Source of the DNA: an uncultured Candidatus Saccharibacteria bacterium
GTDB taxonomy: Bacteria > Patescibacteriota > Saccharimonadia > Saccharimonadales > Saccharimonadaceae
Assembly (NCBI GenBank): GCA_964578645.1
Contig: CAZODR010000003.1
Coordinates: 13,951-77,950, forward strand
Length of the DNA stretch: 64,000 nucleotides
Direction of reading: 5' to 3'
How positions within the stretch are numbered: the first letter of the stretch is position 1; each line of letters starts with the position of its first letter. The notes beneath the pieces are model-generated. The model had not been told where the DNA came from, made no database searches, and worked only from the letters and a program-made list of their open reading frames with translations. A program made the position numbers and the translations under genes. Shown piece after piece: positions 1 through 64,000 of the stretch.

Positions 1-1
1 G

Positions 2-940
2 CAGGGCCTCGTGCCCAGCAACAAAACCCAAGGCTACGCCCTGCGCCGTCTTGTGCGCCGCGCCGTTTTGCGCGCCCTTGATCTCGGAATCGGCCAAGAA
101 TTCCTCGCCGAGGTTATCCCGGTAATTGCCGAGAATTATTCCGAATTATCCGACGATATTTTGCCCGGTCGCGATCATGTTCTCGCGGTCTTGACCAAAG
201 AAGAAAACGCCTTCCGCAAGACTATCAATAAAGGCGTCAAAGAATTACAAAAAATGGCCAAAGCCGACACTACGATCGACGGCCAGGAGTTGTTCAAATT
301 GCAAGACACTTATGGTTTCCCGCTGGAACTTTCCGTAGAAGAAGTTTATAAAATGGGCTTGAAGCTGTCCGATGGTTATCAAGACGAGTTCGAGGCCGCT
401 CTCGCCGAGCAGCGCGAACGCAGCAAAACTGCCTCGAAGGGCATGTTCAAGGGCGGCTTGAGCGATACTAGCGACCAGACTGTGAAGTACCATACCGCCT
501 GTCATCTCCTCCTCGCCGCCCTCCAGCAGGAAATTGGTCCCAAGATTGCGCAAAAGGGTAGCAATTTAACTCCGGAGCGCCTGCGTTTTGATTTTAGCAT
601 CGATCATAAGCTCAGCCCCGAGGAACTGGAAAAAGTTGAAAAACGTGTTAATGCTTGGATTACGGCCGATCTGCCGGTCGTACATGCCGAATATGATAAA
701 GATTATGCTTTTGATGAGCTGCATGCTCATGGCAGTTTCCGCGACCGCTATCCCGATCGTGTGACGGTTTATGCGATTGGCGAAGGTCTAGAAACTCCTG
801 CCGACGGAAAGCCCAAAGTTTCGATCGAAATCTGTGGCGGTCCCCACGTCGCGCATACTGGTCTGCTCGGAAAATTCAAGATTAAAAAAGAAGAATCGTC
901 TTCCTCCGGGGTGCGCCGGATTAAAGCCGTACTCGAATAG
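2..940 (+). CDS. alaS: Alanyl-tRNA synthetase, C-terminal portion (5' end upstream of window); stops shortly after the editing domain
   Basis: Frame open to window edge. AlaRS editing-domain motifs HTACHLL and CGGPHV are present, with a GVRRIKAV tail. Confidence 0.9.
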   Translation, partial: QGLVPSNKTQGYALRRLVRRAVLRALDLGIGQEFLAEVIPVIAENYSELSDDILPGRDHVLAVLTKEENAFRKTINKGVKELQKMAKADTTIDGQELFKLQDTYGFPLELSVEEVYKMGLKLSDGYQDEFEAALAEQRERSKTASKGMFKGGLSDTSDQTVKYHTACHLLLAALQQEIGPKIAQKGSNLTPERLRFDFSIDHKLSPEELEKVEKRVNAWITADLPVVHAEYDKDYAFDELHAHGSFRDRYPDRVTVYAIGEGLETPADGKPKVSIEICGGPHVAHTGLLGKFKIKKEESSSSGVRRIKAVLE

Positions 941-1096
941 CAGCTGCCAACAGAGATTGCTAAAAATTTCTGGCGGCATTGACAGGGAATTTGCGAAATT
1001 TTCCGAAATTTGCCCCAAAATACTTTTTATGCTAAACTAAAATTATAAAAGGTCGTGTATAAGAAATAGTCATTTTGTAATTAACTCCAACCTTCC

Positions 1097-1125
1097 ATTA
1101 TAGCACAGATAAGACAAAAAGTCAA
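1097..1125 (-). promoter_or_regulatory. Consensus promoter on minus strand, pointing antisense into the alaS 3' end
   Basis: The reverse complement reads CTATTGACT-17 nt-TATAATGGAAGG with a TGTG extended -10. No minus-strand ORF follows. Confidence 0.5.
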
Positions 1126-1131
1126 TAGAAA

Positions 1132-2394
1132 ATGAAAAAAATCTCCAAAAAATCCACTGCTCGTCGCCTCGAACGCCGAATTCTCACTATGCTGGCCTTT
1201 TTCAGCATTTCCATCGGTCTCTGGGAAAACTTTCGCCAACTCTGGCTCCAAGATAACGGGTTTTCCGCGAGCGACGTCAGCATGATTACGAGTCTTGGGA
1301 CCTTTATCAGCGTCGCTGGCGTGATTTTGGTAGGGGTTTTTGTCAAACCTCGCTATCTCAAAACTTTCATGACCGGAGTCCTAATTGCCAAAGCCGCGGC
1401 ATTGCTCGCGCTGTTCATGCTTAACCATAGTGGCGAGACGCTTTTGATTAATTTTTGCATCATTCTCGACGTCCTGACGACTTATCTCATCGTGGTCAGC
1501 GTCTATCCTTTGATTACGGTTGCGATTAAAAGTAACCAGGTTTATAGTCGGCGCAAGCTCGTCGAATACCTTTTTCGCGATCTTGGCGTCCTGGTTGGCG
1601 GCGCGCTGATCGGCCAATTTTTCTTCAGCCACTTGATTAACTACAACGCCTGTTTATTGGTTTCGGTGATTTTGTTGCTGCCGGCCATTTTTATCATGTC
1701 GCGCTTACGCCTGAAACTGACCGAAAAAGCTCCAGCGCGCCGCCACTCGATCGTCAAGTATGTCCTAAGCAGCCATCTCCAAGTTGTCTATATGGTTTAT
1801 GCTTTTTTGGCGGCGACTTCGTTTGCGGTTGCGCTTGGTTTGAAAATGCTAGTGCTAACAAATTACTTGACTTTTACCGTCGGTACTGCGACAAATTATC
1901 TCCTAATCGTCGGGCTACTCTCGGACATTATCGGCGTTGTCGCTCTGAAACATTTCACTCCCAAAAACGACTATATTACCATGACGATCAAATTCGGTAT
2001 TCGCATTGTCGCCTATATCATCGCCGTCCTCGCGAACGATCCGTTCACGTCGCTCCTCGCGATTACCTGGTCAATTTTAATCTCCACCGCTTACGAAGAT
2101 GTCAGCGACGGCTACTATATTAACCTCGTCGACAATCGCCACCAATTTAGCTATAGCACTTTGAAATATGTTATGACCGTTGGCGGGGAAGCAGTCGGTA
2201 TGTTGCTCTGCGGCTTGACCTACGAAGTCGGCATCCCTTGTATGCTCGGCACTTCCGCGGCCATCACCGTCGTCCAGCTCGGCGTCGCCTATCATCTCAT
2301 TTATCTTCGCCATCACCGTCGCCGCCTGCGCCACTCAGCTTCGCGCTCGCGCTATGACCAGTCCCTCGCCGAAGCCCAAAACTATTCCGAATAA
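1132..2394 (+). CDS. MFS-type multi-pass membrane transporter (tentative family)
   Basis: 420-aa ORF with about 12 hydrophobic segments and a basic C-terminal tail. Confidence 0.7.
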   Translation: MKKISKKSTARRLERRILTMLAFFSISIGLWENFRQLWLQDNGFSASDVSMITSLGTFISVAGVILVGVFVKPRYLKTFMTGVLIAKAAALLALFMLNHSGETLLINFCIILDVLTTYLIVVSVYPLITVAIKSNQVYSRRKLVEYLFRDLGVLVGGALIGQFFFSHLINYNACLLVSVILLLPAIFIMSRLRLKLTEKAPARRHSIVKYVLSSHLQVVYMVYAFLAATSFAVALGLKMLVLTNYLTFTVGTATNYLLIVGLLSDIIGVVALKHFTPKNDYITMTIKFGIRIVAYIIAVLANDPFTSLLAITWSILISTAYEDVSDGYYINLVDNRHQFSYSTLKYVMTVGGEAVGMLLCGLTYEVGIPCMLGTSAAITVVQLGVAYHLIYLRHHRRRLRHSASRSRYDQSLAEAQNYSE

Positions 2395-2422
2395 CTCCCC
2401 AATCCGTGCTATAATAGCTCAT

Positions 2423-4642
2423 ATGAATGCAATTCTCGGAGGTCTGAATCCCGCGCAAAGGGAAGCTGTCGAAACTTTGTCAGGGCCGCTTTTGGTACTC
2501 GCTGGGGCTGGGTCCGGCAAGACCAAGGTCCTGACCCACCGCATTGCGAACTTAATCGCTCATGGCGTTCGCCCGCATGAAATTCTCGCCGTGACTTTTA
2601 CTAATAAAGCCGCGAAAGAAATGCGCAATCGCCTCTGGAATTTGCTTGAGCGCCAGCGCGAAGATGCTATTGGCCGCGCTGACTTAGTTAGAGATAATGC
2701 TTTGCTCGAGCCTGCGCTTTTAGGCGACGAGCCCGGATCATTTTCTTCCGGAAAAGGTCCGAGCCGCTCATTCATGCCCTACATGGGGACTTTTCATGGC
2801 ATTTGTGTGCGTATTCTGCGCATCGAACATCTCGCGGTCGGCATTTCCTCAAATTTCACGATTTACGATTCCGACGACCAGCTGACCCTGATTCGTCGTA
2901 TTATGCGCGAAATGAAATTGACTGGCGAAAAAAGCTTGACTCCAAAGTCCGTCCATAGCCAAATTTCCAACTGGCAAACTCTCGGGACGACCCCCGAAGA
3001 AGCTAGCCGCGAAGCGATTTACCCCCACCAAAAGCACGCCGCCGCAGTTTTTGCCGCCTATCAGCGCGAAAAGACTGCTGCTTCTGCGCTCGATTTTGAC
3101 GATCTTTTGCTGAAGACTGCGAAATTGTTCCAAGAAAATTCCGCCGTGCGCGCGAAATGGCAACAACGCTTCCGTCATATTCTGATCGACGAGTATCAGG
3201 ATACAAACAGCGTCCAATATCGCCTGATTAAATATCTTGTCAATTCCGATCGTAATATTTGCGTCGTCGGTGACGACTGGCAATCGATTTATTCCTGGCG
3301 CGGCGCTGATTTTACGAATATTTTGAACTTTGAGCGCGATTTTCCGGGAGCAAAGGTCATTAAACTCGAGCAGAATTATCGCAGCACGGGAAACATTCTT
3401 GCCGCCTCGCAACAAATCATCAACCAAAACAAAACTCGCACCGAAAAAACGCTCTTTACCGAGCTCGGCAAGGGTGAGCCGATTACGATCGAAGGTGCAA
3501 TTGACGAAAATGACGAGGCCGCCTATGTCGCGAAGCAGATTTTGCGCCTGAAACCGAAGCATGATTTTAGCGATTTTGCCGTGCTTTATCGCACGAATGC
3601 GCAGTCTTATGCTTTTGAAAAAGCCTTCATGGCCGCGCGTATTCCGTATAAGATTATCGGCGGTGTAAGATTCTATGATCGCAAGGAAGTCAAGGATGTC
3701 ATCGCTCTGCTGAAGTTACTCGTAAATCCACGCGATCGCGTTAGCCTTGAGCGCGTAGTGAAAAATGTCTTGAGCGGTGTCGGCCAGACTTCGCTGGAAA
3801 AGATTTTTTCCTATCTTGAGGCTCATCCTGAGGACGATCTCATGGCTGCGACCTCAGTCTTGACCGCTCGGGCGAAGCTCAATGTGTCGCGCCTCGCGAA
3901 TTTTATTACTGAATATCGTGAAAATTCGGACGCTTCAGGCGATTTGGGCAGTGTTCTGCCCGAAGATGTTGCAGAAATTTTGGCGGGCGCGACGGTGCTG
4001 GCGCCGCCGGCGGAGGTCGTGGAACGTACGGTGCGTTATTTCGGCTTCGCCGATTTGCTTCATGCTGAGACGCCGGACGGCGCCGAACGTATGAAAAACC
4101 TCGAAGTTCTCGCGAGCAACGCTAGTACTTACGACACTTTGGACGAATTCCTCGCCGACGCCGCCCTGCTAAGCTCGGCCGACGAATCTAGCGCGAAAAA
4201 TTCCGTCTCCCTAATGACGCTCCATGCCGCGAAAGGCCTAGAATTCCCGATTGTGTTTATCGTCGGCCTCGAAGAGGGCCTCTTCCCCAGCAGCCGCTCC
4301 GATGGCTCCGAAGAAGCTCTCGAGGAAGAGCGTCGGCTGGCCTACGTCGGCATGACCCGAGCCATGCGCGAGCTTTTCCTGACCTTCGCCGGCTCCCGCT
4401 ATGCTTTCGGCGGCCGGACGTATAACGAACCTTCCCAGTTCCTGCTCGAACTCGGCTATAATCCTTATGGCGTTGGGAATTTTGGCGAATCTGGCGGTTT
4501 TGACGTCGATATGAATGGCTTCGCTAGCGGTGGGAACGTCGGCAGCCTCGGGTTGCTGGGCGGCGATCCCGACGGGGAATTTAGTGATCTCGGTTCCGAT
4601 TACGATCCTTTTCCGGATGATGTGCCAGTTTTCGAAGGTTAG
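2423..4642 (+). CDS. uvrD: UvrD/PcrA-family ATP-dependent DNA helicase
   Basis: Motifs AGAGSGKT, DEYQDTN, VGDDWQSIYSWRGA, LEQNYRS, LHAAKGLEFP and RRLAYVGMTRA. Start moved to ATG 2423, 7 nt after TATAAT 2410..2415. Confidence 0.92.
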   Translation: MNAILGGLNPAQREAVETLSGPLLVLAGAGSGKTKVLTHRIANLIAHGVRPHEILAVTFTNKAAKEMRNRLWNLLERQREDAIGRADLVRDNALLEPALLGDEPGSFSSGKGPSRSFMPYMGTFHGICVRILRIEHLAVGISSNFTIYDSDDQLTLIRRIMREMKLTGEKSLTPKSVHSQISNWQTLGTTPEEASREAIYPHQKHAAAVFAAYQREKTAASALDFDDLLLKTAKLFQENSAVRAKWQQRFRHILIDEYQDTNSVQYRLIKYLVNSDRNICVVGDDWQSIYSWRGADFTNILNFERDFPGAKVIKLEQNYRSTGNILAASQQIINQNKTRTEKTLFTELGKGEPITIEGAIDENDEAAYVAKQILRLKPKHDFSDFAVLYRTNAQSYAFEKAFMAARIPYKIIGGVRFYDRKEVKDVIALLKLLVNPRDRVSLERVVKNVLSGVGQTSLEKIFSYLEAHPEDDLMAATSVLTARAKLNVSRLANFITEYRENSDASGDLGSVLPEDVAEILAGATVLAPPAEVVERTVRYFGFADLLHAETPDGAERMKNLEVLASNASTYDTLDEFLADAALLSSADESSAKNSVSLMTLHAAKGLEFPIVFIVGLEEGLFPSSRSDGSEEALEEERRLAYVGMTRAMRELFLTFAGSRYAFGGRTYNEPSQFLLELGYNPYGVGNFGESGGFDVDMNGFASGGNVGSLGLLGGDPDGEFSDLGSDYDPFPDDVPVFEG

Positions 4643-4783
4643 CTAGGCCTGCGCAGCGTCAGGAGTTCGGGATGCTGTGGAAATTGCCTTAAACGTCAAA
4701 ATCCTCCGATTTCTTCGAAATTTTATAAAAATTGCCCAAAAAAGCTTGACTTTTTGAAAAATGTGTGATACAATGGTATTGCA

Positions 4784-5812
4784 ATGATGAAATTGCATAC
4801 AAAATTCAAGAATTTTTGCTGTGCGCTCTTGATAGCTGCCATAGGGTTGTTTTTGGCTGCTCATTATAATACGCGCAGCGATTTTGCCTTCGCTGAGGAC
4901 GAAGTTCTCGAGACGGCTCCGCATTTTGTGACTATTCATGACGGCGGCTCCTATCTCACCGTGAAAACTTCCGCCTCGACCGTGAAGGACGTCCTCGAGC
5001 GCGCCAAAATCGAGCTTAACGACGTTGATATTGTTGAGCCAGCCCTCGATACGAAGATGGAGGCTGATAATTACAACATCAACATCTATCGTACCCGTCC
5101 TGCCCTCGTGATTGATGGTGCGAACCGCCATTATATCATGACCGCGAGCTACGATCCGAAGCAAGTCGTCCGCGAGGCCGGGCTGACGGTCTATGATGGT
5201 GACGAAGTCGAGATTAATGTTAATGATAATTTTCTTGAAGCTGGTGCAGTTTCGACTTATAAGATTGAGCGCAATGGTGGCCGCACGGTGACCGAGGAGG
5301 AAAGCATTGGCTATCCGACCGAGACTCGCTATGATTTTAATCTGCCGAAGGGCGAGCGCAATCTCGAGCAGGCTGGTGAAGACGGTCGCAAGACCAAGGT
5401 CTACGAGGTGCAGTTCGAGAATAATATTGAGGTTTCGCGTACTTTGGTTTCCGAAGAAGTGACTCGTGAGCCGATCCCGGAGATTGTCGTCGTCGGAGCG
5501 AAAGCGTCGATTCCTCCAGAACGCCAACAATGTGCGAGCTGGATGCGTGAAGCGGGAATTCCTGAGGATCATCTCGAGGCCGCCCTCTATATCGTTTATC
5601 ATGAATCTGGTTGTCGAGTCGACGCGAGTAATACCGCGTCTGGCGCTTATGGTATTCCGCAGGCTCTTCCTGGCTCGAAGATGGCTAGTGCTGGCGCCGA
5701 CTGGGAGACAAATCCTGTGACGCAGTTGCGTTGGATGGACTCATATGTGCGCGGTCGCTACGGCGGCTGGCCCGAGGCTGTGAATTTTAAACAGTCCCAC
5801 GGCTGGTATTAG
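4784..5812 (+). CDS. Secreted DUF348/G5-domain protein with C-terminal transglycosylase-like (Rpf/YabE-type) domain
   Basis: N-terminal signal/TM segment and two DUF348-like repeats. G5-like segment (EQAGEDGRKTKVYEV) and C-terminal YHESGCRVDASN..GAYGIPQA. Confidence 0.75.
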   Translation: MMKLHTKFKNFCCALLIAAIGLFLAAHYNTRSDFAFAEDEVLETAPHFVTIHDGGSYLTVKTSASTVKDVLERAKIELNDVDIVEPALDTKMEADNYNINIYRTRPALVIDGANRHYIMTASYDPKQVVREAGLTVYDGDEVEINVNDNFLEAGAVSTYKIERNGGRTVTEEESIGYPTETRYDFNLPKGERNLEQAGEDGRKTKVYEVQFENNIEVSRTLVSEEVTREPIPEIVVVGAKASIPPERQQCASWMREAGIPEDHLEAALYIVYHESGCRVDASNTASGAYGIPQALPGSKMASAGADWETNPVTQLRWMDSYVRGRYGGWPEAVNFKQSHGWY

Positions 5813-6595
5813 ATGAAAAACAACAAATCTCTCGGTCAGCACTGGCTCAAAAATCGCACGATTTTGAATGAAATTGCCGATCTTGCTTGCGCGGAAATTA
5901 ATCCTGATGCGACTTGTGTCGAAATTGGTCCTGGACTCGGGACTCTGACTTCGAGTCTTCTAAAACGTTTTGCGCGCGTGATCGCGGTCGAATATGATGC
6001 TCGCCTGGCCGCGAATCTTCCGAAATCCTTTCCTAATACTGCGCTCGAGGTCGTTATCGACGATATTCTTCAGACCGATGTCGTCGCCCTGGCGGGGAAT
6101 CAGCCCTATGTTGTCGTCGGAAATATACCTTATTACATTACTTCGCCAATTTTAGAGCATCTCTTATCAGCGACAAGGCCAGCGCTGCGCATTGTGTTGC
6201 TTATCCAAAAAGAAGTTGCCCAGCGCGTCGCGGCTGAAGCGGGGAAACATTCTTTGCTCTCGCTGCGCGTCCAGAATCGCGCGGCAGTTGAGCTCGGGCC
6301 GGTCGTTCCAGCGGCGGAATTCACGCCGCCGCCCAAGGTCGCTAGCCAAGTCATAATTCTCGAGCCTTTCGGCGAGAGCGAGGTCTCCGAAGCCGCCCTG
6401 AAACTCGCCGCGCGAGGTTTTAGTAATCCGCGCAAGAAGTTGACTCATAATCTCGCTGGATGGCAGCTTTCTAAGGCGGAATGGGGTCGCGCTTTGACCG
6501 AGATTGGGCTTGATGAAAACGTACGCGCCCAAGATCTTGAGCTGGTTGATTGGGCCGACCTCATGAAACAGGAAAAAGTGCTTGCAAAATCTTAG
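5813..6595 (+). CDS. rsmA: 16S rRNA adenine dimethyltransferase
   Basis: SLGQHWL start motif, GPGLGTLT SAM-binding motif and GNIPYYITSPI. Confidence 0.9.
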   Translation: MKNNKSLGQHWLKNRTILNEIADLACAEINPDATCVEIGPGLGTLTSSLLKRFARVIAVEYDARLAANLPKSFPNTALEVVIDDILQTDVVALAGNQPYVVVGNIPYYITSPILEHLLSATRPALRIVLLIQKEVAQRVAAEAGKHSLLSLRVQNRAAVELGPVVPAAEFTPPPKVASQVIILEPFGESEVSEAALKLAARGFSNPRKKLTHNLAGWQLSKAEWGRALTEIGLDENVRAQDLELVDWADLMKQEKVLAKS

Positions 6596-6662
6596 CATAA
6601 GCGTTATTATAGATATAACATTGACATTAAAATAAATAAAACAGGCAGAAAAGGGAGGCAAA

Positions 6663-8000
6663 ATGAACCCTGAAGACAATAATCCATTATCAACTAGCGG
6701 CGCATCCGGTGGAGCGACGATGCCCGATCCGATTCAGGGTCTAGGCGGAACATCGACTGGCAGCGCGAGTTCCAGCGCATCCGAAACTGGTTCCGCAATC
6801 TCTGGCGCGGCAGGGACTAGCGATTCGAGCTCTAGCTCGTCCGCTCCCCAAAATCCGTTTGCCTCGATTATGGAAGAGCCACTCGTCCCTGCCGCGCCAG
6901 TCCCGGGTTCTATTGGTAGTGTCACATCTGTCCCCCCGGCTCCGTCGGCCGATCCTGTGGGGTCGGCGTTCGGCGCGACCAGCAGCTCAGCTAGCTCTTC
7001 GACAATGTCGCCCTTCGCTTCAACGTCTAGTATGACGACGCCGACCCCAGCCGAGCCAACGGTTAGTAACCCGCTTCCGGCTCCCGATTCGACAAAGACG
7101 GCTGGAAGTGCACCGTATAATCCTTTCGCTCCGAGCAGCTCGTCTAGCACGCCTGCTTCCGGCTCTTCGTCTGGTGCTTCGAGCATGACGAGCAACTCAG
7201 CTTCTGGCTTCGGATCAACTCCAAGCACCACGTCTTCATCGTTGTCTGGCTTTGGCGCTATGCCTTCAAGCAGCACCTCCGCTAGCCCGATGTCCTCTAG
7301 CTCAATGCCTTCTAGCTCGATGTCGTCCAACCCTTTGTCTGGAGCTTCGACTTCCATGAGCCCAACCAGCGCCGCTCCCAGCGCCCCGAGCATGGCTCCT
7401 CCAGTCCAGCCGACCAAGGCTCCGAAAGCCAAAAAGGCTCCAGCTGCCGGCAAGTCCAGCCATACCGCCCTGCTACTCGGAATCATCGCTCTGATTACGA
7501 CTATTGCTGCGATCGTTTTCGCCGTCCTCTATTTCAAAGAATTGAACAATATTAAACCTGTATATGTCCCGTCGGTTTCCGAGGACAAATCCGACCAGAC
7601 AATTTCCATGCTTTCTTGCACGCATCCGACCGATTATGCTTATCTCATTGGCTATGATCATCCCGTCGAAGGCACTAGCAGTGTGACCGTGACTTATTCC
7701 GGCGACAATCCCAGCTCAATCGCTTTCGATGCTTCTGCAACTTTCGACAGCGAAGGCGATGCTAATGTTGCGCGCGATAATTACGCCAACAGTTTTGCGA
7801 CCCGTGATATTCTAGTCGGTAATCATACAATCGACGGCAATACTATGCATATTAACTATGAACTCGCGGAAAGTAGCGATCTTTCTGCTGAAAATGCTCG
7901 TGCTTTTATTTATGGTGAAGGCGCGACTGATCAAGATCTTGCCCTCGCTGCGGTGCGCAGCCACTACGAAGCCGCCGGTTATAGCTGTACGGTCGAATAA
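6663..8000 (+). CDS. Ser/Thr/Pro-rich low-complexity protein with central TM helix and C-terminal globular domain
   Basis: SD GGGAGG lies upstream. About 260 aa of S/T/P/A-rich sequence precede the TM segment ALLLGIIALITTIAAIVFAVLYF and a 150-aa non-repetitive tail. Confidence 0.7.
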   Translation: MNPEDNNPLSTSGASGGATMPDPIQGLGGTSTGSASSSASETGSAISGAAGTSDSSSSSSAPQNPFASIMEEPLVPAAPVPGSIGSVTSVPPAPSADPVGSAFGATSSSASSSTMSPFASTSSMTTPTPAEPTVSNPLPAPDSTKTAGSAPYNPFAPSSSSSTPASGSSSGASSMTSNSASGFGSTPSTTSSSLSGFGAMPSSSTSASPMSSSSMPSSSMSSNPLSGASTSMSPTSAAPSAPSMAPPVQPTKAPKAKKAPAAGKSSHTALLLGIIALITTIAAIVFAVLYFKELNNIKPVYVPSVSEDKSDQTISMLSCTHPTDYAYLIGYDHPVEGTSSVTVTYSGDNPSSIAFDASATFDSEGDANVARDNYANSFATRDILVGNHTIDGNTMHINYELAESSDLSAENARAFIYGEGATDQDLALAAVRSHYEAAGYSCTVE

Positions 8001-8039
8001 GCTATATTATTCGCTCTAGGTGTGCTATAATAATATATT

Positions 8040-9461
8040 ATGTCAAAAGTTTATCTCTGCACCGCGATTCCTTATGTGAACGGCAATCCTCATATTGGTC
8101 ATGCTTTAGATTATCTTCTCGCCGACACTTATGCGCGTTTTCGCCGCGATCTCGGCGATGAAGTGCGACTCCAAGTCGGTACTGATGAGCATGGCAACAA
8201 AGTTTTTCGCAGCGCCGAGAAAAATCATCTATCCGTCGAAGATTACGCTACAAAAAATTCGGCGAAATTTCACGATTTTATCCAAAAATTAAACATCAGC
8301 TACACGGATTTTATCCGCACGACTGATGCTGACCATGTGCGCCGATGCCAAGCGATTTGGGAGAAGCTCGCTCCGCATATTTATTCCGCGGAGTATGATG
8401 GCTGGTACTGTGAAGGTTGCGAAAGTTTCGTGACCCAAAAAGAATATGACGAATGCGAGGGAATCTGTCCCGATCACCAAAAGCCTTATGAAAAATTAAG
8501 CGAGAAAAATTATTATCTCCGGATTTCCGACTTTAAGGACGAAATTCGCGACCAGATTGAGCGCGACAAACTCGAAATCCTTCCCGTATTTCGCAAGAAA
8601 GAAGTCCTGCGTCTGCTCGAAGATGCTCCGGACGTTTCGATTTCGCGTCCGCGTGGCCAGCTCAGCTGGGGCGTCCCCGTTCCTGGCGACGATAGCCAGG
8701 TCATGTATGTCTGGCTTGATGCCTTGAGCAACTATATCACTGTTTTGGGCTATCCCGATCACGATATTTCCGAGTTCTGGCCAGCCACGGCGCAATTTAT
8801 CGGCAAAGACATTCTGCGTTTCCACGCCATTATTTGGCCCGCAATTTTGCTCGGTCTCGGTCTGCCGCTCCCCCAGCGCCTCGTTACGCATGGTTACGTG
8901 CTTGCAGACGGGCAAAAGATGAGCAAAAGCATCGGTAATGTCGTCGATCCGATCTCGGTTATCGATCGTCATGGTCTCGAGGCTTTTCGTTATTTCTTTT
9001 TGCGCCATGTCGACACTTTCGCTGACTCCGATTTTACTTGGGAAAAGTTCGATCGTGCTTATAATAATGAGCTTGCGAACGACCTCGGCAATCTCGTCCA
9101 GCGTTTGGCTGCGATGTGCAAGAAAAATCACATCGTCGGTCGAGAATCCGAGGGTGAGCTCAGCCCAGAGTATACCGAACTTATGGCAAATTTTCAATTC
9201 ACGAAAGCGTTTAATTACATCTGGAAAGACATCCAAAGCCTAAATAAGCGCATTGATGAAGAAAAGCCTTGGGAACTCGCCAAAGCTGGCGAAACCGCCA
9301 AGGTCGAACAAGTGCTTGGCTCGCTTGTTGATGGGTTGCTTGTTGTTGCGAAAATGCTACGGCCTCTGTTGCCGGATACCGCGAGCAAAATCACTGCAAT
9401 CTTTAGCGTCCAAGACATAATTAGCCCAGGCGAAGCGCCACTATTCCCTAAGGAACGCTAA
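8040..9461 (+). CDS. metG: Methionyl-tRNA synthetase
   Basis: Class I HIGH-type motif (NGNPHIGH) and KMSKS. TGTGCTATAAT lies 8 nt upstream of the ATG. Confidence 0.93.
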   Translation: MSKVYLCTAIPYVNGNPHIGHALDYLLADTYARFRRDLGDEVRLQVGTDEHGNKVFRSAEKNHLSVEDYATKNSAKFHDFIQKLNISYTDFIRTTDADHVRRCQAIWEKLAPHIYSAEYDGWYCEGCESFVTQKEYDECEGICPDHQKPYEKLSEKNYYLRISDFKDEIRDQIERDKLEILPVFRKKEVLRLLEDAPDVSISRPRGQLSWGVPVPGDDSQVMYVWLDALSNYITVLGYPDHDISEFWPATAQFIGKDILRFHAIIWPAILLGLGLPLPQRLVTHGYVLADGQKMSKSIGNVVDPISVIDRHGLEAFRYFFLRHVDTFADSDFTWEKFDRAYNNELANDLGNLVQRLAAMCKKNHIVGRESEGELSPEYTELMANFQFTKAFNYIWKDIQSLNKRIDEEKPWELAKAGETAKVEQVLGSLVDGLLVVAKMLRPLLPDTASKITAIFSVQDIISPGEAPLFPKER

Positions 9462-9554
9462 GTCGACCCGGTTAGCGAAGGCATGGGGCGCGGGCATTCT
9501 TCTGCGCGCCCCACCCCATAACTCGGCGCATTGCACCACGCAATCCTCAGTCCC

Positions 9555-11543
9555 CTAGTTGCTCGCCCCTAACCAATATTTCTTTCCGCTCGACAAGTCA
9601 TAATTCACTAGCTCGTACTCGTCCAGCACGTCCGTGACCTCTAGCGGATTTTCCTCATTATAGAAACTTGGAGCTAAGATCGGCGCATCCTCACAAACCG
9701 CATCTTCGAGATACATCAGCGTCGGTTTTTGCGACCCAATCAAATCATACATCGTATTCACTAGACAATTCGGGCTCACCGTTGGCAAATCCACTCCCTT
9801 GACCATTGAAAAGTCGAATCCTAATTCTTGATTCAGCTCCTTTACAGCGTCCTTGCTAAACCTATTTTCCAAATCAAAATTCGCATAGACAAAGTACGGC
9901 GTCAAATGCACTAAATTAACCAAACTTTGATCATCCGAAGTCGCATAATCGCTCAACGCCCCCGCCGCATGATCCCCAAACCAAATCACTACCGTCCTCT
10001 CATCCAACTTATCCAACTTCTCGATAAACTCCCCGAGATATTCATCCGCATGATGCATATTCTCATATGTCAACTCAACATCATCACCATGCCAGACATT
10101 ATCCTTCTTTAGCTTAAACTGCCGTGTAGAATATTTCGCAGAATCAAACGGCGTATGATTCTGGATCGTAATCGCTCCGATCGCCTGCGGCTCTTTCTCG
10201 TCTTCCAAAATCTTCAAGATCTGTTTATAAACTGATTCATCACTAACGAAACCATTACCGTTTTCCTTCTCCGCAAAATCCATCGTATTAATATCAAGAA
10301 ACTCATCGAATTGCATCGCCGGATAAACTAGGTTACGCTTATACATCGTGCGGTTAAACGGATGCAGCGCCGTAGTCTGGAAATCATTTTCTTTCGCGTA
10401 GCTAATTAATCCCGGCAAAACTTTTAGCTTACTTGCAAAAGTCGCGTACGGAACCGTCTGCGCCCAATAATTCGACAATCCTGTAAACGCCGAGAACTCT
10501 ACATTTGCCGTATTTCCGCCATATTCCGGCGAATACATATATCCGCTAGGATATTTCTCAAAAATCTTATGCAAATTCGGCGTCACGTCTCCGCCCGTAT
10601 GCTCATATTGTTCGCCCAAAACTGCCGGATCATAAAAACTTTCATTCATAATAAAGACCACATTGTCCGCGACCTGACTAAGAGGCTTACGTTTCGCATC
10701 GTCTTTCTGCTTCTCGGCTCGATATTTTTGCGCAATCTCTTCGACGCGCTCCTTGCTATAATCTTCCGGCGCTTCTAATTTCAACGATCCCAAATCACGC
10801 ATAAACGCAATAATATAACCGTTCTGCTCATAATTCATCGATTGATTACAAAGTTCGAATTTCAATCCTTCGAGCCAAGGCAGTTCTTCCTCCGTCCGGT
10901 TATGTACGACAGGATCGGCCAGCATTACTAGCGCCGTCACTGCGATTAAAACGAAGCTCAGTCGCGGTACAATCTCAAATCTTTCCCACCAAACTCGTTC
11001 TTTAGAATTATACCCCACCAATTTTTTAGCATAATGTTCCAGCAAAATCGCGCCAATAATTACTAGGATAATTCCGATAGCCAACCGCACGACCTCGCGC
11101 ATATCGACGAATTCCATCAACGCGCCGTCCGCCAGCTGAAAATCCCCCGGAACCAACGGCGTGCTACGAAACTTATACTTTTGTGTATTCGCATACATTA
11201 AAGCCGCCAACCCCGAAAACACCAGCGCCGTGCTCAGGAAAGGTTTCCACAAAATCGCGCTCAGCGTCACCAAAATCAACAAAATAATCAAACAGCTATA
11301 ACTAAACAGCGCCGGCTTTTCCTGAATATAATTCATCACCTCCCCCGCGTCCTGATTATATTGCTGCCACAATACAAACCATCCCAAAATCAAGGACATA
11401 ATTATCAAAAACAAAAACGACAACAAAACTCGCAGAATCGTCGGCATCGCATGTCGCGATTTTTCTTCCAGCTGCTCTTCCTTCGAAATCAGTTCCGCTT
11501 CCTTTGTGTTTTTATCGACCGAATTTTTCACGTTTTTCTTCAT
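9555..11543 (-). CDS. LTA-synthase/sulfatase-family membrane protein
   Basis: N-terminal multi-TM region plus an extracellular sulfatase-like domain (MNESFYDP, GGNTANVEFSAFTG). Start moved to MKKNVKN (11543), 9 nt after TATAAT. Confidence 0.8.
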   Translation of the reverse strand: MKKNVKNSVDKNTKEAELISKEEQLEEKSRHAMPTILRVLLSFLFLIIMSLILGWFVLWQQYNQDAGEVMNYIQEKPALFSYSCLIILLILVTLSAILWKPFLSTALVFSGLAALMYANTQKYKFRSTPLVPGDFQLADGALMEFVDMREVVRLAIGIILVIIGAILLEHYAKKLVGYNSKERVWWERFEIVPRLSFVLIAVTALVMLADPVVHNRTEEELPWLEGLKFELCNQSMNYEQNGYIIAFMRDLGSLKLEAPEDYSKERVEEIAQKYRAEKQKDDAKRKPLSQVADNVVFIMNESFYDPAVLGEQYEHTGGDVTPNLHKIFEKYPSGYMYSPEYGGNTANVEFSAFTGLSNYWAQTVPYATFASKLKVLPGLISYAKENDFQTTALHPFNRTMYKRNLVYPAMQFDEFLDINTMDFAEKENGNGFVSDESVYKQILKILEDEKEPQAIGAITIQNHTPFDSAKYSTRQFKLKKDNVWHGDDVELTYENMHHADEYLGEFIEKLDKLDERTVVIWFGDHAAGALSDYATSDDQSLVNLVHLTPYFVYANFDLENRFSKDAVKELNQELGFDFSMVKGVDLPTVSPNCLVNTMYDLIGSQKPTLMYLEDAVCEDAPILAPSFYNEENPLEVTDVLDEYELVNYDLSSGKKYWLGASN

Positions 11544-11627
11544 ACATACTATATTATAGCATACTTTATGTGAATAAAATAGTGCCTTCGCTTTACGAGG
11601 CACTATTCTTGCAGCTACAACGCGATT

Positions 11628-12518
11628 TTATTCAGCATTATAGTCGTCACAATCATATCCACCATCGCTCAAACGTGTCGCAATGTCAGAAATGAAGAAA
11701 CCGACAATTCCGCCGACAATCGGTACGATTACATACGCCGCAATCGCCATTCCGGCTAGACCAGCCAATTCGCCAAATCCTTCCGCAGTCGTTGGCAAGA
11801 TCTGATACATCAAAGCCGTAGCTGGGTTAAACATAAAGCTGTTCCCGAGACCGAAAAAGCTCTGTGCAATGACAATCCCGAAAATAATCGCCAAAGTCAT
11901 ACCGCTAGTCACGGTCAAAGCGAAGCTCACGGGACTCTTGCGCGAAAAACGCAAAGCGCGCGCATAGCAGAACGCAATCACAATCGCGCCGAGCAACTCG
12001 ACCAAAGCCACTGCCCAGAAAGTCTCGCCGGCGATTTCGTCCATGATTGGCAATTCTGCCGAAGTTTGGCTACCGAGACGGAAAGCGTTGATGATAATCA
12101 ACCCGATCCAAGCGCCGAGAACCTGTGCCAACATATAGAGAACGCCCCGAATCGCCGACATCCGGCGTGTCGCCATCATCCCAGCGGTCACCAGCGGATT
12201 CAAATTCGCCCCCGAAATCCCGACCACCGCAATATAGACGCCGATTGCTGCAAAGATTAGATATAGCGGTTGCACTCCAAGCGTGAGCAGCAACATGACG
12301 ATTAGCATCGTACCAATCAACTCTCCAGCGAGCGCGCCCCAGATCTTCCGTGTCTTAAAAATTGTCAAAATATTTTCATTTTCGTCGCATTTACGCGCGA
12401 AAAAACCTTTTTTCGGAGCTTCGGCAGTGGCTGTCTTTTTCGACGCAATCACCTCACTCTTACTTTCTGGTTTAGCTGAAGACTTTTTCGTCGTCTTCTT
12501 TGGCTTCTGATTTGCCAT
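11628..12518 (-). CDS. MIP-family channel (aquaporin/glycerol facilitator)
   Basis: Two NPx motifs (NLNPLVT, FNPATAL) and 6 TM segments. AAGGAGG SD precedes the tandem ATGs; the ORF-track start lies inside the TGTGCTATAAT promoter. Confidence 0.85.
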   Translation of the reverse strand: MANQKPKKTTKKSSAKPESKSEVIASKKTATAEAPKKGFFARKCDENENILTIFKTRKIWGALAGELIGTMLIVMLLLTLGVQPLYLIFAAIGVYIAVVGISGANLNPLVTAGMMATRRMSAIRGVLYMLAQVLGAWIGLIIINAFRLGSQTSAELPIMDEIAGETFWAVALVELLGAIVIAFCYARALRFSRKSPVSFALTVTSGMTLAIIFGIVIAQSFFGLGNSFMFNPATALMYQILPTTAEGFGELAGLAGMAIAAYVIVPIVGGIVGFFISDIATRLSDGGYDCDDYNAE

Positions 12519-12615
12519 CATAACCTCCTTAACAATAATATTCCCGCTCATTATAGCACACATATGTTACAATTGAAAAGTACAAAGTTAAGCGTAAGAT
12601 CTAAGGAAATCAATT

Positions 12616-12843
12616 ATGGGAATTATGATGACAAAAGACACGAATGATAATACTGAGCTCGACCGGCGTATTTCCGCCGATCTCCGCGCTCGCGCCCAAC
12701 AATCGCGCCAGGCCGCCGATATTGACGGCGTCGAGGATTCGCGCTATGTCGAGGAGACAAAAAAGACCAATAAATTCACTTGGGTCTGGATTGTTCTCAT
12801 CGTCCTCGCTATCATCTCGCTGATTTGTATTGTCATTATCTAG
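12616..12843 (+). CDS. Small C-terminally TM-anchored protein
   Basis: 75-aa ORF with a charged N-terminal part and C-terminal TM WVWIVLIVLAIISLICIVII. The overlapping minus-strand ORF has no such features. Confidence 0.45.
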   Translation: MGIMMTKDTNDNTELDRRISADLRARAQQSRQAADIDGVEDSRYVEETKKTNKFTWVWIVLIVLAIISLICIVII

Positions 12844-12867
12844 CGACATCGTGCTATAATAATATAC

Positions 12868-13809
12868 ATGTCAGAGTTAGAACGATTGAAGAGTGAGCTG
12901 AAACAGCTTAACTCCGAGTATGTCAAAATCAAAACCTTACCTCCGGAGGAACGTAGCGAATTCGGTCGCACGATGAATGCCAAAAAACAAAAGTTGCTCA
13001 GCGCAATTTCCGCCGCTGAGGCTGCCGCCGAAAGTGAGAGTGTAACACCGATTGATATTTCCGCCCCTTGCGCGCCAAACGCCGCCCTGCCCGAGCTAAA
13101 AATCGGCTCGAAGCATCCGCTTATGGTCGAGCTCGAGCGCGTGGTTGCGATTTATTCGGGAATGGGTTTTGATATTATGGAGTCGCGCCAGCTCGATGAC
13201 GAATTCCATATGTTTGACAGTTTGAACTTCCCGAAGGATCATCCTGCACGCGATGGTTATGACACTTTTCGCACGGCCGAGAATTTTATTCCTCCCGCGC
13301 ACACTTCGACTATGCAATATCGCGCTCTGAAAAAATACCAGCCGAAACTTGCGCAGAACGGGAAGATCGCCGTCGCCATTCCTGGCCGAGTCTTTCGCAA
13401 CGAAGACGCCGACGCGACCCACGAACACACATTTTACCAATGCGAAGGCGTTTTTGTCTCCAAAGATGCGACCATGGGCCAGCTTTTCGGCATTCTGAAA
13501 CATTTTTTCGGAGCTTATTATGGGGAAGATCTGAATATTAAGACCCAGCCCGGCTACTTTCCTTTCACCGAACCTTCGGCTGAATTTTTGATTGAAAAAC
13601 CCGCCAGTCTCGGAGGAAAAGGTTGGCTAGAAATGGGCGGCTGCGGTATGATTCATCGCAACGTCCTTAAAACTGCCGGTATTGACCCCAATGTTTATCA
13701 TGGTTTTGCTTGGGGTGGCGGCATCGACCGTCTCGCCATGTTGAAATATGGCCTTAGTGATGTTCGCTTCTTTGAATCTGGAAAACTTGACTTTTTGGAG
13801 GAATTCTAG
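12868..13809 (+). CDS. pheS: Phenylalanyl-tRNA synthetase alpha subunit
   Basis: Class II motifs (HPARD, FRNE..DATH, GCGMIHRNV..GFAWGGGIDR). TATAAT lies 7 nt before the ATG. Confidence 0.93.
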   Translation: MSELERLKSELKQLNSEYVKIKTLPPEERSEFGRTMNAKKQKLLSAISAAEAAAESESVTPIDISAPCAPNAALPELKIGSKHPLMVELERVVAIYSGMGFDIMESRQLDDEFHMFDSLNFPKDHPARDGYDTFRTAENFIPPAHTSTMQYRALKKYQPKLAQNGKIAVAIPGRVFRNEDADATHEHTFYQCEGVFVSKDATMGQLFGILKHFFGAYYGEDLNIKTQPGYFPFTEPSAEFLIEKPASLGGKGWLEMGGCGMIHRNVLKTAGIDPNVYHGFAWGGGIDRLAMLKYGLSDVRFFESGKLDFLEEF

Positions 13810-13840
13810 TGAAATATAAGAAAAATCAGCCTATCCTTCC

Positions 13841-13869
13841 ATTATAGCACACATTATCATAAAAGTCAA
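13841..13869 (-). promoter_or_regulatory. Consensus promoter on minus strand, pointing antisense into the pheS 3' end
   Basis: The reverse complement reads CTATTGACT-17 nt-TATAATGGAAGG with a TGTG extended -10. It is near-identical in design to the 1097..1125 copy. Confidence 0.5.
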
Positions 13870-13886
13870 TAGAAAGCGTAATAATT

Positions 13887-16364
13887 ATGAAAATATCCCT
13901 GAATGAAATCAAAAAATACGTTAAAATCCCTGAAAAAGTCTCAGATCATGAGCTAATTGAGCTCATCGGCTCGCGCTTAGTCGAGATCGAAGAAGTCATC
14001 GATCTCGGCCCGAAATATCAGGGGATTTATATTGTAAAAGTCGTGAATTGTGAACCTATCCCCGAGACCCATTTGAGCCGCTGTGAGATTGATTGCGGCG
14101 AGCATAATTCGGATTATAATCAGCTCGAAAACGGTTTGGTGCAGGTTGTCTGCGGCGCGCCCAATGTCCATGCTGGCATGCTCGCGGTCTGGATTGCCCC
14201 GGCCAGCATCGTCCCTGAGACTTATGGCAACGAAAATTTCAAGCTTAGCGTGCGCAAATTGCGTGGCTCCGAATCGAATGGGATGCTGGCCGGGGCCGAC
14301 GAACTCGGCTTCGACAACGAACATAAGGCCATCGCCGAAATCGATCCGAAGACCAGTGTGGCGGACAAGGAGAGCGGTTCTAGCCGTCCAGTGCGGGCGG
14401 GCGATGCGTTGAGCGAAGTTTTTGATCTCGACGACATCATTCTTGATGTCGAGAATAAGTCGCTCACGCATCGCCCGGACTGTTTCGGGCTGATTGGTTT
14501 TGCGCGCGAGGTTGCCGGAATTCTGGGCATCGACTTTGTCGAACCGGAAGTTTTTCAGGACGAGCGCCTGCCAAAAGTGAAGCCCGCCCTGTCTCTAGAA
14601 GCGCAGATCGTCGATGCCCAGCTTTGCCCGCGTTATTCTTGCGCTGTGTTCGATTTGAAAGATAATACGCCTAGCAAATATCTTACGTCGTCGACCATTT
14701 TCCTCGCCAAAGCCGGAATGCGCGCGATTGATCCTATGGTGGATTTGACCAATATTCTTATGCTTGAAACTGGCCAGCCTCTGCATGCTTTTGATTATGA
14801 TAAATTGGTCGCGGTCGGCGGTGAAGATTCGGCAAAAATCATCGTTCGCGCTGCGACCGAAGGCGAGCCTTTGCAGCTGCTGGACGGAAAAACTATTTCT
14901 TGTATCACCGATGATATTTTGATTACCTCGAATAATGTTCCGGTCGCGCTCGCCGGCGCTATGGGCGGCAAAAACACTGAAATCGATGCCAGTACGCGGC
15001 GCGTCGTCCTCGAGAGCGCGACCTTCTCGCTTTACCATTTGCGCAAAACTCAAATGGCGCATGGTATTTTCTCTGAAGCCATTACCCGTTTCACGAAGGG
15101 TCAACCCGCCGCGATGACCGGTCGCGTGCTCGCCGAAGCCCTGAAGCGTCTCGCTGTCGGACCATTGGCGCTGGTCGACGAGTTTCCTGAACCAGAGAAA
15201 GAAAATGCGATCGAAGTTAGCGTCGACCAAATCAACTCCCTTCTCGGTACGGATTATAGCGTTGAGTTGATTGCCCAGACATTGTCAAACGTTGGGTTCG
15301 TAATCAAGGTTAATGAGGACCATCTCCGCGTCGTCGTCCCGGATTGGCGCACCGATGTCCATCTCGCCGAAGATGTCATCGAAGAAGTCGGGCGTTTACT
15401 TGGTTTTGATAATATTCCGTTGCGTTTGCCCCTGCGCGAGTTTATCGAGGCGGAGGTCGACCCGCTGATTAAGCTAAAGAATGAGTTACGCGAAGTTTTG
15501 TCGGGCAGCTTAGGCATGAATGAACTTCTGACTTATTCCTTCGTCAGCCGCAATCTGATTGTGAATGTTGGCAAGGACCCGGACGATTGCTATGAAATTA
15601 CTAATTCGATCTCGCCGGAGCTGCAGTGTTTCCGTTCCGAAATTGTCCCCAGCCTCCTAGACAAAGTTCGTGAGAATTTGAAATCGGGGCATGAGAATTT
15701 CTGTCTCTACGAAATGAACCAGATTGCGCGGCGGGGCAGCGGGCTGGATGCTGAAGGCGTGCCAAAGTTGCGTAGTCATCTCGGCGTGGTTAATCTTGGC
15801 GACTTTTACGATTTGAAAGCCAAGATTATGGCTCTGTTTCGCGCATTGAAACTTGATCTCGAATATCTCGCCTTGACTCCTGAAGCGGCCGCGCGCCATC
15901 CTTATCTAGAGCCTAAACGCTCGGCGATTATCGTCGTCGATGGGAAAGTGGTTGCGGCTTTTGGCGAAGTGCGCACAGCGGTTTTGCGCCGTTTTAAGCT
16001 CGATCAAGTCGTCAGCGCTCTCGAGCTCAGTCTCGACAAAATCGTCGCGGCGCCGCGCTCAGAAAAAGTTGATTTCCAGTTCTCGAAATTCCCGTTCGTC
16101 GAGCGTGATATTACCCTTCGCGTTGATGCTATGACACCTTTTGGCCGCATTGACCAGGAGCTAGTAGCGGTCTTGAAAGCCGAGAATCTGATTTCTTCCG
16201 TCACTCCGCTCTCGATCTACCAAGCCGAAGATTCGTCGAGAAAGCACCTTTCTTTCCATCTCAAGTTCTCTGATCCCGAAAAAACTTTGAATTCCGAGGA
16301 GATCTCTGCTATAATGGACAAAATTACTACTGCCATGGCGTTGACTGGCGCTGAGACGATATAA
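13887..16364 (+). CDS. pheT: Phenylalanyl-tRNA synthetase beta subunit
   Basis: 825 aa with an N-terminal tRNA-binding domain, B3/4 and B5 regions. Position is directly after pheS. Confidence 0.92.
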   Translation: MKISLNEIKKYVKIPEKVSDHELIELIGSRLVEIEEVIDLGPKYQGIYIVKVVNCEPIPETHLSRCEIDCGEHNSDYNQLENGLVQVVCGAPNVHAGMLAVWIAPASIVPETYGNENFKLSVRKLRGSESNGMLAGADELGFDNEHKAIAEIDPKTSVADKESGSSRPVRAGDALSEVFDLDDIILDVENKSLTHRPDCFGLIGFAREVAGILGIDFVEPEVFQDERLPKVKPALSLEAQIVDAQLCPRYSCAVFDLKDNTPSKYLTSSTIFLAKAGMRAIDPMVDLTNILMLETGQPLHAFDYDKLVAVGGEDSAKIIVRAATEGEPLQLLDGKTISCITDDILITSNNVPVALAGAMGGKNTEIDASTRRVVLESATFSLYHLRKTQMAHGIFSEAITRFTKGQPAAMTGRVLAEALKRLAVGPLALVDEFPEPEKENAIEVSVDQINSLLGTDYSVELIAQTLSNVGFVIKVNEDHLRVVVPDWRTDVHLAEDVIEEVGRLLGFDNIPLRLPLREFIEAEVDPLIKLKNELREVLSGSLGMNELLTYSFVSRNLIVNVGKDPDDCYEITNSISPELQCFRSEIVPSLLDKVRENLKSGHENFCLYEMNQIARRGSGLDAEGVPKLRSHLGVVNLGDFYDLKAKIMALFRALKLDLEYLALTPEAAARHPYLEPKRSAIIVVDGKVVAAFGEVRTAVLRRFKLDQVVSALELSLDKIVAAPRSEKVDFQFSKFPFVERDITLRVDAMTPFGRIDQELVAVLKAENLISSVTPLSIYQAEDSSRKHLSFHLKFSDPEKTLNSEEISAIMDKITTAMALTGAETI

Positions 16365-16373
16365 AGGAGGAAT

Positions 16374-17078
16374 ATGGACGAAAAATCCCTGAAGACCAGC
16401 TGGAAACAACGTATAATTATTATCATTGTCGCTTTGCTCTTGGTCGGGTCGACGATTCTAGCTTATGTATTGATTGTCTTGAATAATAACGGATCGGGCA
16501 ATAAGTCCAGCGTCAACGATGCTGAGATTGCCGAGCTAGAAGAGAAATACGAAGCCAAAAACGCCGAGATCGAAGCCGCCGCGAAGCCGCTCTCGGATAA
16601 ATATTTCAAAGATTTCTCCGGATATAAATCCAAAGTTAAGGCGTATAACGCCGAAACTGTCCAAAGCGCCGGATTAAAGACTGAAGATCTGAAAGTTGGT
16701 AATGGCAAAACTCTAGAAGACGATGATCTCGATTATTCCGCTTATTATATCGGTTGGTGTCCGGACGGCAGCATTTTTGACTCCTCTTTCGATGACAAAG
16801 AAGACCCGAAGAGCTTGAAAGCTCCGCTCGATCCGAACTTGGGACTGATTGAGGGCTGGAACGAAGGCGTCATCGGCATGAAGCTTGGCGGCGTGCGCCA
16901 GATCGAAATGTCCGGTGATTTGGCTTATGGTGATTCCCAGGAAATTTGCGGGACGACGAATTCTCCGCTGAAGTTTATCATCATGGCGATTGCGAAGGAC
17001 GAAAAACTCGACAAGCTCAATGAAGAAGCTCAGGAACTCTATTTGCAACTTTATCAAGCCTATTATAATCAGCAATAG
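16374..17078 (+). CDS. Membrane-anchored FKBP-type peptidyl-prolyl isomerase
   Basis: N-terminal TM segment. FKBP signature DGSIFDSS..IEGWNEGVIGMKLGGVRQIEMSGDLAYG. SD AAGGAGG. Confidence 0.85.
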   Translation: MDEKSLKTSWKQRIIIIIVALLLVGSTILAYVLIVLNNNGSGNKSSVNDAEIAELEEKYEAKNAEIEAAAKPLSDKYFKDFSGYKSKVKAYNAETVQSAGLKTEDLKVGNGKTLEDDDLDYSAYYIGWCPDGSIFDSSFDDKEDPKSLKAPLDPNLGLIEGWNEGVIGMKLGGVRQIEMSGDLAYGDSQEICGTTNSPLKFIIMAIAKDEKLDKLNEEAQELYLQLYQAYYNQQ

Positions 17079-17081
17079 CCC

Positions 17082-17936
17082 ATGGCGAAAATGATCGATC
17101 TCGCAATTATTGGCGCCGGTCCCGCGGCTCTCTCCGCAGCGCTCTATGCTGCGCGTGCCGGGTTGGATGTTACGGTTTATGAACGGGCATTGGTTGGCGG
17201 TGAGCTTAGTCAGATCGCGGAAATTTCGAATTATCCGGGCTTTGTGGGCGCCGGCCGCGACCTCGCTAAGACTTTTCAGGACCAGGTGGTCGCGGCCGGC
17301 GCCCGCGTCGCCTACGGCGAGTGTAGCGAAATCGTGGCTGTCCGTACTGAGCAGTGCTTTGAGCTCAAAATCGACGACGAAACCGTCCGTGCGCGCCGTG
17401 TACTTGTCGCGACCGGTTCCGAACCGCGGAAGCTGGACTTCGAGCTCAGCGTACCTGTGTCGTATTGCGCTTTGTGCGATCTCGGGCTAGTGCGGGGCGA
17501 GGAGGTCGCGGTAATCGGCGGCGGAAATTCCGCCGCCCAAGAAGCGCTCCTCCTCGCCCCGAAAGTGAAATCCTTGACGCTTATGACCCATTCTGCTCTA
17601 AAAGCCGACCACTGTCTGCGCGAGCGGCTGAGCGCCTCTCCAGGGCTCGAAATTCTAGAGAATTTCGAGCCCAGTCCCGAGGCGCTCAGCCGCTTCGATC
17701 GTGTATTTGTCTTTATCGGCAAGCGTCCGGCGACGAGCTTTCTCGAGTCGCTCGAGCCCAGTGTGCTCGATGATGCCGGCTATGTCGTGACGCGAAAGGG
17801 CGGCTATGAGACTGAGATCCCGGGGCTGTATGCTGCCGGCGACGTTCGCCAGGGCAGCGTCCACCAAGTGATTACTGCCGCCAGCGAAGGTGCCGCCGCG
17901 GCGATTGAAATTTCCGAGAAATTCCGCCGCGCTTAG
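17082..17936 (+). CDS. trxB: Thioredoxin-reductase-like FAD-dependent disulfide oxidoreductase
   Basis: GAGPAALSAALYAAR FAD motif, CALC redox pair, VIGGGNSAAQEA and YAAGDV. Confidence 0.85.
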   Translation: MAKMIDLAIIGAGPAALSAALYAARAGLDVTVYERALVGGELSQIAEISNYPGFVGAGRDLAKTFQDQVVAAGARVAYGECSEIVAVRTEQCFELKIDDETVRARRVLVATGSEPRKLDFELSVPVSYCALCDLGLVRGEEVAVIGGGNSAAQEALLLAPKVKSLTLMTHSALKADHCLRERLSASPGLEILENFEPSPEALSRFDRVFVFIGKRPATSFLESLEPSVLDDAGYVVTRKGGYETEIPGLYAAGDVRQGSVHQVITAASEGAAAAIEISEKFRRA

Positions 17937-17959
17937 GGGTGGAAGCCTCTAGGGGCGGA

Positions 17960-18051
17960 GAATTAGGGCGCAATATAGAAGAAAAGTGCTACTAGAACCC
18001 ATAAAGAATTAGGGCGCAATATAGAAGAAAAGTGCTGCTAAAATCCATAAA
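17960..18051. repeat. 46-bp direct tandem repeat, two copies
   Basis: GAATTAGGGCGCAATATAGAAGAAAAGTGCT(A/G)CTA(G/A)AA(C/T)CCATAAA occurs twice, 35 nt upstream of the 18086 promoter. Confidence 0.9.
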
Positions 18052-18085
18052 TAACCATAAACTCCGCAATAAAAGGGGTTTGCTC

Positions 18086-18114
18086 TTGACATTTTTACCA
18101 ATCTGTGCTACAAT
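18086..18114 (+). promoter_or_regulatory. Consensus promoter (module family) for the 18167 gene
   Basis: TTGACA-17-TACAAT with TGTG extended -10, followed by GGAAGTATGGGGCTAATTCCGGCCCCAT (5' hairpin). Confidence 0.7.
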
Positions 18115-18166
18115 GGAAGTATGGGGCTAATTCCGGCCCCATGACACTCAGAAAGGAGGAGGGAAA

Positions 18167-18805
18167 ATGAGTGTAATTAAAAAAATTAGGGCTATTTTTG
18201 GCCTCAGCATCCCGAAGGCTAGTGACGGTGAAGGGTATCGCAGTTACACAGTCCGCACTCGATTGGTGCAGACCGCGGACAGGGTAATGCGTATCATCCC
18301 TAGATCTGAGATTCAGCGCATCCTCCTCGAGGACGCAATCAAGGATCTGCCGCCAGAAGCGAGGGCGGCTGCTCTGAGGAACTACCGTGAGAGCCAAATA
18401 ATCGCACTCGAGCAAAAACGTGAGCAGCGTCGGCAGCATTTTGTCGTGCTTGAGCAGGAAATATCCGACCTCGTTGAAGAAATCGAACTGGGGAACGAGG
18501 TAAAGCAGTTCATGGCTGCGGATGCAAGAGTGATAAATGCCAGTACAGCTGAAGTGAATGCCAAGGAAGCGATTAACCCGGAAACCGAAGAAACTTCTCT
18601 TCCGGCGTTGACTGCTGAGGAACGCTTGAGGGCGTATATCGAGGCCCTTAGCCTTGAGTATCGCCAGCCGGCGCAGGAGTTTTTTGCTAGTCATCCTGAG
18701 ATGATTTCTATCGCTCTCGATGAGGGAAAAACTCTCCGGCTCGGCATGGATAAAAGCGGCAAGATGTATGCCGCCGGCATAAAAGTTGCCAAAAAAGCGG
18801 TCTAA
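18167..18805 (+). CDS. Hypothetical charged protein
   Basis: Strong SD (AAAGGAGGAGGG), its own promoter and a downstream terminator (GCCCCCGCTCAGGGGGCTTTT). The overlapping minus-strand ORF was rejected. Confidence 0.75.
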   Translation: MSVIKKIRAIFGLSIPKASDGEGYRSYTVRTRLVQTADRVMRIIPRSEIQRILLEDAIKDLPPEARAAALRNYRESQIIALEQKREQRRQHFVVLEQEISDLVEEIELGNEVKQFMAADARVINASTAEVNAKEAINPETEETSLPALTAEERLRAYIEALSLEYRQPAQEFFASHPEMISIALDEGKTLRLGMDKSGKMYAAGIKVAKKAV

Positions 18806-18936
18806 TGGCTGCATAAATACCTATAAGCACCAAGCCCTTTTTGCCCCCGCTCAGGGGGCTTTTCCATGCCTACTAATTTTCCATGCTCGACTTCTTCGGA
18901 GTTTCTTGATTGTCAGAAATAAGATATAATATGATT

Positions 18937-28472: not shown

Positions 28473-29471
28473 ATGAAAAAAATCTATAGTCTAATTTGCG
28501 CAGCTTTCGTAGCATTATCTAGCCTCGCTCTCGCCCCCTCGGCCGTTTTCGCCGAGGGGGAGGGGGAAGCTGAAACTCCCGAAACCTGGCTCCAGCTCTC
28601 ACCGACCGCGACCACAGTTATCCTCAAGGGTGGCGACGTCATCATGGGTGATTCCCAGGATTGCGATAGCGACATCGGCGAAGGCTGCGTCGTCAAGGTG
28701 ACGAATATCGGTAGCCGCAGTTTTAAATATCGCATCTATGCTTCGCCCTATGTCGTCGAGAACGATGGCACGGTGACTTTTGATTCGAATTCGACGAAAT
28801 CATACACCCAAATTGCTCGCTGGATCACCTTCCAAGACGACAGCGGCAGTTTTCAAAAAGAGCTCGTGAAGAGCATTAATCCTGGCGAATCCCAGATTAT
28901 TAATTATCGTATCGATGTCCCCGAAGACGTCCCTGGCGGCGCGCAATATGCCGCGATCTGGGCCCAAACCATTAGCGACCAGCAACAAACCGGGACCGGC
29001 GTCCAGACGATTTCCCAGGCCGGAATGGTGGTTTCTGGGCGTTCGATCGGTACGACTCGCCAGACGGCCGAGATTTCCGATTATGATTTCACGCGTTTCG
29101 CTTTCGCCGCACCTTTGACCGCGCATGCACATATGAAAAACACTGGTAATACCGATTTCGATATCCATTATTCATACGTCGCCCGCACCATTTTCGGAAA
29201 AGAACTTTATAATGACACGAAATCAATTGTCGCCTTCCCGGAAAGCGATCATGATATTGATGTCAGTTGGGAAAATACCCCTCTGCTCGGCATCTTCCAG
29301 GTCGAATTCAGCGTCAATGGCGGAGACGTGAACGTTAGCGAAAAGCATATTGTGGCTATAATTCCAATTTTTGTGCTAATTTTGTTAATTTCACTATTGA
29401 CAGTCATAATTCTGTGGATTATAATCATAATCAGAAAACGCAAAGAGCGCAAAGCTCGCACCCTCGTATAG
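28473..29471 (+). CDS. Second DUF916/DUF3324-like secreted, TM-anchored surface protein
   Basis: Paralogue of 27517..28449 (IDVPEDVPGGAQYAAIW, KNTGNTDF). C-terminal TM plus RKRKERKAR tail. Start moved to MKKIYSL behind AGGAGG. Confidence 0.85.
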   Translation: MKKIYSLICAAFVALSSLALAPSAVFAEGEGEAETPETWLQLSPTATTVILKGGDVIMGDSQDCDSDIGEGCVVKVTNIGSRSFKYRIYASPYVVENDGTVTFDSNSTKSYTQIARWITFQDDSGSFQKELVKSINPGESQIINYRIDVPEDVPGGAQYAAIWAQTISDQQQTGTGVQTISQAGMVVSGRSIGTTRQTAEISDYDFTRFAFAAPLTAHAHMKNTGNTDFDIHYSYVARTIFGKELYNDTKSIVAFPESDHDIDVSWENTPLLGIFQVEFSVNGGDVNVSEKHIVAIIPIFVLILLISLLTVIILWIIIIIRKRKERKARTLV

Positions 29472-29579
29472 TGGAAGATACGAAGCGAGCAGCCGTAATA
29501 CTATTGCGAGTAGTATTTTCTGCGAGACGGCCGCTCTAGCGAATTCAAAATAAAAATTAAAAAGAAAAGAGTGTAGAGT

Positions 29580-30539
29580 ATGCAAAAAACAAGAAAGCAG
29601 ATCCTCGGGATTGCAGGTTTGCTCGCTGTCGGCGTAATGACTGCCGTCGCTTGCGCTATGCCAACGCCGAACGCAGCGGCCGCTGAAGGGGATCATAATG
29701 TTGATATTAATGTCACGATTCGTGAGGGCGCCCCGCGTATAAAAATCAATAGCCCGCTCGACAATAGTTCGACCCTCGATCCTACGGTGACGACTAGCTA
29801 TACCTACGAGGACGTCGTGCGCGTCGAGACTCACCTGATTTATACTGACGATTCTGGTAAGGAAATCGACACTATTATCGATACCTTCGTCCCGACCGAA
29901 AAATATGGCACGCGTAGCTTCCCAACTGATCTTAGCAGCCTCGGTTATCGCGATTATCGTATCAAAACTGTCGGTTATAGTAATGGTGGCACTGCTCGCG
30001 AGGATACAGTCTCCTTCAACTACCGCGCTATCAAAGCTGACTTCGACCGCGGTGTGAACGAGAAAAACGATCCTATCCTCAGCGTCGAAGCTAATGCTGA
30101 CGTCGAAAAGGTCCAAGTCCAAGTTTACGGCAAGGACGGGAAACCGCTTTTCGTGAACAAAGATGGCAAAGAGGTCCCAGTAGTGATCAATCGTAGTGCC
30201 ATCGATCCGACGACCGGGAAGTTTACCGTGGCTCTGCCTTTCGGCGAATACGGCGCCGCTGATGGCGAATATACCGCCGTCATAGTCGCCTACAACGCAA
30301 AAGACGACATCATCTCGATGGTCACCTTGCCCGTTAAGTATTCCAAGACCGGCTCGACTGGCGGCGATGGGACGACGACTCCCGGCCAGGTCACGCCAGA
30401 AACTCCGAATACCGGCTCGACGATCTTCGGTAGTTTGACCCGAATCGATTATATCATTACCGCAATTGTCGCTTTCATGGTTGCCGCTGGTTTCGCCGTC
30501 TTCCTAGTAATGCGTAATCGCAAGCACCAAAACCAATAA
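29580..30539 (+). CDS. Secreted surface protein with C-terminal PNTG sorting signal
   Basis: Signal peptide and Ig-like beta-rich body. C-terminus is TPETPNTGS, then a hydrophobic helix, then RNRKHQNQ. Confidence 0.85.
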   Translation: MQKTRKQILGIAGLLAVGVMTAVACAMPTPNAAAAEGDHNVDINVTIREGAPRIKINSPLDNSSTLDPTVTTSYTYEDVVRVETHLIYTDDSGKEIDTIIDTFVPTEKYGTRSFPTDLSSLGYRDYRIKTVGYSNGGTAREDTVSFNYRAIKADFDRGVNEKNDPILSVEANADVEKVQVQVYGKDGKPLFVNKDGKEVPVVINRSAIDPTTGKFTVALPFGEYGAADGEYTAVIVAYNAKDDIISMVTLPVKYSKTGSTGGDGTTTPGQVTPETPNTGSTIFGSLTRIDYIITAIVAFMVAAGFAVFLVMRNRKHQNQ

Positions 30540-30727
30540 AATACCAAATTTAACATCAAAAGGTCAAAAAACTGCTCTTCGGGGCGGTTTTTTGATGAAA
30601 TTAACTGACTTTTTGTCAAAAAACCGCCCTTTTCCCCTAAAAACCCCGGAAAAGCTTGACTTTTTCATAATTCTTTGATATAATGGTATTATATAGTCAA
30701 ATAATCTGAGTAGAGTTGGAGTTAGAG

Positions 30728-31558
30728 ATGACAATCAAAAAACAATCAATCTTTGCGGCGTTTTTGCTCGCATCGATCATCGGGCTTTCTATCCCGATGG
30801 AATTGGCTATGGCCGACGGGCCGGATGCTTCCGAAGGCGAGGAAAAACCTGGCGGCGATGCCGATGAAAACCAGCCAGAACCGGACAATCCTGGGACCGG
30901 TGAAGAGCCGACCCCGCCCGGTCCAGGGACGACCGAACCCGGCGACAATACCGGAACTGGCACGGGGACAAATACTGGCGACGATGGCGCTGGGACGACT
31001 AAACCTGGGAACAAACCTTCCGTTGATGATTCGAAGCAGCCGGACGCGAGCAACCCCGGAGCTGGTACTTCGAAGCCTAGCGATTCGGCGGGCAATTCGC
31101 ATAATTCCGGCAGCTCTAGCAATAACTCCGCCAGCTCGAATAGTAATAATTCTGGGCGCAATACTCAGGGAACAGGTAGCAGCGCGACCGCCGGCCGCTC
31201 GGAGTCCGATGCCAACGGCGCGGCCGCGACCAGCGCAGCTGACGCTGCGGACGAAACTGACGCTGCGCTCGCCGACGACGACGAAAGCCCAGCCGTCCCG
31301 AAACTTTCCAGCGCTAGCAAACCCCAATCCTCCGAAAAAGGCGAGCGCAAGTTCAATCCTTGGAGTCTAGCGGCTGTTTTTGGGCTGGTCGCGGCCGCTG
31401 TTGGGGGCATCGCGGTGGCCGCCACAATCTGGCTCAAGCATTCCGTGCGATCGGCCGACCCCGACTTCGTCGCGGATTCAGATCGCGATGCCCCCAATTC
31501 CAAATCTAATTCTGGTTCCAGCTCTAATTCCAACTCTGATTCTGCTGCCGAATCTTAA
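30728..31558 (+). CDS. Secreted low-complexity (G/T/P/S/N/D-rich) protein with TM helix near the C-terminus
   Basis: Signal peptide MTIKKQSIFAAFLLASIIGLSIP, acidic low-complexity body and TM AAVFGLVAAAVGGIAVAATIW. Its own promoter is TTGACT-17-TATAAT. Confidence 0.75.
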   Translation: MTIKKQSIFAAFLLASIIGLSIPMELAMADGPDASEGEEKPGGDADENQPEPDNPGTGEEPTPPGPGTTEPGDNTGTGTGTNTGDDGAGTTKPGNKPSVDDSKQPDASNPGAGTSKPSDSAGNSHNSGSSSNNSASSNSNNSGRNTQGTGSSATAGRSESDANGAAATSAADAADETDAALADDDESPAVPKLSSASKPQSSEKGERKFNPWSLAAVFGLVAAAVGGIAVAATIWLKHSVRSADPDFVADSDRDAPNSKSNSGSSSNSNSDSAAES

Positions 31559-31703
31559 TCGGCAGTCCAACCGCCTGGGAAATTTTGATGCGCCGATTAT
31601 GCGCTTGAAATTCCTCGGTTATATGGAATAGTATAAGCTAATTTGCCCTTGAAAAAGCCCCGACCAAAGCCGGGGCGAGGTGCGCGCGTAGTCTTTTGAC
31701 GGC

Positions 31704-32063
31704 TTATTTTTGATATTCTTCAGCTATCATTTTTAGAGCCTGCTTGAGTTTCATTACCCTCGACTCTATCGGGTCCTGAAACACTTCTGTTGCGGCTATT
31801 AAATTAAGGTAATTTGTCTCATTCTCGCCATATTCTGCCGCTAATAAGTCTCGTTGGCAACGTGTCAAATTTGGCAAAACCTCACCAACTGCCGCATGAA
31901 ACTGTCCACTTTCCGTCCCGTTGCAAGCATGACCAAAAAGCACCTCAAAAAGCCTCTCCTCATTAATTTTCCCATAGCGAAGTTTGACTTTCTCCATCCC
32001 TTTTTCGTCCAGTCCTTCGCTTTCAAAATCAATATAAACAAATTTTAAATCTTCTATAACCAT
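31704..32063 (-). CDS. Hypothetical small cytoplasmic protein
   Basis: Start moved to MVIEDLK behind AAAGGGGGAAATAGA. A terminator-like hairpin (GCCCCGACCAAAGCCGGGGC) lies downstream. Confidence 0.6.
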   Translation of the reverse strand: MVIEDLKFVYIDFESEGLDEKGMEKVKLRYGKINEERLFEVLFGHACNGTESGQFHAAVGEVLPNLTRCQRDLLAAEYGENETNYLNLIAATEVFQDPIESRVMKLKQALKMIAEEYQK

Positions 32064-32184
32064 TCTATTTCCCCCTTTCGCGAATCGCACCTCATATATC
32101 TTATCACAAAACCGTCAATGCTGCAACCGAAAAATCCCCTGCTTTTAAAATTCAAAAAGGTCTTTATCTTTTAGAAATCTGTGC

Positions 32185-32335
32185 TATAATACAAGAATCT
32201 GGGTCGGCAGCGCAGCTGCTGTCCGAGGCGCTCGTCGCCGAGAAAGATCTAGATTAAGCACTGCTCTAACCAGCTGAGCATAAAAATGCTGGAAAGGTAG
32301 AAGCATAACCTTCATAAAAGCTTCATTAATAATCT
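32185..32335 (+). promoter_or_regulatory. tRNA-Lys promoter plus unusual ~135-nt leader holding a partial tRNA 5' copy and an inverted D-arm copy
   Basis: TGTGCTATAAT at 32181..32190. AATCTGGGTCGGCAGCGCAGCTG (32196..32219) repeats 32331..32354. 32263..32279 is the exact reverse complement of the tRNA D-arm 32345..32361. Confidence 0.6.
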
Positions 32336-32412
32336 GGGTCGGTAGCTCAGCTGGTTAGAGCACGGGCCTTTTAAGCCCGGTGTCGAGGGTTCGAGCCCCT
32401 CCCGACTCACCA
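32336..32412 (+). tRNA. tRNA-Lys (anticodon TTT)
   Basis: Hand-folded cloverleaf: acceptor GGGTCGG/CCGACTC, anticodon arm CGGGC-CTTTTAA-GCCCG, T-arm GAGGG-TTCGAGC-CCCTC, encoded CCA. Confidence 0.9.
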
Positions 32413-32480
32413 CTATAGAATAAAGAAGCCCTCTGGGCTTATTTATTTTATAGTGTAGGCGGATCAAACCAATATAGGTT
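32411..32480. repeat. ~70-bp direct repeat, copy 1 (starts in the tRNA-Lys CCA end and includes its terminator hairpin)
   Basis: CACTATAGAATAAAGAAGCCCTCTGGGCTTATTTATTTTATAGTGTAGGCGGATCAAACCAATATAGGTT recurs at 33471..33540 with 6 mismatches. Confidence 0.85.
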
Positions 32481-32533
32481 GCCCCTCCGATCTGAAATTA
32501 TCCTTACAATGAGGCTCCCTTGCTACATATACT

Positions 32534-32725
32534 CTAATTAGCCAGGCAGCGGAGAGAAAGACTTGTCCAACGGTCGCTGCCGTTGGCTGGATTAACTTTA
32601 GTACTGTTGATGCCGAGAACGTAGGCGCCTGCATCATTGACGAGTGACCGGGACGACCAGGGATAGCTGGATTCGCCATAGCCGCACAGTCTATTAGTAT
32701 TAATGTTTATCCAGCCGCTGCGCAC
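32534..32725 (-). CDS. FISUMP-like C-terminal cassette B (63 codons, GTG start, own promoter module)
   Basis: VRSGWININTNRL...WSS...GAYVLGINSTKVNPANGSDRWTSLSLRCLAN with conserved 5' and 3' boundary blocks. Confidence 0.45.
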   Translation of the reverse strand: MRSGWININTNRLCGYGESSYPWSSRSLVNDAGAYVLGINSTKVNPANGSDRWTSLSLRCLAN

Positions 32726-32789
32726 ACTACAGATCGAGCCTCGTTGAGGCCTATACTACTATTGTAGCACAGCTTATGCTTTTTGTCAA
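32726..32789 (-). promoter_or_regulatory. Cassette promoter plus 5' hairpin leader (drives cassette B)
   Basis: The minus strand reads TTGACA-17-TACAAT, then GTATAGGCCTCAACGAGGCTCGATCTGTAGT directly before the GTG. Confidence 0.7.
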
Positions 32790-32903
32790 GATATTTCGGC
32801 AAAATTTGACAGAATTGCTAGGTTCTGGGGAGATTTTGGACAATTTTATGGAATTGCTAAATTTTAGGTGGACTTTACTAGTTTATTGCTAGCTACATAT
32901 ACT

Positions 32904-33095
32904 CTAATTAGCCAGGCAGCGGAGAGGAATACCAAAGAAACGATTGCCACGATCTGACGGCTTGAGGTATCTGCCGGTGAAGCTGAGGAAGTAGATATCA
33001 GCATCTTTTAGATCGGGCCACGATCCCCAAGCATAGCCGTCTGCACTGGAATATTTTTGTGTGCCCTCATTGATTTTGACAACGCCGCTGCGCAC
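32904..33095 (-). CDS. FISUMP-like C-terminal cassette C (63 codons, no promoter of its own; tandem behind D)
   Basis: VRSGVVKINEGTQ...YAWGS...IYFLSFTGRYLKPSDRGNRFFGIPLRCLAN with conserved boundary blocks. Confidence 0.4.
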   Translation of the reverse strand: MRSGVVKINEGTQKYSSADGYAWGSWPDLKDADIYFLSFTGRYLKPSDRGNRFFGIPLRCLAN

Positions 33096-33106
33096 AAAAC
33101 AACTTT

Positions 33107-33177
33107 GGATAGGTTAAGGATTAGATATTTTGCTTGTCCAGAATAAGCAACCAAACTAAGTAGTCCTTAACTTATCC
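33107..33177. repeat. Inter-cassette spacer hairpin (13-nt arms) between D and C
   Basis: GGATAGGTTAAGG ... CCTTAACTTATCC. The same architecture lies between F and E, with a compensatory AAAG/CTTT change. Confidence 0.7.
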
Positions 33178-33190
33178 TGCTACATATACT

Positions 33191-33385
33191 CTAATTAGCC
33201 AGGCAGCGGAGAGGAAAACCGTAGTAACGATAGCCGTTGACGTCCGACGGGCCGACGATACTACCATTGAAGTCGAGACGGTGGGCATTGATACCACTTG
33301 CGCGCGACGAAGATGACCAGGCGCAGCCAACGATGCCAGAGTACCACAGCTTACCGTTATTGATACTGACGAAGCCGCTGCGCAC
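33191..33385 (-). CDS. FISUMP-like C-terminal cassette D (near-identical twin of A)
   Basis: 33177..33388 equals 24621..24832 except for 1 nt (A at 33217, G at 24661). Identity ends exactly at the unit borders. Confidence 0.45.
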   Translation of the reverse strand: MRSGFVSINNGKLWYSGIVGCAWSSSSRASGINAHRLDFNGSIVGPSDVNGYRYYGFPLRCLAN

Positions 33386-33470
33386 AAAATTATATACATC
33401 CACATCCGTATAAATCGTGTAGAATCATGGTGCATGGCATTATCTTTGTATCATCTGTGACGTCTATACA

Positions 33471-33540
33471 CACTATAAAATAAAGAAGCCCTCTGGGCTT
33501 ATTTATTTTATGGTGCAGGTGGATCGAATCAATATAGGTT
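33471..33540. repeat. ~70-bp direct repeat, copy 2
   Basis: Matches 32411..32480. Together the two copies bracket the B-C-D cassette block. Confidence 0.85.
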
Positions 33541-33685
33541 CGTCCTCGGTAGGAGGCGAGCGAAAAGTAGAATTTGCCCTAGCTTTTCCGATCCGGCGCT
33601 TAATTTCAAGACCAAGAGCCAGGTCGTTGCCGCTTATCTCACTCTCCGCCCCGACGACCGTGCGCCGTATGCTGAGTTTATTGAA

Positions 33686-33880
33686 TAGATTACGCACGGC
33701 CGCGAGCCGCTGCCTCCCGCCGCGAACGGTTCGAGCGCTAGCACGACCCCGAATACCGGTGCCACGGCTGTCGACAAAAATTTCTTCACTCGCCAGACCC
33801 TGCTACCGATCGGTCTAATCGCTCTCATCATAACTTCCTGCTATCTCGGTTATGCTATATCGCGCAACCGCTGTCGCTAG
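33686..33880 (+). pseudogene. Remnant 3' end of a PNTG-sorted surface protein gene (no start codon, upstream frame closed)
   Basis: The frame reads ...SSASTTPNTGATAVDKNFFTRQTLLPIGLIALIITSCYLGYAISRNRCR-stop. It opens only after TGA at 33683..33685 and contains no ATG. Confidence 0.55.
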
Positions 33881-33952
33881 GGATTTGCGAAAACCGACGA
33901 GGCCTAAAACCTCTCGACCTCCGCTAAACACTGTGCTATAATTAAGCTAGTT

Positions 33953-34717
33953 ATGAGTGAGAAAACTGCGAAATCGTCGAAGCCGGCTGTGGTTTCCGAC
34001 TACAATGGCTATGATTATAAAAAGATCTTCTGGGAGGATGCCGACCGTAAATATGAAGATTTATCCGATCGTATGGCGATTCGTCGCCTTCTGCCTTTGG
34101 AAATCGGCGAATTTGTGGACATCGCTGGTGGTTATGGCCGTCTCGCTGATGAATATTTACCTCGTGCGAAAAGCGCTACCATTTTCGACTATTCCGCAAC
34201 CGAGCTGGAACAGGCGAAGGAGTTGCATGGCGACCAGATAAAAACCCAAGTCGGCGACATTTATAGCCTGCCGTTTAAGGATAACAGTTTTGATGCTTTG
34301 ATGATGATTCGTGCCACGCACCATTTTAAGGATATGCAGAAAGTTTCCGACGAGCTTTATCGCGTTTTGAAACCCGGCGGTGTCGCAGTTATTGAGGTCG
34401 CGAATAAGCGCACTCTGCCGCGCATGTGGCGCTACTGGACGAAAAAAACCGACCAAAATCCCTTTAGCCTTGAGCCGATCCATCTTAAGGAGATTGATGC
34501 CGACGGTTTTTATAATTATCACCCGAAATATATCGAGGGAATTTTCAAACATTCCGGTTTTAAGATTGACGAAGTTCTGTCAGTTTCGAATTTTCGTAGT
34601 GCGAAGCTTAAACAAATTTTTGGGACGAAAAATCTCGTGCGTCTCGAAAAAGGCGCCCAAAAGCTTCTCGCCCCTGTTAGATTCGCGCCATCAATCTACT
34701 ATCGCTTGGTAAAATAG
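33953..34717 (+). CDS. Class I SAM-dependent methyltransferase
   Basis: Motif I VDIAGGYGRLA, then FDALMMIRATHH and LKPGGVAVIEV. TGTGCTATAAT lies 10 nt before the ATG. Confidence 0.85.
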   Translation: MSEKTAKSSKPAVVSDYNGYDYKKIFWEDADRKYEDLSDRMAIRRLLPLEIGEFVDIAGGYGRLADEYLPRAKSATIFDYSATELEQAKELHGDQIKTQVGDIYSLPFKDNSFDALMMIRATHHFKDMQKVSDELYRVLKPGGVAVIEVANKRTLPRMWRYWTKKTDQNPFSLEPIHLKEIDADGFYNYHPKYIEGIFKHSGFKIDEVLSVSNFRSAKLKQIFGTKNLVRLEKGAQKLLAPVRFAPSIYYRLVK

Positions 34718-34737
34718 CCCAAAAATGAAAAAAGCAT

Positions 34738-34766
34738 TGACATTTTCGACAATGTGTGCTACAATG
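34738..34766 (+). promoter_or_regulatory. Consensus promoter (module family) for 34876 gene
   Basis: TTGACA-17-TACAAT with TGTG, followed by the GGAAGTAAGGAGG... hairpin and a ~105-nt leader. Confidence 0.7.
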
Positions 34767-34875
34767 GAAGTAAGGAGGTAGGAATTGTCCTCCCTCCAAA
34801 TACAATATTTTTGCGCACCTTAATAGCCGAGTGACTTCTAGTGACTATTTTGCCGTGCGAGAAGGGGGAATTTAT

Positions 34876-35421
34876 ATGGAAAAAAATTACAGAGTTGGCT
34901 CACACTTGATTAGGATGGCGAGCTGGGCAGAACTAATGTTCGGGGCTATTGCTACGATTTATTGTAGCTGGTTCAGGTATGTGACCCAGACCTTTACCAT
35001 TGGTAGCTCCGAATGGTGGGGCTATCTTATGGCCGGGACCATCATGCTGGGCGCCCCGACAATGCTGTGTGATAGCGTATGGGGAGTAATACGTCGCTTC
35101 ATGGCGAAGCGTGCGCCGGTTTATAGCGAGATCCCCGACCTGGACTCCTTAAGGTATGAGCGCTACTTGCAGGTCTGCGAATGTTTATATGACGACGAAG
35201 ACAGACAGATGAAAGAAGCGTTGTCCATGTACGTCGGGGGTGCCGTAACGAAAGCTATGGTCGCCATGCTGTGTATTTTCGTGGTTCCATGGACTGACGC
35301 GAAACTTTGCAGCGCAATTATCGCGCTTTATATTGTCGGCGCGTTCTTTGTCCTGTGGGTTCTTGCTTGCACTAGCAGGGACCTTTGGCATCTGTATGCT
35401 GACACCAAGGAGACCGTATAG
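34876..35421 (+). CDS. Hypothetical 4-TM membrane protein
   Basis: Start moved to MEKNYRV behind GAAGGGGGAATTTAT. A terminator GGGCGCTCTTTCGAGCGCCCTTTTT lies downstream. Confidence 0.7.
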   Translation: MEKNYRVGSHLIRMASWAELMFGAIATIYCSWFRYVTQTFTIGSSEWWGYLMAGTIMLGAPTMLCDSVWGVIRRFMAKRAPVYSEIPDLDSLRYERYLQVCECLYDDEDRQMKEALSMYVGGAVTKAMVAMLCIFVVPWTDAKLCSAIIALYIVGAFFVLWVLACTSRDLWHLYADTKETV

Positions 35422-35553
35422 CGAAACTAGGCCTAGTTTCGTGAACACTGGTGTTCACCGGGAATCATAAAAGTTCATCGGCTAGGTCCGGGCGCTCTTT
35501 CGAGCGCCCTTTTTATAGCTCTAAGCCGGTGGATGCTTATTCGCACAAAAATC

Positions 35554-35628
35554 TGGCGACCCCAGCTGGAATCGAACCAGCATTGTAGACTTAGAGGGTC
35601 TATGTCCTATCCGTTGAACGATGGGGTC
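35554..35628 (-). tRNA. tRNA-Arg (anticodon TCT), with C instead of U at position 33
   Basis: Hand-folded: acceptor GACCCCA/TGGGGTC, anticodon arm TAGAC-CCTCTAA-GTCTA, T-arm GCTGG-TTCGATT-CCAGC, encoded CCA. A TATAAT promoter lies just upstream. Confidence 0.75.
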
Positions 35629-35758
35629 ACCCCTATATTATAGCAGTCCTCTCCCGTCTTCGCAATCTTTACCGCCGACGCTTTGCGCGCCAACATCCTT
35701 CGACCGTTAGGGCCGAGCTGTGGTATAATAATCGTAGTAATAACTGCGAAAGGGAAAT

Positions 35759-36145
35759 ATGGCAAACCAAGAGAAAACTTTAGCCCGTTGGCAAAAGGCG
35801 CTGATCGAGCTCAACCTCATCGGCTCCGACGACAAAGTCGAAGACTGCGTCATGGCGAACTGGTCCTCCTTTAATTTCGGCCCCATCGGCAACTGGCGCC
35901 AGGGAACTTTGATTTTTACGAAACAAAATCTAGTTTACATGACCAGTTTCGGAGTTAGTCAATTCGCAATCGACTACGCCGATATTCGTGAGGTGAAAAA
36001 ATGCTTCGCCGGCTTTTTGCCCATGGGCATGTTAGTTTCCGCTTATGATAAAAAGACCGACAAGATTAAGAAATACAAATTCTGGCTTTCCGGCCGCGGG
36101 AAATGGATTCGCAAAATTGTCGAAAAATCCGGAGTCGCGAAATAG
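35759..36145 (+). CDS. Small PH/GRAM-like domain protein (tentative)
   Basis: 128 aa. The pattern GTLIFTKQNLVYM...IDYADIREVKK resembles bacterial PH/GRAM folds. Promoter TGGTATAAT lies upstream. Confidence 0.65.
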   Translation: MANQEKTLARWQKALIELNLIGSDDKVEDCVMANWSSFNFGPIGNWRQGTLIFTKQNLVYMTSFGVSQFAIDYADIREVKKCFAGFLPMGMLVSAYDKKTDKIKKYKFWLSGRGKWIRKIVEKSGVAK

Positions 36146-36214
36146 ATCTCGCTCCCGCCGAATTCAAATCTCGTTCCGAAAAGCCCATTGCCGGCCGAAA
36201 GGAGGCCAAACATT

Positions 36215-36652
36215 ATGTCCAAAGCTGAGGACTATGACGCGGGGTATGGAGACGGGCGCAACAATGCGGCCCGAGCCTCCGGCGATCTCGATTATGAACG
36301 CGGCTATTTTCGCGGAAAACAGGAGTACGATTTTTGGAATGACAAAGATCTTTATCCGAGCCTGCGCGACCAGGACGGCGAGTTTGTGCCTCAATCCTCC
36401 AGCTCGCCCAGCCTCGAGCCCGCTACTCTCCCCAGTATAATTTTCGGTTCGATCGGACTAACCTTGCTTTGGTGGGCGTTTGCGGGGCTATTACTCCTAA
36501 TTCTCTGGATTTCCGGCTCCAGCGACAGCTTTTTCTTCCGCGCAGTGTTCCATTTCGCTCTCTGGAGCGGAATTGGCTTCGTCGTTCTCATGACTATCGG
36601 CGGGGTCGTCGAGGTCATTCTCCGCCAGATTAAGAAAAATCGCGATCATTAG
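36215..36652 (+). CDS. Hypothetical membrane protein (charged N-terminus, 3 C-terminal TM helices)
   Basis: Start moved to MSKAEDYD behind AAAGGAGG. Confidence 0.7.
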   Translation: MSKAEDYDAGYGDGRNNAARASGDLDYERGYFRGKQEYDFWNDKDLYPSLRDQDGEFVPQSSSSPSLEPATLPSIIFGSIGLTLLWWAFAGLLLLILWISGSSDSFFFRAVFHFALWSGIGFVVLMTIGGVVEVILRQIKKNRDH

Positions 36653-36688
36653 CCCAGCGTCTAGCATTTTCTCCATGCTACATATACT

Positions 36689-36880
36689 CTAATTAGCCAG
36701 GCAGCGGAGAGGAAAGGCGTGCCAACGACTGTCGCCGTACGACGGGTAGACGTTACTACCATTGAAGACGAGGCGGTAGGCGCCGATGCCATTAGAATTT
36801 GGCCAAGAAGACCATTCACCCCCATCGCTGCCAGAGATCTCCAGCTTACCGCTATAGATATAAACGAGGCCGCTGCGCAC
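36689..36880 (-). CDS. FISUMP-like C-terminal cassette E (tandem behind F)
   Basis: VRSGLVYIYSGKLEISGSDGGEWSS...GAYRLVFNGSNVYPSYGDSRWHAFPLRCLAN with conserved boundary blocks. Confidence 0.4.
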   Translation of the reverse strand: MRSGLVYIYSGKLEISGSDGGEWSSWPNSNGIGAYRLVFNGSNVYPSYGDSRWHAFPLRCLAN

Positions 36881-36892
36881 GACAAACAATTT

Positions 36893-37053
36893 GGAAAAGT
36901 TAAAGATACTTGTGTTTTGTGTCTAGATTACTTTTGCGAAAGGATCCGGAGCTACGGCGAGGACGAGCGCCGCGACCCCGTAACGACGGGCGTCGCGGAC
37001 GCGCCTTGAGAAAAAGTAATCTAGGCAAAGAAAGAACAAGCTTTAACTTATCC
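36893..37053. repeat. F-E inter-cassette spacer hairpin carrying a GC-rich insertion flanked by 13-nt inverted repeats
   Basis: Outer arms are GGAAAAGTTAAAG / CTTTAACTTATCC. Inner arms CTAGATTACTTTT (36923..36935) / AAAAGTAATCTAG (37012..37024) enclose a ~76-nt GC-rich self-complementary core. Confidence 0.7.
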
Positions 37054-37067
37054 ATGCTACATATACT

Positions 37068-37259
37068 CTAATTAGCTAGGCAGCGGAGAGGAAAGACATC
37101 CCGACGAGCATTGAGGTTTGAAGAATTTATATAATCACCGTTGAAATACAAACTATAAGCGCTAATACCGTCCAAATGCGATTTAGACGACCAACTATGG
37201 TTATCCGTACCAGAGAGCCACAACTTGCCCATAGTAATATTAATTATGCCGCTGCGCAC
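37068..37259 (-). CDS. FISUMP-like C-terminal cassette F
   Basis: VRSGIINITMGKLWLSGTDNHSWSS...SAYSLYFNGDYINSSNLNARRDVFPLRCLAN. The 3' block has one substitution (CTAGCT). Confidence 0.4.
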   Translation of the reverse strand: MRSGIINITMGKLWLSGTDNHSWSSKSHLDGISAYSLYFNGDYINSSNLNARRDVFPLRCLAN

Positions 37260-37272
37260 TAGAATCCCTAAT

Positions 37273-37295
37273 AATGTTGTAAAAATTACGACATT
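37273..37295. repeat. Imperfect copy of the AATGTTGTAAA..TTTACAACATT palindrome
   Basis: AATGTTGTAAAAATTACGACATT, in the same position relative to cassette F and the G promoter as 24840..24862 has relative to cassette A. Confidence 0.8.
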
Positions 37296-37362
37296 TAGAG
37301 CTAAAAAATCGGTAAATTTCTCCTATAATTTGGTAAATTTGTCAAAAGTCTCCCAAAGCCTA

Positions 37363-37426
37363 TTGACAAAAAGCATAAGCTGTGCTACAATGAGGGTATA
37401 AGCCTCATCGAGGCTCAATCTGTAGT
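37363..37426 (+). promoter_or_regulatory. Cassette promoter plus 5' hairpin leader (drives cassette G)
   Basis: TTGACA-17-TACAAT with TGTG, then GTATAAGCCTCATCGAGGCTCAATCTGTAGT before the GTG. Confidence 0.7.
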
Positions 37427-37618
37427 GTGCGCAGCGGCTATAATGATATCAATCGGGGCAAACTGATGAGCTCTGGTATGGACGGGCACGGACGGTCATC
37501 TTGGGCAGATTCTAATGACGCCTATGCTTACTACCTTGCCTTCATTAATAGCGGCGTCTACCCGTCATATAACAGCGATCGTTTTTTCGGCTTCACTCTC
37601 CGCTGCCTGGCTAATTAG
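37427..37618 (+). CDS. FISUMP-like C-terminal cassette G (plus strand)
   Basis: VRSGYNDINRGKLMSSGMDGHGRSS...AYAYYLAFINSGVYPSYNSDRFFGFTLRCLAN with conserved boundary blocks. Confidence 0.45.
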   Translation: MRSGYNDINRGKLMSSGMDGHGRSSWADSNDAYAYYLAFINSGVYPSYNSDRFFGFTLRCLAN

Positions 37619-37694
37619 AGTATACATAGCAAGAGCAAACGTCGCAGCTTATAATTTACAACAAAAAAGAGCCACAAACGGCTCAATTCGCCTC

Positions 37695-37769
37695 TGGTGA
37701 CCTCTGCGGGAATCGAACCCGCGTTGCCGGGATGAAAACCCGGTGTACTAACCGTTATACTAAGAGGCC
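37695..37769 (-). tRNA. tRNA-Glu (anticodon TTC)
   Basis: Hand-folded: acceptor GGCCTCT/AGAGGTC, anticodon arm CCGGG-TTTTCAT-CCCGG, T-arm GCGGG-TTCGATT-CCCGC, CCA. Promoter TTGACG-17-TAAAAT upstream and terminator GAGCCGTTTGTGGCTCTTTTTT downstream. Confidence 0.9.
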
Positions 37770-37888
37770 ACATACACATTTTAGCAGAAGTCTCGCGCTG
37801 CGTCAACTCGAAAATTGCGAATTATAACGGAGTTGACGCAGCGCTGAGCCCTTCGCTTACGCTCCGGGCTCTAATGCCACCCAACCGA

Positions 37889-38635
37889 CTAGCGCCCCAT
37901 CATGCGTGCGGCTTTATCTGCCAAATCGGTCGGAAGCAAAATCACCGTTTTCTGCGACGGATCTGTGCTAATTTTCTCCAAAGTCTGCAAAGTGCGAATG
38001 TTTAACCCGCCTGGCGTTTCCGCGAGCATTTTTGCTGCTTCTGCAACCGCGGTTGCGGCGCTTTTCTCGCCTTCCGCCGAAATGATCGCCGCTCGACGTT
38101 CGCGTTCCGCTTCTGCTTGTTTCGCCATCGCCCGCTTCATGTCCGCCGGCAATTCAATATTTTGCAACTTCACATTCTCGATGTCAATCCCCCATTTATC
38201 AGCCTGCGCATCGACAATCTCGCGAATCTGCGACGAAATTCGGTCGCGCTCCGACAGCAGCTCATCAAGATCGAAGTTCCCAGTCACATCCCTTAGCGCC
38301 GTCTGCGCAAAAGTGCTCGTCGCATAAGCATAATTCGTCGTCTCGAGCACCGCCTTCTGGGCATCAATCACCCGCGCATAGACCACAGCGTCCACGTTCA
38401 CGGTCACATTATCCTTCGTAATCACTTCCTGTTTCGGAATATCCATCGGCGTCGTTCGGACGTCAACTTTTGTCATTTTGTCAAGATAGGGAATAATCAC
38501 TCGAAAGCCCGGAGCCAAAGTCCGTGAGTATTTCCCCAGCCTGAGGACAACCCCACGCTCGTATTGGTTAATGATTCGCACCCCTGGAATAATAATCGCT
38601 AGCAGGACCAGCACGAAGAAAATAATAATTGGCAT
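37889..38635 (-). CDS. SPFH/band-7 (stomatin-like) membrane protein
   Basis: N-terminal TM, INQYERGVVLRLGKY and an alanine/glutamate-rich coiled segment typical of SPFH proteins. Confidence 0.88.
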   Translation of the reverse strand: MPIIIFFVLVLLAIIIPGVRIINQYERGVVLRLGKYSRTLAPGFRVIIPYLDKMTKVDVRTTPMDIPKQEVITKDNVTVNVDAVVYARVIDAQKAVLETTNYAYATSTFAQTALRDVTGNFDLDELLSERDRISSQIREIVDAQADKWGIDIENVKLQNIELPADMKRAMAKQAEAERERRAAIISAEGEKSAATAVAEAAKMLAETPGGLNIRTLQTLEKISTDPSQKTVILLPTDLADKAARMMGR

Positions 38636-38732
38636 AATTCACTCCCATTAATTTTCTATAATTATACCATGACTCACGGAATAATAAAATAGCCGCATTC
38701 TGCGACTCCAATTTACCGAAATTCTAATCGGT

Positions 38733-39173
38733 CTACTTTGTCGCTACCCCTGGCGCACAGTGATAATCAAACTTAATTTCGTAATCTTTCGGACCATAAG
38801 GCTCGATCGGAAAATAACGCACGCTGGTATTATTCGTATCGCAACCAAACTGCTGAAAAGTCGGCGCCAGCTCAATAAACTGGTCATTATTAAAATGCAA
38901 CAACTGCCGCAGATAGGTCGTCGCGACTCCGCCGTCACTATATTGTGCGAGCATTGACGACGGTTCGGATTTTAGATCTCCTAATAGCCGCGGATAAAGA
39001 TAAGTTATATAATATTCATTCGCTAACTTCTCAAGCTTGCGTTGCATCTGCTCCTCTGGCGTCCCAATCGTCCGCACCAAAAATGCGCACAGAATCATCA
39101 CGACACAGGTCCCCACCGTCCCTAGAAGCACATAATCTTCCCAATTCGCAATGCGCGGCAACTTTTTCCTCAT
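38733..39173 (-). CDS. Hypothetical N-terminally TM-anchored protein
   Basis: 146 aa with one TM helix. TGTGTTAAAAT lies 6 nt before the ATG. Confidence 0.65.
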   Translation of the reverse strand: MRKKLPRIANWEDYVLLGTVGTCVVMILCAFLVRTIGTPEEQMQRKLEKLANEYYITYLYPRLLGDLKSEPSSMLAQYSDGGVATTYLRQLLHFNNDQFIELAPTFQQFGCDTNNTSVRYFPIEPYGPKDYEIKFDYHCAPGVATK

Positions 39174-39260
39174 ATGCTTATTTTAACACACAACCGCCCG
39201 GCGTGACAATTTTTCATTCTCCACCTTCCCGAGCTCGAGAATTTATGGTATTATCAAGAA

Positions 39261-40694
39261 ATGAGTGAAATTTTTAAACGAACTAAGACTTTGGCCACAA
39301 TTGGCCCCGCTACTGGTAGCGAAGAAATGATTGACAAACTAATCGCCGCTGGCCTTGACAACTGCCGTCTGAACTTTTCTCATGGTACTTATGAGAAAAT
39401 GGATGAGTTTATCGGCTGGATTCGCAAAGCTGCGGAGAAACATGGTCGCCATGTTGGCATTGTCCAGGACTTGCAAGGTCCGAAAATTCGCCTCGGCGAG
39501 ATTAAAGACAACTATCTCGAGATTAACGAAGGTGATGATATTATTCTTGACTACGCCGTGAAGGAGCATGATGGCGGCTTGACTTTGCCCGTACAATACA
39601 ATCTCGCCGAAAAAGTCAAAGTTGGCGATCCAGTCTATATTTTCGACGGCAAGATTCGCACCCATGTCCAGGAAATTGTTTCCGACACCGCTATTCGCTT
39701 GACCGCTGAGAATAAGGGTTTCGTCAACAGTTTTAAGGGTTTGAACCTGCCCGATACCGACTTCGGCGGCGATATTTTCCCAGAGAAAGACATCCGCGAC
39801 TTGGATTGGGGCGTGACCCGAGATTTTGACTATGTCGCGATTTCCTTTATTCAGAAAGCCGAAGATATTAAAACCTTCCGCAAAATGCTCGAAGAGCGCG
39901 GTTCGGATGCAAAAATTATTGCCAAGATCGAGACTAAAAATGCCGTCATGGATGATGCGCATCTCGAAGAAATTGTCAAAGCCACCGATGTTATTATGGT
40001 GGCGCGCGGCGACATGGGGTATGAAGTTGGTGCAGAAATCGTCCCCGTCGTCCAGCGTAAGCTTATTCGGATGTGCCGCGAACATGCCAAGATGTGTATT
40101 GTTGCGACCCAGACTATGGGGACGATGGTTGACAACCCCATGCCGACGCGCGCCGAAGTTAGCGATGTCGCAAACGCCGTGGTCCAGGGCGCAGACGCGA
40201 TTATGACTTCCGAAGAGACCGCGATGGGGAAGTATCCTGTCGAAACTATCCAAGAAATTGGTCGTATTATTTCTTATGTCCAGGAACATGTCGAAATGAC
40301 CGACAATGCTCCCCGCGATCCCGAGAGCGACAATAAAGATTATGATGCTATCGCTGAAGCCGCTGCTGGCATTGCCGAGCGTATTGAAGCTGATGCGATC
40401 ATTTGTCAGACAACGACGGGTCGTACGGCTCGCGCCATGGCCGCCCAGCGCCCAACTTTGCCGATCTATGCCGTGACCCCGAGCAACCGCGTCGCGAACC
40501 AACTCTGCCTGACCTATGCCAACAAGGCTTTTGTCCGCGAGAGCCAGCCTGAATTTGGCCTTGCACTGGCTGAGGAGCTGCGCGAAAAAGGCGTCCTTTC
40601 CCCGCGCGAAGGACGCGACTATGTCGAAGTCGTTATCGTCTCTGGCGATAACGTTGACGGTGGCACAGACACCGTCAAGATCCGCCGCATTTAG
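39261..40694 (+). CDS. pyk: Pyruvate kinase
   Basis: TKTLATIGPA, NFSHG, MVARGDMG and the C-terminal regulatory domain. Confidence 0.93.
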   Translation: MSEIFKRTKTLATIGPATGSEEMIDKLIAAGLDNCRLNFSHGTYEKMDEFIGWIRKAAEKHGRHVGIVQDLQGPKIRLGEIKDNYLEINEGDDIILDYAVKEHDGGLTLPVQYNLAEKVKVGDPVYIFDGKIRTHVQEIVSDTAIRLTAENKGFVNSFKGLNLPDTDFGGDIFPEKDIRDLDWGVTRDFDYVAISFIQKAEDIKTFRKMLEERGSDAKIIAKIETKNAVMDDAHLEEIVKATDVIMVARGDMGYEVGAEIVPVVQRKLIRMCREHAKMCIVATQTMGTMVDNPMPTRAEVSDVANAVVQGADAIMTSEETAMGKYPVETIQEIGRIISYVQEHVEMTDNAPRDPESDNKDYDAIAEAAAGIAERIEADAIICQTTTGRTARAMAAQRPTLPIYAVTPSNRVANQLCLTYANKAFVRESQPEFGLALAEELREKGVLSPREGRDYVEVVIVSGDNVDGGTDTVKIRRI

Positions 40695-40729
40695 TTGATA
40701 CAATTGAAACCAATTAAAATAGGAGGTTA

Positions 40730-41821
40730 ATGTTTCAGTATAAAACTATTCGTGATGTTGACGTCGAAGATAAGGTCATCCTCGTACGCGCGGACTATAA
40801 TGTACCGCTCGAGAATGACTCCGAGACTGGTCGACCGTATATCACTAGCGATTTGCGAATTCGCGCCAGTCTTCCGACCTTGAAGTATCTTTTGGAACAT
40901 AAAGCAGCGAAAATCATTCTCATCTCGCATCTCGGTCGCCCAAAAGGGAAGAAAGACAAGTCTCTATCGCTTTCTCCGGTGGCCGAGCGGCTCGCCGAGC
41001 TGCTTCCCGGGGTGCCGGTGAATTTCGTCGATGATGTTTCTGGCCCCGAAGTCGAGATGGCGGTTGACGAGCTTAGCGAGGGCGGAATCTTGTTGCTCGA
41101 AAATTTGCGCTTCTCTCCAGACGAAGAGGAAAATTCCGAGGATTATGCTCGCGAAATCGTCGATTCGACCCACGCCGAATTGTTTGTCCAAGATGGCTTT
41201 GCGGTTGTGCATCGCGCTCATGCCTCGACATCGGCCATCGCAAAACTTATTCCTGCCGTCGCTGGCTTGCTGCTTGAGAAAGAAATCAACGCCTTGGGAA
41301 AGGTCATTACCGATCCGGAGCGTCCTTTCGTGGTCGTTATCGGCGGCGCCAAGGTTAGTGACAAGCAACCCCTGATCGAAAAATTCCTCCCTCTCGCTGA
41401 TCGGCTGCTTGTCGGCGGAAAAATTGCTGCTGATGGTTATACATCGTCCGATCCGAAGGTCTATGTCGCTGAGGACTTTGATGAGAACGAGGCCGGCGAA
41501 AAGCTCGATATTGGCCCAGTGGCGACCGCCGCGTTTATCGCGGCCATCCAGCCGGCAAAGACCGTGCTCTGGGGCGGATGTCTAGGGAAAGTCGAGGATC
41601 CGACTTATGCTACCGCTTCGACAATTCTTGCCAAAACTCTCGGCGAAAACCCTGCGATTACTTCGGTGGTTTGCGGCGGCGATACTGCGGGCTTTGTCGA
41701 GAATCTCTGCGAAGCTAATCCCGAGCTACATTTCAGCCTAATTTCGACCGGCGGCGGCGCGGCTCTCGCCTTTCTGACTGGCGAGGAGCTGCCAGGAGTA
41801 GACGCCCTCGAATCTCTGTAG
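40730..41821 (+). CDS. pgk: Phosphoglycerate kinase
   Basis: VRADYNVPL, SHLGRPKG, GGAKVSDK and STGGGA. SD AGGAGG. Confidence 0.93.
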   Translation: MFQYKTIRDVDVEDKVILVRADYNVPLENDSETGRPYITSDLRIRASLPTLKYLLEHKAAKIILISHLGRPKGKKDKSLSLSPVAERLAELLPGVPVNFVDDVSGPEVEMAVDELSEGGILLLENLRFSPDEEENSEDYAREIVDSTHAELFVQDGFAVVHRAHASTSAIAKLIPAVAGLLLEKEINALGKVITDPERPFVVVIGGAKVSDKQPLIEKFLPLADRLLVGGKIAADGYTSSDPKVYVAEDFDENEAGEKLDIGPVATAAFIAAIQPAKTVLWGGCLGKVEDPTYATASTILAKTLGENPAITSVVCGGDTAGFVENLCEANPELHFSLISTGGGAALAFLTGEELPGVDALESL

Positions 41822-41874
41822 TATAATATATAGTATATTAAGCTAGAGAAATTGCAGAAAAAGGAGTTTATAAT

Positions 41875-42522
41875 ATGTCGAATCAGTTAACTTTGGAAAA
41901 ACGCACTGTTCAAGGGAAACAAATCAAGGCTTTGCGTAAGTCTGGAAAAATTCCGTCCGTAGTTTATGGTGAAGCTGAGCCAATTTTGGCAGCATCCGCC
42001 TACAACGAGACCGAAAAAGCCCTGCTTGAGGTCGGTTATCACTCGCCGCTTACTCTCGACATTGGCGGCGCTAAACAACTCGCAATCGTCAAAGATGTCG
42101 CCATCGATCCTGTGAGCCGTCGGATTCTTAATATTGAGTTCCAGGCAATCAACGCTAATGAAATTGTCGAAGCGACGACCCCGATTCGGATTACTGGCTT
42201 TGATCAATCAGAAGCCGCAAAATTACATTTTGTCATTATGCAGGTCATGGAAGAAATCGATGTCAAGGCAAAACCATCTGACTTGCCAGAAGAGCTAGAG
42301 ATTGACGGTAGTAAGTTGGCTAGCACTGAGGACAAGCTGACCGTAGCGCAGCTGGTTTTGCCAGCCGGCGTCGCGCTTGCCGACAAAGAGTTGCAGCCTA
42401 GCACGGTAATAGCGAACGTTTATGATCCAGCGGCTGAGGCGGCTGCGCGCGACGCCGAAACCGAAGGGGACGGCGCGGGGAGCGAAGAGACTGGAGCTGA
42501 GGCGGAAGATTCTAATAAATAG
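41875..42522 (+). CDS. rplY: Ribosomal protein L25 (Ctc form)
   Basis: RKSGKIPSVVYG motif, a two-domain Ctc-type length and an acidic tail. Confidence 0.85.
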   Translation: MSNQLTLEKRTVQGKQIKALRKSGKIPSVVYGEAEPILAASAYNETEKALLEVGYHSPLTLDIGGAKQLAIVKDVAIDPVSRRILNIEFQAINANEIVEATTPIRITGFDQSEAAKLHFVIMQVMEEIDVKAKPSDLPEELEIDGSKLASTEDKLTVAQLVLPAGVALADKELQPSTVIANVYDPAAEAAARDAETEGDGAGSEETGAEAEDSNK

Positions 42523-42589
42523 CCGCGGGCTAACAAAAACAGGGCGATTAGGCCCTGTTTTATTTAGGCTGTTTTTGTTAGCCCGCGGC
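42522..42589. terminator. Bidirectional terminator: 21-nt perfect inverted arms with a nested inner hairpin
   Basis: GCCGCGGGCTAACAAAAACAG ... CTGTTTTTGTTAGCCCGCGGC enclosing CAGGGC-GATTA-GGCCCTGTTTT, between convergent rplY and the aldolase fusion. Confidence 0.8.
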
Positions 42590-42591
42590 GT

Positions 42592-44493
42592 CTACCCGAG
42601 GTCGACTACGTCGACGCGCCCGCTCCCCGCGCCGTCCCGCGCCTCAATCTTCGCATAGTGCAACGCATCAACATCTGCCTCAAGATACCGCGCTAAAGCC
42701 GCCTGCGCCGCCTTAGCATTTTTCGCTTCGCCTTTCCAAGTCGCGAGCACCGGCTCCTCGAGCGCGCGCGAAAATGCGAAACTCACGGGCCAAGGGAACG
42801 GCGAACTCTGCATTACGCGCGTGAGATTTTTTATTGCTTCTTTCGGCGTCTGCCCGCCGCTGAGGAGCAAAATCCCCGCAACGTACCGCGGCACCGCATA
42901 TCGCAAAATCGCCGCCGTCGCCGTCCCAATTTCGTCCGCCGTCGCCTGCGTCTCCGCCCTGTCCCCCGAAATCACCATCCCGCATTTCAAAACGCACCCC
43001 TGCAAATCGACATGCCGCTGCTCCAGCTTCTCGAACACGGTTTCGAGGACCTTCGCCGTCGCTTCCGCGCTGGCTGTAATATCATGCTCTCCATCGCGCA
43101 CGATGTCCGGCTCAATCACTGGCACAATCCCCACCAGCTGGCAAGTTTTAGCAAATTCCGCCAGTTCCTCCGCATTCTGCTCGACCGCGAAAAAGCTCGG
43201 CTGGTCTTTGCCAATTTTCAGCATCGCCCGCCACTTCGCAAACCGAAATCCTTGTTCATAATAATCTCGCAGCCGCTCTGTCAATCCCTCTATCCCCGTC
43301 GTATGCATTTCGCTCTCGTTTTTCTCCATCGGCGCCAGCCCGCGATCCACCTTAATTCCCGGAATAATCCCGCGATCGGTCAAAAACTCCAGCGCCGTCT
43401 GACCATTTCCGAGCTTGAAATGCGCATTTTCCTCCGACAAAATCACCCCGCTCGCATAATTCCGCAGCTCCGGCGTCGTGAACATCACCTGATAAAACTC
43501 CCGCCGATTGCGCGTCGTGACCGGAATATTAAACTGTCCAAACCGCCGAATTAGCGTTTTTTTCGACTCATCCGCCGCCAGAACTCCTTTATTGGGCGCC
43601 ACCAGCGTGCGACAAATCAGCCGTAAATTCTTACGCTTCGCCTGCTCCTCTTGCGCGAGCTTCTGCAATTTCTCCGCCCCGAGAGCGCCGTCCAGTGTCG
43701 CCTGCTCTGCATTAATTCGCGCCCAAAGCAGCGCATCCGCCGGCGTCCCTCCCGCCGCCACAATCCCGAGCACCGTCGCCACGATTGTTGCATAAACCGT
43801 CAAATGTGTCATCATATCGACGCGGCTCAGGTCCCAAACCTCCTCCGCCTCGCCCAGCGAGATTTTTCGCGGGCTAATATGACAAACCAGCTGCGTATTG
43901 GGCTGGTCGACTTCGATTTTATCGACAATTTTCTCCTCCTTATGCACCGCCGGCTCATCCTCGAGAAATAGCAAATCCGCCATCTCCGCCAGCCTCTGCC
44001 CGTCCGGAGTCTGATTTTTCTCCGCATGTACCGCGAGCTTCGTCTTCGTCGAAAACTTCAAAAAATTCTTCAGCTCATCGACCAATTTCGCCGTCACAAT
44101 CGTCGAGCGATCGACCAAAATCCAATCCGGCGTCCCCGCGGGCATCGTCCAGTCCGTCGCCCGCCGCTCCCGCGGGACGAAATACGTGATCCCGCCCTTA
44201 TACGAGAAAACATATCGATAATTCGCCGGCTCATCCGACCAACTCAGCTCCCCCGCCTTCATCTCCGTCTTCGAATTCAAGATACTCGCGTCGACCCCGA
44301 GCCGATTCAGCGTCATCAGCGAAACCGCCGCCCCGCCATAAACGCTCGTCCTCCGGAAAAACTCATGCGCCTCGCCGTTAAACGCCAACTCCAGCCAATT
44401 TATCCCCCGATCGTCCGCCTCAAACCCGTTATGCTCATCCAGTTTCAGATAAACGTCTTTCAGCACATTCCCAATAATCAAAATCTTGCTCAT
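42592..44493 (-). CDS. Fusion protein: N-terminal PfkB/ribokinase-like domain plus C-terminal class I fructose-bisphosphate aldolase
   Basis: The C-terminal ~340 aa carry GVLAADES, IPGIKVDRG and VLKCGMV (Schiff-base Lys region). The N-terminal ~290 aa have a ribokinase-like start (ILIIGNVLKDVY.., GGAAVSLMTLNRLG) but no clear GAGD motif. Confidence 0.85.
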   Translation of the reverse strand: MSKILIIGNVLKDVYLKLDEHNGFEADDRGINWLELAFNGEAHEFFRRTSVYGGAAVSLMTLNRLGVDASILNSKTEMKAGELSWSDEPANYRYVFSYKGGITYFVPRERRATDWTMPAGTPDWILVDRSTIVTAKLVDELKNFLKFSTKTKLAVHAEKNQTPDGQRLAEMADLLFLEDEPAVHKEEKIVDKIEVDQPNTQLVCHISPRKISLGEAEEVWDLSRVDMMTHLTVYATIVATVLGIVAAGGTPADALLWARINAEQATLDGALGAEKLQKLAQEEQAKRKNLRLICRTLVAPNKGVLAADESKKTLIRRFGQFNIPVTTRNRREFYQVMFTTPELRNYASGVILSEENAHFKLGNGQTALEFLTDRGIIPGIKVDRGLAPMEKNESEMHTTGIEGLTERLRDYYEQGFRFAKWRAMLKIGKDQPSFFAVEQNAEELAEFAKTCQLVGIVPVIEPDIVRDGEHDITASAEATAKVLETVFEKLEQRHVDLQGCVLKCGMVISGDRAETQATADEIGTATAAILRYAVPRYVAGILLLSGGQTPKEAIKNLTRVMQSSPFPWPVSFAFSRALEEPVLATWKGEAKNAKAAQAALARYLEADVDALHYAKIEARDGAGSGRVDVVDLG

Positions 44494-44716
44494 GCTTTCA
44501 TTATATCACAGTCGCCCCTCCTGCGCTGGATTTTCCGCCCGATTCCTCTAAACCAGCCCCTCATGCTTACCACTAAAATCCGAAAATTTCCCAAAATTTA
44601 CTTTTTACGCTTAATCCAAAATTCCCCTAAGCTTTGCCTTTTTCCGCTTAATCCGAAAATTTCCCCCTAAAATCGTAAACATTTTCGCCAAAACTCGCCA
44701 AAATCTGCTAAAACTA

Positions 44717-44745
44717 TTGACAAATATAGATATGTGTGCTACAAT
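44717..44745 (+). promoter_or_regulatory. Consensus promoter (module family) for 44844 gene
   Basis: CTATTGACA-17-TACAAT with TGTG, followed by the GGAAGTATAAGGCAATTTATAATTGTCTTATAGTGT hairpin. Confidence 0.7.
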
Positions 44746-44843
44746 GGAAGTATAAGGCAATTTATAATTGTCTTATAGTGTAAAAAACAAGATCTTGTGT
44801 TTAGCGAGATCTCATTCTGCAAAAAAGAAAAGGGGGAATTAAT

Positions 44844-45437
44844 ATGCAGAATATAATATTATATCTGGCCTTAGGCCTGTTAGCTATTGCAGCCCTTTGC
44901 ATTGTCGCATATGTTGTCATAAACTGTGCGGCATCCGTCGTTAATGACCGTGAAGCCTTAAAGGACTTCATCGCAGACATTGCGACTGAGACAATTGCGG
45001 TTGCAGGTTTCTTTAGCCTCGAAGGCGAGAAGCTTTATGAAACTTTTGCGGAACCCGATAAGGATCCGCATGTCTGTGTCATTGACCAAAAGAAGCTCCT
45101 CAGCTTGGGAGGTAAGGTCCGCTTTATGGTTTATAACCATATTGATGGAGGGAGCTTCACCGAGGAAGAGACAAAGCTCTTTGCTGAGCTGGAGCTCTCT
45201 CAGGCGGTAGTAATCAGCAATTGCGACAAGAAAGTTTATTTCTTGGAGCCGCTAAATGCTGGTTGGGGCCTACCCGGAGATATCTCCGACGCTTTTGAGA
45301 TGGCTGAGGAAGAGATTTACTCCTCCCAGGATGAAGGCAAGCTGACAGACAGCGAGAGAAGCCATAAAATCATGGAGCTCGTGGCTCAAGATATGCACTA
45401 TCGATATATAGTGAAAAATCTTGACACCATGATATAG
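44844..45437 (+). CDS. Hypothetical N-terminally TM-anchored protein
   Basis: RBS AAAGGGGGAATTAAT. A terminator GCGCACCCATCCTGCGGTGCGCGCTTTTTGTTTT lies downstream. Confidence 0.7.
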   Translation: MQNIILYLALGLLAIAALCIVAYVVINCAASVVNDREALKDFIADIATETIAVAGFFSLEGEKLYETFAEPDKDPHVCVIDQKKLLSLGGKVRFMVYNHIDGGSFTEEETKLFAELELSQAVVISNCDKKVYFLEPLNAGWGLPGDISDAFEMAEEEIYSSQDEGKLTDSERSHKIMELVAQDMHYRYIVKNLDTMI

Positions 45438-45563
45438 TTCCGGACATTGCACCTTATTAATTTGCGGCGCACCCATCCTGCGGTGCGCGCTTTTTGTTTT
45501 GTTATTATAAATTCGACGACCGCCTCCCTGTAAAAAGTCCCGCATTCGCGGGACTTCCGGCTT

Positions 45564-45836
45564 TTAGCGCACTTCGACGCGTACGCGCGGCACGCTTTTG
45601 CCCGAAAAATGGCACTTTTTCGTCTTCACGAAAGTCACAACCCCGTCTTTTGCCGCATGGATCGTGAAATTCCGGCTCATATACGTCCCCGGACCGGCAA
45701 TTTTCGTCGCTCCGGTCTGGCGCACGAGCACCTCGCCATTGCGCACTTTCTGCCCACCGAAACGCTTTACGCCAAGCCTCTGCCCAGCATTATTATGGAT
45801 ATTCTTAGCGGTACCGCCAGCTTTGACATGTGACAT
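45564..45836 (-). CDS. rpmA: Ribosomal protein L27
   Basis: AGQRLGVKRFGGQKV..G.VLVRQTG matches the L27 signature. Confidence 0.9.
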   Translation of the reverse strand: MSHVKAGGTAKNIHNNAGQRLGVKRFGGQKVRNGEVLVRQTGATKIAGPGTYMSRNFTIHAAKDGVVTFVKTKKCHFSGKSVPRVRVEVR

Positions 45837-45837
45837 C

Positions 45838-47043
45838 TTATTTCTTCCTTAAAACTATTATTTCTCGAGCCACCACCTGTCCATCACGATAATATAACAG
45901 GTCTCGCGGACTCAAATTCTTAAAACTCCTTACATTATAGCCCAGTTCATCTATTTCGTCAAGCAAATTTAGGCTCTCATATTTTCCATCCGGCCTCAGC
46001 CAAGCCGGCACTGCGATTGCGACCGGAGTTTCCGGCTGGATCTGCGCGCTGAGATTGCGCAAAAACCCGCGCAAAATCGCCCCACACTCCAGTTTTTCGG
46101 TCTTTAGTGCCATTTCGCTCGGCGCCGCCGACATTGGTTTACCGAGGTAACCTTCGCCTGCCACCGCATCGATCGGCGGATTCCAGATGAAATGCTGTGC
46201 ATCTCCCGGCTCAATCACGGCTTTTTCCAATAATGTTGTAAATTTTACAACATTTTCGCCTCTAAACCGGTCATTTTTGGCCTCTAACTCGCTCTCTGCG
46301 CGGTCTTTCGGAAAAACCTTGGTCATATAGCGCTTTTGTTTCTTCAGCCACTCTAAATTGCGCTCTGAGTATTGCACCATGCGCTCGCTCAGGTCGGTCC
46401 CATAGGGAACATAGCCTGCCAGCGCCGCCTCTTGCAAGACCACCCCTGTTCCGCAAAATGGATCTAAAAGCCTCGCCCCTGTCTTCAAATTTCCGCACAA
46501 ATTGATCAAAATCTGAGCCAACTTCGGCGGCAACATTCCGACTTTTGCATCCCGCGCCGGCCGTTCGCGGTCACGCTGGACATATTCATCAATATCCTGC
46601 ACCCCAATGACACGGTAATATCCCGCTCGCGTCTTTATCAGCTCAAGCTTATTTTCATGAAATAAATGATTATGGTAACTCGTAGCGCTCGAAAGTACGG
46701 CAGTTTTGTTCGGCACGACGCGCACGCTATAACCCAGCTTTTTCAGTATCCGCTTCAGCTTTAAAGCTTCGCGGTTCGCCGTTTCGGCCGAGGATTTCGG
46801 AGTGAAATCGGATATGCCGAGCGTAATTTTCTTATCCTTGGGCAATTTTTTCAGGTAGTCGACGATTGGCTCCGAAATTTCCTCGGCGATTTTTTGACAT
46901 CCGCCGAGACGGCGGATGTGGGGGCGCCAACCGTTTTCGAATTTGGCTAAGGTCGAGCCAACCGGCTCGACCGCCGTGAATAGCGATTCCAGCTCGGCGA
47001 GCGAAAGTTTCGGTTGGCGCCCCAAAACAGCAAGATATTTCAT
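45838..47043 (-). CDS. SAM-dependent RNA methyltransferase with N-terminal THUMP-like region (Trm11/RlmL-like, tentative)
   Basis: LDPFCGTGVVLQEAALAGY (motif I) and IWNPPI (NPPY-type motif IV). Start moved to MKYLAVLG, 9 nt after TATAAT. Confidence 0.8.
   Translation of the reverse strand: MKYLAVLGRQPKLSLAELESLFTAVEPVGSTLAKFENGWRPHIRRLGGCQKIAEEISEPIVDYLKKLPKDKKITLGISDFTPKSSAETANREALKLKRILKKLGYSVRVVPNKTAVLSSATSYHNHLFHENKLELIKTRAGYYRVIGVQDIDEYVQRDRERPARDAKVGMLPPKLAQILINLCGNLKTGARLLDPFCGTGVVLQEAALAGYVPYGTDLSERMVQYSERNLEWLKKQKRYMTKVFPKDRAESELEAKNDRFRGENVVKFTTLLEKAVIEPGDAQHFIWNPPIDAVAGEGYLGKPMSAAPSEMALKTEKLECGAILRGFLRNLSAQIQPETPVAIAVPAWLRPDGKYESLNLLDEIDELGYNVRSFKNLSPRDLLYYRDGQVVAREIIVLRKK
46232..46254. 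repeat. Perfect 23-nt palindrome AATGTTGTAAA-T-TTTACAACATT inside the methyltransferase CDS
   Basis: Same element as 24840..24862; here it is translated in frame (ENVVKFTTLLE). Confidence 0.9.
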
Positions 47044-47084
47044 ATTGTCACGATTATAGCGCAAAATATGCTATAATACAAATC

Positions 47085-48182
47085 ATGACTAAACCAAAAT
47101 CGGATAAAAAATTCAAAATTTCTTTTCGATTTATCCTCACAATTTTGACTTTTGCGCTAATTATCTATGTTGTTTGGAAAAATTTCGCCGAAATTCAGCA
47201 GGCTTTTGGCGAAATCGCCAAAATGAATGGCCTCGGAAAGTTTATTCTGCTTTTGCTCATTCCGGAGCAACTTTTCATGTATTATTGCTGCGGCCAGATT
47301 TTCTTCTCCTATATGGCGTCGAAAAAGTCCGCTAAGCGGGTCTCTGCCGGAAACCTGATGCGGATTTCCCTTGAGCTTAATTTCGTCAACCATGCCGTGC
47401 CGGCCGGCGGGCTCGGCGGACTGGGCTATATCGCTTGGCGATTAAAACCGTTTGGCGCGACCGCCGGCCAGTCCAGCTTCATGTACGTCTTGCGCTATGT
47501 GATTACCATCTGTGCCAACCAGCTCCAAACCATTATCGCTATTCTCGCGCTCCTCATCTTCGGCGGTGTTCCGGCCGCTGCCAGCTGGGTGATTTGGGTG
47601 ACCGCCTTGCTTAGCTTCGGTATTCTCGGGGCGATTATGCTCGTGATTGTCATCGCCAGTAGCCAAAAGCGCATTGATTGGTGCGTCGACCATGCGACGG
47701 TGTTTTGTAATTGGCTGGTCAAGAAAATCACTTTCGGTCATGTCGCAGAGTTCCTAGATCGCAAAGTTGTCAGCCAATATTTGAACGATATCCATGACGA
47801 CCTCATTACTGCGCGTCGCCATAAGCGCACCCTGATTCGGCCTATTCTCTGGGGAATATTATATAGTTTTCTCGAGGTTGCGACTTATTGGATCGTTGCC
47901 ATGAGTCTCGGTCGCCCGGAAATTCTGCCCCAAATCATGATTGGCGAAGCGATTGGCTCGGTCTTGGGCTCGATTATTCCTTACGGTCTCTATGAGCTCG
48001 GGATGGCGGGAATTATGATTAGCCTCGGCGTGCCCTTTGGCGATGCGACTACGATTGTCTTGATTACGCGCGTCATTGTGCTCCTCAGCACGATTATTAG
48101 TGGTTATGGTTTTTATCAGAACGCCATTTCCAAGATTGGTAAAAAGGAGCGGGCTGAGATTATGAAAGAAACGGAGAATTAG
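47085..48182 (+). CDS. Multi-pass membrane protein (UPF0104 / lysyl-PG-synthase-TM-like, tentative)
   Basis: 365 aa with about 8 TM helices. TATAAT lies 7 nt before the ATG. Confidence 0.7.
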   Translation: MTKPKSDKKFKISFRFILTILTFALIIYVVWKNFAEIQQAFGEIAKMNGLGKFILLLLIPEQLFMYYCCGQIFFSYMASKKSAKRVSAGNLMRISLELNFVNHAVPAGGLGGLGYIAWRLKPFGATAGQSSFMYVLRYVITICANQLQTIIAILALLIFGGVPAAASWVIWVTALLSFGILGAIMLVIVIASSQKRIDWCVDHATVFCNWLVKKITFGHVAEFLDRKVVSQYLNDIHDDLITARRHKRTLIRPILWGILYSFLEVATYWIVAMSLGRPEILPQIMIGEAIGSVLGSIIPYGLYELGMAGIMISLGVPFGDATTIVLITRVIVLLSTIISGYGFYQNAISKIGKKERAEIMKETEN

Positions 48183-49342
48183 TGTTCGAAGGCTTTGACG
48201 GTTGGTTGCGTGTGAAAGACGATTCAGGTTCAGCGGACCAGCCGCGACCTTATTCCGTGAGTGAATTTCTCGATCATTGTAATATGATCTTGGACCGGGA
48301 ATTTGCGGATGTTTATGTCGAGGGGGAAGTCGCTAGTTTTAAGGTCAATCAGGGAAAATGGGTTTTCTTCGATCTGAAGGAGGAAGATCTCAGTTTGGGC
48401 TGCTTTTTGCCTTTGTCGCTGCTTAGAGTGGCGCTCGAAGATGGAATGAAAATTCGGATTTTGGCGACACCAAAACTCACTCGCTGGGGTAAATTTTCGC
48501 TCACGGTGAAGAAAATCGTTCCAGTTGGCGAAGGCAGCATTAAGAAAAGTTTTGAACTTTTGAAGCGTAAGTTGACCGCCGAAGGACTTTTCGATCCAGC
48601 GAAAAAGCGCGCTTTGCCGAGCGATTTGGAGGCTATTGGCGTCATCTCTTCGACCGCCGCGGCTGGCTATCATGATTTTTTGAAAATTCTCGAGAATCGT
48701 TGGGGCGGGCTCAAGGTCTATACGATCAACACGCAGGTCCAAGGTATGTCGGCGCCCGACCAGATTGTTCGGGCGCTCGATGCTTTTAACCAGGCCGGCA
48801 AGGTCGGCGTGATTGCAATTCTGCGTGGCGGCGGTAGCGCGAACGATTTAGCTGTGTTTAACGATGAATATCTCGTTCGCGCTATCGCCGCCAGCCGCAT
48901 TCCGGTCTTGACGGGTATTGGGCACGAAGTTGACGAAAGCCTCGCCGACCTTGCCGCCGACCGGCGCGCTTCGACGCCTTCGAACGCCGCTGAGATTTTG
49001 GTGCCCGATCGTCGCGCGGTTGCGGCGCAAGTTTCGCGTCTTTGTCGCCAAATGCAGCGTGCCTTCCTCGACCAAATTTCCGAGCGCGCGACACGTTGCG
49101 AAAGCCAGCTGGTCGAAGCGCGCCGGGAACTTACCCATCGCCTAGACGGCAGCTTGCAGCTCGTTCGCGAGCTGCGGCGCTCACTGAGCTCATTCGATCC
49201 CGAGGCCGTGTTGCGCCGGGGCTACGCAATTATTCGTTCCGCTGGCGCGGAAGATGATTTTAGCCCCGGCGCCAAAATCACCATCGACACTTATACAAAA
49301 ACTTTAACTGCGGAGGTCACCCATGTCGAAACCCGATCTTAA
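48182..49342 (+). CDS. xseA: Exodeoxyribonuclease VII large subunit
   Basis: N-terminal OB fold (VYVEGEVASFK), catalytic core (GVISSTAAAGYHDF, RGGGS) and overlap with xseB. Confidence 0.9.
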   Translation: MFEGFDGWLRVKDDSGSADQPRPYSVSEFLDHCNMILDREFADVYVEGEVASFKVNQGKWVFFDLKEEDLSLGCFLPLSLLRVALEDGMKIRILATPKLTRWGKFSLTVKKIVPVGEGSIKKSFELLKRKLTAEGLFDPAKKRALPSDLEAIGVISSTAAAGYHDFLKILENRWGGLKVYTINTQVQGMSAPDQIVRALDAFNQAGKVGVIAILRGGGSANDLAVFNDEYLVRAIAASRIPVLTGIGHEVDESLADLAADRRASTPSNAAEILVPDRRAVAAQVSRLCRQMQRAFLDQISERATRCESQLVEARRELTHRLDGSLQLVRELRRSLSSFDPEAVLRRGYAIIRSAGAEDDFSPGAKITIDTYTKTLTAEVTHVETRS

Positions 49343-49556
49343 TTCCAAAATTACGCCAAAACCTACTCCATCGCTTGACGCTCGATTGAAAGAGCTTGAG
49401 GCTGCGACCGAATGGTTTTATAGCGATGAATTCACGCTCGATCAGGCTATCGCGCATTATAAATCCGCCATCAAACTCGCGGATGGCATTGAGCAGGACT
49501 TAGAAAAATTAAAAAATGAGGTTACGCTTTTGGCCGATTTTACTAAAGATAATTAA
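49323..49556 (+). CDS. xseB: Exodeoxyribonuclease VII small subunit
   Basis: 77-aa helical protein with the LEEL..W.. pattern. It overlaps the xseA stop by 20 nt. Confidence 0.85.
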   Translation: MSKPDLNSKITPKPTPSLDARLKELEAATEWFYSDEFTLDQAIAHYKSAIKLADGIEQDLEKLKNEVTLLADFTKDN

Positions 49557-49594
49557 GCTTTACAAAACATGATAACTTCGGGTATAATAAACAT

Positions 49595-50380
49595 ATGCTA
49601 AACAAATCTCAGCCCACTGGAAGCGTCGTTGGTCCTGCCCCGACCCAGCCTTTTGCCCCAGGCGCTGCTGGCACTACGCCTGGCGTCGCTGGCGCTGCGC
49701 CGCTCGGTACGACCCAAGCTTATCATGAACTGCGCCCCGATCGGCCTTCGCGCGGACGCATTATCGAAGCGATTGCTCTAGTTTTGGCGATCTTGGCCGC
49801 GATTGCTTTTGCCATCCTCTTCGTTTGGAAATATACCGAATGGGACAAAGTCCGGACTGATATTGATGGCCAAATCGATGCTGCCGTTGCTCGGGCTGTT
49901 TCCGAAAATACTACTCGTCTCGAAAATGAATTTCTTGAGCGCGAGAAAAGCCCGAATAAATCCTTCGCCGGCCCCGCCGATTACGGTAGTGTGACTTTCG
50001 AATATCCCAAAACTTGGAACGTTTATGTCGCGAAAGACGCAGCGAACGGCGGCAATTTTGAAGCCTATTTTAATCCTGGTGAGGTTCATGCCGTCGGTAG
50101 TGGCGCGGTCAACGCTCTGCGCTTTGTCATCCTCGACACTCCGTTCGAACAAGTTGTCGCCCCGTATCAAGCCCAGCTCGCCGGCGGCCAGCTCAGCATG
50201 GCGACGCGCAAAGTCGGCTCGACCTTCGCGAATGTTTATACGGGCATCGTCGGAGAAAACATCCATGGCATCATAGCCCTGTTTAAGGTCCGCGACAAAA
50301 CTGCCGCCTTCCAGACCGACGCCATGCTGTTTGCGAATGAATTTTATCAGATTCTCGACAGCATAAAATTCATCGAGTAA
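49595..50380 (+). CDS. Hypothetical TM-anchored extracytoplasmic protein
   Basis: P/A/G-rich N-terminus, one TM (IEAIALVLAILAAIAFAILFVW) and a 180-aa globular part. Leaderless-type promoter. Confidence 0.7.
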   Translation: MLNKSQPTGSVVGPAPTQPFAPGAAGTTPGVAGAAPLGTTQAYHELRPDRPSRGRIIEAIALVLAILAAIAFAILFVWKYTEWDKVRTDIDGQIDAAVARAVSENTTRLENEFLEREKSPNKSFAGPADYGSVTFEYPKTWNVYVAKDAANGGNFEAYFNPGEVHAVGSGAVNALRFVILDTPFEQVVAPYQAQLAGGQLSMATRKVGSTFANVYTGIVGENIHGIIALFKVRDKTAAFQTDAMLFANEFYQILDSIKFIE

Positions 50381-50426
50381 TCTCTAAGTTCGCTCTCGCA
50401 GCTGAGTTTCGTGTTATAATGATCAT

Positions 50427-51116
50427 ATGTCATTGGAGGTAAATAGCACGCTGATTGCTGCGCACGAGTTGAAAGCGCCACTCTGTGTCATTCGTCAGCT
50501 GACATTCGCGCTCGAGCTGGCGCGCGACGACGCTGAACGTTTGAAAATCGAGCAATCTTTGCGCCGTGCGACCGATGCGGCTTTGAAAAAAGTCACCGAC
50601 CTGACGCGCGTCGCGCGCCTCGAGGACGGCCTTTTCACTTCTGAACCAGTTAGCGTGCGCGGGCTTTGTGACGCGGTCCTGCGCGAGGTTTCCCCGCTTT
50701 TTCGCTCGGAAAATTGTATTCTCGAGGCCCGCTATTCTAACAAAGCCCGCCTGGTCTCCGCGAATCACGATTTATTGCACAGCGTGATTTATAATTTTTG
50801 CGTCAACGCCCTGCACTATTCGCAGTCTGGCCACGCCAGCCATCTCACGGTCTCCGACCGCCAGGGAAGTGTACGCATTGCCGTCCGCGATTATGGCCCA
50901 GCCCTGCCGACGTCCATCTGGCGAGAGCTACGATCCGGCGCCATTTCCCGCCCGACAAACATCGCCATGCGTCCCGGCAGTTCCGGGCTCGGACTTTATA
51001 TTTCCTCCCAGTTCGCTGCGCACATGCGCGCAAAGTTGGGTGCAGTTCGTCATCGCGATGGCACGAGTTTTTTCATCGATCTTCTGCCTTCACAACAATT
51101 ATCATTAGCATTTTGA
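50427..51116 (+). CDS. Minimal soluble histidine kinase (HisKA plus HATPase_c only)
   Basis: H-box AAHELKAPL, N-box NFCVNALHYS and G-box GSSGLGLYIS. No TM or sensor domain. Confidence 0.8.
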   Translation: MSLEVNSTLIAAHELKAPLCVIRQLTFALELARDDAERLKIEQSLRRATDAALKKVTDLTRVARLEDGLFTSEPVSVRGLCDAVLREVSPLFRSENCILEARYSNKARLVSANHDLLHSVIYNFCVNALHYSQSGHASHLTVSDRQGSVRIAVRDYGPALPTSIWRELRSGAISRPTNIAMRPGSSGLGLYISSQFAAHMRAKLGAVRHRDGTSFFIDLLPSQQLSLAF

Positions 51117-51126
51117 AAGGAGCATC

Positions 51127-51834
51127 ATGCCGCTAATTTATATCATCGAAGATGAACCGGTCATGGCCGATTGTTTGGCGCTCGCGGTTCGCCAATTCAC
51201 CTTGCCTGAGCCCAAAGTTGCTGCCAAAAACCGAGCTGGTTTGCCGGATTCTCAGGCTGATACTGAAGTTTTCCCTGAGGTGGAGATTTTCTATGACGCG
51301 CTCGCGCCCATGGCTGAGCTCTCGAACCGCCTTCCGGATGCAATTTTGCTCGACGTCATGCTGACCGGCCCCGACGGTTTCACTTTTCTCAACGAACTTT
51401 TATCCTACGAAGACACCGCGCGCATTCCGGTCGTGCTCATTTCCAGTCTCGACCTTTCGGGGCGCAACCTTGAGCATTATGGCGTCGTCCAATACCTCGA
51501 CAAAGCGACCATGACTCCCGAGGACATTAATGTCGCGTTGAGAAAAGCGCTCAGCACCGATTCCCCTCGGACTGTTGCTGGTGAAGCTAGCCAGCCATCG
51601 CCGACTGAAAATATTACTAGTGGACCTACGCAGGCCTCAGCTCAGCCGCTGTCTGGGCTCGCCGCGCTGAACGAAAAGATATCCGCGCTGAATGAAAAAA
51701 CGGCCGCGCAGAATGAAAAAGCCTCCGCGCTGGACCGAGAAACGGCCGTGCAGGACGAAAAAGCCTCCGCCCAAAATCCTGCCGCTTCGCCGGCTGAGGA
51801 GCGCGCGGCGAGCCCAGGGCGGTATGGGGCGTGA
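51127..51834 (+). CDS. Response-regulator receiver protein with no recognisable output domain and a heptad-repeat tail
   Basis: Receiver pattern (IYIIEDEP.., LLDVMLTGPDGF, VVLISS). The tail has 7-aa repeats (SALNEKT / AAQNEKA / SALDRET / AVQDEKA). Confidence 0.8.
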   Translation: MPLIYIIEDEPVMADCLALAVRQFTLPEPKVAAKNRAGLPDSQADTEVFPEVEIFYDALAPMAELSNRLPDAILLDVMLTGPDGFTFLNELLSYEDTARIPVVLISSLDLSGRNLEHYGVVQYLDKATMTPEDINVALRKALSTDSPRTVAGEASQPSPTENITSGPTQASAQPLSGLAALNEKISALNEKTAAQNEKASALDRETAVQDEKASAQNPAASPAEERAASPGRYGA

Positions 51835-52489
51835 TCTTCGGACTCGGGCCGTAGTTCTGCGCCGCACGAACTATGCCGAATGCGACCGAATCTTGAGCCT
51901 TCTCACTCCCGAAGGCAAAATTTCCGTCCTCGCCCACGGCGTCCGCAAAGAAAAGTCCCGTCTCGCCGGCAGCATCGAACTTTTCACTGTCGCCGATGTC
52001 GTCATCCATGAAGGCCGCGCCCGTCTCGCGACGCTGACCAGTGCGAAAATGTTGCGCTTTTTCAACAATTTGCTTGCCGATCTCGACGCGCTTGAGCTCG
52101 CTAGCCAGATTCTGCGCCAGCTCGACCGTGCCGCCGAGCAAGTTTCCAGCCCAGATTATTTTCGCTTGCTTTGCGAATCGCTCGACGGGCTGAACCGCGG
52201 CCTGAGCCACGACCTTGTCCATACCTGGTTTTTGTTTAATCTCGCCCGTATTGGCGGCGAAGAGTTTAATCTCATATATGATATAAATGGCGAGAAATTA
52301 TCCGAAAATATCCGCTATAACTGGGATTTTCAGGAAAAATCCCTGAAGCCTAATTCGTCTGGTGATATATCATCGCGAGAAATCAAACTCGCCCGTTGTT
52401 TGCTGACGAAATCTTTAGCGTTTTGCGGTCAGATTGAAAATTTCGACTCCTCGCTCGTCCCGCTTGCGAAAATCGCCCGCACCGATTAG
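51824..52489 (+). CDS. recO: DNA repair protein RecO
   Basis: RAVVLRRTNYAECDRILSLLTPEGKISVLAHGVRK. Start moved to ATG 51824, overlapping the regulator stop. Confidence 0.85.
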   Translation: MGRDLRTRAVVLRRTNYAECDRILSLLTPEGKISVLAHGVRKEKSRLAGSIELFTVADVVIHEGRARLATLTSAKMLRFFNNLLADLDALELASQILRQLDRAAEQVSSPDYFRLLCESLDGLNRGLSHDLVHTWFLFNLARIGGEEFNLIYDINGEKLSENIRYNWDFQEKSLKPNSSGDISSREIKLARCLLTKSLAFCGQIENFDSSLVPLAKIARTD

Positions 52490-52514
52490 CTGCTGGGAAT
52501 CCCGCGAAAAGCCC

Positions 52515-52544
52515 TTGACTTTTGCGACCGGGGGGGGGTATCAT
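52515..52544 (+). promoter_or_regulatory. Promoter with a G9 homopolymer in the spacer
   Basis: TTGACT (52515..52520), an 18-nt spacer ending in nine G (52530..52538), then TATCAT (52539..52544). Confidence 0.65.
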
Positions 52545-52579
52545 AGAAGTATAGTAATAAACATAAACAGGAAAATAAT

Positions 52580-53319
52580 ATGAAGAAGATGAGAAACAAA
52601 ATCGTCGCCACGACTTTGGCTGCGGCGGTGCTCGCGGCGGGATTCTGCTCATCTATACGCTGGGTAGTGCCGAAGGTCATATTACTGGCACGATCGACGA
52701 CTTCATTGCTAGAGATCTGAAGGTTCCGGATGCCTATAAAGACAAAACTTTCGGCGAGCTAATCGCTTATGGAAAGACTATTTCCGCTTATACTTCTGAC
52801 GCCGCGTTTAAGGAGGTCATCGATGACGACCAGGCGATTTATGATCGCGGTGTGAAATCTCTGCGCACCTATCTTCCCGTGGTCGATTCGACTTTGACCG
52901 GGCTGGATACGAAGACTGGCGACGAATTGCTCGCGCTTTATGATGCACTTCCGATTGTCAAGGATGGAAGCTACAAACCTCTGATTTCGGCGGCTAATTT
53001 TGCTGGTGGGCTTGTGCTGGCTTGCGAAGCTAATCCCGCTAATTGTAATAGCGACGAAGCGACAAACGCTTATGCTACGCTCGTGTCCGAAGCCACGAAA
53101 CTCAACAAAGATTTCACGGTCAACTTGTCCGGCCTGACGCCATTGCCCGAAGCTTCGGCTGCCGCGCCCGCCGCTCCTAATACCGGCTCGCTCAGCAAAG
53201 AACTTTCCAGCACGCTCGTCCAAGTCGCGCTCGGCCTAGTTGCCGGAATCGCGGGCGTCTCCGGCGCTGTCTATACCGCGAAGCGTTACCTCTTTAGCCC
53301 TCTGAAACGGCGCAAATAA
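52580..53319 (+). pseudogene. PNTG-sorted surface protein gene with interrupted frame (signal/TM part in one frame, body in another)
   Basis: ATG 52580 encodes MKKMRNKIVATTLAAAVLAAG.. and hits TGA at 52718. The frame of ORF 52852..53319 is open from 52579 but has no start there. One extra G at GGG 52639..52641 would fuse them. C-terminus is AAPNTGS, then TM, then KRYLFSPLKRRK. Confidence 0.6.
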
Positions 53320-53421
53320 CCGTCGGCTGGTAAAAGCACTGCCCAGGCGGTGCTTTTTCATGTTTTGCCTTCGCCCAGATCGGATTATTGACTATAATGA
53401 AGATAATGGTATTATATAAAT

Positions 53422-54627
53422 ATGAACCGTATTCCACTGCCGGAGCGTATGCGCCCCCAGAGTTTAGACGAAGTCATTGGCCAGTCCGAAATTATCGGCC
53501 CGGGGAAAATTTTGACCGAAATTGTGAAAAAAGCCGAACCAGTGAATTTGATTTTTTGGGGTCCGCCTGGGACCGGGAAAACGACTTTGGCGCGCATTCT
53601 CGCGAAGGAATATCAGGCCGATTTCGTCGAGCTTTCCGCGGTTACGGCGCACAAAAAAGATGTCGAAGAAGTCGTCGAACGCGCGAAAATTAACTGGAAC
53701 CTGAAAATTCGCACCGTGCTTTTTGTCGACGAAATTCATCGGTTTAATAAGGCGCAACAGGACGCATTTCTGCCTCATGTTGAGTCTGGCCTGATCATTC
53801 TCATCGGCGCGACGACCGAGAATCCGAGCTTCGAAGTGATTTCGCCGCTGATTTCGCGTTCACGCGTCGTGGTCGTCGCGCCCCTCGACCACGCGGCGAT
53901 CTTGGCCGTGTTGCGCCGAGCGCTAAAGGCCGAACAAGCCGAAGATCGCGTGTCCGAAGATGCTCTGGCCTACATTGCCGAATTGTCGGGTGGCGATGCG
54001 CGCTCGGCGCTCGGCGACCTCGAACTCGCCTTGAATTTGGCCAAAAAGGTCGACCGTTCCGTCGTCGAAACCGCCGTCGGCAAAAAGATGCCGCTCTACG
54101 ACAAATCCGGCGATTATCATTACGACAACATTTCCGCTTTTATCAAGTCCATGCGCGGCTCCGACGTCGATGCGACGCTGTATTATCTCGCGCGCATGGT
54201 TGCGAGCGGGGAAGATCCGAAATTCATCGCCCGGCGCATGGTAATTTTTGCTTCCGAGGATATTGGCATTGCTGGCAACGGCGCTCTTAACCTTGCCGTA
54301 AGCGCTTTCGAGGCTATCGAGCGCGTGGGTATGCCCGAAGGCGGCATCATCCTCAGCCACGTTGCGACGGTTCTCGCGAAGGCGAAGAAAAATCGCGAGG
54401 CCTACGACGGCTGGGCTCGCGCGCAGGCGCTCGCCCAGAAGACCATGGGTTGCCCCGTCCCGACTTGGCTGCGCAATGCTCCGACAAAATTGATGAAAGA
54501 TCTCGGCTTCGGCAAGGGTCAGAAATGGGAGGCCGGCTTCCATCTCGACAAAAACTATCTCCCCGACGAGATTAAAAACGAAAAAATCTTTGGCCAGCCC
54601 AGCAACTACGACCACAACGCGAAATAA
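53422..54627 (+). CDS. rarA: Replication-associated recombination protein A (AAA+ ATPase)
   Basis: WGPPGTGKTTLA, LFVDEIHRFNK and the MgsA C-terminal region (YDNISAFIKSMRGSD, YYLARM). Confidence 0.92.
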   Translation: MNRIPLPERMRPQSLDEVIGQSEIIGPGKILTEIVKKAEPVNLIFWGPPGTGKTTLARILAKEYQADFVELSAVTAHKKDVEEVVERAKINWNLKIRTVLFVDEIHRFNKAQQDAFLPHVESGLIILIGATTENPSFEVISPLISRSRVVVVAPLDHAAILAVLRRALKAEQAEDRVSEDALAYIAELSGGDARSALGDLELALNLAKKVDRSVVETAVGKKMPLYDKSGDYHYDNISAFIKSMRGSDVDATLYYLARMVASGEDPKFIARRMVIFASEDIGIAGNGALNLAVSAFEAIERVGMPEGGIILSHVATVLAKAKKNREAYDGWARAQALAQKTMGCPVPTWLRNAPTKLMKDLGFGKGQKWEAGFHLDKNYLPDEIKNEKIFGQPSNYDHNAK

Positions 54628-54654
54628 AAGGCCAACCTCGCGGTCGGCCCTGCT

Positions 54655-55425
54655 TCAGTTTGCAAATTCTTTGCGCAAGCATCGCTTGACTTCGTAGAAC
54701 TTCTGCTTTACTTTTCCCCACCCTCGTGGTGGAATGTTAAAGCGCGATGTCATCATCCAAGTCATTTCGTGTGCTTCCTGCCCTGACATCCAGTACTCTT
54801 TATACTGAAAATCCTCGTAGGTTGACACGCGATAATCTTCCTGTTGTACCCCATCCTCAAAGTGGATGTAGACTTTCTCGAGATGGACCACCTGGCCAAA
54901 TTCGCCCTGCTCAGGAATAATCCCGATATAACAGTATCCTGGTTGGAGTATGGCGTCTTCAATCTCAATCCGGTTGAAATAGTTCAACCCTAAGAGCTCT
55001 TCCCAGTTCTTAGCGTCGAACCGCCGTCTGCCGCTATTGCCGTGGTTCTTTGGCCACCGCCCCGTAGCCTCATAAATTTTCCACGCGCAGTAGCTCGTGC
55101 TGCGCCGAACGACAAAGCCCGCCGGGTCAGAAATCAGGTTATAGCCCTCCAGACTATCATCCTCTTCCCAGTCCGCAAATCGCGGATCGCGGTATGGCCA
55201 AGGATAAGTATTCCACTTATCAAACGGCGCAACCTTGACCGCATGCTCGACCTTCTTCGGCGGCCTCATGAGGAAGAAAGGCATCATGCCGGGCTTTGCC
55301 CGCAAAATCGCAATTCGTCCCATCATCCGATAGCCCGTCCGACAAATCTTGCGCACTATCCGTATCCGATTCCATCTCGGACAAGAGTTCCTCGCCAAAA
55401 AGTTTGCAAATTTTAAATAGTTCAT
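54655..55425 (-). CDS. CHAP-domain (Cys/His amidohydrolase-peptidase) protein without signal peptide
   Basis: STSYCAWKIYEATGRWP (catalytic Cys region), then GEFGQVVHLEKV (His region). Basic N-terminal 60 aa. Start moved to ATG behind AGGGGAGG. Confidence 0.7.
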   Translation of the reverse strand: MNYLKFANFLARNSCPRWNRIRIVRKICRTGYRMMGRIAILRAKPGMMPFFLMRPPKKVEHAVKVAPFDKWNTYPWPYRDPRFADWEEDDSLEGYNLISDPAGFVVRRSTSYCAWKIYEATGRWPKNHGNSGRRRFDAKNWEELLGLNYFNRIEIEDAILQPGYCYIGIIPEQGEFGQVVHLEKVYIHFEDGVQQEDYRVSTYEDFQYKEYWMSGQEAHEMTWMMTSRFNIPPRGWGKVKQKFYEVKRCLRKEFAN

Positions 55426-55571
55426 AAAGAACACCTCCCCTTTCTCCGGGCCAAAAGGCCCTTATCTCTTAATTATATCAAAGATCTCATGAAAAGTCAA
55501 GGTTTAGCCCTGAATTTCCGCCAAAATTGCAAAAATTCTCTTTAAAATCTGCGATATTTCCAGCCTACCTA

Positions 55572-55600
55572 TTGACAAAAAGCGAAATCTGTGCTACAAT
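55572..55600 (+). promoter_or_regulatory. Consensus promoter (module family) with no ORF behind it
   Basis: CTATTGACA-17-TACAAT with TGTG extended -10. Confidence 0.7.
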
Positions 55601-55605
55601 GGGAG

Positions 55606-55727
55606 TATAGGGTAATTCTACCCTAAAATTTTGAGACCTTTGCTGAGCGAAGGTTCAGCATCTCGACGCAGCCTGGATTAACGCTGCTCTCGAAGCCCTT
55701 CAGGCCCGCCTTTTCAGGCGGGCCTTT
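55606..55727 (+). ncRNA. Candidate ~120-nt small RNA (promoter to terminator, non-coding)
   Basis: Starts with the hairpin TAGGGT-AATTCT-ACCCTA and has a second hairpin ACCTT-TGCTGAGCG-AAGGT. Ends with the GC-rich stem AGGCCCGCC-TTTTCA-GGCGGGCCT followed by TTTCT. Only a 16-codon TTG ORF without SD is present. Confidence 0.45.
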
Positions 55728-55828
55728 CTATACCCCTAAACCTCCGACCCGGCCGATGGATGTCTCGGCTTTATCATTCTGGAAAACCTTTCCTGTGCTA
55801 TAATGGAAAAGTAAATAAGGAGTTTTTT

Positions 55829-56359
55829 ATGGCAGATTTCAACAAAATTTTGACCCCCGGTGATTATGAAAACGGCGAAATCAACGTCGTCGTCGAGATT
55901 CCGACCGGCTCGAACCACAAAGTCGAATGGGATCGCGAGAATGCTTGCTTCATGCTCGACCGCATCGATCCGATCGCTTTTGCGAAGCCGACGAATTATG
56001 GTTTCATCCCCCAGACTTTGGACGAAGATGGCGACGAGCTCGACGTTTTGCTCATTACCGACCAGCCGCTTCCGACCGGAGTTTATACCAAGGCTCGCGT
56101 CCTCGGCGTCATGAAATTTGTCGATGATGGCGAAGTCGACGACAAGATTATCGCCGTTGTCGCCGACGATCGCAATAACGGCGACTTGATCCAGAAGCTT
56201 GAGGATTTGCCGAAGCGCCTGATTGAACAAATTGAGTTCCATTTTAATCACTATAAAGATCTGAAAAAACCGGGTACGACCGAGGTCAAAGAATTCGCCG
56301 GCCTCGACGACGCTAAGACCGTCATCAAGGGCGCGATTGATCGCTGGAATGCCCAGTAG
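55829..56359 (+). CDS. ppa: Inorganic pyrophosphatase (family I)
   Basis: VVVEIPTGSNHKVEWD and DGDELDVLLI signatures. Start moved to MADFNK behind AAGGAG. Confidence 0.92.
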   Translation: MADFNKILTPGDYENGEINVVVEIPTGSNHKVEWDRENACFMLDRIDPIAFAKPTNYGFIPQTLDEDGDELDVLLITDQPLPTGVYTKARVLGVMKFVDDGEVDDKIIAVVADDRNNGDLIQKLEDLPKRLIEQIEFHFNHYKDLKKPGTTEVKEFAGLDDAKTVIKGAIDRWNAQ

Positions 56360-56457
56360 CTCGAAGTAGTTCGAAGTAGATCGCCAGGGAATTATCCTGC
56401 ATATGAAACCAGCTAAGCCGAAGCTTGGCTGGTTTTGTTCAGCATTGTGCCAAAATC

Positions 56458-56498
56458 CGGAAGGAATTCCTTCCGTTTATTATAACGTGTGTTATAAT
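56458..56498. promoter_or_regulatory. Candidate operator region of the TetR/ABC operon
   Basis: 18-nt perfect palindrome CGGAAGGAATTCCTTCCG (56458..56475). Inverted repeat TTATAAC-GTGT-GTTATAA (56480..56497) overlaps the -10 TATAAT (56493..56498). Confidence 0.5.
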
Positions 56499-56530
56499 AA
56501 CAAGTGTTATAAAAGGGTAAATTACAAATC

Positions 56531-57136
56531 ATGACTACAAATCGCAAAATCCAAAGAGATGATGTCCTCCGAGCAGCGCTAGAACTGCTGAAGATCGAGG
56601 ATATCGACGCCTTGACTGCGCGCCAAATCGCCAGCCTTCTCGACTGTTCGGTGCAGCCAATTTTCTATAATTTCGAAAACATGGAGGAGCTAAAGACCGC
56701 CGCCATCGCTGCCGTCCACGACATTTATGTTTCCTATATGAATGCCGGCGCCGCTGCTCCCAGCGCGTATAAGGGCATGGGCCTGGCCTATATTCGCTTT
56801 GCGCGTGATTATCCGAATTATTTCCAGCTGCTTTTCATGCGCGAGAGCAATCTCAGCCCCGAGTCTTTCATCTGTGAGGACGACTCTTCGAACGAGATTA
56901 TTCGCCATGGCATGGAGATGACTGGCTTTAGTGAGGAAGTTCAGCGACCTTTCCATCTCAAGGTTTGGATTTTTACTCATGGTCTCGCGACCTTGGTTGC
57001 GAACGGCACGGTGCGCTTCACTGACGCCGAAATCGAGCGTCTATTGACCGAGACCGTGCGCGCTCTAGTCGTGGGGATGAAACATCAACCCGGATCGAGC
57101 CATCATCGGCCGAACTCCGCTCCGGATCGGAATTAA
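56531..57136 (+). CDS. TetR-family transcriptional regulator
   Basis: N-terminal HTH (LTARQIASLLDCSVQPIFYNFENMEEL) and an all-helical C-terminal domain. Confidence 0.88.
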   Translation: MTTNRKIQRDDVLRAALELLKIEDIDALTARQIASLLDCSVQPIFYNFENMEELKTAAIAAVHDIYVSYMNAGAAAPSAYKGMGLAYIRFARDYPNYFQLLFMRESNLSPESFICEDDSSNEIIRHGMEMTGFSEEVQRPFHLKVWIFTHGLATLVANGTVRFTDAEIERLLTETVRALVVGMKHQPGSSHHRPNSAPDRN

Positions 57137-57148
57137 TGAAAGGAAAAT

Positions 57149-57913
57149 ATGTCGAAAAACACTATCGCGGTCAAACATTTGACCAAAACTTATAAAAATC
57201 TTACTGCCGTTGACGACCTGAGTTTTACGGTTAAAGAGGGCGAGATTCTCGGGCTTCTCGGTCCGAATGGCAGCGGCAAGACGACGACGATTAATTGCAT
57301 TCTCTCGCTTTTGAAATACGATCGCGGCGAGATTGAAATTTTTGGAGAAACCATGTCGCCCGCGGCCTATGATCTGAAGCGTCAGATTGGCGTCGTTTTC
57401 CAGGAAGTCGCAGTTTTTGACGAGCTCAACGTTTATGATAATATCGATTTCTTTTGTGGGCTTTATATCGCCGACAAAACGACCCGCGCGCAGTGCGTTT
57501 CCGAGGCGATCGCGCTCGTCGGTCTCGAGAAATATCGCAAATTCCTGCCGAAACAACTTTCCGGCGGTCTGTTGCGCCGTCTTAATATCGCCTGCGGAAT
57601 TGCGCATCGCCCGAAACTCATTTTCCTCGACGAACCGACCGTCGCCGTCGATCCCCAGAGTCGTAATCATATTCTCGACAGCATCGCCGCTTTGCGCGCG
57701 GGCGGCGCGACCATCGTCTACACTTCGCATTACATGGAGGAAGTCGAACAACTCTGCGACCGCGTGATTATTATCGACAGCGGAAAAGTCATTGCGAGCG
57801 GCACTTTGGCCGAGCTGAAAAAATTAGTCAAGGCCCAGCCCGCTAAGCCCGTAGCCGGACCAACATTGAACGACGTCTTTCTTGAGCTGACGGGGAAGGA
57901 ACTGCGCGACTAA
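57149..57913 (+). CDS. ABC transporter ATP-binding protein
   Basis: Walker [10 protein letters not shown], signature LSGGLLRR and Walker B LIFLDEPT. Confidence 0.92.
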
Positions 57914-59043
57914 TGTTTTGGCATAATTTTAAGTATCAGCTAAAAATTCTCTTGCGCGATCGCGCGTTGGTATTTTGGACCTTGGCTTTTCCGTTGATTT
58001 TGGGCACATTCTTTTATCTCGCTTTTTCCAACATTGAATCTAGTGAGAAATTCACGCCTCCGGCGGTGGCGGTCGTCGACGATGCGGCCTTTGCCGAGCA
58101 GGAGACCTTTCGCGCGGCGTTCGCTGAACTCAGTAATCCGGATTCTCCCGACCAGCTTTTTACGACTTCCTATGTCTCGGAGGAGACGGCCGCCGCGCTC
58201 CTAGAGGATGACGAGATTGTCGCTTATCTCCGCTTCGTCGACGACCGCCCCGAGATCGTCGCCAGTACTGGCGATGTTTATGTCACGATCCTGCAGCTCG
58301 CTGTCGGGCGGATTTCCGAACAAATCACGATTACGAACAAAATCGCTGCGAAAGATCCCCGACAGCTCGCTGCCCTCGCGACCGCCGAAACCGCTGAACT
58401 ACGCGATGTTTCTAGCGACCATCTCAGTTATTCCATGATCGAATATTATACCTTGATCGCCATGGCCTGTCTCTATGGCGGCATGATTAGCCTCGTCGCA
58501 GTGAACCATCTGCTCGGCAATATGAGCGCTAGCGGTAAGCGCATTGCCATTAGTCCCGCGCCAAAGGCCATGCTTCTCGTCAGCGCCCTGCTTGCCAGCT
58601 ATCTCATCCAGCTCGTCGGTCTCGTGCTGCTCTTCGCCTATACGTCCCTCGTTCTCGGGGTGGACTATGGCGAATATTTCCCCCAGATCGTCCTGCTTTC
58701 GCTCGTCGGCTGCCTTGGCGGACTCGCGCTGGGCGTTGCCGTCGCCAGCCTCTTTCGCATTAACGAAAACGCCAAGACCGGCCTCATACTCAGCCTCTCG
58801 ATGTTTGGCTGTTTTCTCGCCGGCATGATGGGTATCACAATGAAATATCTCGTCGATACGCACCTTCCCCTGGCGAATCGCCTGAATCCCGCTAATCTGA
58901 TTACCGATGGTCTCTATGCCTTATATTATTACGGTCCAGCCGATCGTTTCTGGGGCAATGTGGCAACATTAGGAATTATAACACTTGTTATAATTAGCGT
59001 ATCTACTCTCGCTTTACGAAAGGAGCAATATGACAGTCTTTAA
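57913..59043 (+). CDS. ABC-2-type transporter permease
   Basis: Start overlaps the ATPase stop (TAATG). One N-terminal TM, a large loop, then 5 C-terminal TM helices. Confidence 0.8.
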   Translation: MFWHNFKYQLKILLRDRALVFWTLAFPLILGTFFYLAFSNIESSEKFTPPAVAVVDDAAFAEQETFRAAFAELSNPDSPDQLFTTSYVSEETAAALLEDDEIVAYLRFVDDRPEIVASTGDVYVTILQLAVGRISEQITITNKIAAKDPRQLAALATAETAELRDVSSDHLSYSMIEYYTLIAMACLYGGMISLVAVNHLLGNMSASGKRIAISPAPKAMLLVSALLASYLIQLVGLVLLFAYTSLVLGVDYGEYFPQIVLLSLVGCLGGLALGVAVASLFRINENAKTGLILSLSMFGCFLAGMMGITMKYLVDTHLPLANRLNPANLITDGLYALYYYGPADRFWGNVATLGIITLVIISVSTLALRKEQYDSL

Positions 59044-60175
59044 AGCCTTCCTCCAAATTCTCAACCGCAACAAGGTCATCCTTATTGTATATAGTTTGAT
59101 GTTGGTTTTCTTTAGCATTTTTAGCGTCAAATCCAACCAAACCACCGCCGTCTTCGAATCGACCAAACCCGACGTCTGCATCATGAATCGCGATCTCGAT
59201 CAGGGAATCACCGCCAGTCTCGTCGATTATCTTGCGGCCGAGAACCATCTCGTTTCGCTGCCCGACAATCCCGACGCTAGGAGCGACGCTCTGTTTTATC
59301 GCGAGGTTAATCTCATTATCGAAATTCCCGAGAATTTCCACGCCGACTTTCTCGCTGGGAAAAATCCCGAAATCACGACCCAAAGCACCGGCGATTACAA
59401 TGCCAGCCTTGCCCAGATGAGTCTCGAACGTTATCTCGAAACCGCCGGCGCTTATCGTCTAGTCGACCAGCGCGAAGCTGATTTGATTCATGATATTGAG
59501 GCGACGCTTTCCGATCCTGTCTCCGTCGAGCTCGTTTCTGGCCGCGATCTCGGCAGCCTGAACCGCGCCAGCTTCTACTTTAACTTCATGAATTATTCGC
59601 TCATTGTCGGCTGCGTCTTCATCATTTGCCTCGCTTTGCTCAGTTTTCGCAACCAAAAAATCGCCGACCGCATCGCCGTCAGTAGCACGAATCCGGAGCG
59701 CGTGAACCGCATCCTGCTCGGCGCGAATCTACTTTTCGCCAGCGCTCTTTGGCTGGTCTATGTCGTGATCGCTTTTATCGTCGTCGGCGGTGCCATGTTC
59801 TCCCTACAAGGTCTGCTCTTGATGCTAAACTCCTTCGTCTTCGTCTTTTGCGTTGTTGCGCTCGCGCTCCTCATCGCCCGGCTAGTGAAGAGCCCAAACG
59901 CCCTGAACGGGATCGTGAACGTCATCGGTCTCGGGAGCTCCTTCCTCTGTGGCGTTTTCGTTCCGCTGGAATGGTTGCCCGATTTCGTCGTCGCGCTCGC
60001 GCATGCCCTGCCCTCGTATTGGTATGTCGACGCCAACGATCGCATTTCGAAGCTCGAAACCATCTCCGGCTCCAGCCTCGCGCCGATTTTCCTTAATTTG
60101 CTCGTCGTCATTCTCTTCGCGCTCGGCTTCATCATCGCTACGAGCATTCTTAGCCACCGCCGCCGCAAAGATTGA
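59030..60175 (+). CDS. ABC-2-type transporter permease (second)
   Basis: Same topology as 57913..59043 and overlaps it by 14 nt. Confidence 0.8.
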   Translation: MTVFKAFLQILNRNKVILIVYSLMLVFFSIFSVKSNQTTAVFESTKPDVCIMNRDLDQGITASLVDYLAAENHLVSLPDNPDARSDALFYREVNLIIEIPENFHADFLAGKNPEITTQSTGDYNASLAQMSLERYLETAGAYRLVDQREADLIHDIEATLSDPVSVELVSGRDLGSLNRASFYFNFMNYSLIVGCVFIICLALLSFRNQKIADRIAVSSTNPERVNRILLGANLLFASALWLVYVVIAFIVVGGAMFSLQGLLLMLNSFVFVFCVVALALLIARLVKSPNALNGIVNVIGLGSSFLCGVFVPLEWLPDFVVALAHALPSYWYVDANDRISKLETISGSSLAPIFLNLLVVILFALGFIIATSILSHRRRKD

Positions 60176-60234
60176 CGCCTAGCGCGACTAGCTCTACCCC
60201 GCATGCCATATTCCCGCTGCGGGGTCTTCTAGTT

Positions 60235-62049
60235 TTATTCCTCCATGAACGCGCCGCTCTGTCGCCCCCAAAGCCCGCGATAAACTCCCTGTTCCTTCTT
60301 CAGTAATTCCGTATGCCGCCCTTGCTCGACAATTTTCCCATCAGCCATGACGACAATCCGGTCCAACCCCGCAACAGTCGACAAGCGGTGCGCAATCACA
60401 ATGCTCGTCCGCCCTTTCATCAGTTTTTCCAGCGCATCTTGAATCAATGCCTCGCTCTCCGAGTCGAGCGCGCTAGTCGCCTCGTCCAAGACCAGAATCG
60501 GCGCATCCTTGAGAATTGCCCGCGCGATCGCAATCCGCTGTCGCTGGCCGCCCGAAAGTTTAATCCCGCGCTCGCCGACCAAGGTTTCATATCCCTGCGG
60601 CAGCTCGCGAATAAACTCATCCGCATTCGCCTGCTTCGCCGCCCAGACGATTTCCTCCGGCTTCGCGTCCAACTTTCCATAAGCAATGTTCTCCGCGATC
60701 GTGCGATGAAACAGCGCGGTTTCTTGCGGCACATACGCGATATTCTCCCGCAAAGATTGTTGCGTAATCTTCTTAATATCCTGCCCCGAAATCGTAATTT
60801 TCCCAGCCTGAACATCCGCGAACCGTAGTAGCAGCTTCGTCAGCGTCGTCTTCCCACTGCCCGAAACCCCGACGAGCCCGATCCGTTCTCCCGGCTTCAC
60901 TTCGAGGCTAAAGTCCTTGAAAATCGCCGTTTTCGCGTCCTTGTGTTTGAAATCAATCCGGTCAAAATCCACCGCCGCTTCCTCGAGCACCAGCGGCTTC
61001 GCATCCTCCGCGTCGACGACATCGTCCTCCATATCCAGAATCAGCGTCATGTCGTGCGCGTCGCCAAACACGCGGTTAAAATTCTTCAAAATCGAGTTTA
61101 TGCTCCAAAGTTCGCCCTGAATCGACTGCGCATAATTCACGATCAGAATCAGCGTCGCGATCGAGACCCCGAGCCACTCTCGCCCCACGAGCAAGAACAC
61201 CAAAATCAGCGCCGTAATCCCCATCTGCACGAAATTAAACATAATATCGCGCTTAATCGTCGCCCCCATCAGGTTCAGCCCACACTTCATCGTATTTCGC
61301 GAGAACTTCGCGTACCGTTCGCGCTCATGCTTCTCGCCGGCGTATGACTTCACCGAAGTAATATTCGTAATCGAATCGGCGAGCTGCCCCGTCTGCTTCG
61401 ATTCTGCCGCCGCCTCGTCGCTATTAAACTTCGAAATTTTCCGAAAACACGCCGCCGAGATCAGGGCATAAATCACCGTAAACACGAGCACTCCCAGCGC
61501 AAACCACGGCACTTGCGGCAGCAGAATTACCACCACCATCACGATGAATGTCACCATCGGCAGCAAATCCCAAATAAACACATCCGTTAACCGCTCGAAC
61601 GCCCAGACAAATTTATTCGTCTGCGAAACCAGCGATCCCGAGAAACGATCGTTGTGGAACTGCATCGATTGCGCGCTCACCGTATCGAAACATTTGCTCG
61701 CCAGATCATAAATCGCCATCAGCTCCATTTTCCAACACCAATACAGCCGCAGTTCCTCGAAAACCAGCTTATTCACGACATAAATTCCGAAAAACATCAA
61801 AACTTCCGGCAGCGCTGTCTTTATTAATTCCTCCAGCGACAGCCCGAGAGAGACCTTTTCGATCAAATCCGCAAAAATCAATGGCGCCAAAATCGCCCGA
61901 ATAAACACCACGAGCGGAGTAATCGCCACCATACCCAGCGAATACCACTTATACTTGACAACTTCCTGCCAATAATAATGCAGGGTGCGAGCCGTCGTCT
62001 TCGCTTTGTCGGCTTTGTCTTCTGGTTTGGTCTCGGAATTTTTACTCAT
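60235..62049 (-). CDS. Fused TMD-NBD ABC exporter (MsbA/multidrug type)
   Basis: Six N-terminal TM helices, Walker A GVSGSGKTT, LSGGQRQR and ILVLDEATS. TATAAT lies 7 nt before the ATG. Confidence 0.92.
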   Translation of the reverse strand: MSKNSETKPEDKADKAKTTARTLHYYWQEVVKYKWYSLGMVAITPLVVFIRAILAPLIFADLIEKVSLGLSLEELIKTALPEVLMFFGIYVVNKLVFEELRLYWCWKMELMAIYDLASKCFDTVSAQSMQFHNDRFSGSLVSQTNKFVWAFERLTDVFIWDLLPMVTFIVMVVVILLPQVPWFALGVLVFTVIYALISAACFRKISKFNSDEAAAESKQTGQLADSITNITSVKSYAGEKHERERYAKFSRNTMKCGLNLMGATIKRDIMFNFVQMGITALILVFLLVGREWLGVSIATLILIVNYAQSIQGELWSINSILKNFNRVFGDAHDMTLILDMEDDVVDAEDAKPLVLEEAAVDFDRIDFKHKDAKTAIFKDFSLEVKPGERIGLVGVSGSGKTTLTKLLLRFADVQAGKITISGQDIKKITQQSLRENIAYVPQETALFHRTIAENIAYGKLDAKPEEIVWAAKQANADEFIRELPQGYETLVGERGIKLSGGQRQRIAIARAILKDAPILVLDEATSALDSESEALIQDALEKLMKGRTSIVIAHRLSTVAGLDRIVVMADGKIVEQGRHTELLKKEQGVYRGLWGRQSGAFMEE

Positions 62050-62109
62050 GCGCTTAATTATATACTACTTGTTTCGAATGAGCAAGCATAATTCTGGACA
62101 AAATTCTCC

Positions 62110-62119
62110 GGGGGGGGGG
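62110..62119. repeat. G10 homopolymer in the intergenic region
   Basis: Ten consecutive G, between the divergent exporter gene (start 62049) and the 62214 promoter. Confidence 0.9.
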
Positions 62120-62213
62120 TGCTTAACAGGGAAAACCTAAGTTTCCGTTTCCTCCGCATTCCCTTAAATTTCATGTTACGACCCTTGACTTTTTAAAATC
62201 TCGCGAAAACCTA

Positions 62214-62242
62214 TTGACAAAAAATGCGAAGTGTGCTACAAT
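62214..62242 (+). promoter_or_regulatory. Consensus promoter (module family) for 62317 gene
   Basis: CTATTGACA-17-TACAAT with TGTG, followed by a structured ~70-nt leader. Confidence 0.7.
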
Positions 62243-62316
62243 GAGAAGATAGGGATGGATCTTGAGATTCAATCCTCGTAGTTTTGATCTCTTCAAAATT
62301 GAAAGGGGGAATTAAT

Positions 62317-63201
62317 ATGAAGAGAAACAATTCGAAAGTTGTTGTAGCAGCAGTAATTGTCGCGGCTATTGCTGTCGTCATTGCTGCTTGGTGCGCCGGG
62401 CGCGCCAGTATGCTGGAGGAAAAAGGTAACTCCCAGACTGCGGAAGTTTCCCAAAATGCCAGCTCGGAGACGAAGGCTCCGCAGGCAACAGAGAAGGGAA
62501 AATCTAAGTCCAAAAAATCCAAGGACAAGGCGGTCGATCCGACCGTGCCGCAGGAGAATCAGCAGTCTGAGTCTGAGCCTGAGAAAGATGTAGACAAAAA
62601 ACCTCATCCGAAAAAGGAGGAGGTAGAGTACTCCAAGAAGACCAAGGATGGCTTCCGCTACACCTTGAGGCCTGTGGAAAAGGCCACTGATAAAAGCGCC
62701 TTTGTCCGCATCACAGAATGGGATCCATATGACCGAAGCTTACCGAGCTTTGAGACTATGAGAACCAGTGTAAAGCTTGAAAAAGACAAGCACTATCTGC
62801 TTGCTGTCCTTTGCAGCCTTGATATCATACCGATTGATGATGACGGTGAGGAATACAAGTGCATGGCTAATTTCAGCTGCACTTCCCCAACGTCCGTAAA
62901 GGGCGGCGCAGAAGAGGAGGTCAACATCGCGTTGGCCGCTCAGGGCGGAGTAGTAAACGGCGCTGCCAAGATAGAAGCGGCGGGGGATGCTGACATACAG
63001 TTCAACATGGAACCAACAGTCTTTGGCGACGACGAAGACTGCTTATATGCCATCATGGCCTCCCGCGACGACAAAATTGCGCCAATTAAAGGAGAGCTAT
63101 TTGGCGGTGACGCCATTTTTGAACGCATGCTGACGCTCACGAAGCTCAGCTTAAACACAGGAGAAGACAGCATCCTGTTCATTCCGTTTGTGACAAAGTA
63201 G
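62317..63201 (+). CDS. Hypothetical N-terminally TM-anchored protein with lysine/glutamate-rich linker
   Basis: Start moved to MKRNNSK behind AAAGGGGGAATTAAT. A terminator AGCACGCCC-AGA-GGGCGTGCTAATTTT lies downstream. Confidence 0.7.
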   Translation: MKRNNSKVVVAAVIVAAIAVVIAAWCAGRASMLEEKGNSQTAEVSQNASSETKAPQATEKGKSKSKKSKDKAVDPTVPQENQQSESEPEKDVDKKPHPKKEEVEYSKKTKDGFRYTLRPVEKATDKSAFVRITEWDPYDRSLPSFETMRTSVKLEKDKHYLLAVLCSLDIIPIDDDGEEYKCMANFSCTSPTSVKGGAEEEVNIALAAQGGVVNGAAKIEAAGDADIQFNMEPTVFGDDEDCLYAIMASRDDKIAPIKGELFGGDAIFERMLTLTKLSLNTGEDSILFIPFVTK

Positions 63202-63278
63202 CCAGCTACCAAGCCTAGTACCTACTACAACCGGCACGCCCAGAGGGCGTGCTAATTTTCATATAACCTTCAGTCGCC

Positions 63279-64000
63279 TTATAATTCTTCTGGCTTCACT
63301 CGCACCTGCTCGCAGCTATCACGGTCGCGCACCGTCACCGTGCCGTCCTCGAGCCCCTCGAAGTCCACGACGACGCACTTCGGCGTCCCGATCTCGTCCT
63401 GCTTCTTATAGCGTTTCCCGATATTTCCCGAATCGTCCCAAGTCACGAACGTGTATTTTTCCTTCAGCATCTCATAAACTTCGCGCGCTCTCGCAACCAG
63501 CTCCGGCTTATTCTTCAAAAGCGGGCTAACGCAGAACTTATACGGCGCCAAATTCTCCGGCAATTTCAGCACAATCCGCCCCTCTTCCTCGGTATACGCA
63601 CTGCTCATCACGGCGAGGAACAGTCGCTCGACCCCCATCGACGGCTCAATCACATGCGGCACGAAACTCTCGCCGCTATTTTTGTCGCGATATTCCATAC
63701 TCTTTCCGCTCGCGCGCTGGATATTCATCAGGTCATAATCCGTCCGATAGGCTAGCCCCATCAGCTCCTCTTCGCCATTCGGATAGTCAAACATCATATC
63801 GATCGTGCGCTTCGAATAAAACGACCGGTCTTCCTCAGGGACTTCGAGATCGTGAATCATCTCTCGCGGCAGCCCAACCACTTCCTCCAAGAACCTGTGC
63901 TGCTCGACGCGCATCTTTTCGAATTCTTCCATCCCAGTATCCGGCCGCACGAAATACTCAATCTCCATCTGGGTGCATTCGCGATCCCGGAGGACGAAAT
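63279..64000 (-). CDS. glyQS: Glycyl-tRNA synthetase (alpha2 type), C-terminal part; 5' end beyond window
   Basis: EIEYFV motif, class II motif 3 region (IEPSMGVERL) and the anticodon-binding domain (PYKFCVSPL). The frame is open to the window edge. Confidence 0.88.
   Translation of the reverse strand, partial: FVLRDRECTQMEIEYFVRPDTGMEEFEKMRVEQHRFLEEVVGLPREMIHDLEVPEEDRSFYSKRTIDMMFDYPNGEEELMGLAYRTDYDLMNIQRASGKSMEYRDKNSGESFVPHVIEPSMGVERLFLAVMSSAYTEEEGRIVLKLPENLAPYKFCVSPLLKNKPELVARAREVYEMLKEKYTFVTWDDSGNIGKRYKKQDEIGTPKCVVVDFEGLEDGTVTVRDRDSCEQVRVKPEEL

Follow-up and report, generated by a model that had tools for sequence, protein, structure and literature searches.

Architecture of the repeated units

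The window, i.e. the whole 64-kb stretch of Candidatus Saccharibacteria DNA analyzed here, contains seven copies of a short repeated unit (A-G, Table 1), which have common 5' and 3' borders and divergent cores. An earlier note on this DNA had described units B, C and D and mentioned four more at 24.6 kb and 36.7-37.6 kb; all of these are real, the latter four being A, E, F and G. The 12-nt 5' block occurs seven times without a single mismatch, as against 0.55 copies expected, and is in every case followed, 192-195 nt downstream on the same strand, by a 35-nt 3' block (CTCTCCGCTGCCTGGCTAATTAGAGTATATGTAGC). This 3' block is also present in seven copies (five exact, one with one mismatch and one with two), with none in shuffled versions of the window sequence. 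It extends 12 nt past the stop codon and not 20 nt as had been stated (in unit B, 32534 is the last position of the stop codon and 32522 that of the block). The cores of 157-160 nt show 43-70% pairwise identity and one 3-nt indel (A/D), in agreement with the extensive divergence noted before; A and D differ from each other by 1 nt. Differences among the units are evenly spread over the three codon positions (0.48/0.40/0.52), and the reading frames of all seven are open, with the translation VRSG...(P/S/T)LRCLAN. As had been observed earlier, the sequences upstream of the units contain neither an SD-like motif nor an N-terminal domain, and the FISUMP N-terminal part was not found within the 64-kb window. 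In-frame starts upstream of the window units are absent except for the GTG of the border itself, and what lies immediately 5' is either stop codons or non-coding DNA and not the 3' end of a target gene. Copies of this kind, without N-terminal domain or start context, are termed orphans below. VR and TR denote the variable repeat and the template repeat of a diversity-generating retroelement (DGR), in which a reverse transcriptase miscopies adenines.

Table 1. Repeated units and associated elements in the window
Feature	Position	Strand	Remarks
Unit A, orphan VR-type cassette	24623..24829	-	64 codons + tail
Unit B, orphan VR-type cassette	32522..32725	-	Border matches
Unit C, orphan VR-type cassette	32892..33095	-	Border matches
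Unit D, orphan VR-type cassette	33179..33385	-	Border matches; A-site mismatch counts
Unit E, orphan VR-type cassette	36677..36880	-	Border matches; A-site mismatch counts
Unit F, orphan VR-type cassette	37056..37259	-	1 mismatch in 3' block; head-to-head with G
Unit G, orphan VR-type cassette	37427..37630	+	2 mismatches in 3' block
5' anchor (example)	32714..32725	-	GTGCGCAGCGGC; codons V-R-S-G; 5' limit of TR/VR homology
3' block (example)	32522..32556	-	CTCCGCTGCC (codons L-R-C-L, common to TRs), then GGCTAATTAGAGTATATGTAGC
Promoter + hairpin-leader element reading into unit B	32724..32837	-	TTGACA-N17-TACAAT at 32761-32789
167-bp segment between F and G	37260..37426	+	Flanked by both 12-nt anchors, inverted
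Third promoter-leader copy	24880..24993	+	Adjoins unit A, directed away from A
77-nt direct repeat	32411..32487	+	Partner 33471-33547, 88% identical; bidirectional terminator

Unit B has a consensus promoter and hairpin leader directly 5' and is placed tail-to-tail with tRNA-Lys, while unit G, which also has a promoter and leader 5', is placed tail-to-tail with tRNA-Glu. The 167-bp segment between F and G contains the same promoter as that found at B (37363-37391), reading into G, and the third copy of the promoter-leader element ends in ...CTGTAGTGT and then passes straight into a terminator. The 77-nt direct repeat pair brackets the B-C-D array beside tRNA-Lys (32336-32412), and the tail of unit A ends 12 nt past the stop codon of uvrA (24610). 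A scan of the window with Rfam at gathering cut-offs recovered three tRNAs and nothing else, and this, together with the clear coding-type conservation of the units, speaks against their being an RNA gene. A group II intron, which might be suggested by the resemblance of the 5' end (GTGCG) to GUGYG, is ruled out both by homology to the lectin gene that crosses this point (between ...APLYF and VRSG) and by the unit size of ~200 nt. The 5' hairpins might likewise suggest an integron attC site or an IS200/IS605 or REP-like element; however, their sequences are unrelated to one another and resemble the neighboring terminators, and no partner enzyme for such elements was found. The reading of 25063-25701 as a truncated FISUMP N-terminal part is unsupported (E=0.36 in a BLASTP comparison with the full-length protein P0131 described below).

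Relationship to FISUMP proteins and the full-length gene

The units had been described as fragments of a FISUMP domain. Searches of the units against Pfam and NCBIfam, an HMM check that had been proposed together with this description, gave no matches even at E<=10. Homology to the C-terminal part of FISUMP-type lectins is nevertheless recovered by way of long proteins: an HMM of the units finds long proteins of Saccharibacteria, which it matches at their C-termini (E 4e-15 to 2e-8), and these proteins in turn match the Fib_succ_major model TIGR02145 (E 2.6e-12, 1.7e-9 and 8e-35) over positions 42-175 of its 176, with PF09603 being present in some homologs. Judged from these profile matches, the relationship between the units and FISUMP is real but transitive.

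In sister genomes, such a unit makes up the final ~65 aa of a full-length FISUMP surface protein. The suggestion of the earlier note that an expression locus lies outside the window is borne out to the extent that sister lineages (L110, L112, L114 and L007) possess a full-length gene with the same nucleotide borders. Among the alleles of the expression site, none was found that has to be a mosaic of orphans, as would bear out its further suggestion that the units recombine into this locus as donors. A full-length gene with the tail type of the window was seen, outside the window, only as the protein P0131, which has 570 aa, ends in the window-type ...PLRCLAN tail and is 67% identical to unit E over the length of the unit. 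In the structural model of P0131 the unit is predicted to form the last five strands of a larger domain. The only PDB structures that a Foldseek search matched to this model were pilin/Caf1/TasA-like and aligned with its N-terminal domain; the search was uninformative about the lectin domain.

The variation of the expressed gene between samples is confined exactly to the region between the two borders, with the protein being invariant up to VRSG. Over nt 1-1955 there is not a single difference between L110 and L112 (100% identity), and their homology stops exactly at GTGCGCAGCGG. Similarly, in 13 alleles belonging to one 90% cluster, residues 1-487 are invariant and are followed by 60-70 hypervariable aa and then by PLRCLSTVLGM. 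An assembly chimera in L112 was rejected, given that this gene recurs in L114 together with its flank on a contig of 70 kb and that the 13 alleles come from contigs of up to 283 kb.

Distribution across Candidatus Saccharibacteria

Rather than being private to the window, the unit recurs in genomes from across Candidatus Saccharibacteria, with dozens of copies in each. In a genome scan at least 103 8-kb blocks carried both borders, almost all of them from ~10 Candidatus Saccharibacteria MAGs, with up to seven units in the densest block among the matches listed, and an HMM recovered 205 units in the retrieved DNA. Among the HMM matches that contain VRSG, 192 of 194 encode it as GTG CGC AGC GGN, and LRCL is encoded as CTC CGC TGC CTN in 180 of 186; the wobble of the fourth codon is the sole free position in either motif, and the synonymous positions of V, R and S in the 5' anchor are invariant throughout the phylum. 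Orphans of the sister genomes have ~30 nt of tail in common beyond CTCCGCTGCC. Border-to-border segments are open in frame in 178 of 184 cases, as against 8.6% by chance, while the open stretch 5' of the units has a median of 12 codons and a maximum of 99 (181 units). Individual orphan sequences recur as unchanged copies on 24-53 contigs, indicating that at least these are not being diversified at a visible rate. Public databases annotate the units as 'hypothetical proteins' of 60-110 aa. The repeats also break assemblies, with several contigs stopping inside them. We found no description of these repeats in the Saccharibacteria literature on antigenic variation, cassettes, shufflons or DGRs.

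Reverse transcriptase, template repeats and adenine-specific changes

L114 encodes a reverse transcriptase (RT), at a distance of 1.1 kb from the expressed gene, that has a Pfam RVT_1 score of 37 bits and contains the motifs IGNLTSQ, a DGR motif, and YVDDF. Among solved structures, by far its best relative is an RT of 328 aa from the 8ub7 series (E 4e-21), which we take to be the Bordetella DGR bRT, as against E 5e-4 for Drt2, retron or group II RTs. RTs of the same type are also found in L007, L006 and L019. An ORF of 332-337 aa coding for an unknown protein overlaps the start of the RT, and no Avd-like small gene was seen.

No template repeat (TR) was found near the L114 RT, but one is present in L019 (2602-2783), 270 nt after the RT, reading VRSGNVNINNSKLRNSGQNGYNWSS...NPSNNNNRWNGFPLRC; it contains 19 AAY codons and has the highest A content of all units. 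Eight TR-type units with the common tail CCGCGGYGGGGTGCCGATCTTT have on average 11.8 AAY codons, as opposed to 5.3 in the others. The two kinds of units are also distinguished by their 3' ends: TR-type units have in common ...CTCCGCTGCC followed by N14-23 and GGTGCCGATCTTT, whereas the tail of VR-type units reads CT(A/G)GCTA(A/G)TTAGAGTATA(G/T)GTAG... or CTGAGTACTGTATTAGGGATGTGAGGAG. A tail of the VR type (GGCTAATTAGAGTATATGTAGC, IMH-like) is found in every one of the seven window units; it is homologous to that of the L019 genome (CTGGCTAATTAGAGTATATGTAGCAGG versus CTAGCTAGTTAGAGTATAGGTAGTAGG), and their 3' ends are thus unlike that of a TR (IMH versus IMH*).

Comparison of six units of the L019 genome with its TR showed changes at 29-44% of the adenines and at 0-13% of the other sites; five of these six are orphans with stop codons immediately upstream. 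Counted as changes, 5-6 VRs of this genome (MGBC128931) differ from the TR by 15-23 at A sites and 0-11 elsewhere. Substitutions at TR adenines comprise 61 A->G, 53 A->T and 7 A->C. Expressed alleles show the same bias, with mismatches at 14 of 38 A sites and 10 of 148 other sites between L112 and the TR L058, and at 14 of 39 and 13 of 168, respectively, between L113 and the TR L043. Distinct expressed alleles match distinct TR families, and several TRs of different length (180-207 nt) are present in a single genome. Within the 64-kb window itself a tblastn search found no RT, and neither the TR-type tail motif nor an Asn-rich unit was found there. When compared with the heterologous TR of the L019 genome, units D and E have mismatches at 59% of its A sites as against 30% of the remaining sites (p=8e-4 each), and all six window units pooled give an odds ratio of 1.96 (p=1.8e-6); units B, C and F show no enrichment at adenine sites against this only comparable TR.

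Among the orphans, no mutation occurs at any of 10 nonsynonymous adenines outside AAY codons, whereas 2/5 and 3/5 copies have mutations at synonymous adenines. From this substitution pattern, the orphan cores carry a signature of past protein-level selection, which hints that some exchange between orphans and the expressed gene, in one direction or the other, is possible.

The units as probable orphan copies of a DGR target

In a DGR, an Asn-rich TR is transcribed and copied by the RT with random misincorporation opposite adenines, and the resulting cDNA replaces the homologous stretch of the target. It is probable, in our view, that all seven units represent VR-type copies of a Saccharibacteria DGR whose target for diversification is the ligand-binding C-terminal portion of a surface lectin of the FISUMP/CLec2 type. 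The assignment of the window units is by homology, the RT, TRs, adenine-specific changes, orphan VRs and hypervariable gene all having been observed in sister genomes. The genome of the window would then carry the same RT, TRs and expressed gene elsewhere, and its full-length gene would be expected to end in ...PLRCLAN followed by TAGAGTATATGTAGC. Homing requires a match between TR and VR at both ends, and this requirement would explain why neither the 5' anchor (TTY)GTGCGCAGCGG nor the 3' end CCCYCTCCGCTGCC varies in nucleotide sequence. The tail past the stop codon, present only in VRs, would constitute an IMH-like end identifying a copy as recipient, while the differences among the cores would stem from descent from adenine-mutagenized cDNA and from the several TRs of unequal length per genome. 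The window orphans are cut a few nt before the anchor on the 5' side and ~12 nt beyond the stop codon on the 3' side, and lack N-terminal domain, SD and start context. They may represent snapshots of the hypervariable expressed VR that were copied to intergenic sites; their borders would be identical because those of the source never vary, and their cores would differ because that of the source always does. What the earlier note had taken for the borders of exchangeable donor cassettes would accordingly be better described as DGR TR/VR architecture, in view of the RT, the Asn-rich TRs and the adenine-specific differences in the sister genomes.

Some observations stand against the DGR reading, among them the lack of an RT and a TR in the 64-kb window, the missing adenine-site enrichment in B, C and F, and the unchanged recurrence of individual orphans. 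The canonical target of a DGR is the 3' end of a gene, whereas the window copies are gene-less. The differences among the window units are spread over codon positions, whereas a pure DGR with a single TR would concentrate them at positions 1 and 2. Moreover, a VR-type tail cannot derive from TR cDNA, and DGR homing alone therefore leaves the multiplication of the orphans unexplained. The mechanism is a known one, while the swarm of orphan copies is, as far as we could find, undescribed. Three features look new, namely that most copies are orphans lacking the N-terminal domain or start context, that several TRs are present in one genome, and that the orphans bear a signature of protein-level selection and yet are seemingly static. 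As a tentative extension, it is conceivable that the system has two tiers, wherein a multi-template DGR hypermutates the lectin tail and successful variants are stored as an orphan archive to be recombined or re-homed back into the gene. Copying-out might occur through action of the same RT on the 3' end of the target or through capture of a displaced VR strand. If true, this would amount to a retroelement-based system with a memory of selected specificities.

Alternative explanations

Closest to the proposal of the earlier note is the possibility that the orphans are silent donors that gene-convert the expressed FISUMP gene through the common borders in the style of pilS, vls or msp2, with recombination being the main source of diversity. 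It would account for promoterless, start-less copies, dozens per small genome, with borders identical to those of the expression locus, and for orphans that, as donors should, remain stable across samples while the expressed VR varies. The existence at a second locus of a long copy (L111/L113), homologous over 216 nt on its 5' side and ~150 nt on its 3' side, the likeness of L111 and L007 in the 5' half of the core as against their difference in the 3' half, and the selection signature in the orphan cores are also compatible with it. However, recombination does not produce the adenine-specific pattern of VR-TR differences, the length classes of the alleles fit distinct TRs and not orphans, and the 11-12 nt of homology available on the 5' side make a short substrate for exchange of the RecA type. 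Substitutions common to the expressed VR and orphans (8/11, 8/11 and 7/9 versus 0.45 expected) represent a modest excess and occur in runs. Hence, we regard the donor model as unlikely. A still smaller probability attaches to the units being stand-alone genes of 62-64 aa that start at the GTG of the anchor and define a hypervariable family of lectin-like peptides. The GTG is always present, strong promoters are predicted at B and G, and a public database contains 138 short ORFs of this kind (62-112 aa); the predominance of open frames and the purifying-selection pattern of the orphans point in the same direction. Yet stop-free cores are to be expected anyway, as mutated AAY codons cannot give rise to stops, and in many copies the homology runs on past the GTG in the 5' direction, into ...APLYF. 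Furthermore, the residues called upstream of VRSG are unconserved, and no conserved SD or purine-rich signal precedes the units, although SD sequences are in use elsewhere in this genome (AAGGAG ahead of the ORF at 55820). The position of the unit within a larger domain in the P0131 model also disfavors an independent protein.

Site-specific inversion of the shufflon or vsa/vpma type, in which the 12-nt block would be the site and the Xer-like tyrosine recombinase encoded at 25717-26712 would flip segments lying between inverted sites, and thereby move the promoter-leader element or a constant part of a gene from cassette to cassette, is in our estimate very improbable. This recombinase lies 0.9 kb from unit A, the anchors of the head-to-head units F and G form a perfect 12-bp inverted repeat around the 167-bp promoter segment (37248-37438), the same promoter element is found at the 5' borders of A, B and G in either orientation, and adjacent units are inverted 49 times and in tandem 10 times. 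Nevertheless, a consensus promoter precedes merely 3 of 167 units, two of the three being in the window, and would express a 63-aa fragment without an SD; head-to-head gaps of 12-17 nt in turn leave nothing that could be inverted. The 12-nt block also occurs in the TRs, its conservation being accounted for by TR/VR matching, and the 144-nt inverted repeats of the recombinase (25619-25762 and 26729-26872, 99% identical) suggest that it serves two flanking paralogs. No inversion polymorphism was seen in the one assembly of the window. Least probable of all is a MITE-like selfish element with terminal inverted repeats (GCAGCGG...CCGCTGC) and a mere resemblance to a gene fragment. The copies are indeed numerous, dispersed and intergenic, and often lie beside tRNA genes and terminator hairpins, but the inverted repeat at the borders, the sole one, has just 7 nt, and this complementarity can be explained by the R-S-G and R-C codons together with the TR/VR constraint. 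Within a genome the cores are too divergent for such an element, as seen in the window units, and yet keep lectin scaffold residues in frame. In addition, the 5' end is ragged, with homology reaching from 0 to >200 nt upstream into the gene, the same sequence constitutes the 3' end of a real gene, and no transposase partner was seen.

Functional implications

The host range and attachment of Saccharibacteria, an obligately epibiotic group, are poorly understood, and a hypervariable lectin-like surface protein is a direct candidate for host recognition. This protein differs in almost every sample and, on the DGR interpretation, is rewritten from multiple templates. Genetic transformation of Saccharibacteria has become feasible (PMC10633639). 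For the biology of DGRs, the gene-less VR copies, of which there are dozens per ~1-Mb genome, bear on target recognition, the fate of displaced or ectopic cDNA and the storage of DGR output; orphans that appear static despite their marks of selection, and a single RT served by several dispersed TRs, bear on the same questions.

Comparison with known systems

With shufflons and the vsa/vpma systems of Mycoplasma the window has in common short inverted sites at the junction of constant and variable parts, a nearby tyrosine recombinase and, in F/G, one promoter segment between head-to-head cassettes. Unlike in those systems, the F/G arrangement is not general in the family, no constant coding part adjoins the window sites and no inversion variants were observed. 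The silent-cassette systems, such as pilE/pilS of Neisseria, vlsE/vls of Borrelia, msp2 of Anaplasma and tprK of Treponema, also combine many promoterless partial copies having constant ends and variable centers with one expressed gene sharing both borders, seen here in sister lineages, in a host-associated organism with a small genome. The Sma/Cla repeat of the pil loci is a conserved 3' sequence past the stop codon, as is that of the window units. The difference is that in the sister Saccharibacteria genomes diversity is made by adenine mutagenesis from templates.

The DGRs of Treponema denticola and Thiohalocapsa PB-PSB1 have remote targets, with RT and TR acting in trans (PMC5758913, PMC10907252). 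As in these, one RT/TR set would serve VRs scattered around the chromosome, although in their case each remote VR forms the 3' end of a complete gene, whereas those of Saccharibacteria are 5'-truncated intergenic fragments. The earlier note knew of no described system of this kind built on this domain; however, Fib_succ_major, DUF1566 and DUF823 make up a recognized class of DGR targets, CLec2, exemplified by the LdtA DGR of Legionella pneumophila (Wu et al. 2018, PMC5758913). Like the latter, the Saccharibacteria system has a VR at the C-terminus of the same domain class in a surface-exposed target, a constant 5' part, a variable center and a constant IMH-encoded 3' stretch, an Asn(AAY)-rich TR, and TR-to-VR changes that are adenine-specific. 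It departs from LdtA in that the 332-337-aa ORF is found in place of an Avd-like gene, the TRs are often far from the RT, several of them feed one expressed VR, and most of the dozens of VR-type copies per genome lie outside any gene.

Repeated units in the window

Each of the seven units A-G consists of a 12-nt 5' block (the anchor, encoding VRSG), a core and a 35-nt 3' block. The 5' block is present in seven copies, all exact (0.55 expected), and the 3' block in seven, five of them exact (none in shuffles), with a 5'-to-3' spacing of 192-195 nt on the same strand in every pair. The cores (157-160 nt) show 43-70% identity, units A and D differ by a single base, and all seven units translate as VRSG...LRCLAN. 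The earlier note's description of identical borders around divergent cores is thus borne out, though the block said to run 20 nt beyond the stop codon was measured to extend 12 nt.

The units are located in intergenic DNA. The 77-nt repeat bracketing B-C-D (88% identity between copies) contains a bidirectional terminator. The real tRNA-Lys gene is preceded, at a distance of 135 nt, by a partial copy (88%) of its own 5' end; this copy and the repeat both record local duplication or insertion beside a tRNA. The anchors of B and G each adjoin a consensus promoter with a 5' hairpin leader, the copy beside A faces away, and F and G are arranged head-to-head around a 167-bp promoter segment. This element (TTGACA-N17-TACAAT with an extended -10, followed by GTATA and a short hairpin) abuts unit 5' borders in three copies. 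The 24.9-kb copy has a predicted transcript of only ~90 nt with a terminator at its end, and the related promoter at 55572 is followed by ~150 nt of untranslated, hairpin-rich sequence, likewise ending in a terminator. No copy matched Rfam; these elements are possibly small RNAs.

Features of the window and of related loci (L-numbers, loci from sister Saccharibacteria genomes or metagenomes); each unit is a border pair
Feature	Position	Strand	Remarks
Unit A	24.6 kb	-	12 nt after uvrA
Units B-C-D	32.5-33.4 kb	-	between tRNA-Lys and methyltransferase gene; 77-nt direct repeat on both sides
Units E-F	36.7-37.3 kb	-	E-F-G before tRNA-Glu
Unit G	37.4-37.6 kb	+	sole + strand unit
Promoter-leader element	24880-24993	+	
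Promoter-leader element	32724-32837	-	
Promoter-leader element	37345-37439	+	
Promoter-leader element	55572-55740	+	related promoter
77-nt repeats	32411-32487, 33471-33547		
Partial tRNA-Lys copy	32193-32218		
Candidate invertible or phase-variable module	25063-27408		
Secreted-protein paralogs	25063-25701, 26790-27407	-, +	205-212 aa
Tyrosine recombinase	25717-26712	+	NCBIfam XerA 4.4e-35
144-nt arms	25619-25762, 26729-26872		99% complementary
Run of secreted/surface-protein genes	27517-31558		
WxL-interacting/Ig-like protein	27517-28449		weak Pfam matches
Two ORFs	28449-29471, 29580-30539		no Pfam match
Low-complexity P/G/S/N/D-rich protein	30716-31558		C-terminal membrane anchor
CdiA_C-domain ORFs	L114:9387-9782, 12123-12557	-, +	Pfam E 5e-14, 1.5e-12
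34-nt direct repeats	L114:12596-12695		also in L007
RT-overlapping ORF	L114:13978-14976	-	
RT-overlapping ORF	L019:155-1168	+	
Close head-to-head unit pairs	L024:3373-3408, L047:5826-5864, L076:2535-2572, L088:1908-1945		

Near unit A, an Xer/integron-integrase-like tyrosine recombinase is flanked by inverted paralogous genes for secreted proteins, the 5' ends of which are covered by the complementary arms.

Distribution of the unit in Saccharibacteria

A profile of six unit peptides recovered 138 database proteins, all of 62-112 aa, which have only the FVRSG-to-GFPLRC(L) stretch in common, preceded by unrelated residues. When one genome per species was scanned at the DNA level with GTGCGCAGCGG-N156-186-CTCCGCTGCCT, at least 103 8-kb blocks matched; about ten Candidatus Saccharibacteria MAGs supplied nearly all of them, with many blocks per genome and up to seven units in 8 kb among the matches listed. 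The few Actinomycetota matches were rejected as out-of-frame, chance matches. In the fetched DNA an HMM detected 205 units, essentially all with the border codons GTG CGC AGC GGN and CTC CGC TGC CTN, in which only the wobble of the fourth codon is free; hence the borders are constrained as nucleic acid rather than as protein. The open stretch upstream has a median of 12 codons (maximum 99) and units almost never lie inside a long ORF; the border-to-border segment itself is open in frame in 178 of 184 cases. The +1 frame of the cores is also stop-free (182 of 184; the +2 frame has stops in 142), probably a by-product of NNY-rich codons. Adjacent units are inverted in 49 cases and tandem in 10, and some head-to-head pairs have their anchors only 14-17 nt apart (CCGCTGCGCAC-N14-17-GTGCGCAGCGG).

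The expressed lectin gene

Pfam and NCBIfam searches with the unit peptides returned zero matches, so that the FISUMP homology proposed in the earlier note found no backing there; it holds at the level of the unit HMM, which also matches, at their C-termini, proteins of 400-740 aa from the same genomes, in which a FISUMP domain (TIGR02145) is combined with a signal peptide and an Ig-like N-domain. The genes of most of these proteins have codons other than those of the units at the border positions. A metagenome scan for 5' blocks preceded by ICPKGW at a distance of 120-150 nt recovered the recipient gene. Loci L110 and L112 carry this one gene, identical over 1955 nt, with homology ending exactly at the end of GTGCGCAGCGG; in L114 this gene and its flank lie together on a 70-kb contig, and L007 is the same locus, interrupted by a contig end. 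Within one 90% cluster, 13 alleles have constant residues 1-487, up to ...APLYFVRSG, then 60-70 hypervariable residues with indels, and a terminal PLRCLSTVLGM that is again constant, a pattern repeated in four further clusters. The 570-aa protein P0131 ends in the window-type PLRCLAN tail and is 67% identical to unit E across the unit. An expression locus, absent from the window and postulated to lie outside it, is thus present in these genomes.

The N-terminal domain of P0131 (model residues ~60-215) is predicted with high confidence to adopt an Ig-like fold, and its best PDB matches, chaperone-usher pilins, Caf1 and TasA fibres, hint at a possible display of this protein on a fibre or as one. 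In L114 the lectin gene is flanked by two small, inverted CdiA_C-domain ORFs (arms of 109 nt, 71% complementary).

Reverse transcriptase and template repeats

The L114 locus encodes a 413-aa reverse transcriptase (RT) 1.1 kb from the 3' end of the lectin gene, with IGNLTSQ and YVDDF motifs. Among solved structures the 328-aa RT of the 8ub7 series is its best relative, with a margin of 17 orders of magnitude; that chain reads IGSLTSQ in the alignment, and we take it to be the Bordetella enzyme of a diversity-generating retroelement (DGR). The RT of L114 also adjoins units in L007, L006 and L019. In L019 a unit 270 nt downstream of the RT (VRSGNVNINNSKLRNSGQNGYNWSSMSNSNTNNAYNLNFSGSGVNPSNNNNRWNGFPLRC) has 19 AAY codons, the highest A content among all units, and a 3' tail that follows the usual sequence as far as CTAGC and includes GGTGCCGATCTTT; this Asn-rich unit is a template repeat (TR). 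Eight TR-type units were found, all Asn-rich and all with this tail. When six units of the L019 genome are compared with this TR, 29-44% of the TR adenines are changed and only 0-13% of other positions (A->G 61, A->T 53, A->C 7). The expressed alleles pair with different TR families: L112 against TR L058 mismatches at 14/38 A and 10/148 other sites, L113 against TR L043 at 14/39 and 13/168, and P0244 and P0250 match TR type L072. At least five TR-type units occur together in a single genome (MGBC140031), and their differing lengths (180-207 nt) account for the indels between alleles.

An ORF of 332-337 aa overlaps the start of the RT in two lineages and has no Pfam, NCBIfam or PADLOC match; no Avd-like small gene was seen, and this ORF is possibly a new DGR accessory protein. 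Just 3' of the L114 RT gene, two exact 34-nt GC-rich repeats (GGCGACTTCGTTCCGCCGGGAATGGGGCCGAGCC), 66 nt apart and terminating in a T-run, occupy the expected TR site of that lineage and possibly represent an RT-associated structured RNA.

Nature and origin of the window units

The diversifying mechanism in the sister genomes is a DGR. In such a system, TR and variable repeat (VR) must match at both ends, and a copy becomes a recipient through its VR-specific 3' end (IMH). These requirements explain the nucleotide-frozen borders, the conservation beyond the stop codon and the divergent in-frame cores. All seven window units have a VR-type tail homologous to that of the L019 genome; none is Asn-rich, and neither a TR-tail motif nor an RT was found in the 64-kb window. 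Against the L019 TR, a heterologous TR of equal length class, D and E each mismatch at 59% of TR-adenine sites and 30% elsewhere (p=8e-4 each); the enrichment is marginal in G (p=0.056), not significant in B, C and F, and pooled has an odds ratio of 1.96 (p=1.8e-6). Differences among window units spread across all three codon positions, which fits several parental TRs and some age rather than one recent TR. From these comparisons, the window units are quite probably orphan VR-type copies of a DGR target, that is, copies lacking the N-terminal domain or start context; our confidence goes no higher because the RT, TR and expressed gene are those of sister genomes. Among the recognised target classes of DGRs is Fib_succ_major/DUF1566, termed CLec2 (PMC5758913).

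An alternative model of DNA inversion was prompted by the arrangement of F and G and by the recombinase near unit A, which lies at 25.7 kb between inverted paralogs; however, few units elsewhere have a promoter upstream (3/167) and no inversion variants were seen. The orphans cannot be plain TR cDNA, since the 3' ends of all copies lie ~30 nt after CTCCGCTGCC, in VR-type sequence. At the 5' side, five of the six TR-matching VRs of the L019 genome have stop codons immediately upstream, and their match to the TR reaches only 3-9 nt beyond the anchor on that side; other copies extend farther, to ...YNIAAAPLYF, to KGW (L108) or to AGSGG (L111/L113).

Adenine changes in the L019 orphans depart from neutrality. 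Changes affect AAY adenines in 48% of orphans; two synonymous third-position adenines (GGA, TCA) are changed in 2/5 and 3/5, whereas ten nonsynonymous scaffold adenines (including I8, S11, K12, Q18, M26, T31, Y35 and S42) are changed in 0/5, with a probability under uniform mutagenesis of ~0.52^50. Individual orphan sequences recur on 24-53 contigs, while almost each sample has an expressed VR of its own. We infer that orphans would be snapshots of selected expressed-VR states, copied into intergenic sites and largely static afterwards, in which case copying of the expressed VR alone would suffice for identical borders and divergent cores. Orphans may in turn act as donors to the expressed VR; the two have only a modest excess of substitutions in common.

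Comparison with known systems

DGRs, CLec2/FISUMP targets, remote targets and DGRs in CPR bacteria are already known. The literature that could be searched yielded no account of genomes with dozens of gene-less VR copies, of a single expressed VR served by several dispersed TRs, or of orphans with a signature of selection. Wu et al. report a maximum of 8 tandem or 7 remote targets, a tendency of CPR DGRs towards one target, and smallest 'target genes' of 44 aa (PMC5758913); the latter may include orphans of the kind described here.

Follow-up and report, generated by a model that had tools for sequence, protein, structure and literature searches.

A poly-G tract in the promoter spacer of a Saccharibacteria surface-protein family: a probable slipped-strand switch, here apparently vestigial above a gene broken by deletion

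INTRODUCTION

Saccharibacteria live as ultra-small episymbionts and are difficult to grow in culture, and the regulation of their surface proteins is poorly understood. In some other bacteria the length of a promoter homopolymer sets the phase of a surface structure, as is the case for the poly-C of fim2/fim3 in Bordetella pertussis, a C-stretch lying between an activator site and the −10 box, and for the poly-A of the vlp genes in Mycoplasma hyorhinis. These tracts differ in base, position and organism from the Saccharibacteria poly-G that is the subject of the present paper.

Closer counterparts carry the homopolymer in the promoter spacer itself. In Neisseria meningitidis a spacer poly-G in front of porA regulates the amount of a major surface protein like a volume control, and expression of this protein is abolished when the optimal spacing is lost (PMC3639595; PMC7864442). 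The poly-C of opc in the same species is a comparable tract. In Treponema pallidum the gene tp0126, which encodes an OmpW homologue, has a poly-G between its −35 and −10 boxes and is transcribed optimally with a 17-nt spacer (PMC7864442), a dependence of expression on length that was shown by reporters together with fragment-length analysis (PMC7864442). The modal length in vivo is about 9 (as given for the related tprL tract), with variation from 7 to 11 (PMC7864442). The poly-G tracts of tprE/G/J/L, in contrast with the one described here, are located upstream of the transcription start site and not in the spacer. Our full-text searches of the literature brought up no account of phase variation through simple repeats in Saccharibacteria, Patescibacteria or CPR, the matches dealing instead with nanopore homopolymer errors, phase variation in host bacteria and a repeat-region gene in Gracilibacteria.

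The locus analysed in the present study, which lies in a 64-kb stretch of DNA (the whole of which is referred to as the window), resembles tp0126 in that a G homopolymer occupies the spacer in front of a surface-protein gene of a small-genome, host-associated bacterium. Saccharibacteria belong, however, to another phylum, the protein is unrelated, and the length dependence is deduced here from sequence. The comparison with Neisseria has similar limits, as the porA tract is internal to the spacer and serves a Gram-negative porin, whereas the Saccharibacteria tract always adjoins the −10 box and the gene in the window has probably been inactivated by a deletion. We consider it probable that the segment at 52515–52544 is a σ70-type promoter in which a mutable tract of Gs in the spacer serves as a slipped-strand switch, left in this copy as a vestige above a gene broken by deletion. 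Such a switch would be of a known kind, but apparently one that is undescribed in Saccharibacteria.

RESULTS AND DISCUSSION

A PNTG-anchored protein family and its genomic setting

The gene is flanked by recO (51692–52489) and rarA/mgsA (53422–54627). The RarA protein encoded just downstream is 79–89% identical to proteins from MAGs (metagenome-assembled genomes) of uncultured Saccharibacteria (TM7), mostly from the guts of mice and other animals, with ‘Ca. Nanosyncoccus’ being more distant. As recO and rarA are directly adjacent in most related species, the surface-protein gene and its promoter appear to be an accessory insertion.

Relatives of the protein proved to be very few in a collection of 5.8 billion proteins. 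They comprised P0001, an intact 326-aa orthologue that is 74% identical and is likewise found after recO (contig L001), P0003, a protein of 331 aa with 38% identity and a different genomic context, and a single cluster of 155-aa fragments, which corresponds to the truncated gene of the window as it occurs in other samples. When 1.84 billion representative proteins were searched with a profile, 38 relatives were obtained, 13 of them full-length family members of 316–348 aa; the remainder include proteins with unrelated N-terminal domains that share only the C-terminal signal.

This C-terminal sorting signal occupies positions 53176–53316 of the window (+ strand) and consists of PNTG (53176–53187), a hydrophobic, presumptive TM (transmembrane) segment (53215–53277) and the tail AKRYLFSPLKRRK (53278–53316). 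Its general form, [ALTIV]P[NDKE][TSA]G followed by a hydrophobic segment and KRYLFSPLKRRK, is conserved in 20 or more proteins, and in the intact orthologues a Sec-type signal peptide (with its cleavage site between AYA and E in P0001) is combined with the C-terminal PNTG, TM segment and basic tail. These features suggest that the product of the controlled gene is exposed on the surface and that it is anchored there by a sortase-like mechanism. An N-terminal signal peptide, a C-terminal xPxTG-like pentapeptide, a hydrophobic segment and a basic tail are also shared by the LPXTG substrates of Gram-positive bacteria, and the present protein does have an LPXTG-type pentapeptide in front of a hydrophobic segment and a positively charged tail. 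It did not, however, match curated LPXTG-anchor models, and it departs from the LPXTG type in its motif, which reads PNTG in the window, and in a tail that is long and nearly invariant. A crude motif scan of the 64-kb window for a sortase-like ORF (open reading frame) with TLxTC found none.

The AlphaFold model of P0001 is all-alpha with a mean pLDDT of 76.9, many 10-residue blocks of the core scoring above 90. Comparison of this model with the PDB by Foldseek gave no meaningful match (best E value 0.78, TM scores ≤0.18), and neither Pfam (E≤0.01) nor NCBIfam (E≤1) returned a family for the reconstructed protein, P0001 or P0003.

A G9 tract in the spacer of the promoter

The promoter begins with the −35 hexamer TTGACT (52515–52520), after which come a fixed spacer part of 9 nt, tttgcgacc (52521–52529), a G9 homopolymer (52530–52538) that forms the 3′ half of the 18-nt spacer (52521–52538) and touches the next element, and the −10 hexamer TATCAT (52539–52544), all of them on the + strand. 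This layout, with nine Gs as the last bases of an 18-nt spacer, reproduces in every coordinate what an initial annotation of the same DNA had described. In a consensus scan the TTGACT/TATCAT pair agreed at 10 out of 12 positions, and the sequence-level promoter call places TTGACT-18-TATCAT 36 nt upstream of ATG 52580. The leader (52545–52579, + strand) contains a Shine–Dalgarno-like AGGAAA (52569–52574) that ends 5 nt before this ATG. The −35 hexamer is the same in the orthologous locus L001 despite the diverged sequence further upstream, and from the −10 box to the ATG the window and L001 show only two differences, although the proteins are just 74% identical and the coding sequence is far more diverged. 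At nine residues, the putative slipped-strand tract falls within the range of hypermutable homopolymers (about 7–8 or more), and its position between the −35 and −10 boxes is such that its length sets their spacing.

The tract also stands out from its surroundings. Other G runs in the window do not exceed 5, apart from a G10 at 62110–62119, and since third-order Markov simulations predict only 0.12 G/C runs of 9 or more per window, the G9 is more than would be expected by chance. Over 1.47 Mb, made up of the window and related loci, the lengths of G/C runs are bimodal, with 36 runs of length 6, two of length 7 and 43 of length 8–20.

The importance of the spacing was assessed from motif pairs in 1.37 Mb of DNA from this clade. 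The pair TTGAC[AT]-N-TAnnAT occurred 204 times with a spacer of 17 nt, 33 times with 16 nt, 12 times with 18 nt and 5–21 times at each of the other spacings tested, and TTGnnn-N-TATAAT displayed the same peak (196 at 17 nt). From these counts, promoters of the clade appear to tolerate almost no departure from a 17-nt spacer. The proposal that the loss of one G would bring the promoter to its optimal 17-nt spacing is borne out to the extent that the motif pairs of the clade strictly favour this value. As they are found almost exclusively at 17 nt, a weak or OFF promoter is predicted for the G9 of the window (18 nt) and for the G6 found in the same lineage (15 nt), and the ON state for a G8.

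The poly-G promoter across the protein family

To compare promoter layouts, we fetched the DNA of several family members. The promoter of the window lineage (TTGACT, a fixed segment of 9 nt, G6 or G9, and TATCAT) has its nearest equivalent in L001, which has the same hexamers and a fixed segment of the same length (TTGACT, 9 nt, TATCAT) with a G10. More distant members vary in each element: P0003 has TTGCAA, a fixed segment of 5 nt, G9–12 and TATAAT; P0013 has TTGATT, 5 nt, G8 and TAAAAT; P0014 has TTGCAA, 10 nt, G8 or G9 and TACAAT; and P0008 has TTGACT, 6 nt, an interrupted tract (GGGGGGAGGGCG) and TAATAT. In all of these promoters the G run adjoins the −10 box, which is followed by the ATG at a distance of 36–41 nt. 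The order of −35 box, fixed segment, poly-G, −10 box and leader is therefore kept by five diverged family members in different genomic contexts. The proteins behind these promoters are only 30–40% identical and have different genomic neighbourhoods, which indicates that the tract is maintained together with the gene. The G tract is missing upstream of the family members P0009 and P0010, and the architecture thus belongs to a sub-clade and not to the whole family. The homologous tracts in other family members range from G8 to G12.

Variation in tract length

Tract length varies among near-identical contigs in two of these lineages. In six P0003 contigs with identical 2-kb flanks (1 kb on each side) the tract measured G9, 10, 12, 11, 9 and 9, and among ten P0014 contigs, also with identical flanks, nine had G9 and one had G8, all homopolymer lengths having been taken from short-read and Logan assemblies, in which some error is to be expected. 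A scan of JGI metagenomes for the P0003 promoter yielded one further contig, with G9. The window promoter had no match in the JGI metagenome scan, and an exact look-up of the window RarA for further samples returned nothing.

Within the lineage of the window, the tract is G9 in the window itself and in L095, G6 in L003, L094 and L096, and at least 9 in L002, where it meets the end of the contig. Here G9 is linked perfectly to an A-type upstream haplotype and G6 to a B-type, so that a single 3-nt event suffices to account for the difference. The contig L002 begins exactly at the first G of its G9, a place at which the k-mer graph would branch if G9 and longer alleles coexisted in the sample. 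In this broken-gene lineage G6 makes up three of the five measurable tracts and is shorter than any tract found before an intact gene (8–12), which fits relaxed maintenance after loss of the gene.

The consensus tract lengths almost all give spacers other than 17 nt (13, 14, 15, 18 or 19 nt), the 17-nt spacer being reached by only one of 11 P0003 contigs (with G12), and G9 is the modal tract in both P0003 and P0014, despite a difference of 5 nt between their fixed segments. Either the sampled populations are usually in the OFF state, or there are gaps in the −35 assignments or in the spacing model. The same two observations, i.e. lengths that seldom yield a 17-nt spacer and a modal G9 that is independent of the length of the fixed part, can be taken to mean that the poly-G is not a switch but a neutral hot spot of mutation in a genome with weak repeat repair, a structural or regulator-binding element, or a tract in which the length variation is incidental or assembly noise; the varied positions of the other long tracts of the clade point in the same direction. 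We regard this as unlikely. The tract stays against the −10 box across proteins of 30–40% identity while its surroundings have diverged, and homopolymers of this length decay fast unless they are maintained, the interrupted tract of P0008 showing that such decay does happen. In addition, runs of length 7 are almost absent and lengths of 9–12 are common, and identical architectures have been proven experimentally to be switches in Neisseria and Treponema (PMC7864442).

In the explanation that we favour, a promoter cassette composed of a −35 box, a short fixed segment, the poly-G, a −10 box and a 36–41-nt leader would be inherited together with a Saccharibacteria family of secreted proteins, all-alpha and anchored C-terminally via the PNTG-type signal, the TM segment and the KRYLFSPLKRRK tail. 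[quoted passage not shown] For the window lineage, G8 would be the ON state, with expression being low or OFF at G9 (18 nt) and G6 (15 nt). We infer that tract length controls transcription and that its changes are reversible within a population. The reading of the tract as a promoter switch is supported at the level of the family; the copy in the window is probably a vestige of such a switch.

The coding frame is broken by a 244-nt deletion

The frame that starts at ATG 52580 comprises 46 codons and stops at TGA 52718–52720. The rest of the protein continues in another frame, which is open from 52579 to TAA 53317–53319 and in which the first ATG, GTG or TTG is GTG 52852. Both of these facts had been recognized in the initial annotation, as had the observation, which is arithmetically true, that one G added to the GGG at 52639–52641 fuses the two frames; a second slipped-strand switch, a true pseudogene and a sequencing error had been offered as explanations.

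What broke the frame was a deletion of 244 nt and not a one-base slip. In a DNA alignment with L001, the window is without exactly 244 nt that L001 has at 2806–3049, and the lost sequence corresponds to 81 codons plus one base and includes the signal-peptidase site (between AYA and ETNP in P0001). Because 244 leaves a remainder of 1 on division by 3, the frame shifts. The junction in this alignment, TTCTG|CTCATC, lies between 52647 and 52648 (+ strand), six bases downstream of the GGG. On its 5′ side, the remnant at 52580–52647 (+ strand) retains the start codon and the h-region of the signal peptide (MKKMRNKIVATTLAAAVLAAGFC) and aligns with residues 1–23 of the intact 326-aa P0001. On its 3′ side, the 46-codon ORF runs on in an out-of-frame tail (52648–52720, + strand), and the second remnant (52648–53319, + strand) uses the other frame, in which 223 codons and a final TAA encode the C-terminal sorting signal and, before it, the all-alpha ectodomain. 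A terminator-like hairpin and then a T run follow 3′ of the gene (53332–53357, + strand). The outgroup P0003 still has the region that is deleted in the window, which makes the deletion the derived state. Loss of these 244 nt between the core of the signal peptide and the ectodomain would thus have converted a single gene into a 46-codon ORF and a start-less remainder of 223 codons.

The same junction, with the GGG unchanged, is present in L002, L003, L094, L095 and L096, five contigs from different sequencing runs, so that the loss of sequence and frame relative to the intact orthologue is reproducible in independent samples and can be put down neither to sequencing error nor to slippage. The window lineage is represented in the runs SRR28237138, DRR848819, DRR768816, SRR31732372 and SRR32508451, and the intact orthologue in SRR33448122. 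An error of sequencing or assembly in this genome, for which only the general plausibility of indel errors could be adduced, has a negligible chance of being the cause when the junction and the frame recur in five other independent assemblies (six with the window) and the difference amounts to 244 nt and not to 1 nt. In addition, the other ORFs of the window are long and intact, indicating that frameshift errors are not general in it.

A switch at the GGG, acting as a second slipped-strand device beside the promoter tract with GGGG restoring the frame, is also very improbable. The added G would fuse the frames and give a plausible signal peptide with a possible cleavage site between LGSA and EG, but a run of only 3 nt is much too short to slip at a useful rate, this GGG is constant in six samples, which contain no tract at the break that varies between ON and OFF alleles, and the neighbouring deletion junction explains the break. 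In the other family members, moreover, the gene is a single ORF, and a tract is lacking at the corresponding position. The slipped-strand control suggested by the initial annotation is thus supported for the promoter, where the tract is conserved and variable, but not for the coding region, where the interruption is a deletion scar.

Haplotypes and the fate of the broken gene

The six samples represent two haplotypes, A (the window and L095) and B (L002 and L003), and two mosaics (L094 and L096), and the mosaic alleles indicate that recombination is active at the locus. Haplotypes A and B differ at 15 positions of the 669-nt downstream frame, of which 10 are synonymous and five non-synonymous, giving a dN/dS value of 0.17 (P=0.0009, or 0.01 with a transition-only null); as a control, the same substitutions scored in the other two frames gave 3:10 and 1:12. 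Secondary stops or indels were found in this frame in none of the six samples. The signs of relaxed selection that a pseudogene would display, i.e. a dN/dS near 1 and secondary lesions, are therefore not seen, and this combination is not what would be expected of a long-dead pseudogene. Of the three explanations offered at the outset for the coding break, a true pseudogene nevertheless comes closest, with the 244-nt deletion speaking for it and the dN/dS value speaking against it.

The low dN/dS might instead mean that the deleted allele is functional, with low-level −1 slippage (e.g. P-site tRNA-Gly slippage at G_GGA, 52639–52642) or some other recoding fusing the signal peptide to the ectodomain and so keeping the downstream frame under purifying selection. 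In keeping with this, the substitutions between the deletion haplotypes are concentrated at third positions of that frame only, the 669 nt have acquired no further stops or indels in six samples, and one and the same tRNA can decode both GGA and GGG. However, no X_XXY_YYZ heptamer occurs in 52580–52718, a downstream stimulatory RNA structure is absent (fold z=+0.86) and no family member makes use of frameshifting, the homologues being single ORFs; on these three grounds a programmed −1 ribosomal frameshift was rejected. The mosaics L094 and L096 tell against recoding in general as well, together with a 182-nt block around the junction (52483–52664) that does not vary among the samples and has clusters of differences on either side, as the deletion may be recent on haplotypes that had already diverged. 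We consider a functional, recoded allele to be quite unlikely.

A pseudogene can be reconciled with the low dN/dS because the mosaic alleles and the identical block allow a recent spread by recombination. Our preferred reading is that the deletion is recent and has been spread by recombination onto already diverged haplotypes, and the copy in the window most probably represents a pseudogene of recent origin, the vestigial switch of which has G9 in one haplotype and G6 in the other. No intact allele of the species-level lineage of the window was found in the 5.8-billion-protein collection. The split gene would be expected to make no functional protein. Were it still expressed, the peptide spanning the junction would read ...LAAG-ILLIYTLGSAEGH...

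A second tract and the wider set of contingency loci

The second long tract in the window (62110–62119) is G10 on the + strand and C10 on the strand of an ABC exporter gene (62049–60235). It lies approx. 60 nt upstream of the start of this gene and upstream of its core promoter, and orthologous ABC exporters have tracts of length 10–20 in 12 other species (13 with that of the window). Long tracts elsewhere in the clade are found at varied places, some of them within genes and others at about −60 relative to the ABC exporter promoter. In its position at about −60 the tract at 62110 resembles the C-stretch of Bordetella, although we know of no activator for the Saccharibacteria tracts.

On balance, we lean towards the view that gut Saccharibacteria carry a set of poly-G/C contingency loci, made up of the promoter-spacer tract of the PNTG-anchored family, the 10–20 Cs at about −60 of the ABC exporter promoter in at least 13 species and the tracts within coding regions. 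Such a set would be the first slipped-strand phase variation in the phylum and may control the display of surface proteins to bacterial hosts, phages or the mammalian immune system. If this is true, Saccharibacteria share the contingency-locus strategy of Neisseria, Treponema, Campylobacter and Mycoplasma, and specific surface proteins and an ABC exporter are singled out as being under fluctuating selection. The window itself represents a more modest finding, a decayed copy of the system. In practical terms, the tract can break assemblies, as in L002, and gene callers split or truncate the genes affected.

Poly-G and poly-C tracts elsewhere in the clade

A second long tract is present in the window at 62110-62119, reading as G10 on the plus strand and as C10 on the strand of the exporter, and lies upstream of an ABC exporter gene on the minus strand (62049-60235). 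Orthologous tracts of 10-20 residues were found in 12 other species (L015, L016, L018, L020, L021, L022, L025, L027, L028, L030, L034 and L081), with the conserved surroundings cccTTAAAATcg-C(n)-AGCAAAAT-N8-GAAAATGCTTGT, and the start codon of the exporter is located approximately 55-95 nt downstream of the tract. The tract is placed between divergent promoters and is directly followed by an A-rich, UP-like region of the exporter. It may provide another type of phase or volume control, similar to that of Bordetella fim. The core promoter of the exporter, TTGnnn-17-TATAAT, was located at 62049-62095 on the minus strand and in the same region of L015-L081. As only 7-11 nt separate the −10 box from the ATG, and no Shine-Dalgarno motif is present in the window or in L015-L081, the exporter mRNA would be leaderless or almost so.

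Further G8-G10 tracts were identified in related species (L037, 14515-14523; L055, 2052-2059; L074, 5749-5758), with the −10-like hexamers TATCAT, TATTTA and TAATAA at 0-4 nt past the tracts, one of which has an ABC transporter ATPase gene 48 nt downstream. Across the window and the contigs L014-L093 (1.37 Mb), promoter-like motif pairs were separated by 17 nt in 204 cases, compared with 16 nt in 33 and 18 nt in 12, and the spacer rule of 17 nt that these motif counts suggest for this clade of Saccharibacteria is unusually strict.

We also observed a poly-C tract in the 5′ portion of a gene that is encoded on the minus strand and adjoins the locus of P0003, an intact member of the surface-protein family (L004-L013, approximately 1770-1780; L113; also L058 at 17053 and L069 at 12241). 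Among contigs that are identical in the flanks of the promoter tract this coding tract contains 7, 9 or 10 C residues, and 11 in one more contig; the called product is 241 amino acids long with C9, but 211-212 amino acids with C7 or C10. The tract has the appearance of a classical frameshift switch within a coding region.

The promoters of two family members, P0009 and P0010, are of the TTGACA type and have no G tract (L098, approximately 120-250; L099-L101, approximately 1370-1500). After the promoter, approximately 50 nt upstream of the start codon, both carry a conserved GC-rich hairpin with a T run (gacgccttgcggtgtcgcttttt), which could be an attenuator or a small-RNA-like element.

The recO-rarA site and the deletion haplotypes

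Position 1 of L002, a Logan contig from SRR28237138, is exactly the first G of its G9 tract. Such a start point would be expected from branching of the assembly graph if the length of the G tract were heterogeneous in SRR28237138.

In most relatives recO directly abuts rarA (L014-L093, approximately 9000-10000; window counterpart 52490-53421). In several species other sequences, 0.4-3 kb long, are inserted between the two genes, so accessory genes seem to have a hot spot in this intergenic region. Comparison of window positions 52648-53316 with L002/L003 gave a dN/dS of 0.17, with both haplotypes bearing the frameshifting deletion, and the 182-nt block 52483-52664 was identical in all six samples that share the deletion junction. 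Together, these two results are unexplained unless the deletion is recent and has spread through recombination.

C-terminal sorting signal

The C-terminal sorting signal (window 53176-53316; P0008-P0042) has the form [ALTIV]P[NDKE][TSA]G, approximately 10 amino acids, a TM segment and (A)KRYLFSPLKRRK. Proteins with unrelated ectodomains have this signal in common, with an almost invariant tail that is matched by no Pfam or NCBIfam model. The signal may be the hallmark of a sorting system specific to this lineage. Another protein of the window with a PNTG-type signal, encoded on the plus strand at 29580-30539, ends in ETPNTG, a TM segment and RNRKHQNQ, a tail unlike that of the 53176-53316 signal, and poly-G is absent upstream of its gene.

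Follow-up and report, generated by a model that had tools for sequence, protein, structure and literature searches.

An ORF-less promoter-to-terminator unit upstream of ppa in a Saccharibacteria genome is probably one allele of a strain-variable accessory-gene slot

Between a divergently transcribed gene for a 256-aa protein and the pyrophosphatase gene ppa there is a short stretch of DNA with a near-consensus promoter, several potential hairpins and an intrinsic terminator. When this region was read from the sequence alone, within a window of 64,000 nucleotides (the whole stretch of DNA that was analysed), it was proposed to be a candidate sRNA gene of ~120 nt. Degraded genes, mRNA leaders and transcriptional noise can all give rise to young, lineage-specific sRNAs. 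The question raised by this locus is whether the unit is a dedicated regulatory RNA, a leader of ppa, or what is left of something else. Our analysis indicates that it is probably the ORF-less allele of a strain-variable accessory-gene slot between the CHAP-like gene, as we call the divergent neighbour, and ppa.

Architecture of the unit and searches for relatives

The elements described in the sequence-only reading were all found in the DNA (Table 1): a promoter-to-terminator unit ahead of ppa with a 5' hairpin, a GC-rich terminator stem and two more stems between them, followed by a separate promoter element belonging to ppa. The unit promoter matches the consensus at 11 of 12 hexamer positions and additionally has the TG; its -10 hexamer is TACAAT (55595-55600) with TGTGC directly 5' of it. 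It heads the list of eight promoter-like sites detected in 54000-57500, by comparison with an average of 3.2 in shuffled sequences. Transcription would start at about 55606-55607 on the plus strand, because the RNase P RNA of this genome (C5:58973-59408, 233 bits) begins 6 nt past the -10 of a promoter with the same consensus; this spacing supports both the promoter consensus and a start near 55607.

Table 1. Features of the unit and of its flanking genes (window coordinates).
Feature	Position	Strand	Description or basis
Divergent neighbour gene (CHAP-like), 256 aa	54655..55425	-	promoter 55500..55472, +1 hairpin, Shine-Dalgarno site, ATG
Sigma-70-type promoter	55572..55600	+	-35 TTGACA 55572-55577; 17-nt spacer; extended -10 TGTGCTACAAT 55590-55600
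5'-terminal hairpin	55608-55625	+	TAGGGTA-ATTC-TACCCTA; -8.2 kcal/mol; z = -2.5
Hairpin 2 (composite)	55631-55666	+	predicted fold
Inner stem-loop of hairpin 2	55641..55660	+	TGCTGAGC-GAAG-GTTCAGCA; predicted fold
Allele-specific 24-nt filler	55662..55685	+	CTCGACGCAGCCTGGATTAACGCT; absent from sister-variant contigs L113 and L118
Hairpin 3 (small)	55668-55687	+	predicted fold
3' UTR and intrinsic terminator	55686..55732	+	common to the accessory gene of the sister variant
-35-less extended -10 promoter of ppa	55794..55804	+	TGTGCTATAAT; sequence motif
ppa ORF	55829-56359	+	Pfam Pyrophosphatase, E = 5e-47

No ORF of 20 or more codons is present inside the unit, and the longest frame is indeed the previously reported one of 16 codons from a TTG that lacks a Shine-Dalgarno site. 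The unit has a promoter and an intrinsic terminator of its own with no ORF between them, as an sRNA gene should. The complete RNA (55603-55732) has a predicted fold of -55.6 kcal/mol (z = -5.86), most of whose stability comes from the terminator and the 5' hairpin. The terminator consists of a 10-bp, GC-rich stem (AGGCCCGCCT / AGGCGGGCCT, 55702-55725) followed by the T-poor tail TTCTATA, and by itself folds at -21.2 kcal/mol (z = -6.7). The middle 76 nt (55626-55701) reach a z-score of only -2.2, so that structure beyond the terminator and the +1 hairpin is modest.

Searches for related RNAs covered the genome (0.92 Mb in 43 contigs, 48% G+C, 94% complete; the window lies on contig C3) and collections beyond it. 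At the gathering score, Rfam 15 returned three tRNAs only from the entire window, none of them in the unit. The best match at E <= 10 in 55430-55840 was RF02869 (ncS025), with 27.5 bits where the cut-off is 46; the terminator hairpin accounts for most of the columns that match well, and several of the 5'-hairpin pairs are non-canonical. All other matches in this interval scored 20 bits or less, and SRP RNA, 6S RNA, tmRNA and RNase P RNA gave none at E <= 10, in agreement with what had been judged by eye. SRP RNA (RF00169 and RF01854; small and large), 6S RNA (RF00013) and tmRNA (aragorn -m) were likewise not detected anywhere in this 94%-complete genome, where they may be divergent or unassembled. 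The idea that the unit itself is a divergent SRP or 6S RNA was rejected, since it matched neither and is not conserved.

Conservation was looked for at several depths. By BLAST against 368 species genomes of the genus, the body of the unit (55606-55740) gave only 16-39-nt matches with E >= 0.003, and with 55560-55740 as the query against 60 relatives the promoter part alone was matched (query 1-71). For a covariance model, the three assemblies with the ORF-less allele described below were used; being identical across the RNA (55607-55732), they provide no covariation. Run against 150 relatives, the model produced two weak matches of 30.4 and 25.9 bits, both rejected because the alignments depend on generic features of hairpins and terminators. 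An exact 24-mer of the unit had no match in a genome-contig collection, nor did an exact 22-mer in a metagenome-contig collection. The conservation and covariation that had been looked to as support for an sRNA were thus not forthcoming. Perfect antisense matches to the unit in the rest of the genome do not exceed 13 nt (E = 1.3), a length at chance level; an RNAduplex target scan, which ignores accessibility, was uninformative. A literature search found nothing usable on sRNAs of Saccharibacteria.

The CHAP-like gene is patchy, with relatives in 103 of 368 genus genomes, and fast-evolving, its best match in another species being 66% identical; in metagenomes only relatives at 35-39% identity were found. 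Its original label, 'CHAP', depends on motifs read by eye only, as no Pfam family was matched at E <= 1. The ppa gene is preceded in most of the 29 genus relatives read (loci L032-L060) by a -35-less -10 of the ATGCTATAAT type and then AAGGAG, whatever gene lies upstream, and that upstream gene varies; the unit was not found ahead of ppa in any of the 29. In several of these relatives the GC-rich terminator of the upstream gene directly precedes the ppa promoter, for example as CCGGCGG(G/C)TTTCT-ATGCTATAAT in two of them, and terminator and ppa promoter look like a conserved junction.

Two alleles between a common leader and terminator

A relative of the 256-aa neighbour protein with 99% identity led to a Logan contig, L113 (SRR28237138), that is 97.9% identical to window 52530-55661. 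It keeps the promoter, the +1 hairpin (with an A-to-G change that leaves a G-U pair) and the inner stem of hairpin 2, the loop of which is GAAA as compared with GAAG here. Directly after 55661 it diverges, continuing as GTACCTTGGAAGGAGAGTGATCTT-ATG-AGT-CTT-TTT... (MSLFAKFSS...), that is, with a canonical Shine-Dalgarno site and an ATG-initiated ORF that runs to the end of the contig. In L113 the inner hairpin 2 is consequently upstream of a Shine-Dalgarno site and start codon and forms part of a 5' UTR.

An exact look-up of the ppa protein retrieved three further Logan contigs, L117, L118 and L119. L118 is from the same sample as L113, and we infer that the two separate contigs belong to one genome. 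It carries the end of one reading frame followed by an ORF of 189 aa, the TAG stop codon of which is one base before GCTCTCGAAGCCCTTCAGGCCCGCC..., corresponding to the window from 55686 onward; from 55699 to 56633, a span that takes in the terminator and ppa, its identity with the window is 100%. The 189-aa ORF is a singleton ORFan, without a Pfam family, without a copy in this genome (tblastn) and without a relative among 5.8 billion proteins. In the 5' arm of the L118 terminator (L118:~725-752, which corresponds to window 55702-55715) a stretch of 14 nt is tandemly duplicated, AGGCCCGCCTTTTC; this could be real variation or an assembly quirk.

Two alleles thus exist between a common leader and a common 3' UTR and terminator: one with a Shine-Dalgarno-to-stop stretch of at least two reading frames, the other with 24 unrelated bases. 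The stretch replaced in the sister variant runs from a point 8 nt ahead of the Shine-Dalgarno site to 1 nt past the stop codon. The ORF-less allele is not an assembly artefact, because it is also present in L117 (SRR31732372; 99.98% identical over 4291 nt) and L119 (SRR32508451; 98.3% identical). The flanks of the ORF-less allele are collinear with those of the gene-bearing one (L113 to 55661, L118 from 55686) and the coding part is missing, as would be the case for a gene remnant; leftover coding sequence, which a remnant might also contain, was not found, as the filler matches nothing in the available parts of L113 and L118. No source for the filler was found in the rest of this genome either, the middle of the sister cassette being unsequenced. 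The filler contributes most of hairpin 3 and, to hairpin 2, the 3' half of the outer stem, so that this outer stem and hairpin 3 were created by the junction and are absent from the sister leader.

These data change the standing of the original proposal. That the unit runs from promoter to terminator without an ORF, that ppa has its own promoter and that no known RNA family is involved all remain; a conserved sRNA gene it is not, and its 5' half is the 5' UTR, and its 3' part the 3' UTR and terminator, of a protein-coding gene in the sister variant.

Across 55595-55730, L119 does not differ from the window at all, but it has five differences in the ~100 nt that separate the terminator from the ppa ATG; against the contig-wide rate, the lack of differences across the unit is not significant (p of about 0.09). 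This pattern could reflect constraint or, equally well, a recombination edge at the terminator. The flanks of the sister variant are mosaic, with 97.9% identity on the left side of the slot and 100% on the right; together with the L119 pattern, this suggests recombination breakpoints at the slot. The unit promoter is intact in both of the assemblies that include it.

A generic front end and the slot in other species

The presence of a strong promoter followed by a stable hairpin is not specific to sRNAs in this genome: the promoter and 5' hairpin of the unit are the ordinary front end of its transcription units, because the minus-strand neighbour gene (with its +1 hairpin GGGCC-AAAA-GGCCC) and other consensus promoters share the same layout. 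A pattern search found ~140-180 near-consensus promoters of the form TTGAC(A/T)...TGTG(C/A)TA(T/C)AAT, most of which lead into GGAAGTAT(A/G)GG and a hairpin where the RNA is predicted to begin, and for most of these a Shine-Dalgarno site and an ORF come next. The same promoter type precedes tRNA genes. A ~45-nt stretch of the unit, including the promoter spacer, recurs with 84-93% identity in at least 12 other places in the genome, ahead of unrelated genes, and a search of 36 genus relatives found it in 16. In this genome mRNAs, too, are generically built with a perfect promoter, a +1 hairpin and a terminator, and for that reason an ORF-less promoter-to-terminator unit alone should not be taken as evidence of an sRNA gene.

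Several other short units were also found. At four sites outside the window, C4:~19223(-), C12:~5722(+), C2:~21601(+) and C3:~87365(+), a consensus promoter has a hairpin and T-run within about 45-100 nt downstream, and no ORF was detected; these units may be sRNAs, attenuators or scars. A 24-copy family, with members at window ~24964, ~32752(-) and ~37399 and 21 more elsewhere in the genome, has the layout promoter, hairpin AAGCCTCAAYGAGGCTC, GATCTGTAGTG and GTGCGCAGCGGC, opening frames of ~62 aa (VRSG...FPLRCLA); some copies have an insert of ~45 nt before the GTG, and one copy was found to be without a Pfam match. In one relative (G029, locus L035), between mgsA and ppa, a consensus-like promoter leads directly into the hairpin GGTGCGAGCAATCGCTCGGCGCC and TTTTT, an element of ~40 nt from promoter to terminator; a similar hairpin, CGAGCAATCGCTCG, follows a promoter at C7:~31945 of the present genome.

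The state of the slot itself differs between species. In genomes G356 (in which the CHAP-like protein is 66% identical) and G346 and in Logan contigs L114 and L116, the CHAP-like gene and ppa are divergent and ~110-195 nt apart with no extra unit. Genome G061 (54%) has a similar promoter and +1 hairpin in the slot (TTGACAAAAATTAAAATCTGTGATACAAT ... TCTACCCAAATTTT), driving an unrelated membrane/coiled-coil ORFan of 204 aa, with a similar terminator just before the -10 of ppa. This likeness extends only to elements covered by the promoter and hairpin consensus of the genus; the two slot contents may be orthologous. A 10-nt match, AGCGAAGGTT, lies near the start of the 204-aa ORF, about 0.08 such matches being expected, which is near chance. 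Orthology with this ORF was not adopted: the match is suggestive but could be chance, and the ORF is nearly an orphan, with a single weak relative in the genus.

Origin of the ORF-less allele and comparison with known systems

We therefore propose the following, on the strength of the sequence comparisons. The segment 55572-55661, with the promoter, the +1 hairpin and the inner hairpin 2, would be the promoter and 5' UTR of an accessory gene, and 55686-55732 would be the 3' UTR and intrinsic terminator of the same accessory-gene region. In the sister variant, with flanks 98-100% identical, the same two parts enclose the Shine-Dalgarno site, the ATG and the two or more reading frames; here the coding part would have been lost or replaced, leaving the 24 unrelated bases between leader and terminator. 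If the promoter fires, as expected from its near-perfect consensus, the product would be a non-coding RNA of ~125 nt in which a leader is fused to a terminator. The unit is probably transcribed in this way, and the RNA is, most likely, not a dedicated regulator but a by-product of the loss of a gene or the replacement of a cassette; we infer that it lacks a function. Deletion appears favoured over insertion as the direction of change: the gene-bearing form has the architecture of most consensus promoters here and other species with an empty slot all lack the promoter, and for both reasons loss or replacement of the coding part is preferred. A single simple deletion does not explain the allele, since the filler is absent from the sequenced parts of the sister cassette. 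Against the reading as a by-product, the junction made extra pairing (the outer stem of hairpin 2, and hairpin 3), as a functional RNA might have, and the intact promoter and the lack of differences in L119 are a weak hint of constraint.

An alternative is that the unit is a young trans-acting sRNA, a leader-terminator fusion co-opted as a base-pairing regulator and kept by selection within the species. The near-consensus promoter, a stable hairpin at the 5' end and a terminator hairpin of the kind found in stable sRNAs, the occurrence of the allele in three independent assemblies and the absence of substitutions in the unit of a strain 1.7% divergent elsewhere would all fit such an RNA. We nevertheless regard this as improbable: no relative was found in the 368 genus genomes by sequence or in 150 by structure model, the antisense complementarity does not exceed chance, the 5' half is demonstrably an mRNA leader in the sister variant and the absence of substitutions is not statistically significant. 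A role in cis, in which the strong promoter and a leaky terminator (TTCTATA) add regulated read-through to the output of ppa's own promoter, would suit the position of the unit on the ppa strand ~100 nt upstream and the short T-tract after the stem, a site that a simple terminator scan did not list. Such a role is unlikely because most of the relatives read have retained the -35-less -10 of ppa itself and all 29 lack the leader; with the same hairpin acting as the terminator of an accessory gene in the sister variant, a single dominant fold with an isolated terminator and no alternative anti-terminator pairing, and no riboswitch or leader family at threshold (Trp_leader at 12.9 bits against a cut-off of 41), we give it very little credence indeed.

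The order of events could also be the reverse. The ORF-less form may be older, an empty 'socket' in which Shine-Dalgarno-to-stop cassettes are swapped between a conserved promoter and leader and a conserved terminator; the exchange could occur through flanking homology or by an unknown site-specific process. The end points of the replaced segment, so near to the Shine-Dalgarno site and the stop codon, keep cassette exchange alive as an explanation, and the different ORFan in the same place in G061 behind a similar promoter and hairpin and before a similar terminator, the repetition of the ~45-nt promoter module with its spacer before unrelated genes and the mosaic sister flanks are in keeping with it. 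On the other side, the similarity between this genome and G061 is confined to genus-wide consensus elements and may be convergence, no recombination-site motif or recombinase gene was seen adjoining the slot, one slot with three states was examined, and, contrary to what simple insertion requires, the 24-nt filler shows no duplication and does not occur in the flanks of the filled allele as far as these are sequenced; on balance we think this order of events unlikely. A more far-reaching version, which we put forward as speculation and hold to be rather doubtful, is that in these Saccharibacteria-like genomes accessory ORFans are exchanged as Shine-Dalgarno-to-stop cassettes in fixed sockets that each combine a reusable promoter/+1-hairpin module with a terminator, with 55572-55732 as an empty socket that still fires and the RNA of which is raw material for a new sRNA. 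Such an RNA might already be maintained, given the identical sequence in three assemblies and the possible recombination edge at the terminator. If other copies of the promoter module also proved to have end points of cassette precision, this would point to an unrecognised way of accessory-gene turnover in these reduced genomes. For the preferred reading, as an accessory-gene slot from which the coding part has been lost or replaced, the locus offers a clean natural example, with both alleles known, of a short non-coding unit arising by gene removal from expression signals.

By comparison with known systems, the unit shares with independently transcribed, intrinsically terminated sRNA genes a sigma-70-type promoter, the lack of an ORF, a length of ~125 nt, stem-loops and a GC-rich 3' hairpin, but unlike these it is not conserved beyond strain level, shows no seed or target complementarity above chance, has a short U-tail and has a 5' half that is an mRNA leader in the sister variant. 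Its small hairpin followed by a GC-rich terminator hairpin resembles RF02869 ncS025 (Burkholderia sRNA 25), although with 27.5 bits against a gathering score of 46 and in an unrelated organism it is not a member. Like strain-variable accessory-gene islands, the site between the CHAP-like gene and ppa is empty, occupied by an ORF-less unit or occupied by different ORFans depending on strain or species; it differs from such islands in that no mobility genes adjoin it and in being a single transcription unit, the variable part of which is almost exactly the Shine-Dalgarno-to-stop stretch. Finally, as in sRNAs derived from gene remnants or orphan units, promoter and leader survive without the ORF and are joined to a terminator, and the unit is confined to one species, with no covariation and no known target. 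It departs from those cases in being known from sequence alone and in that both alleles have been seen in near-identical strains, by which its origin is documented.
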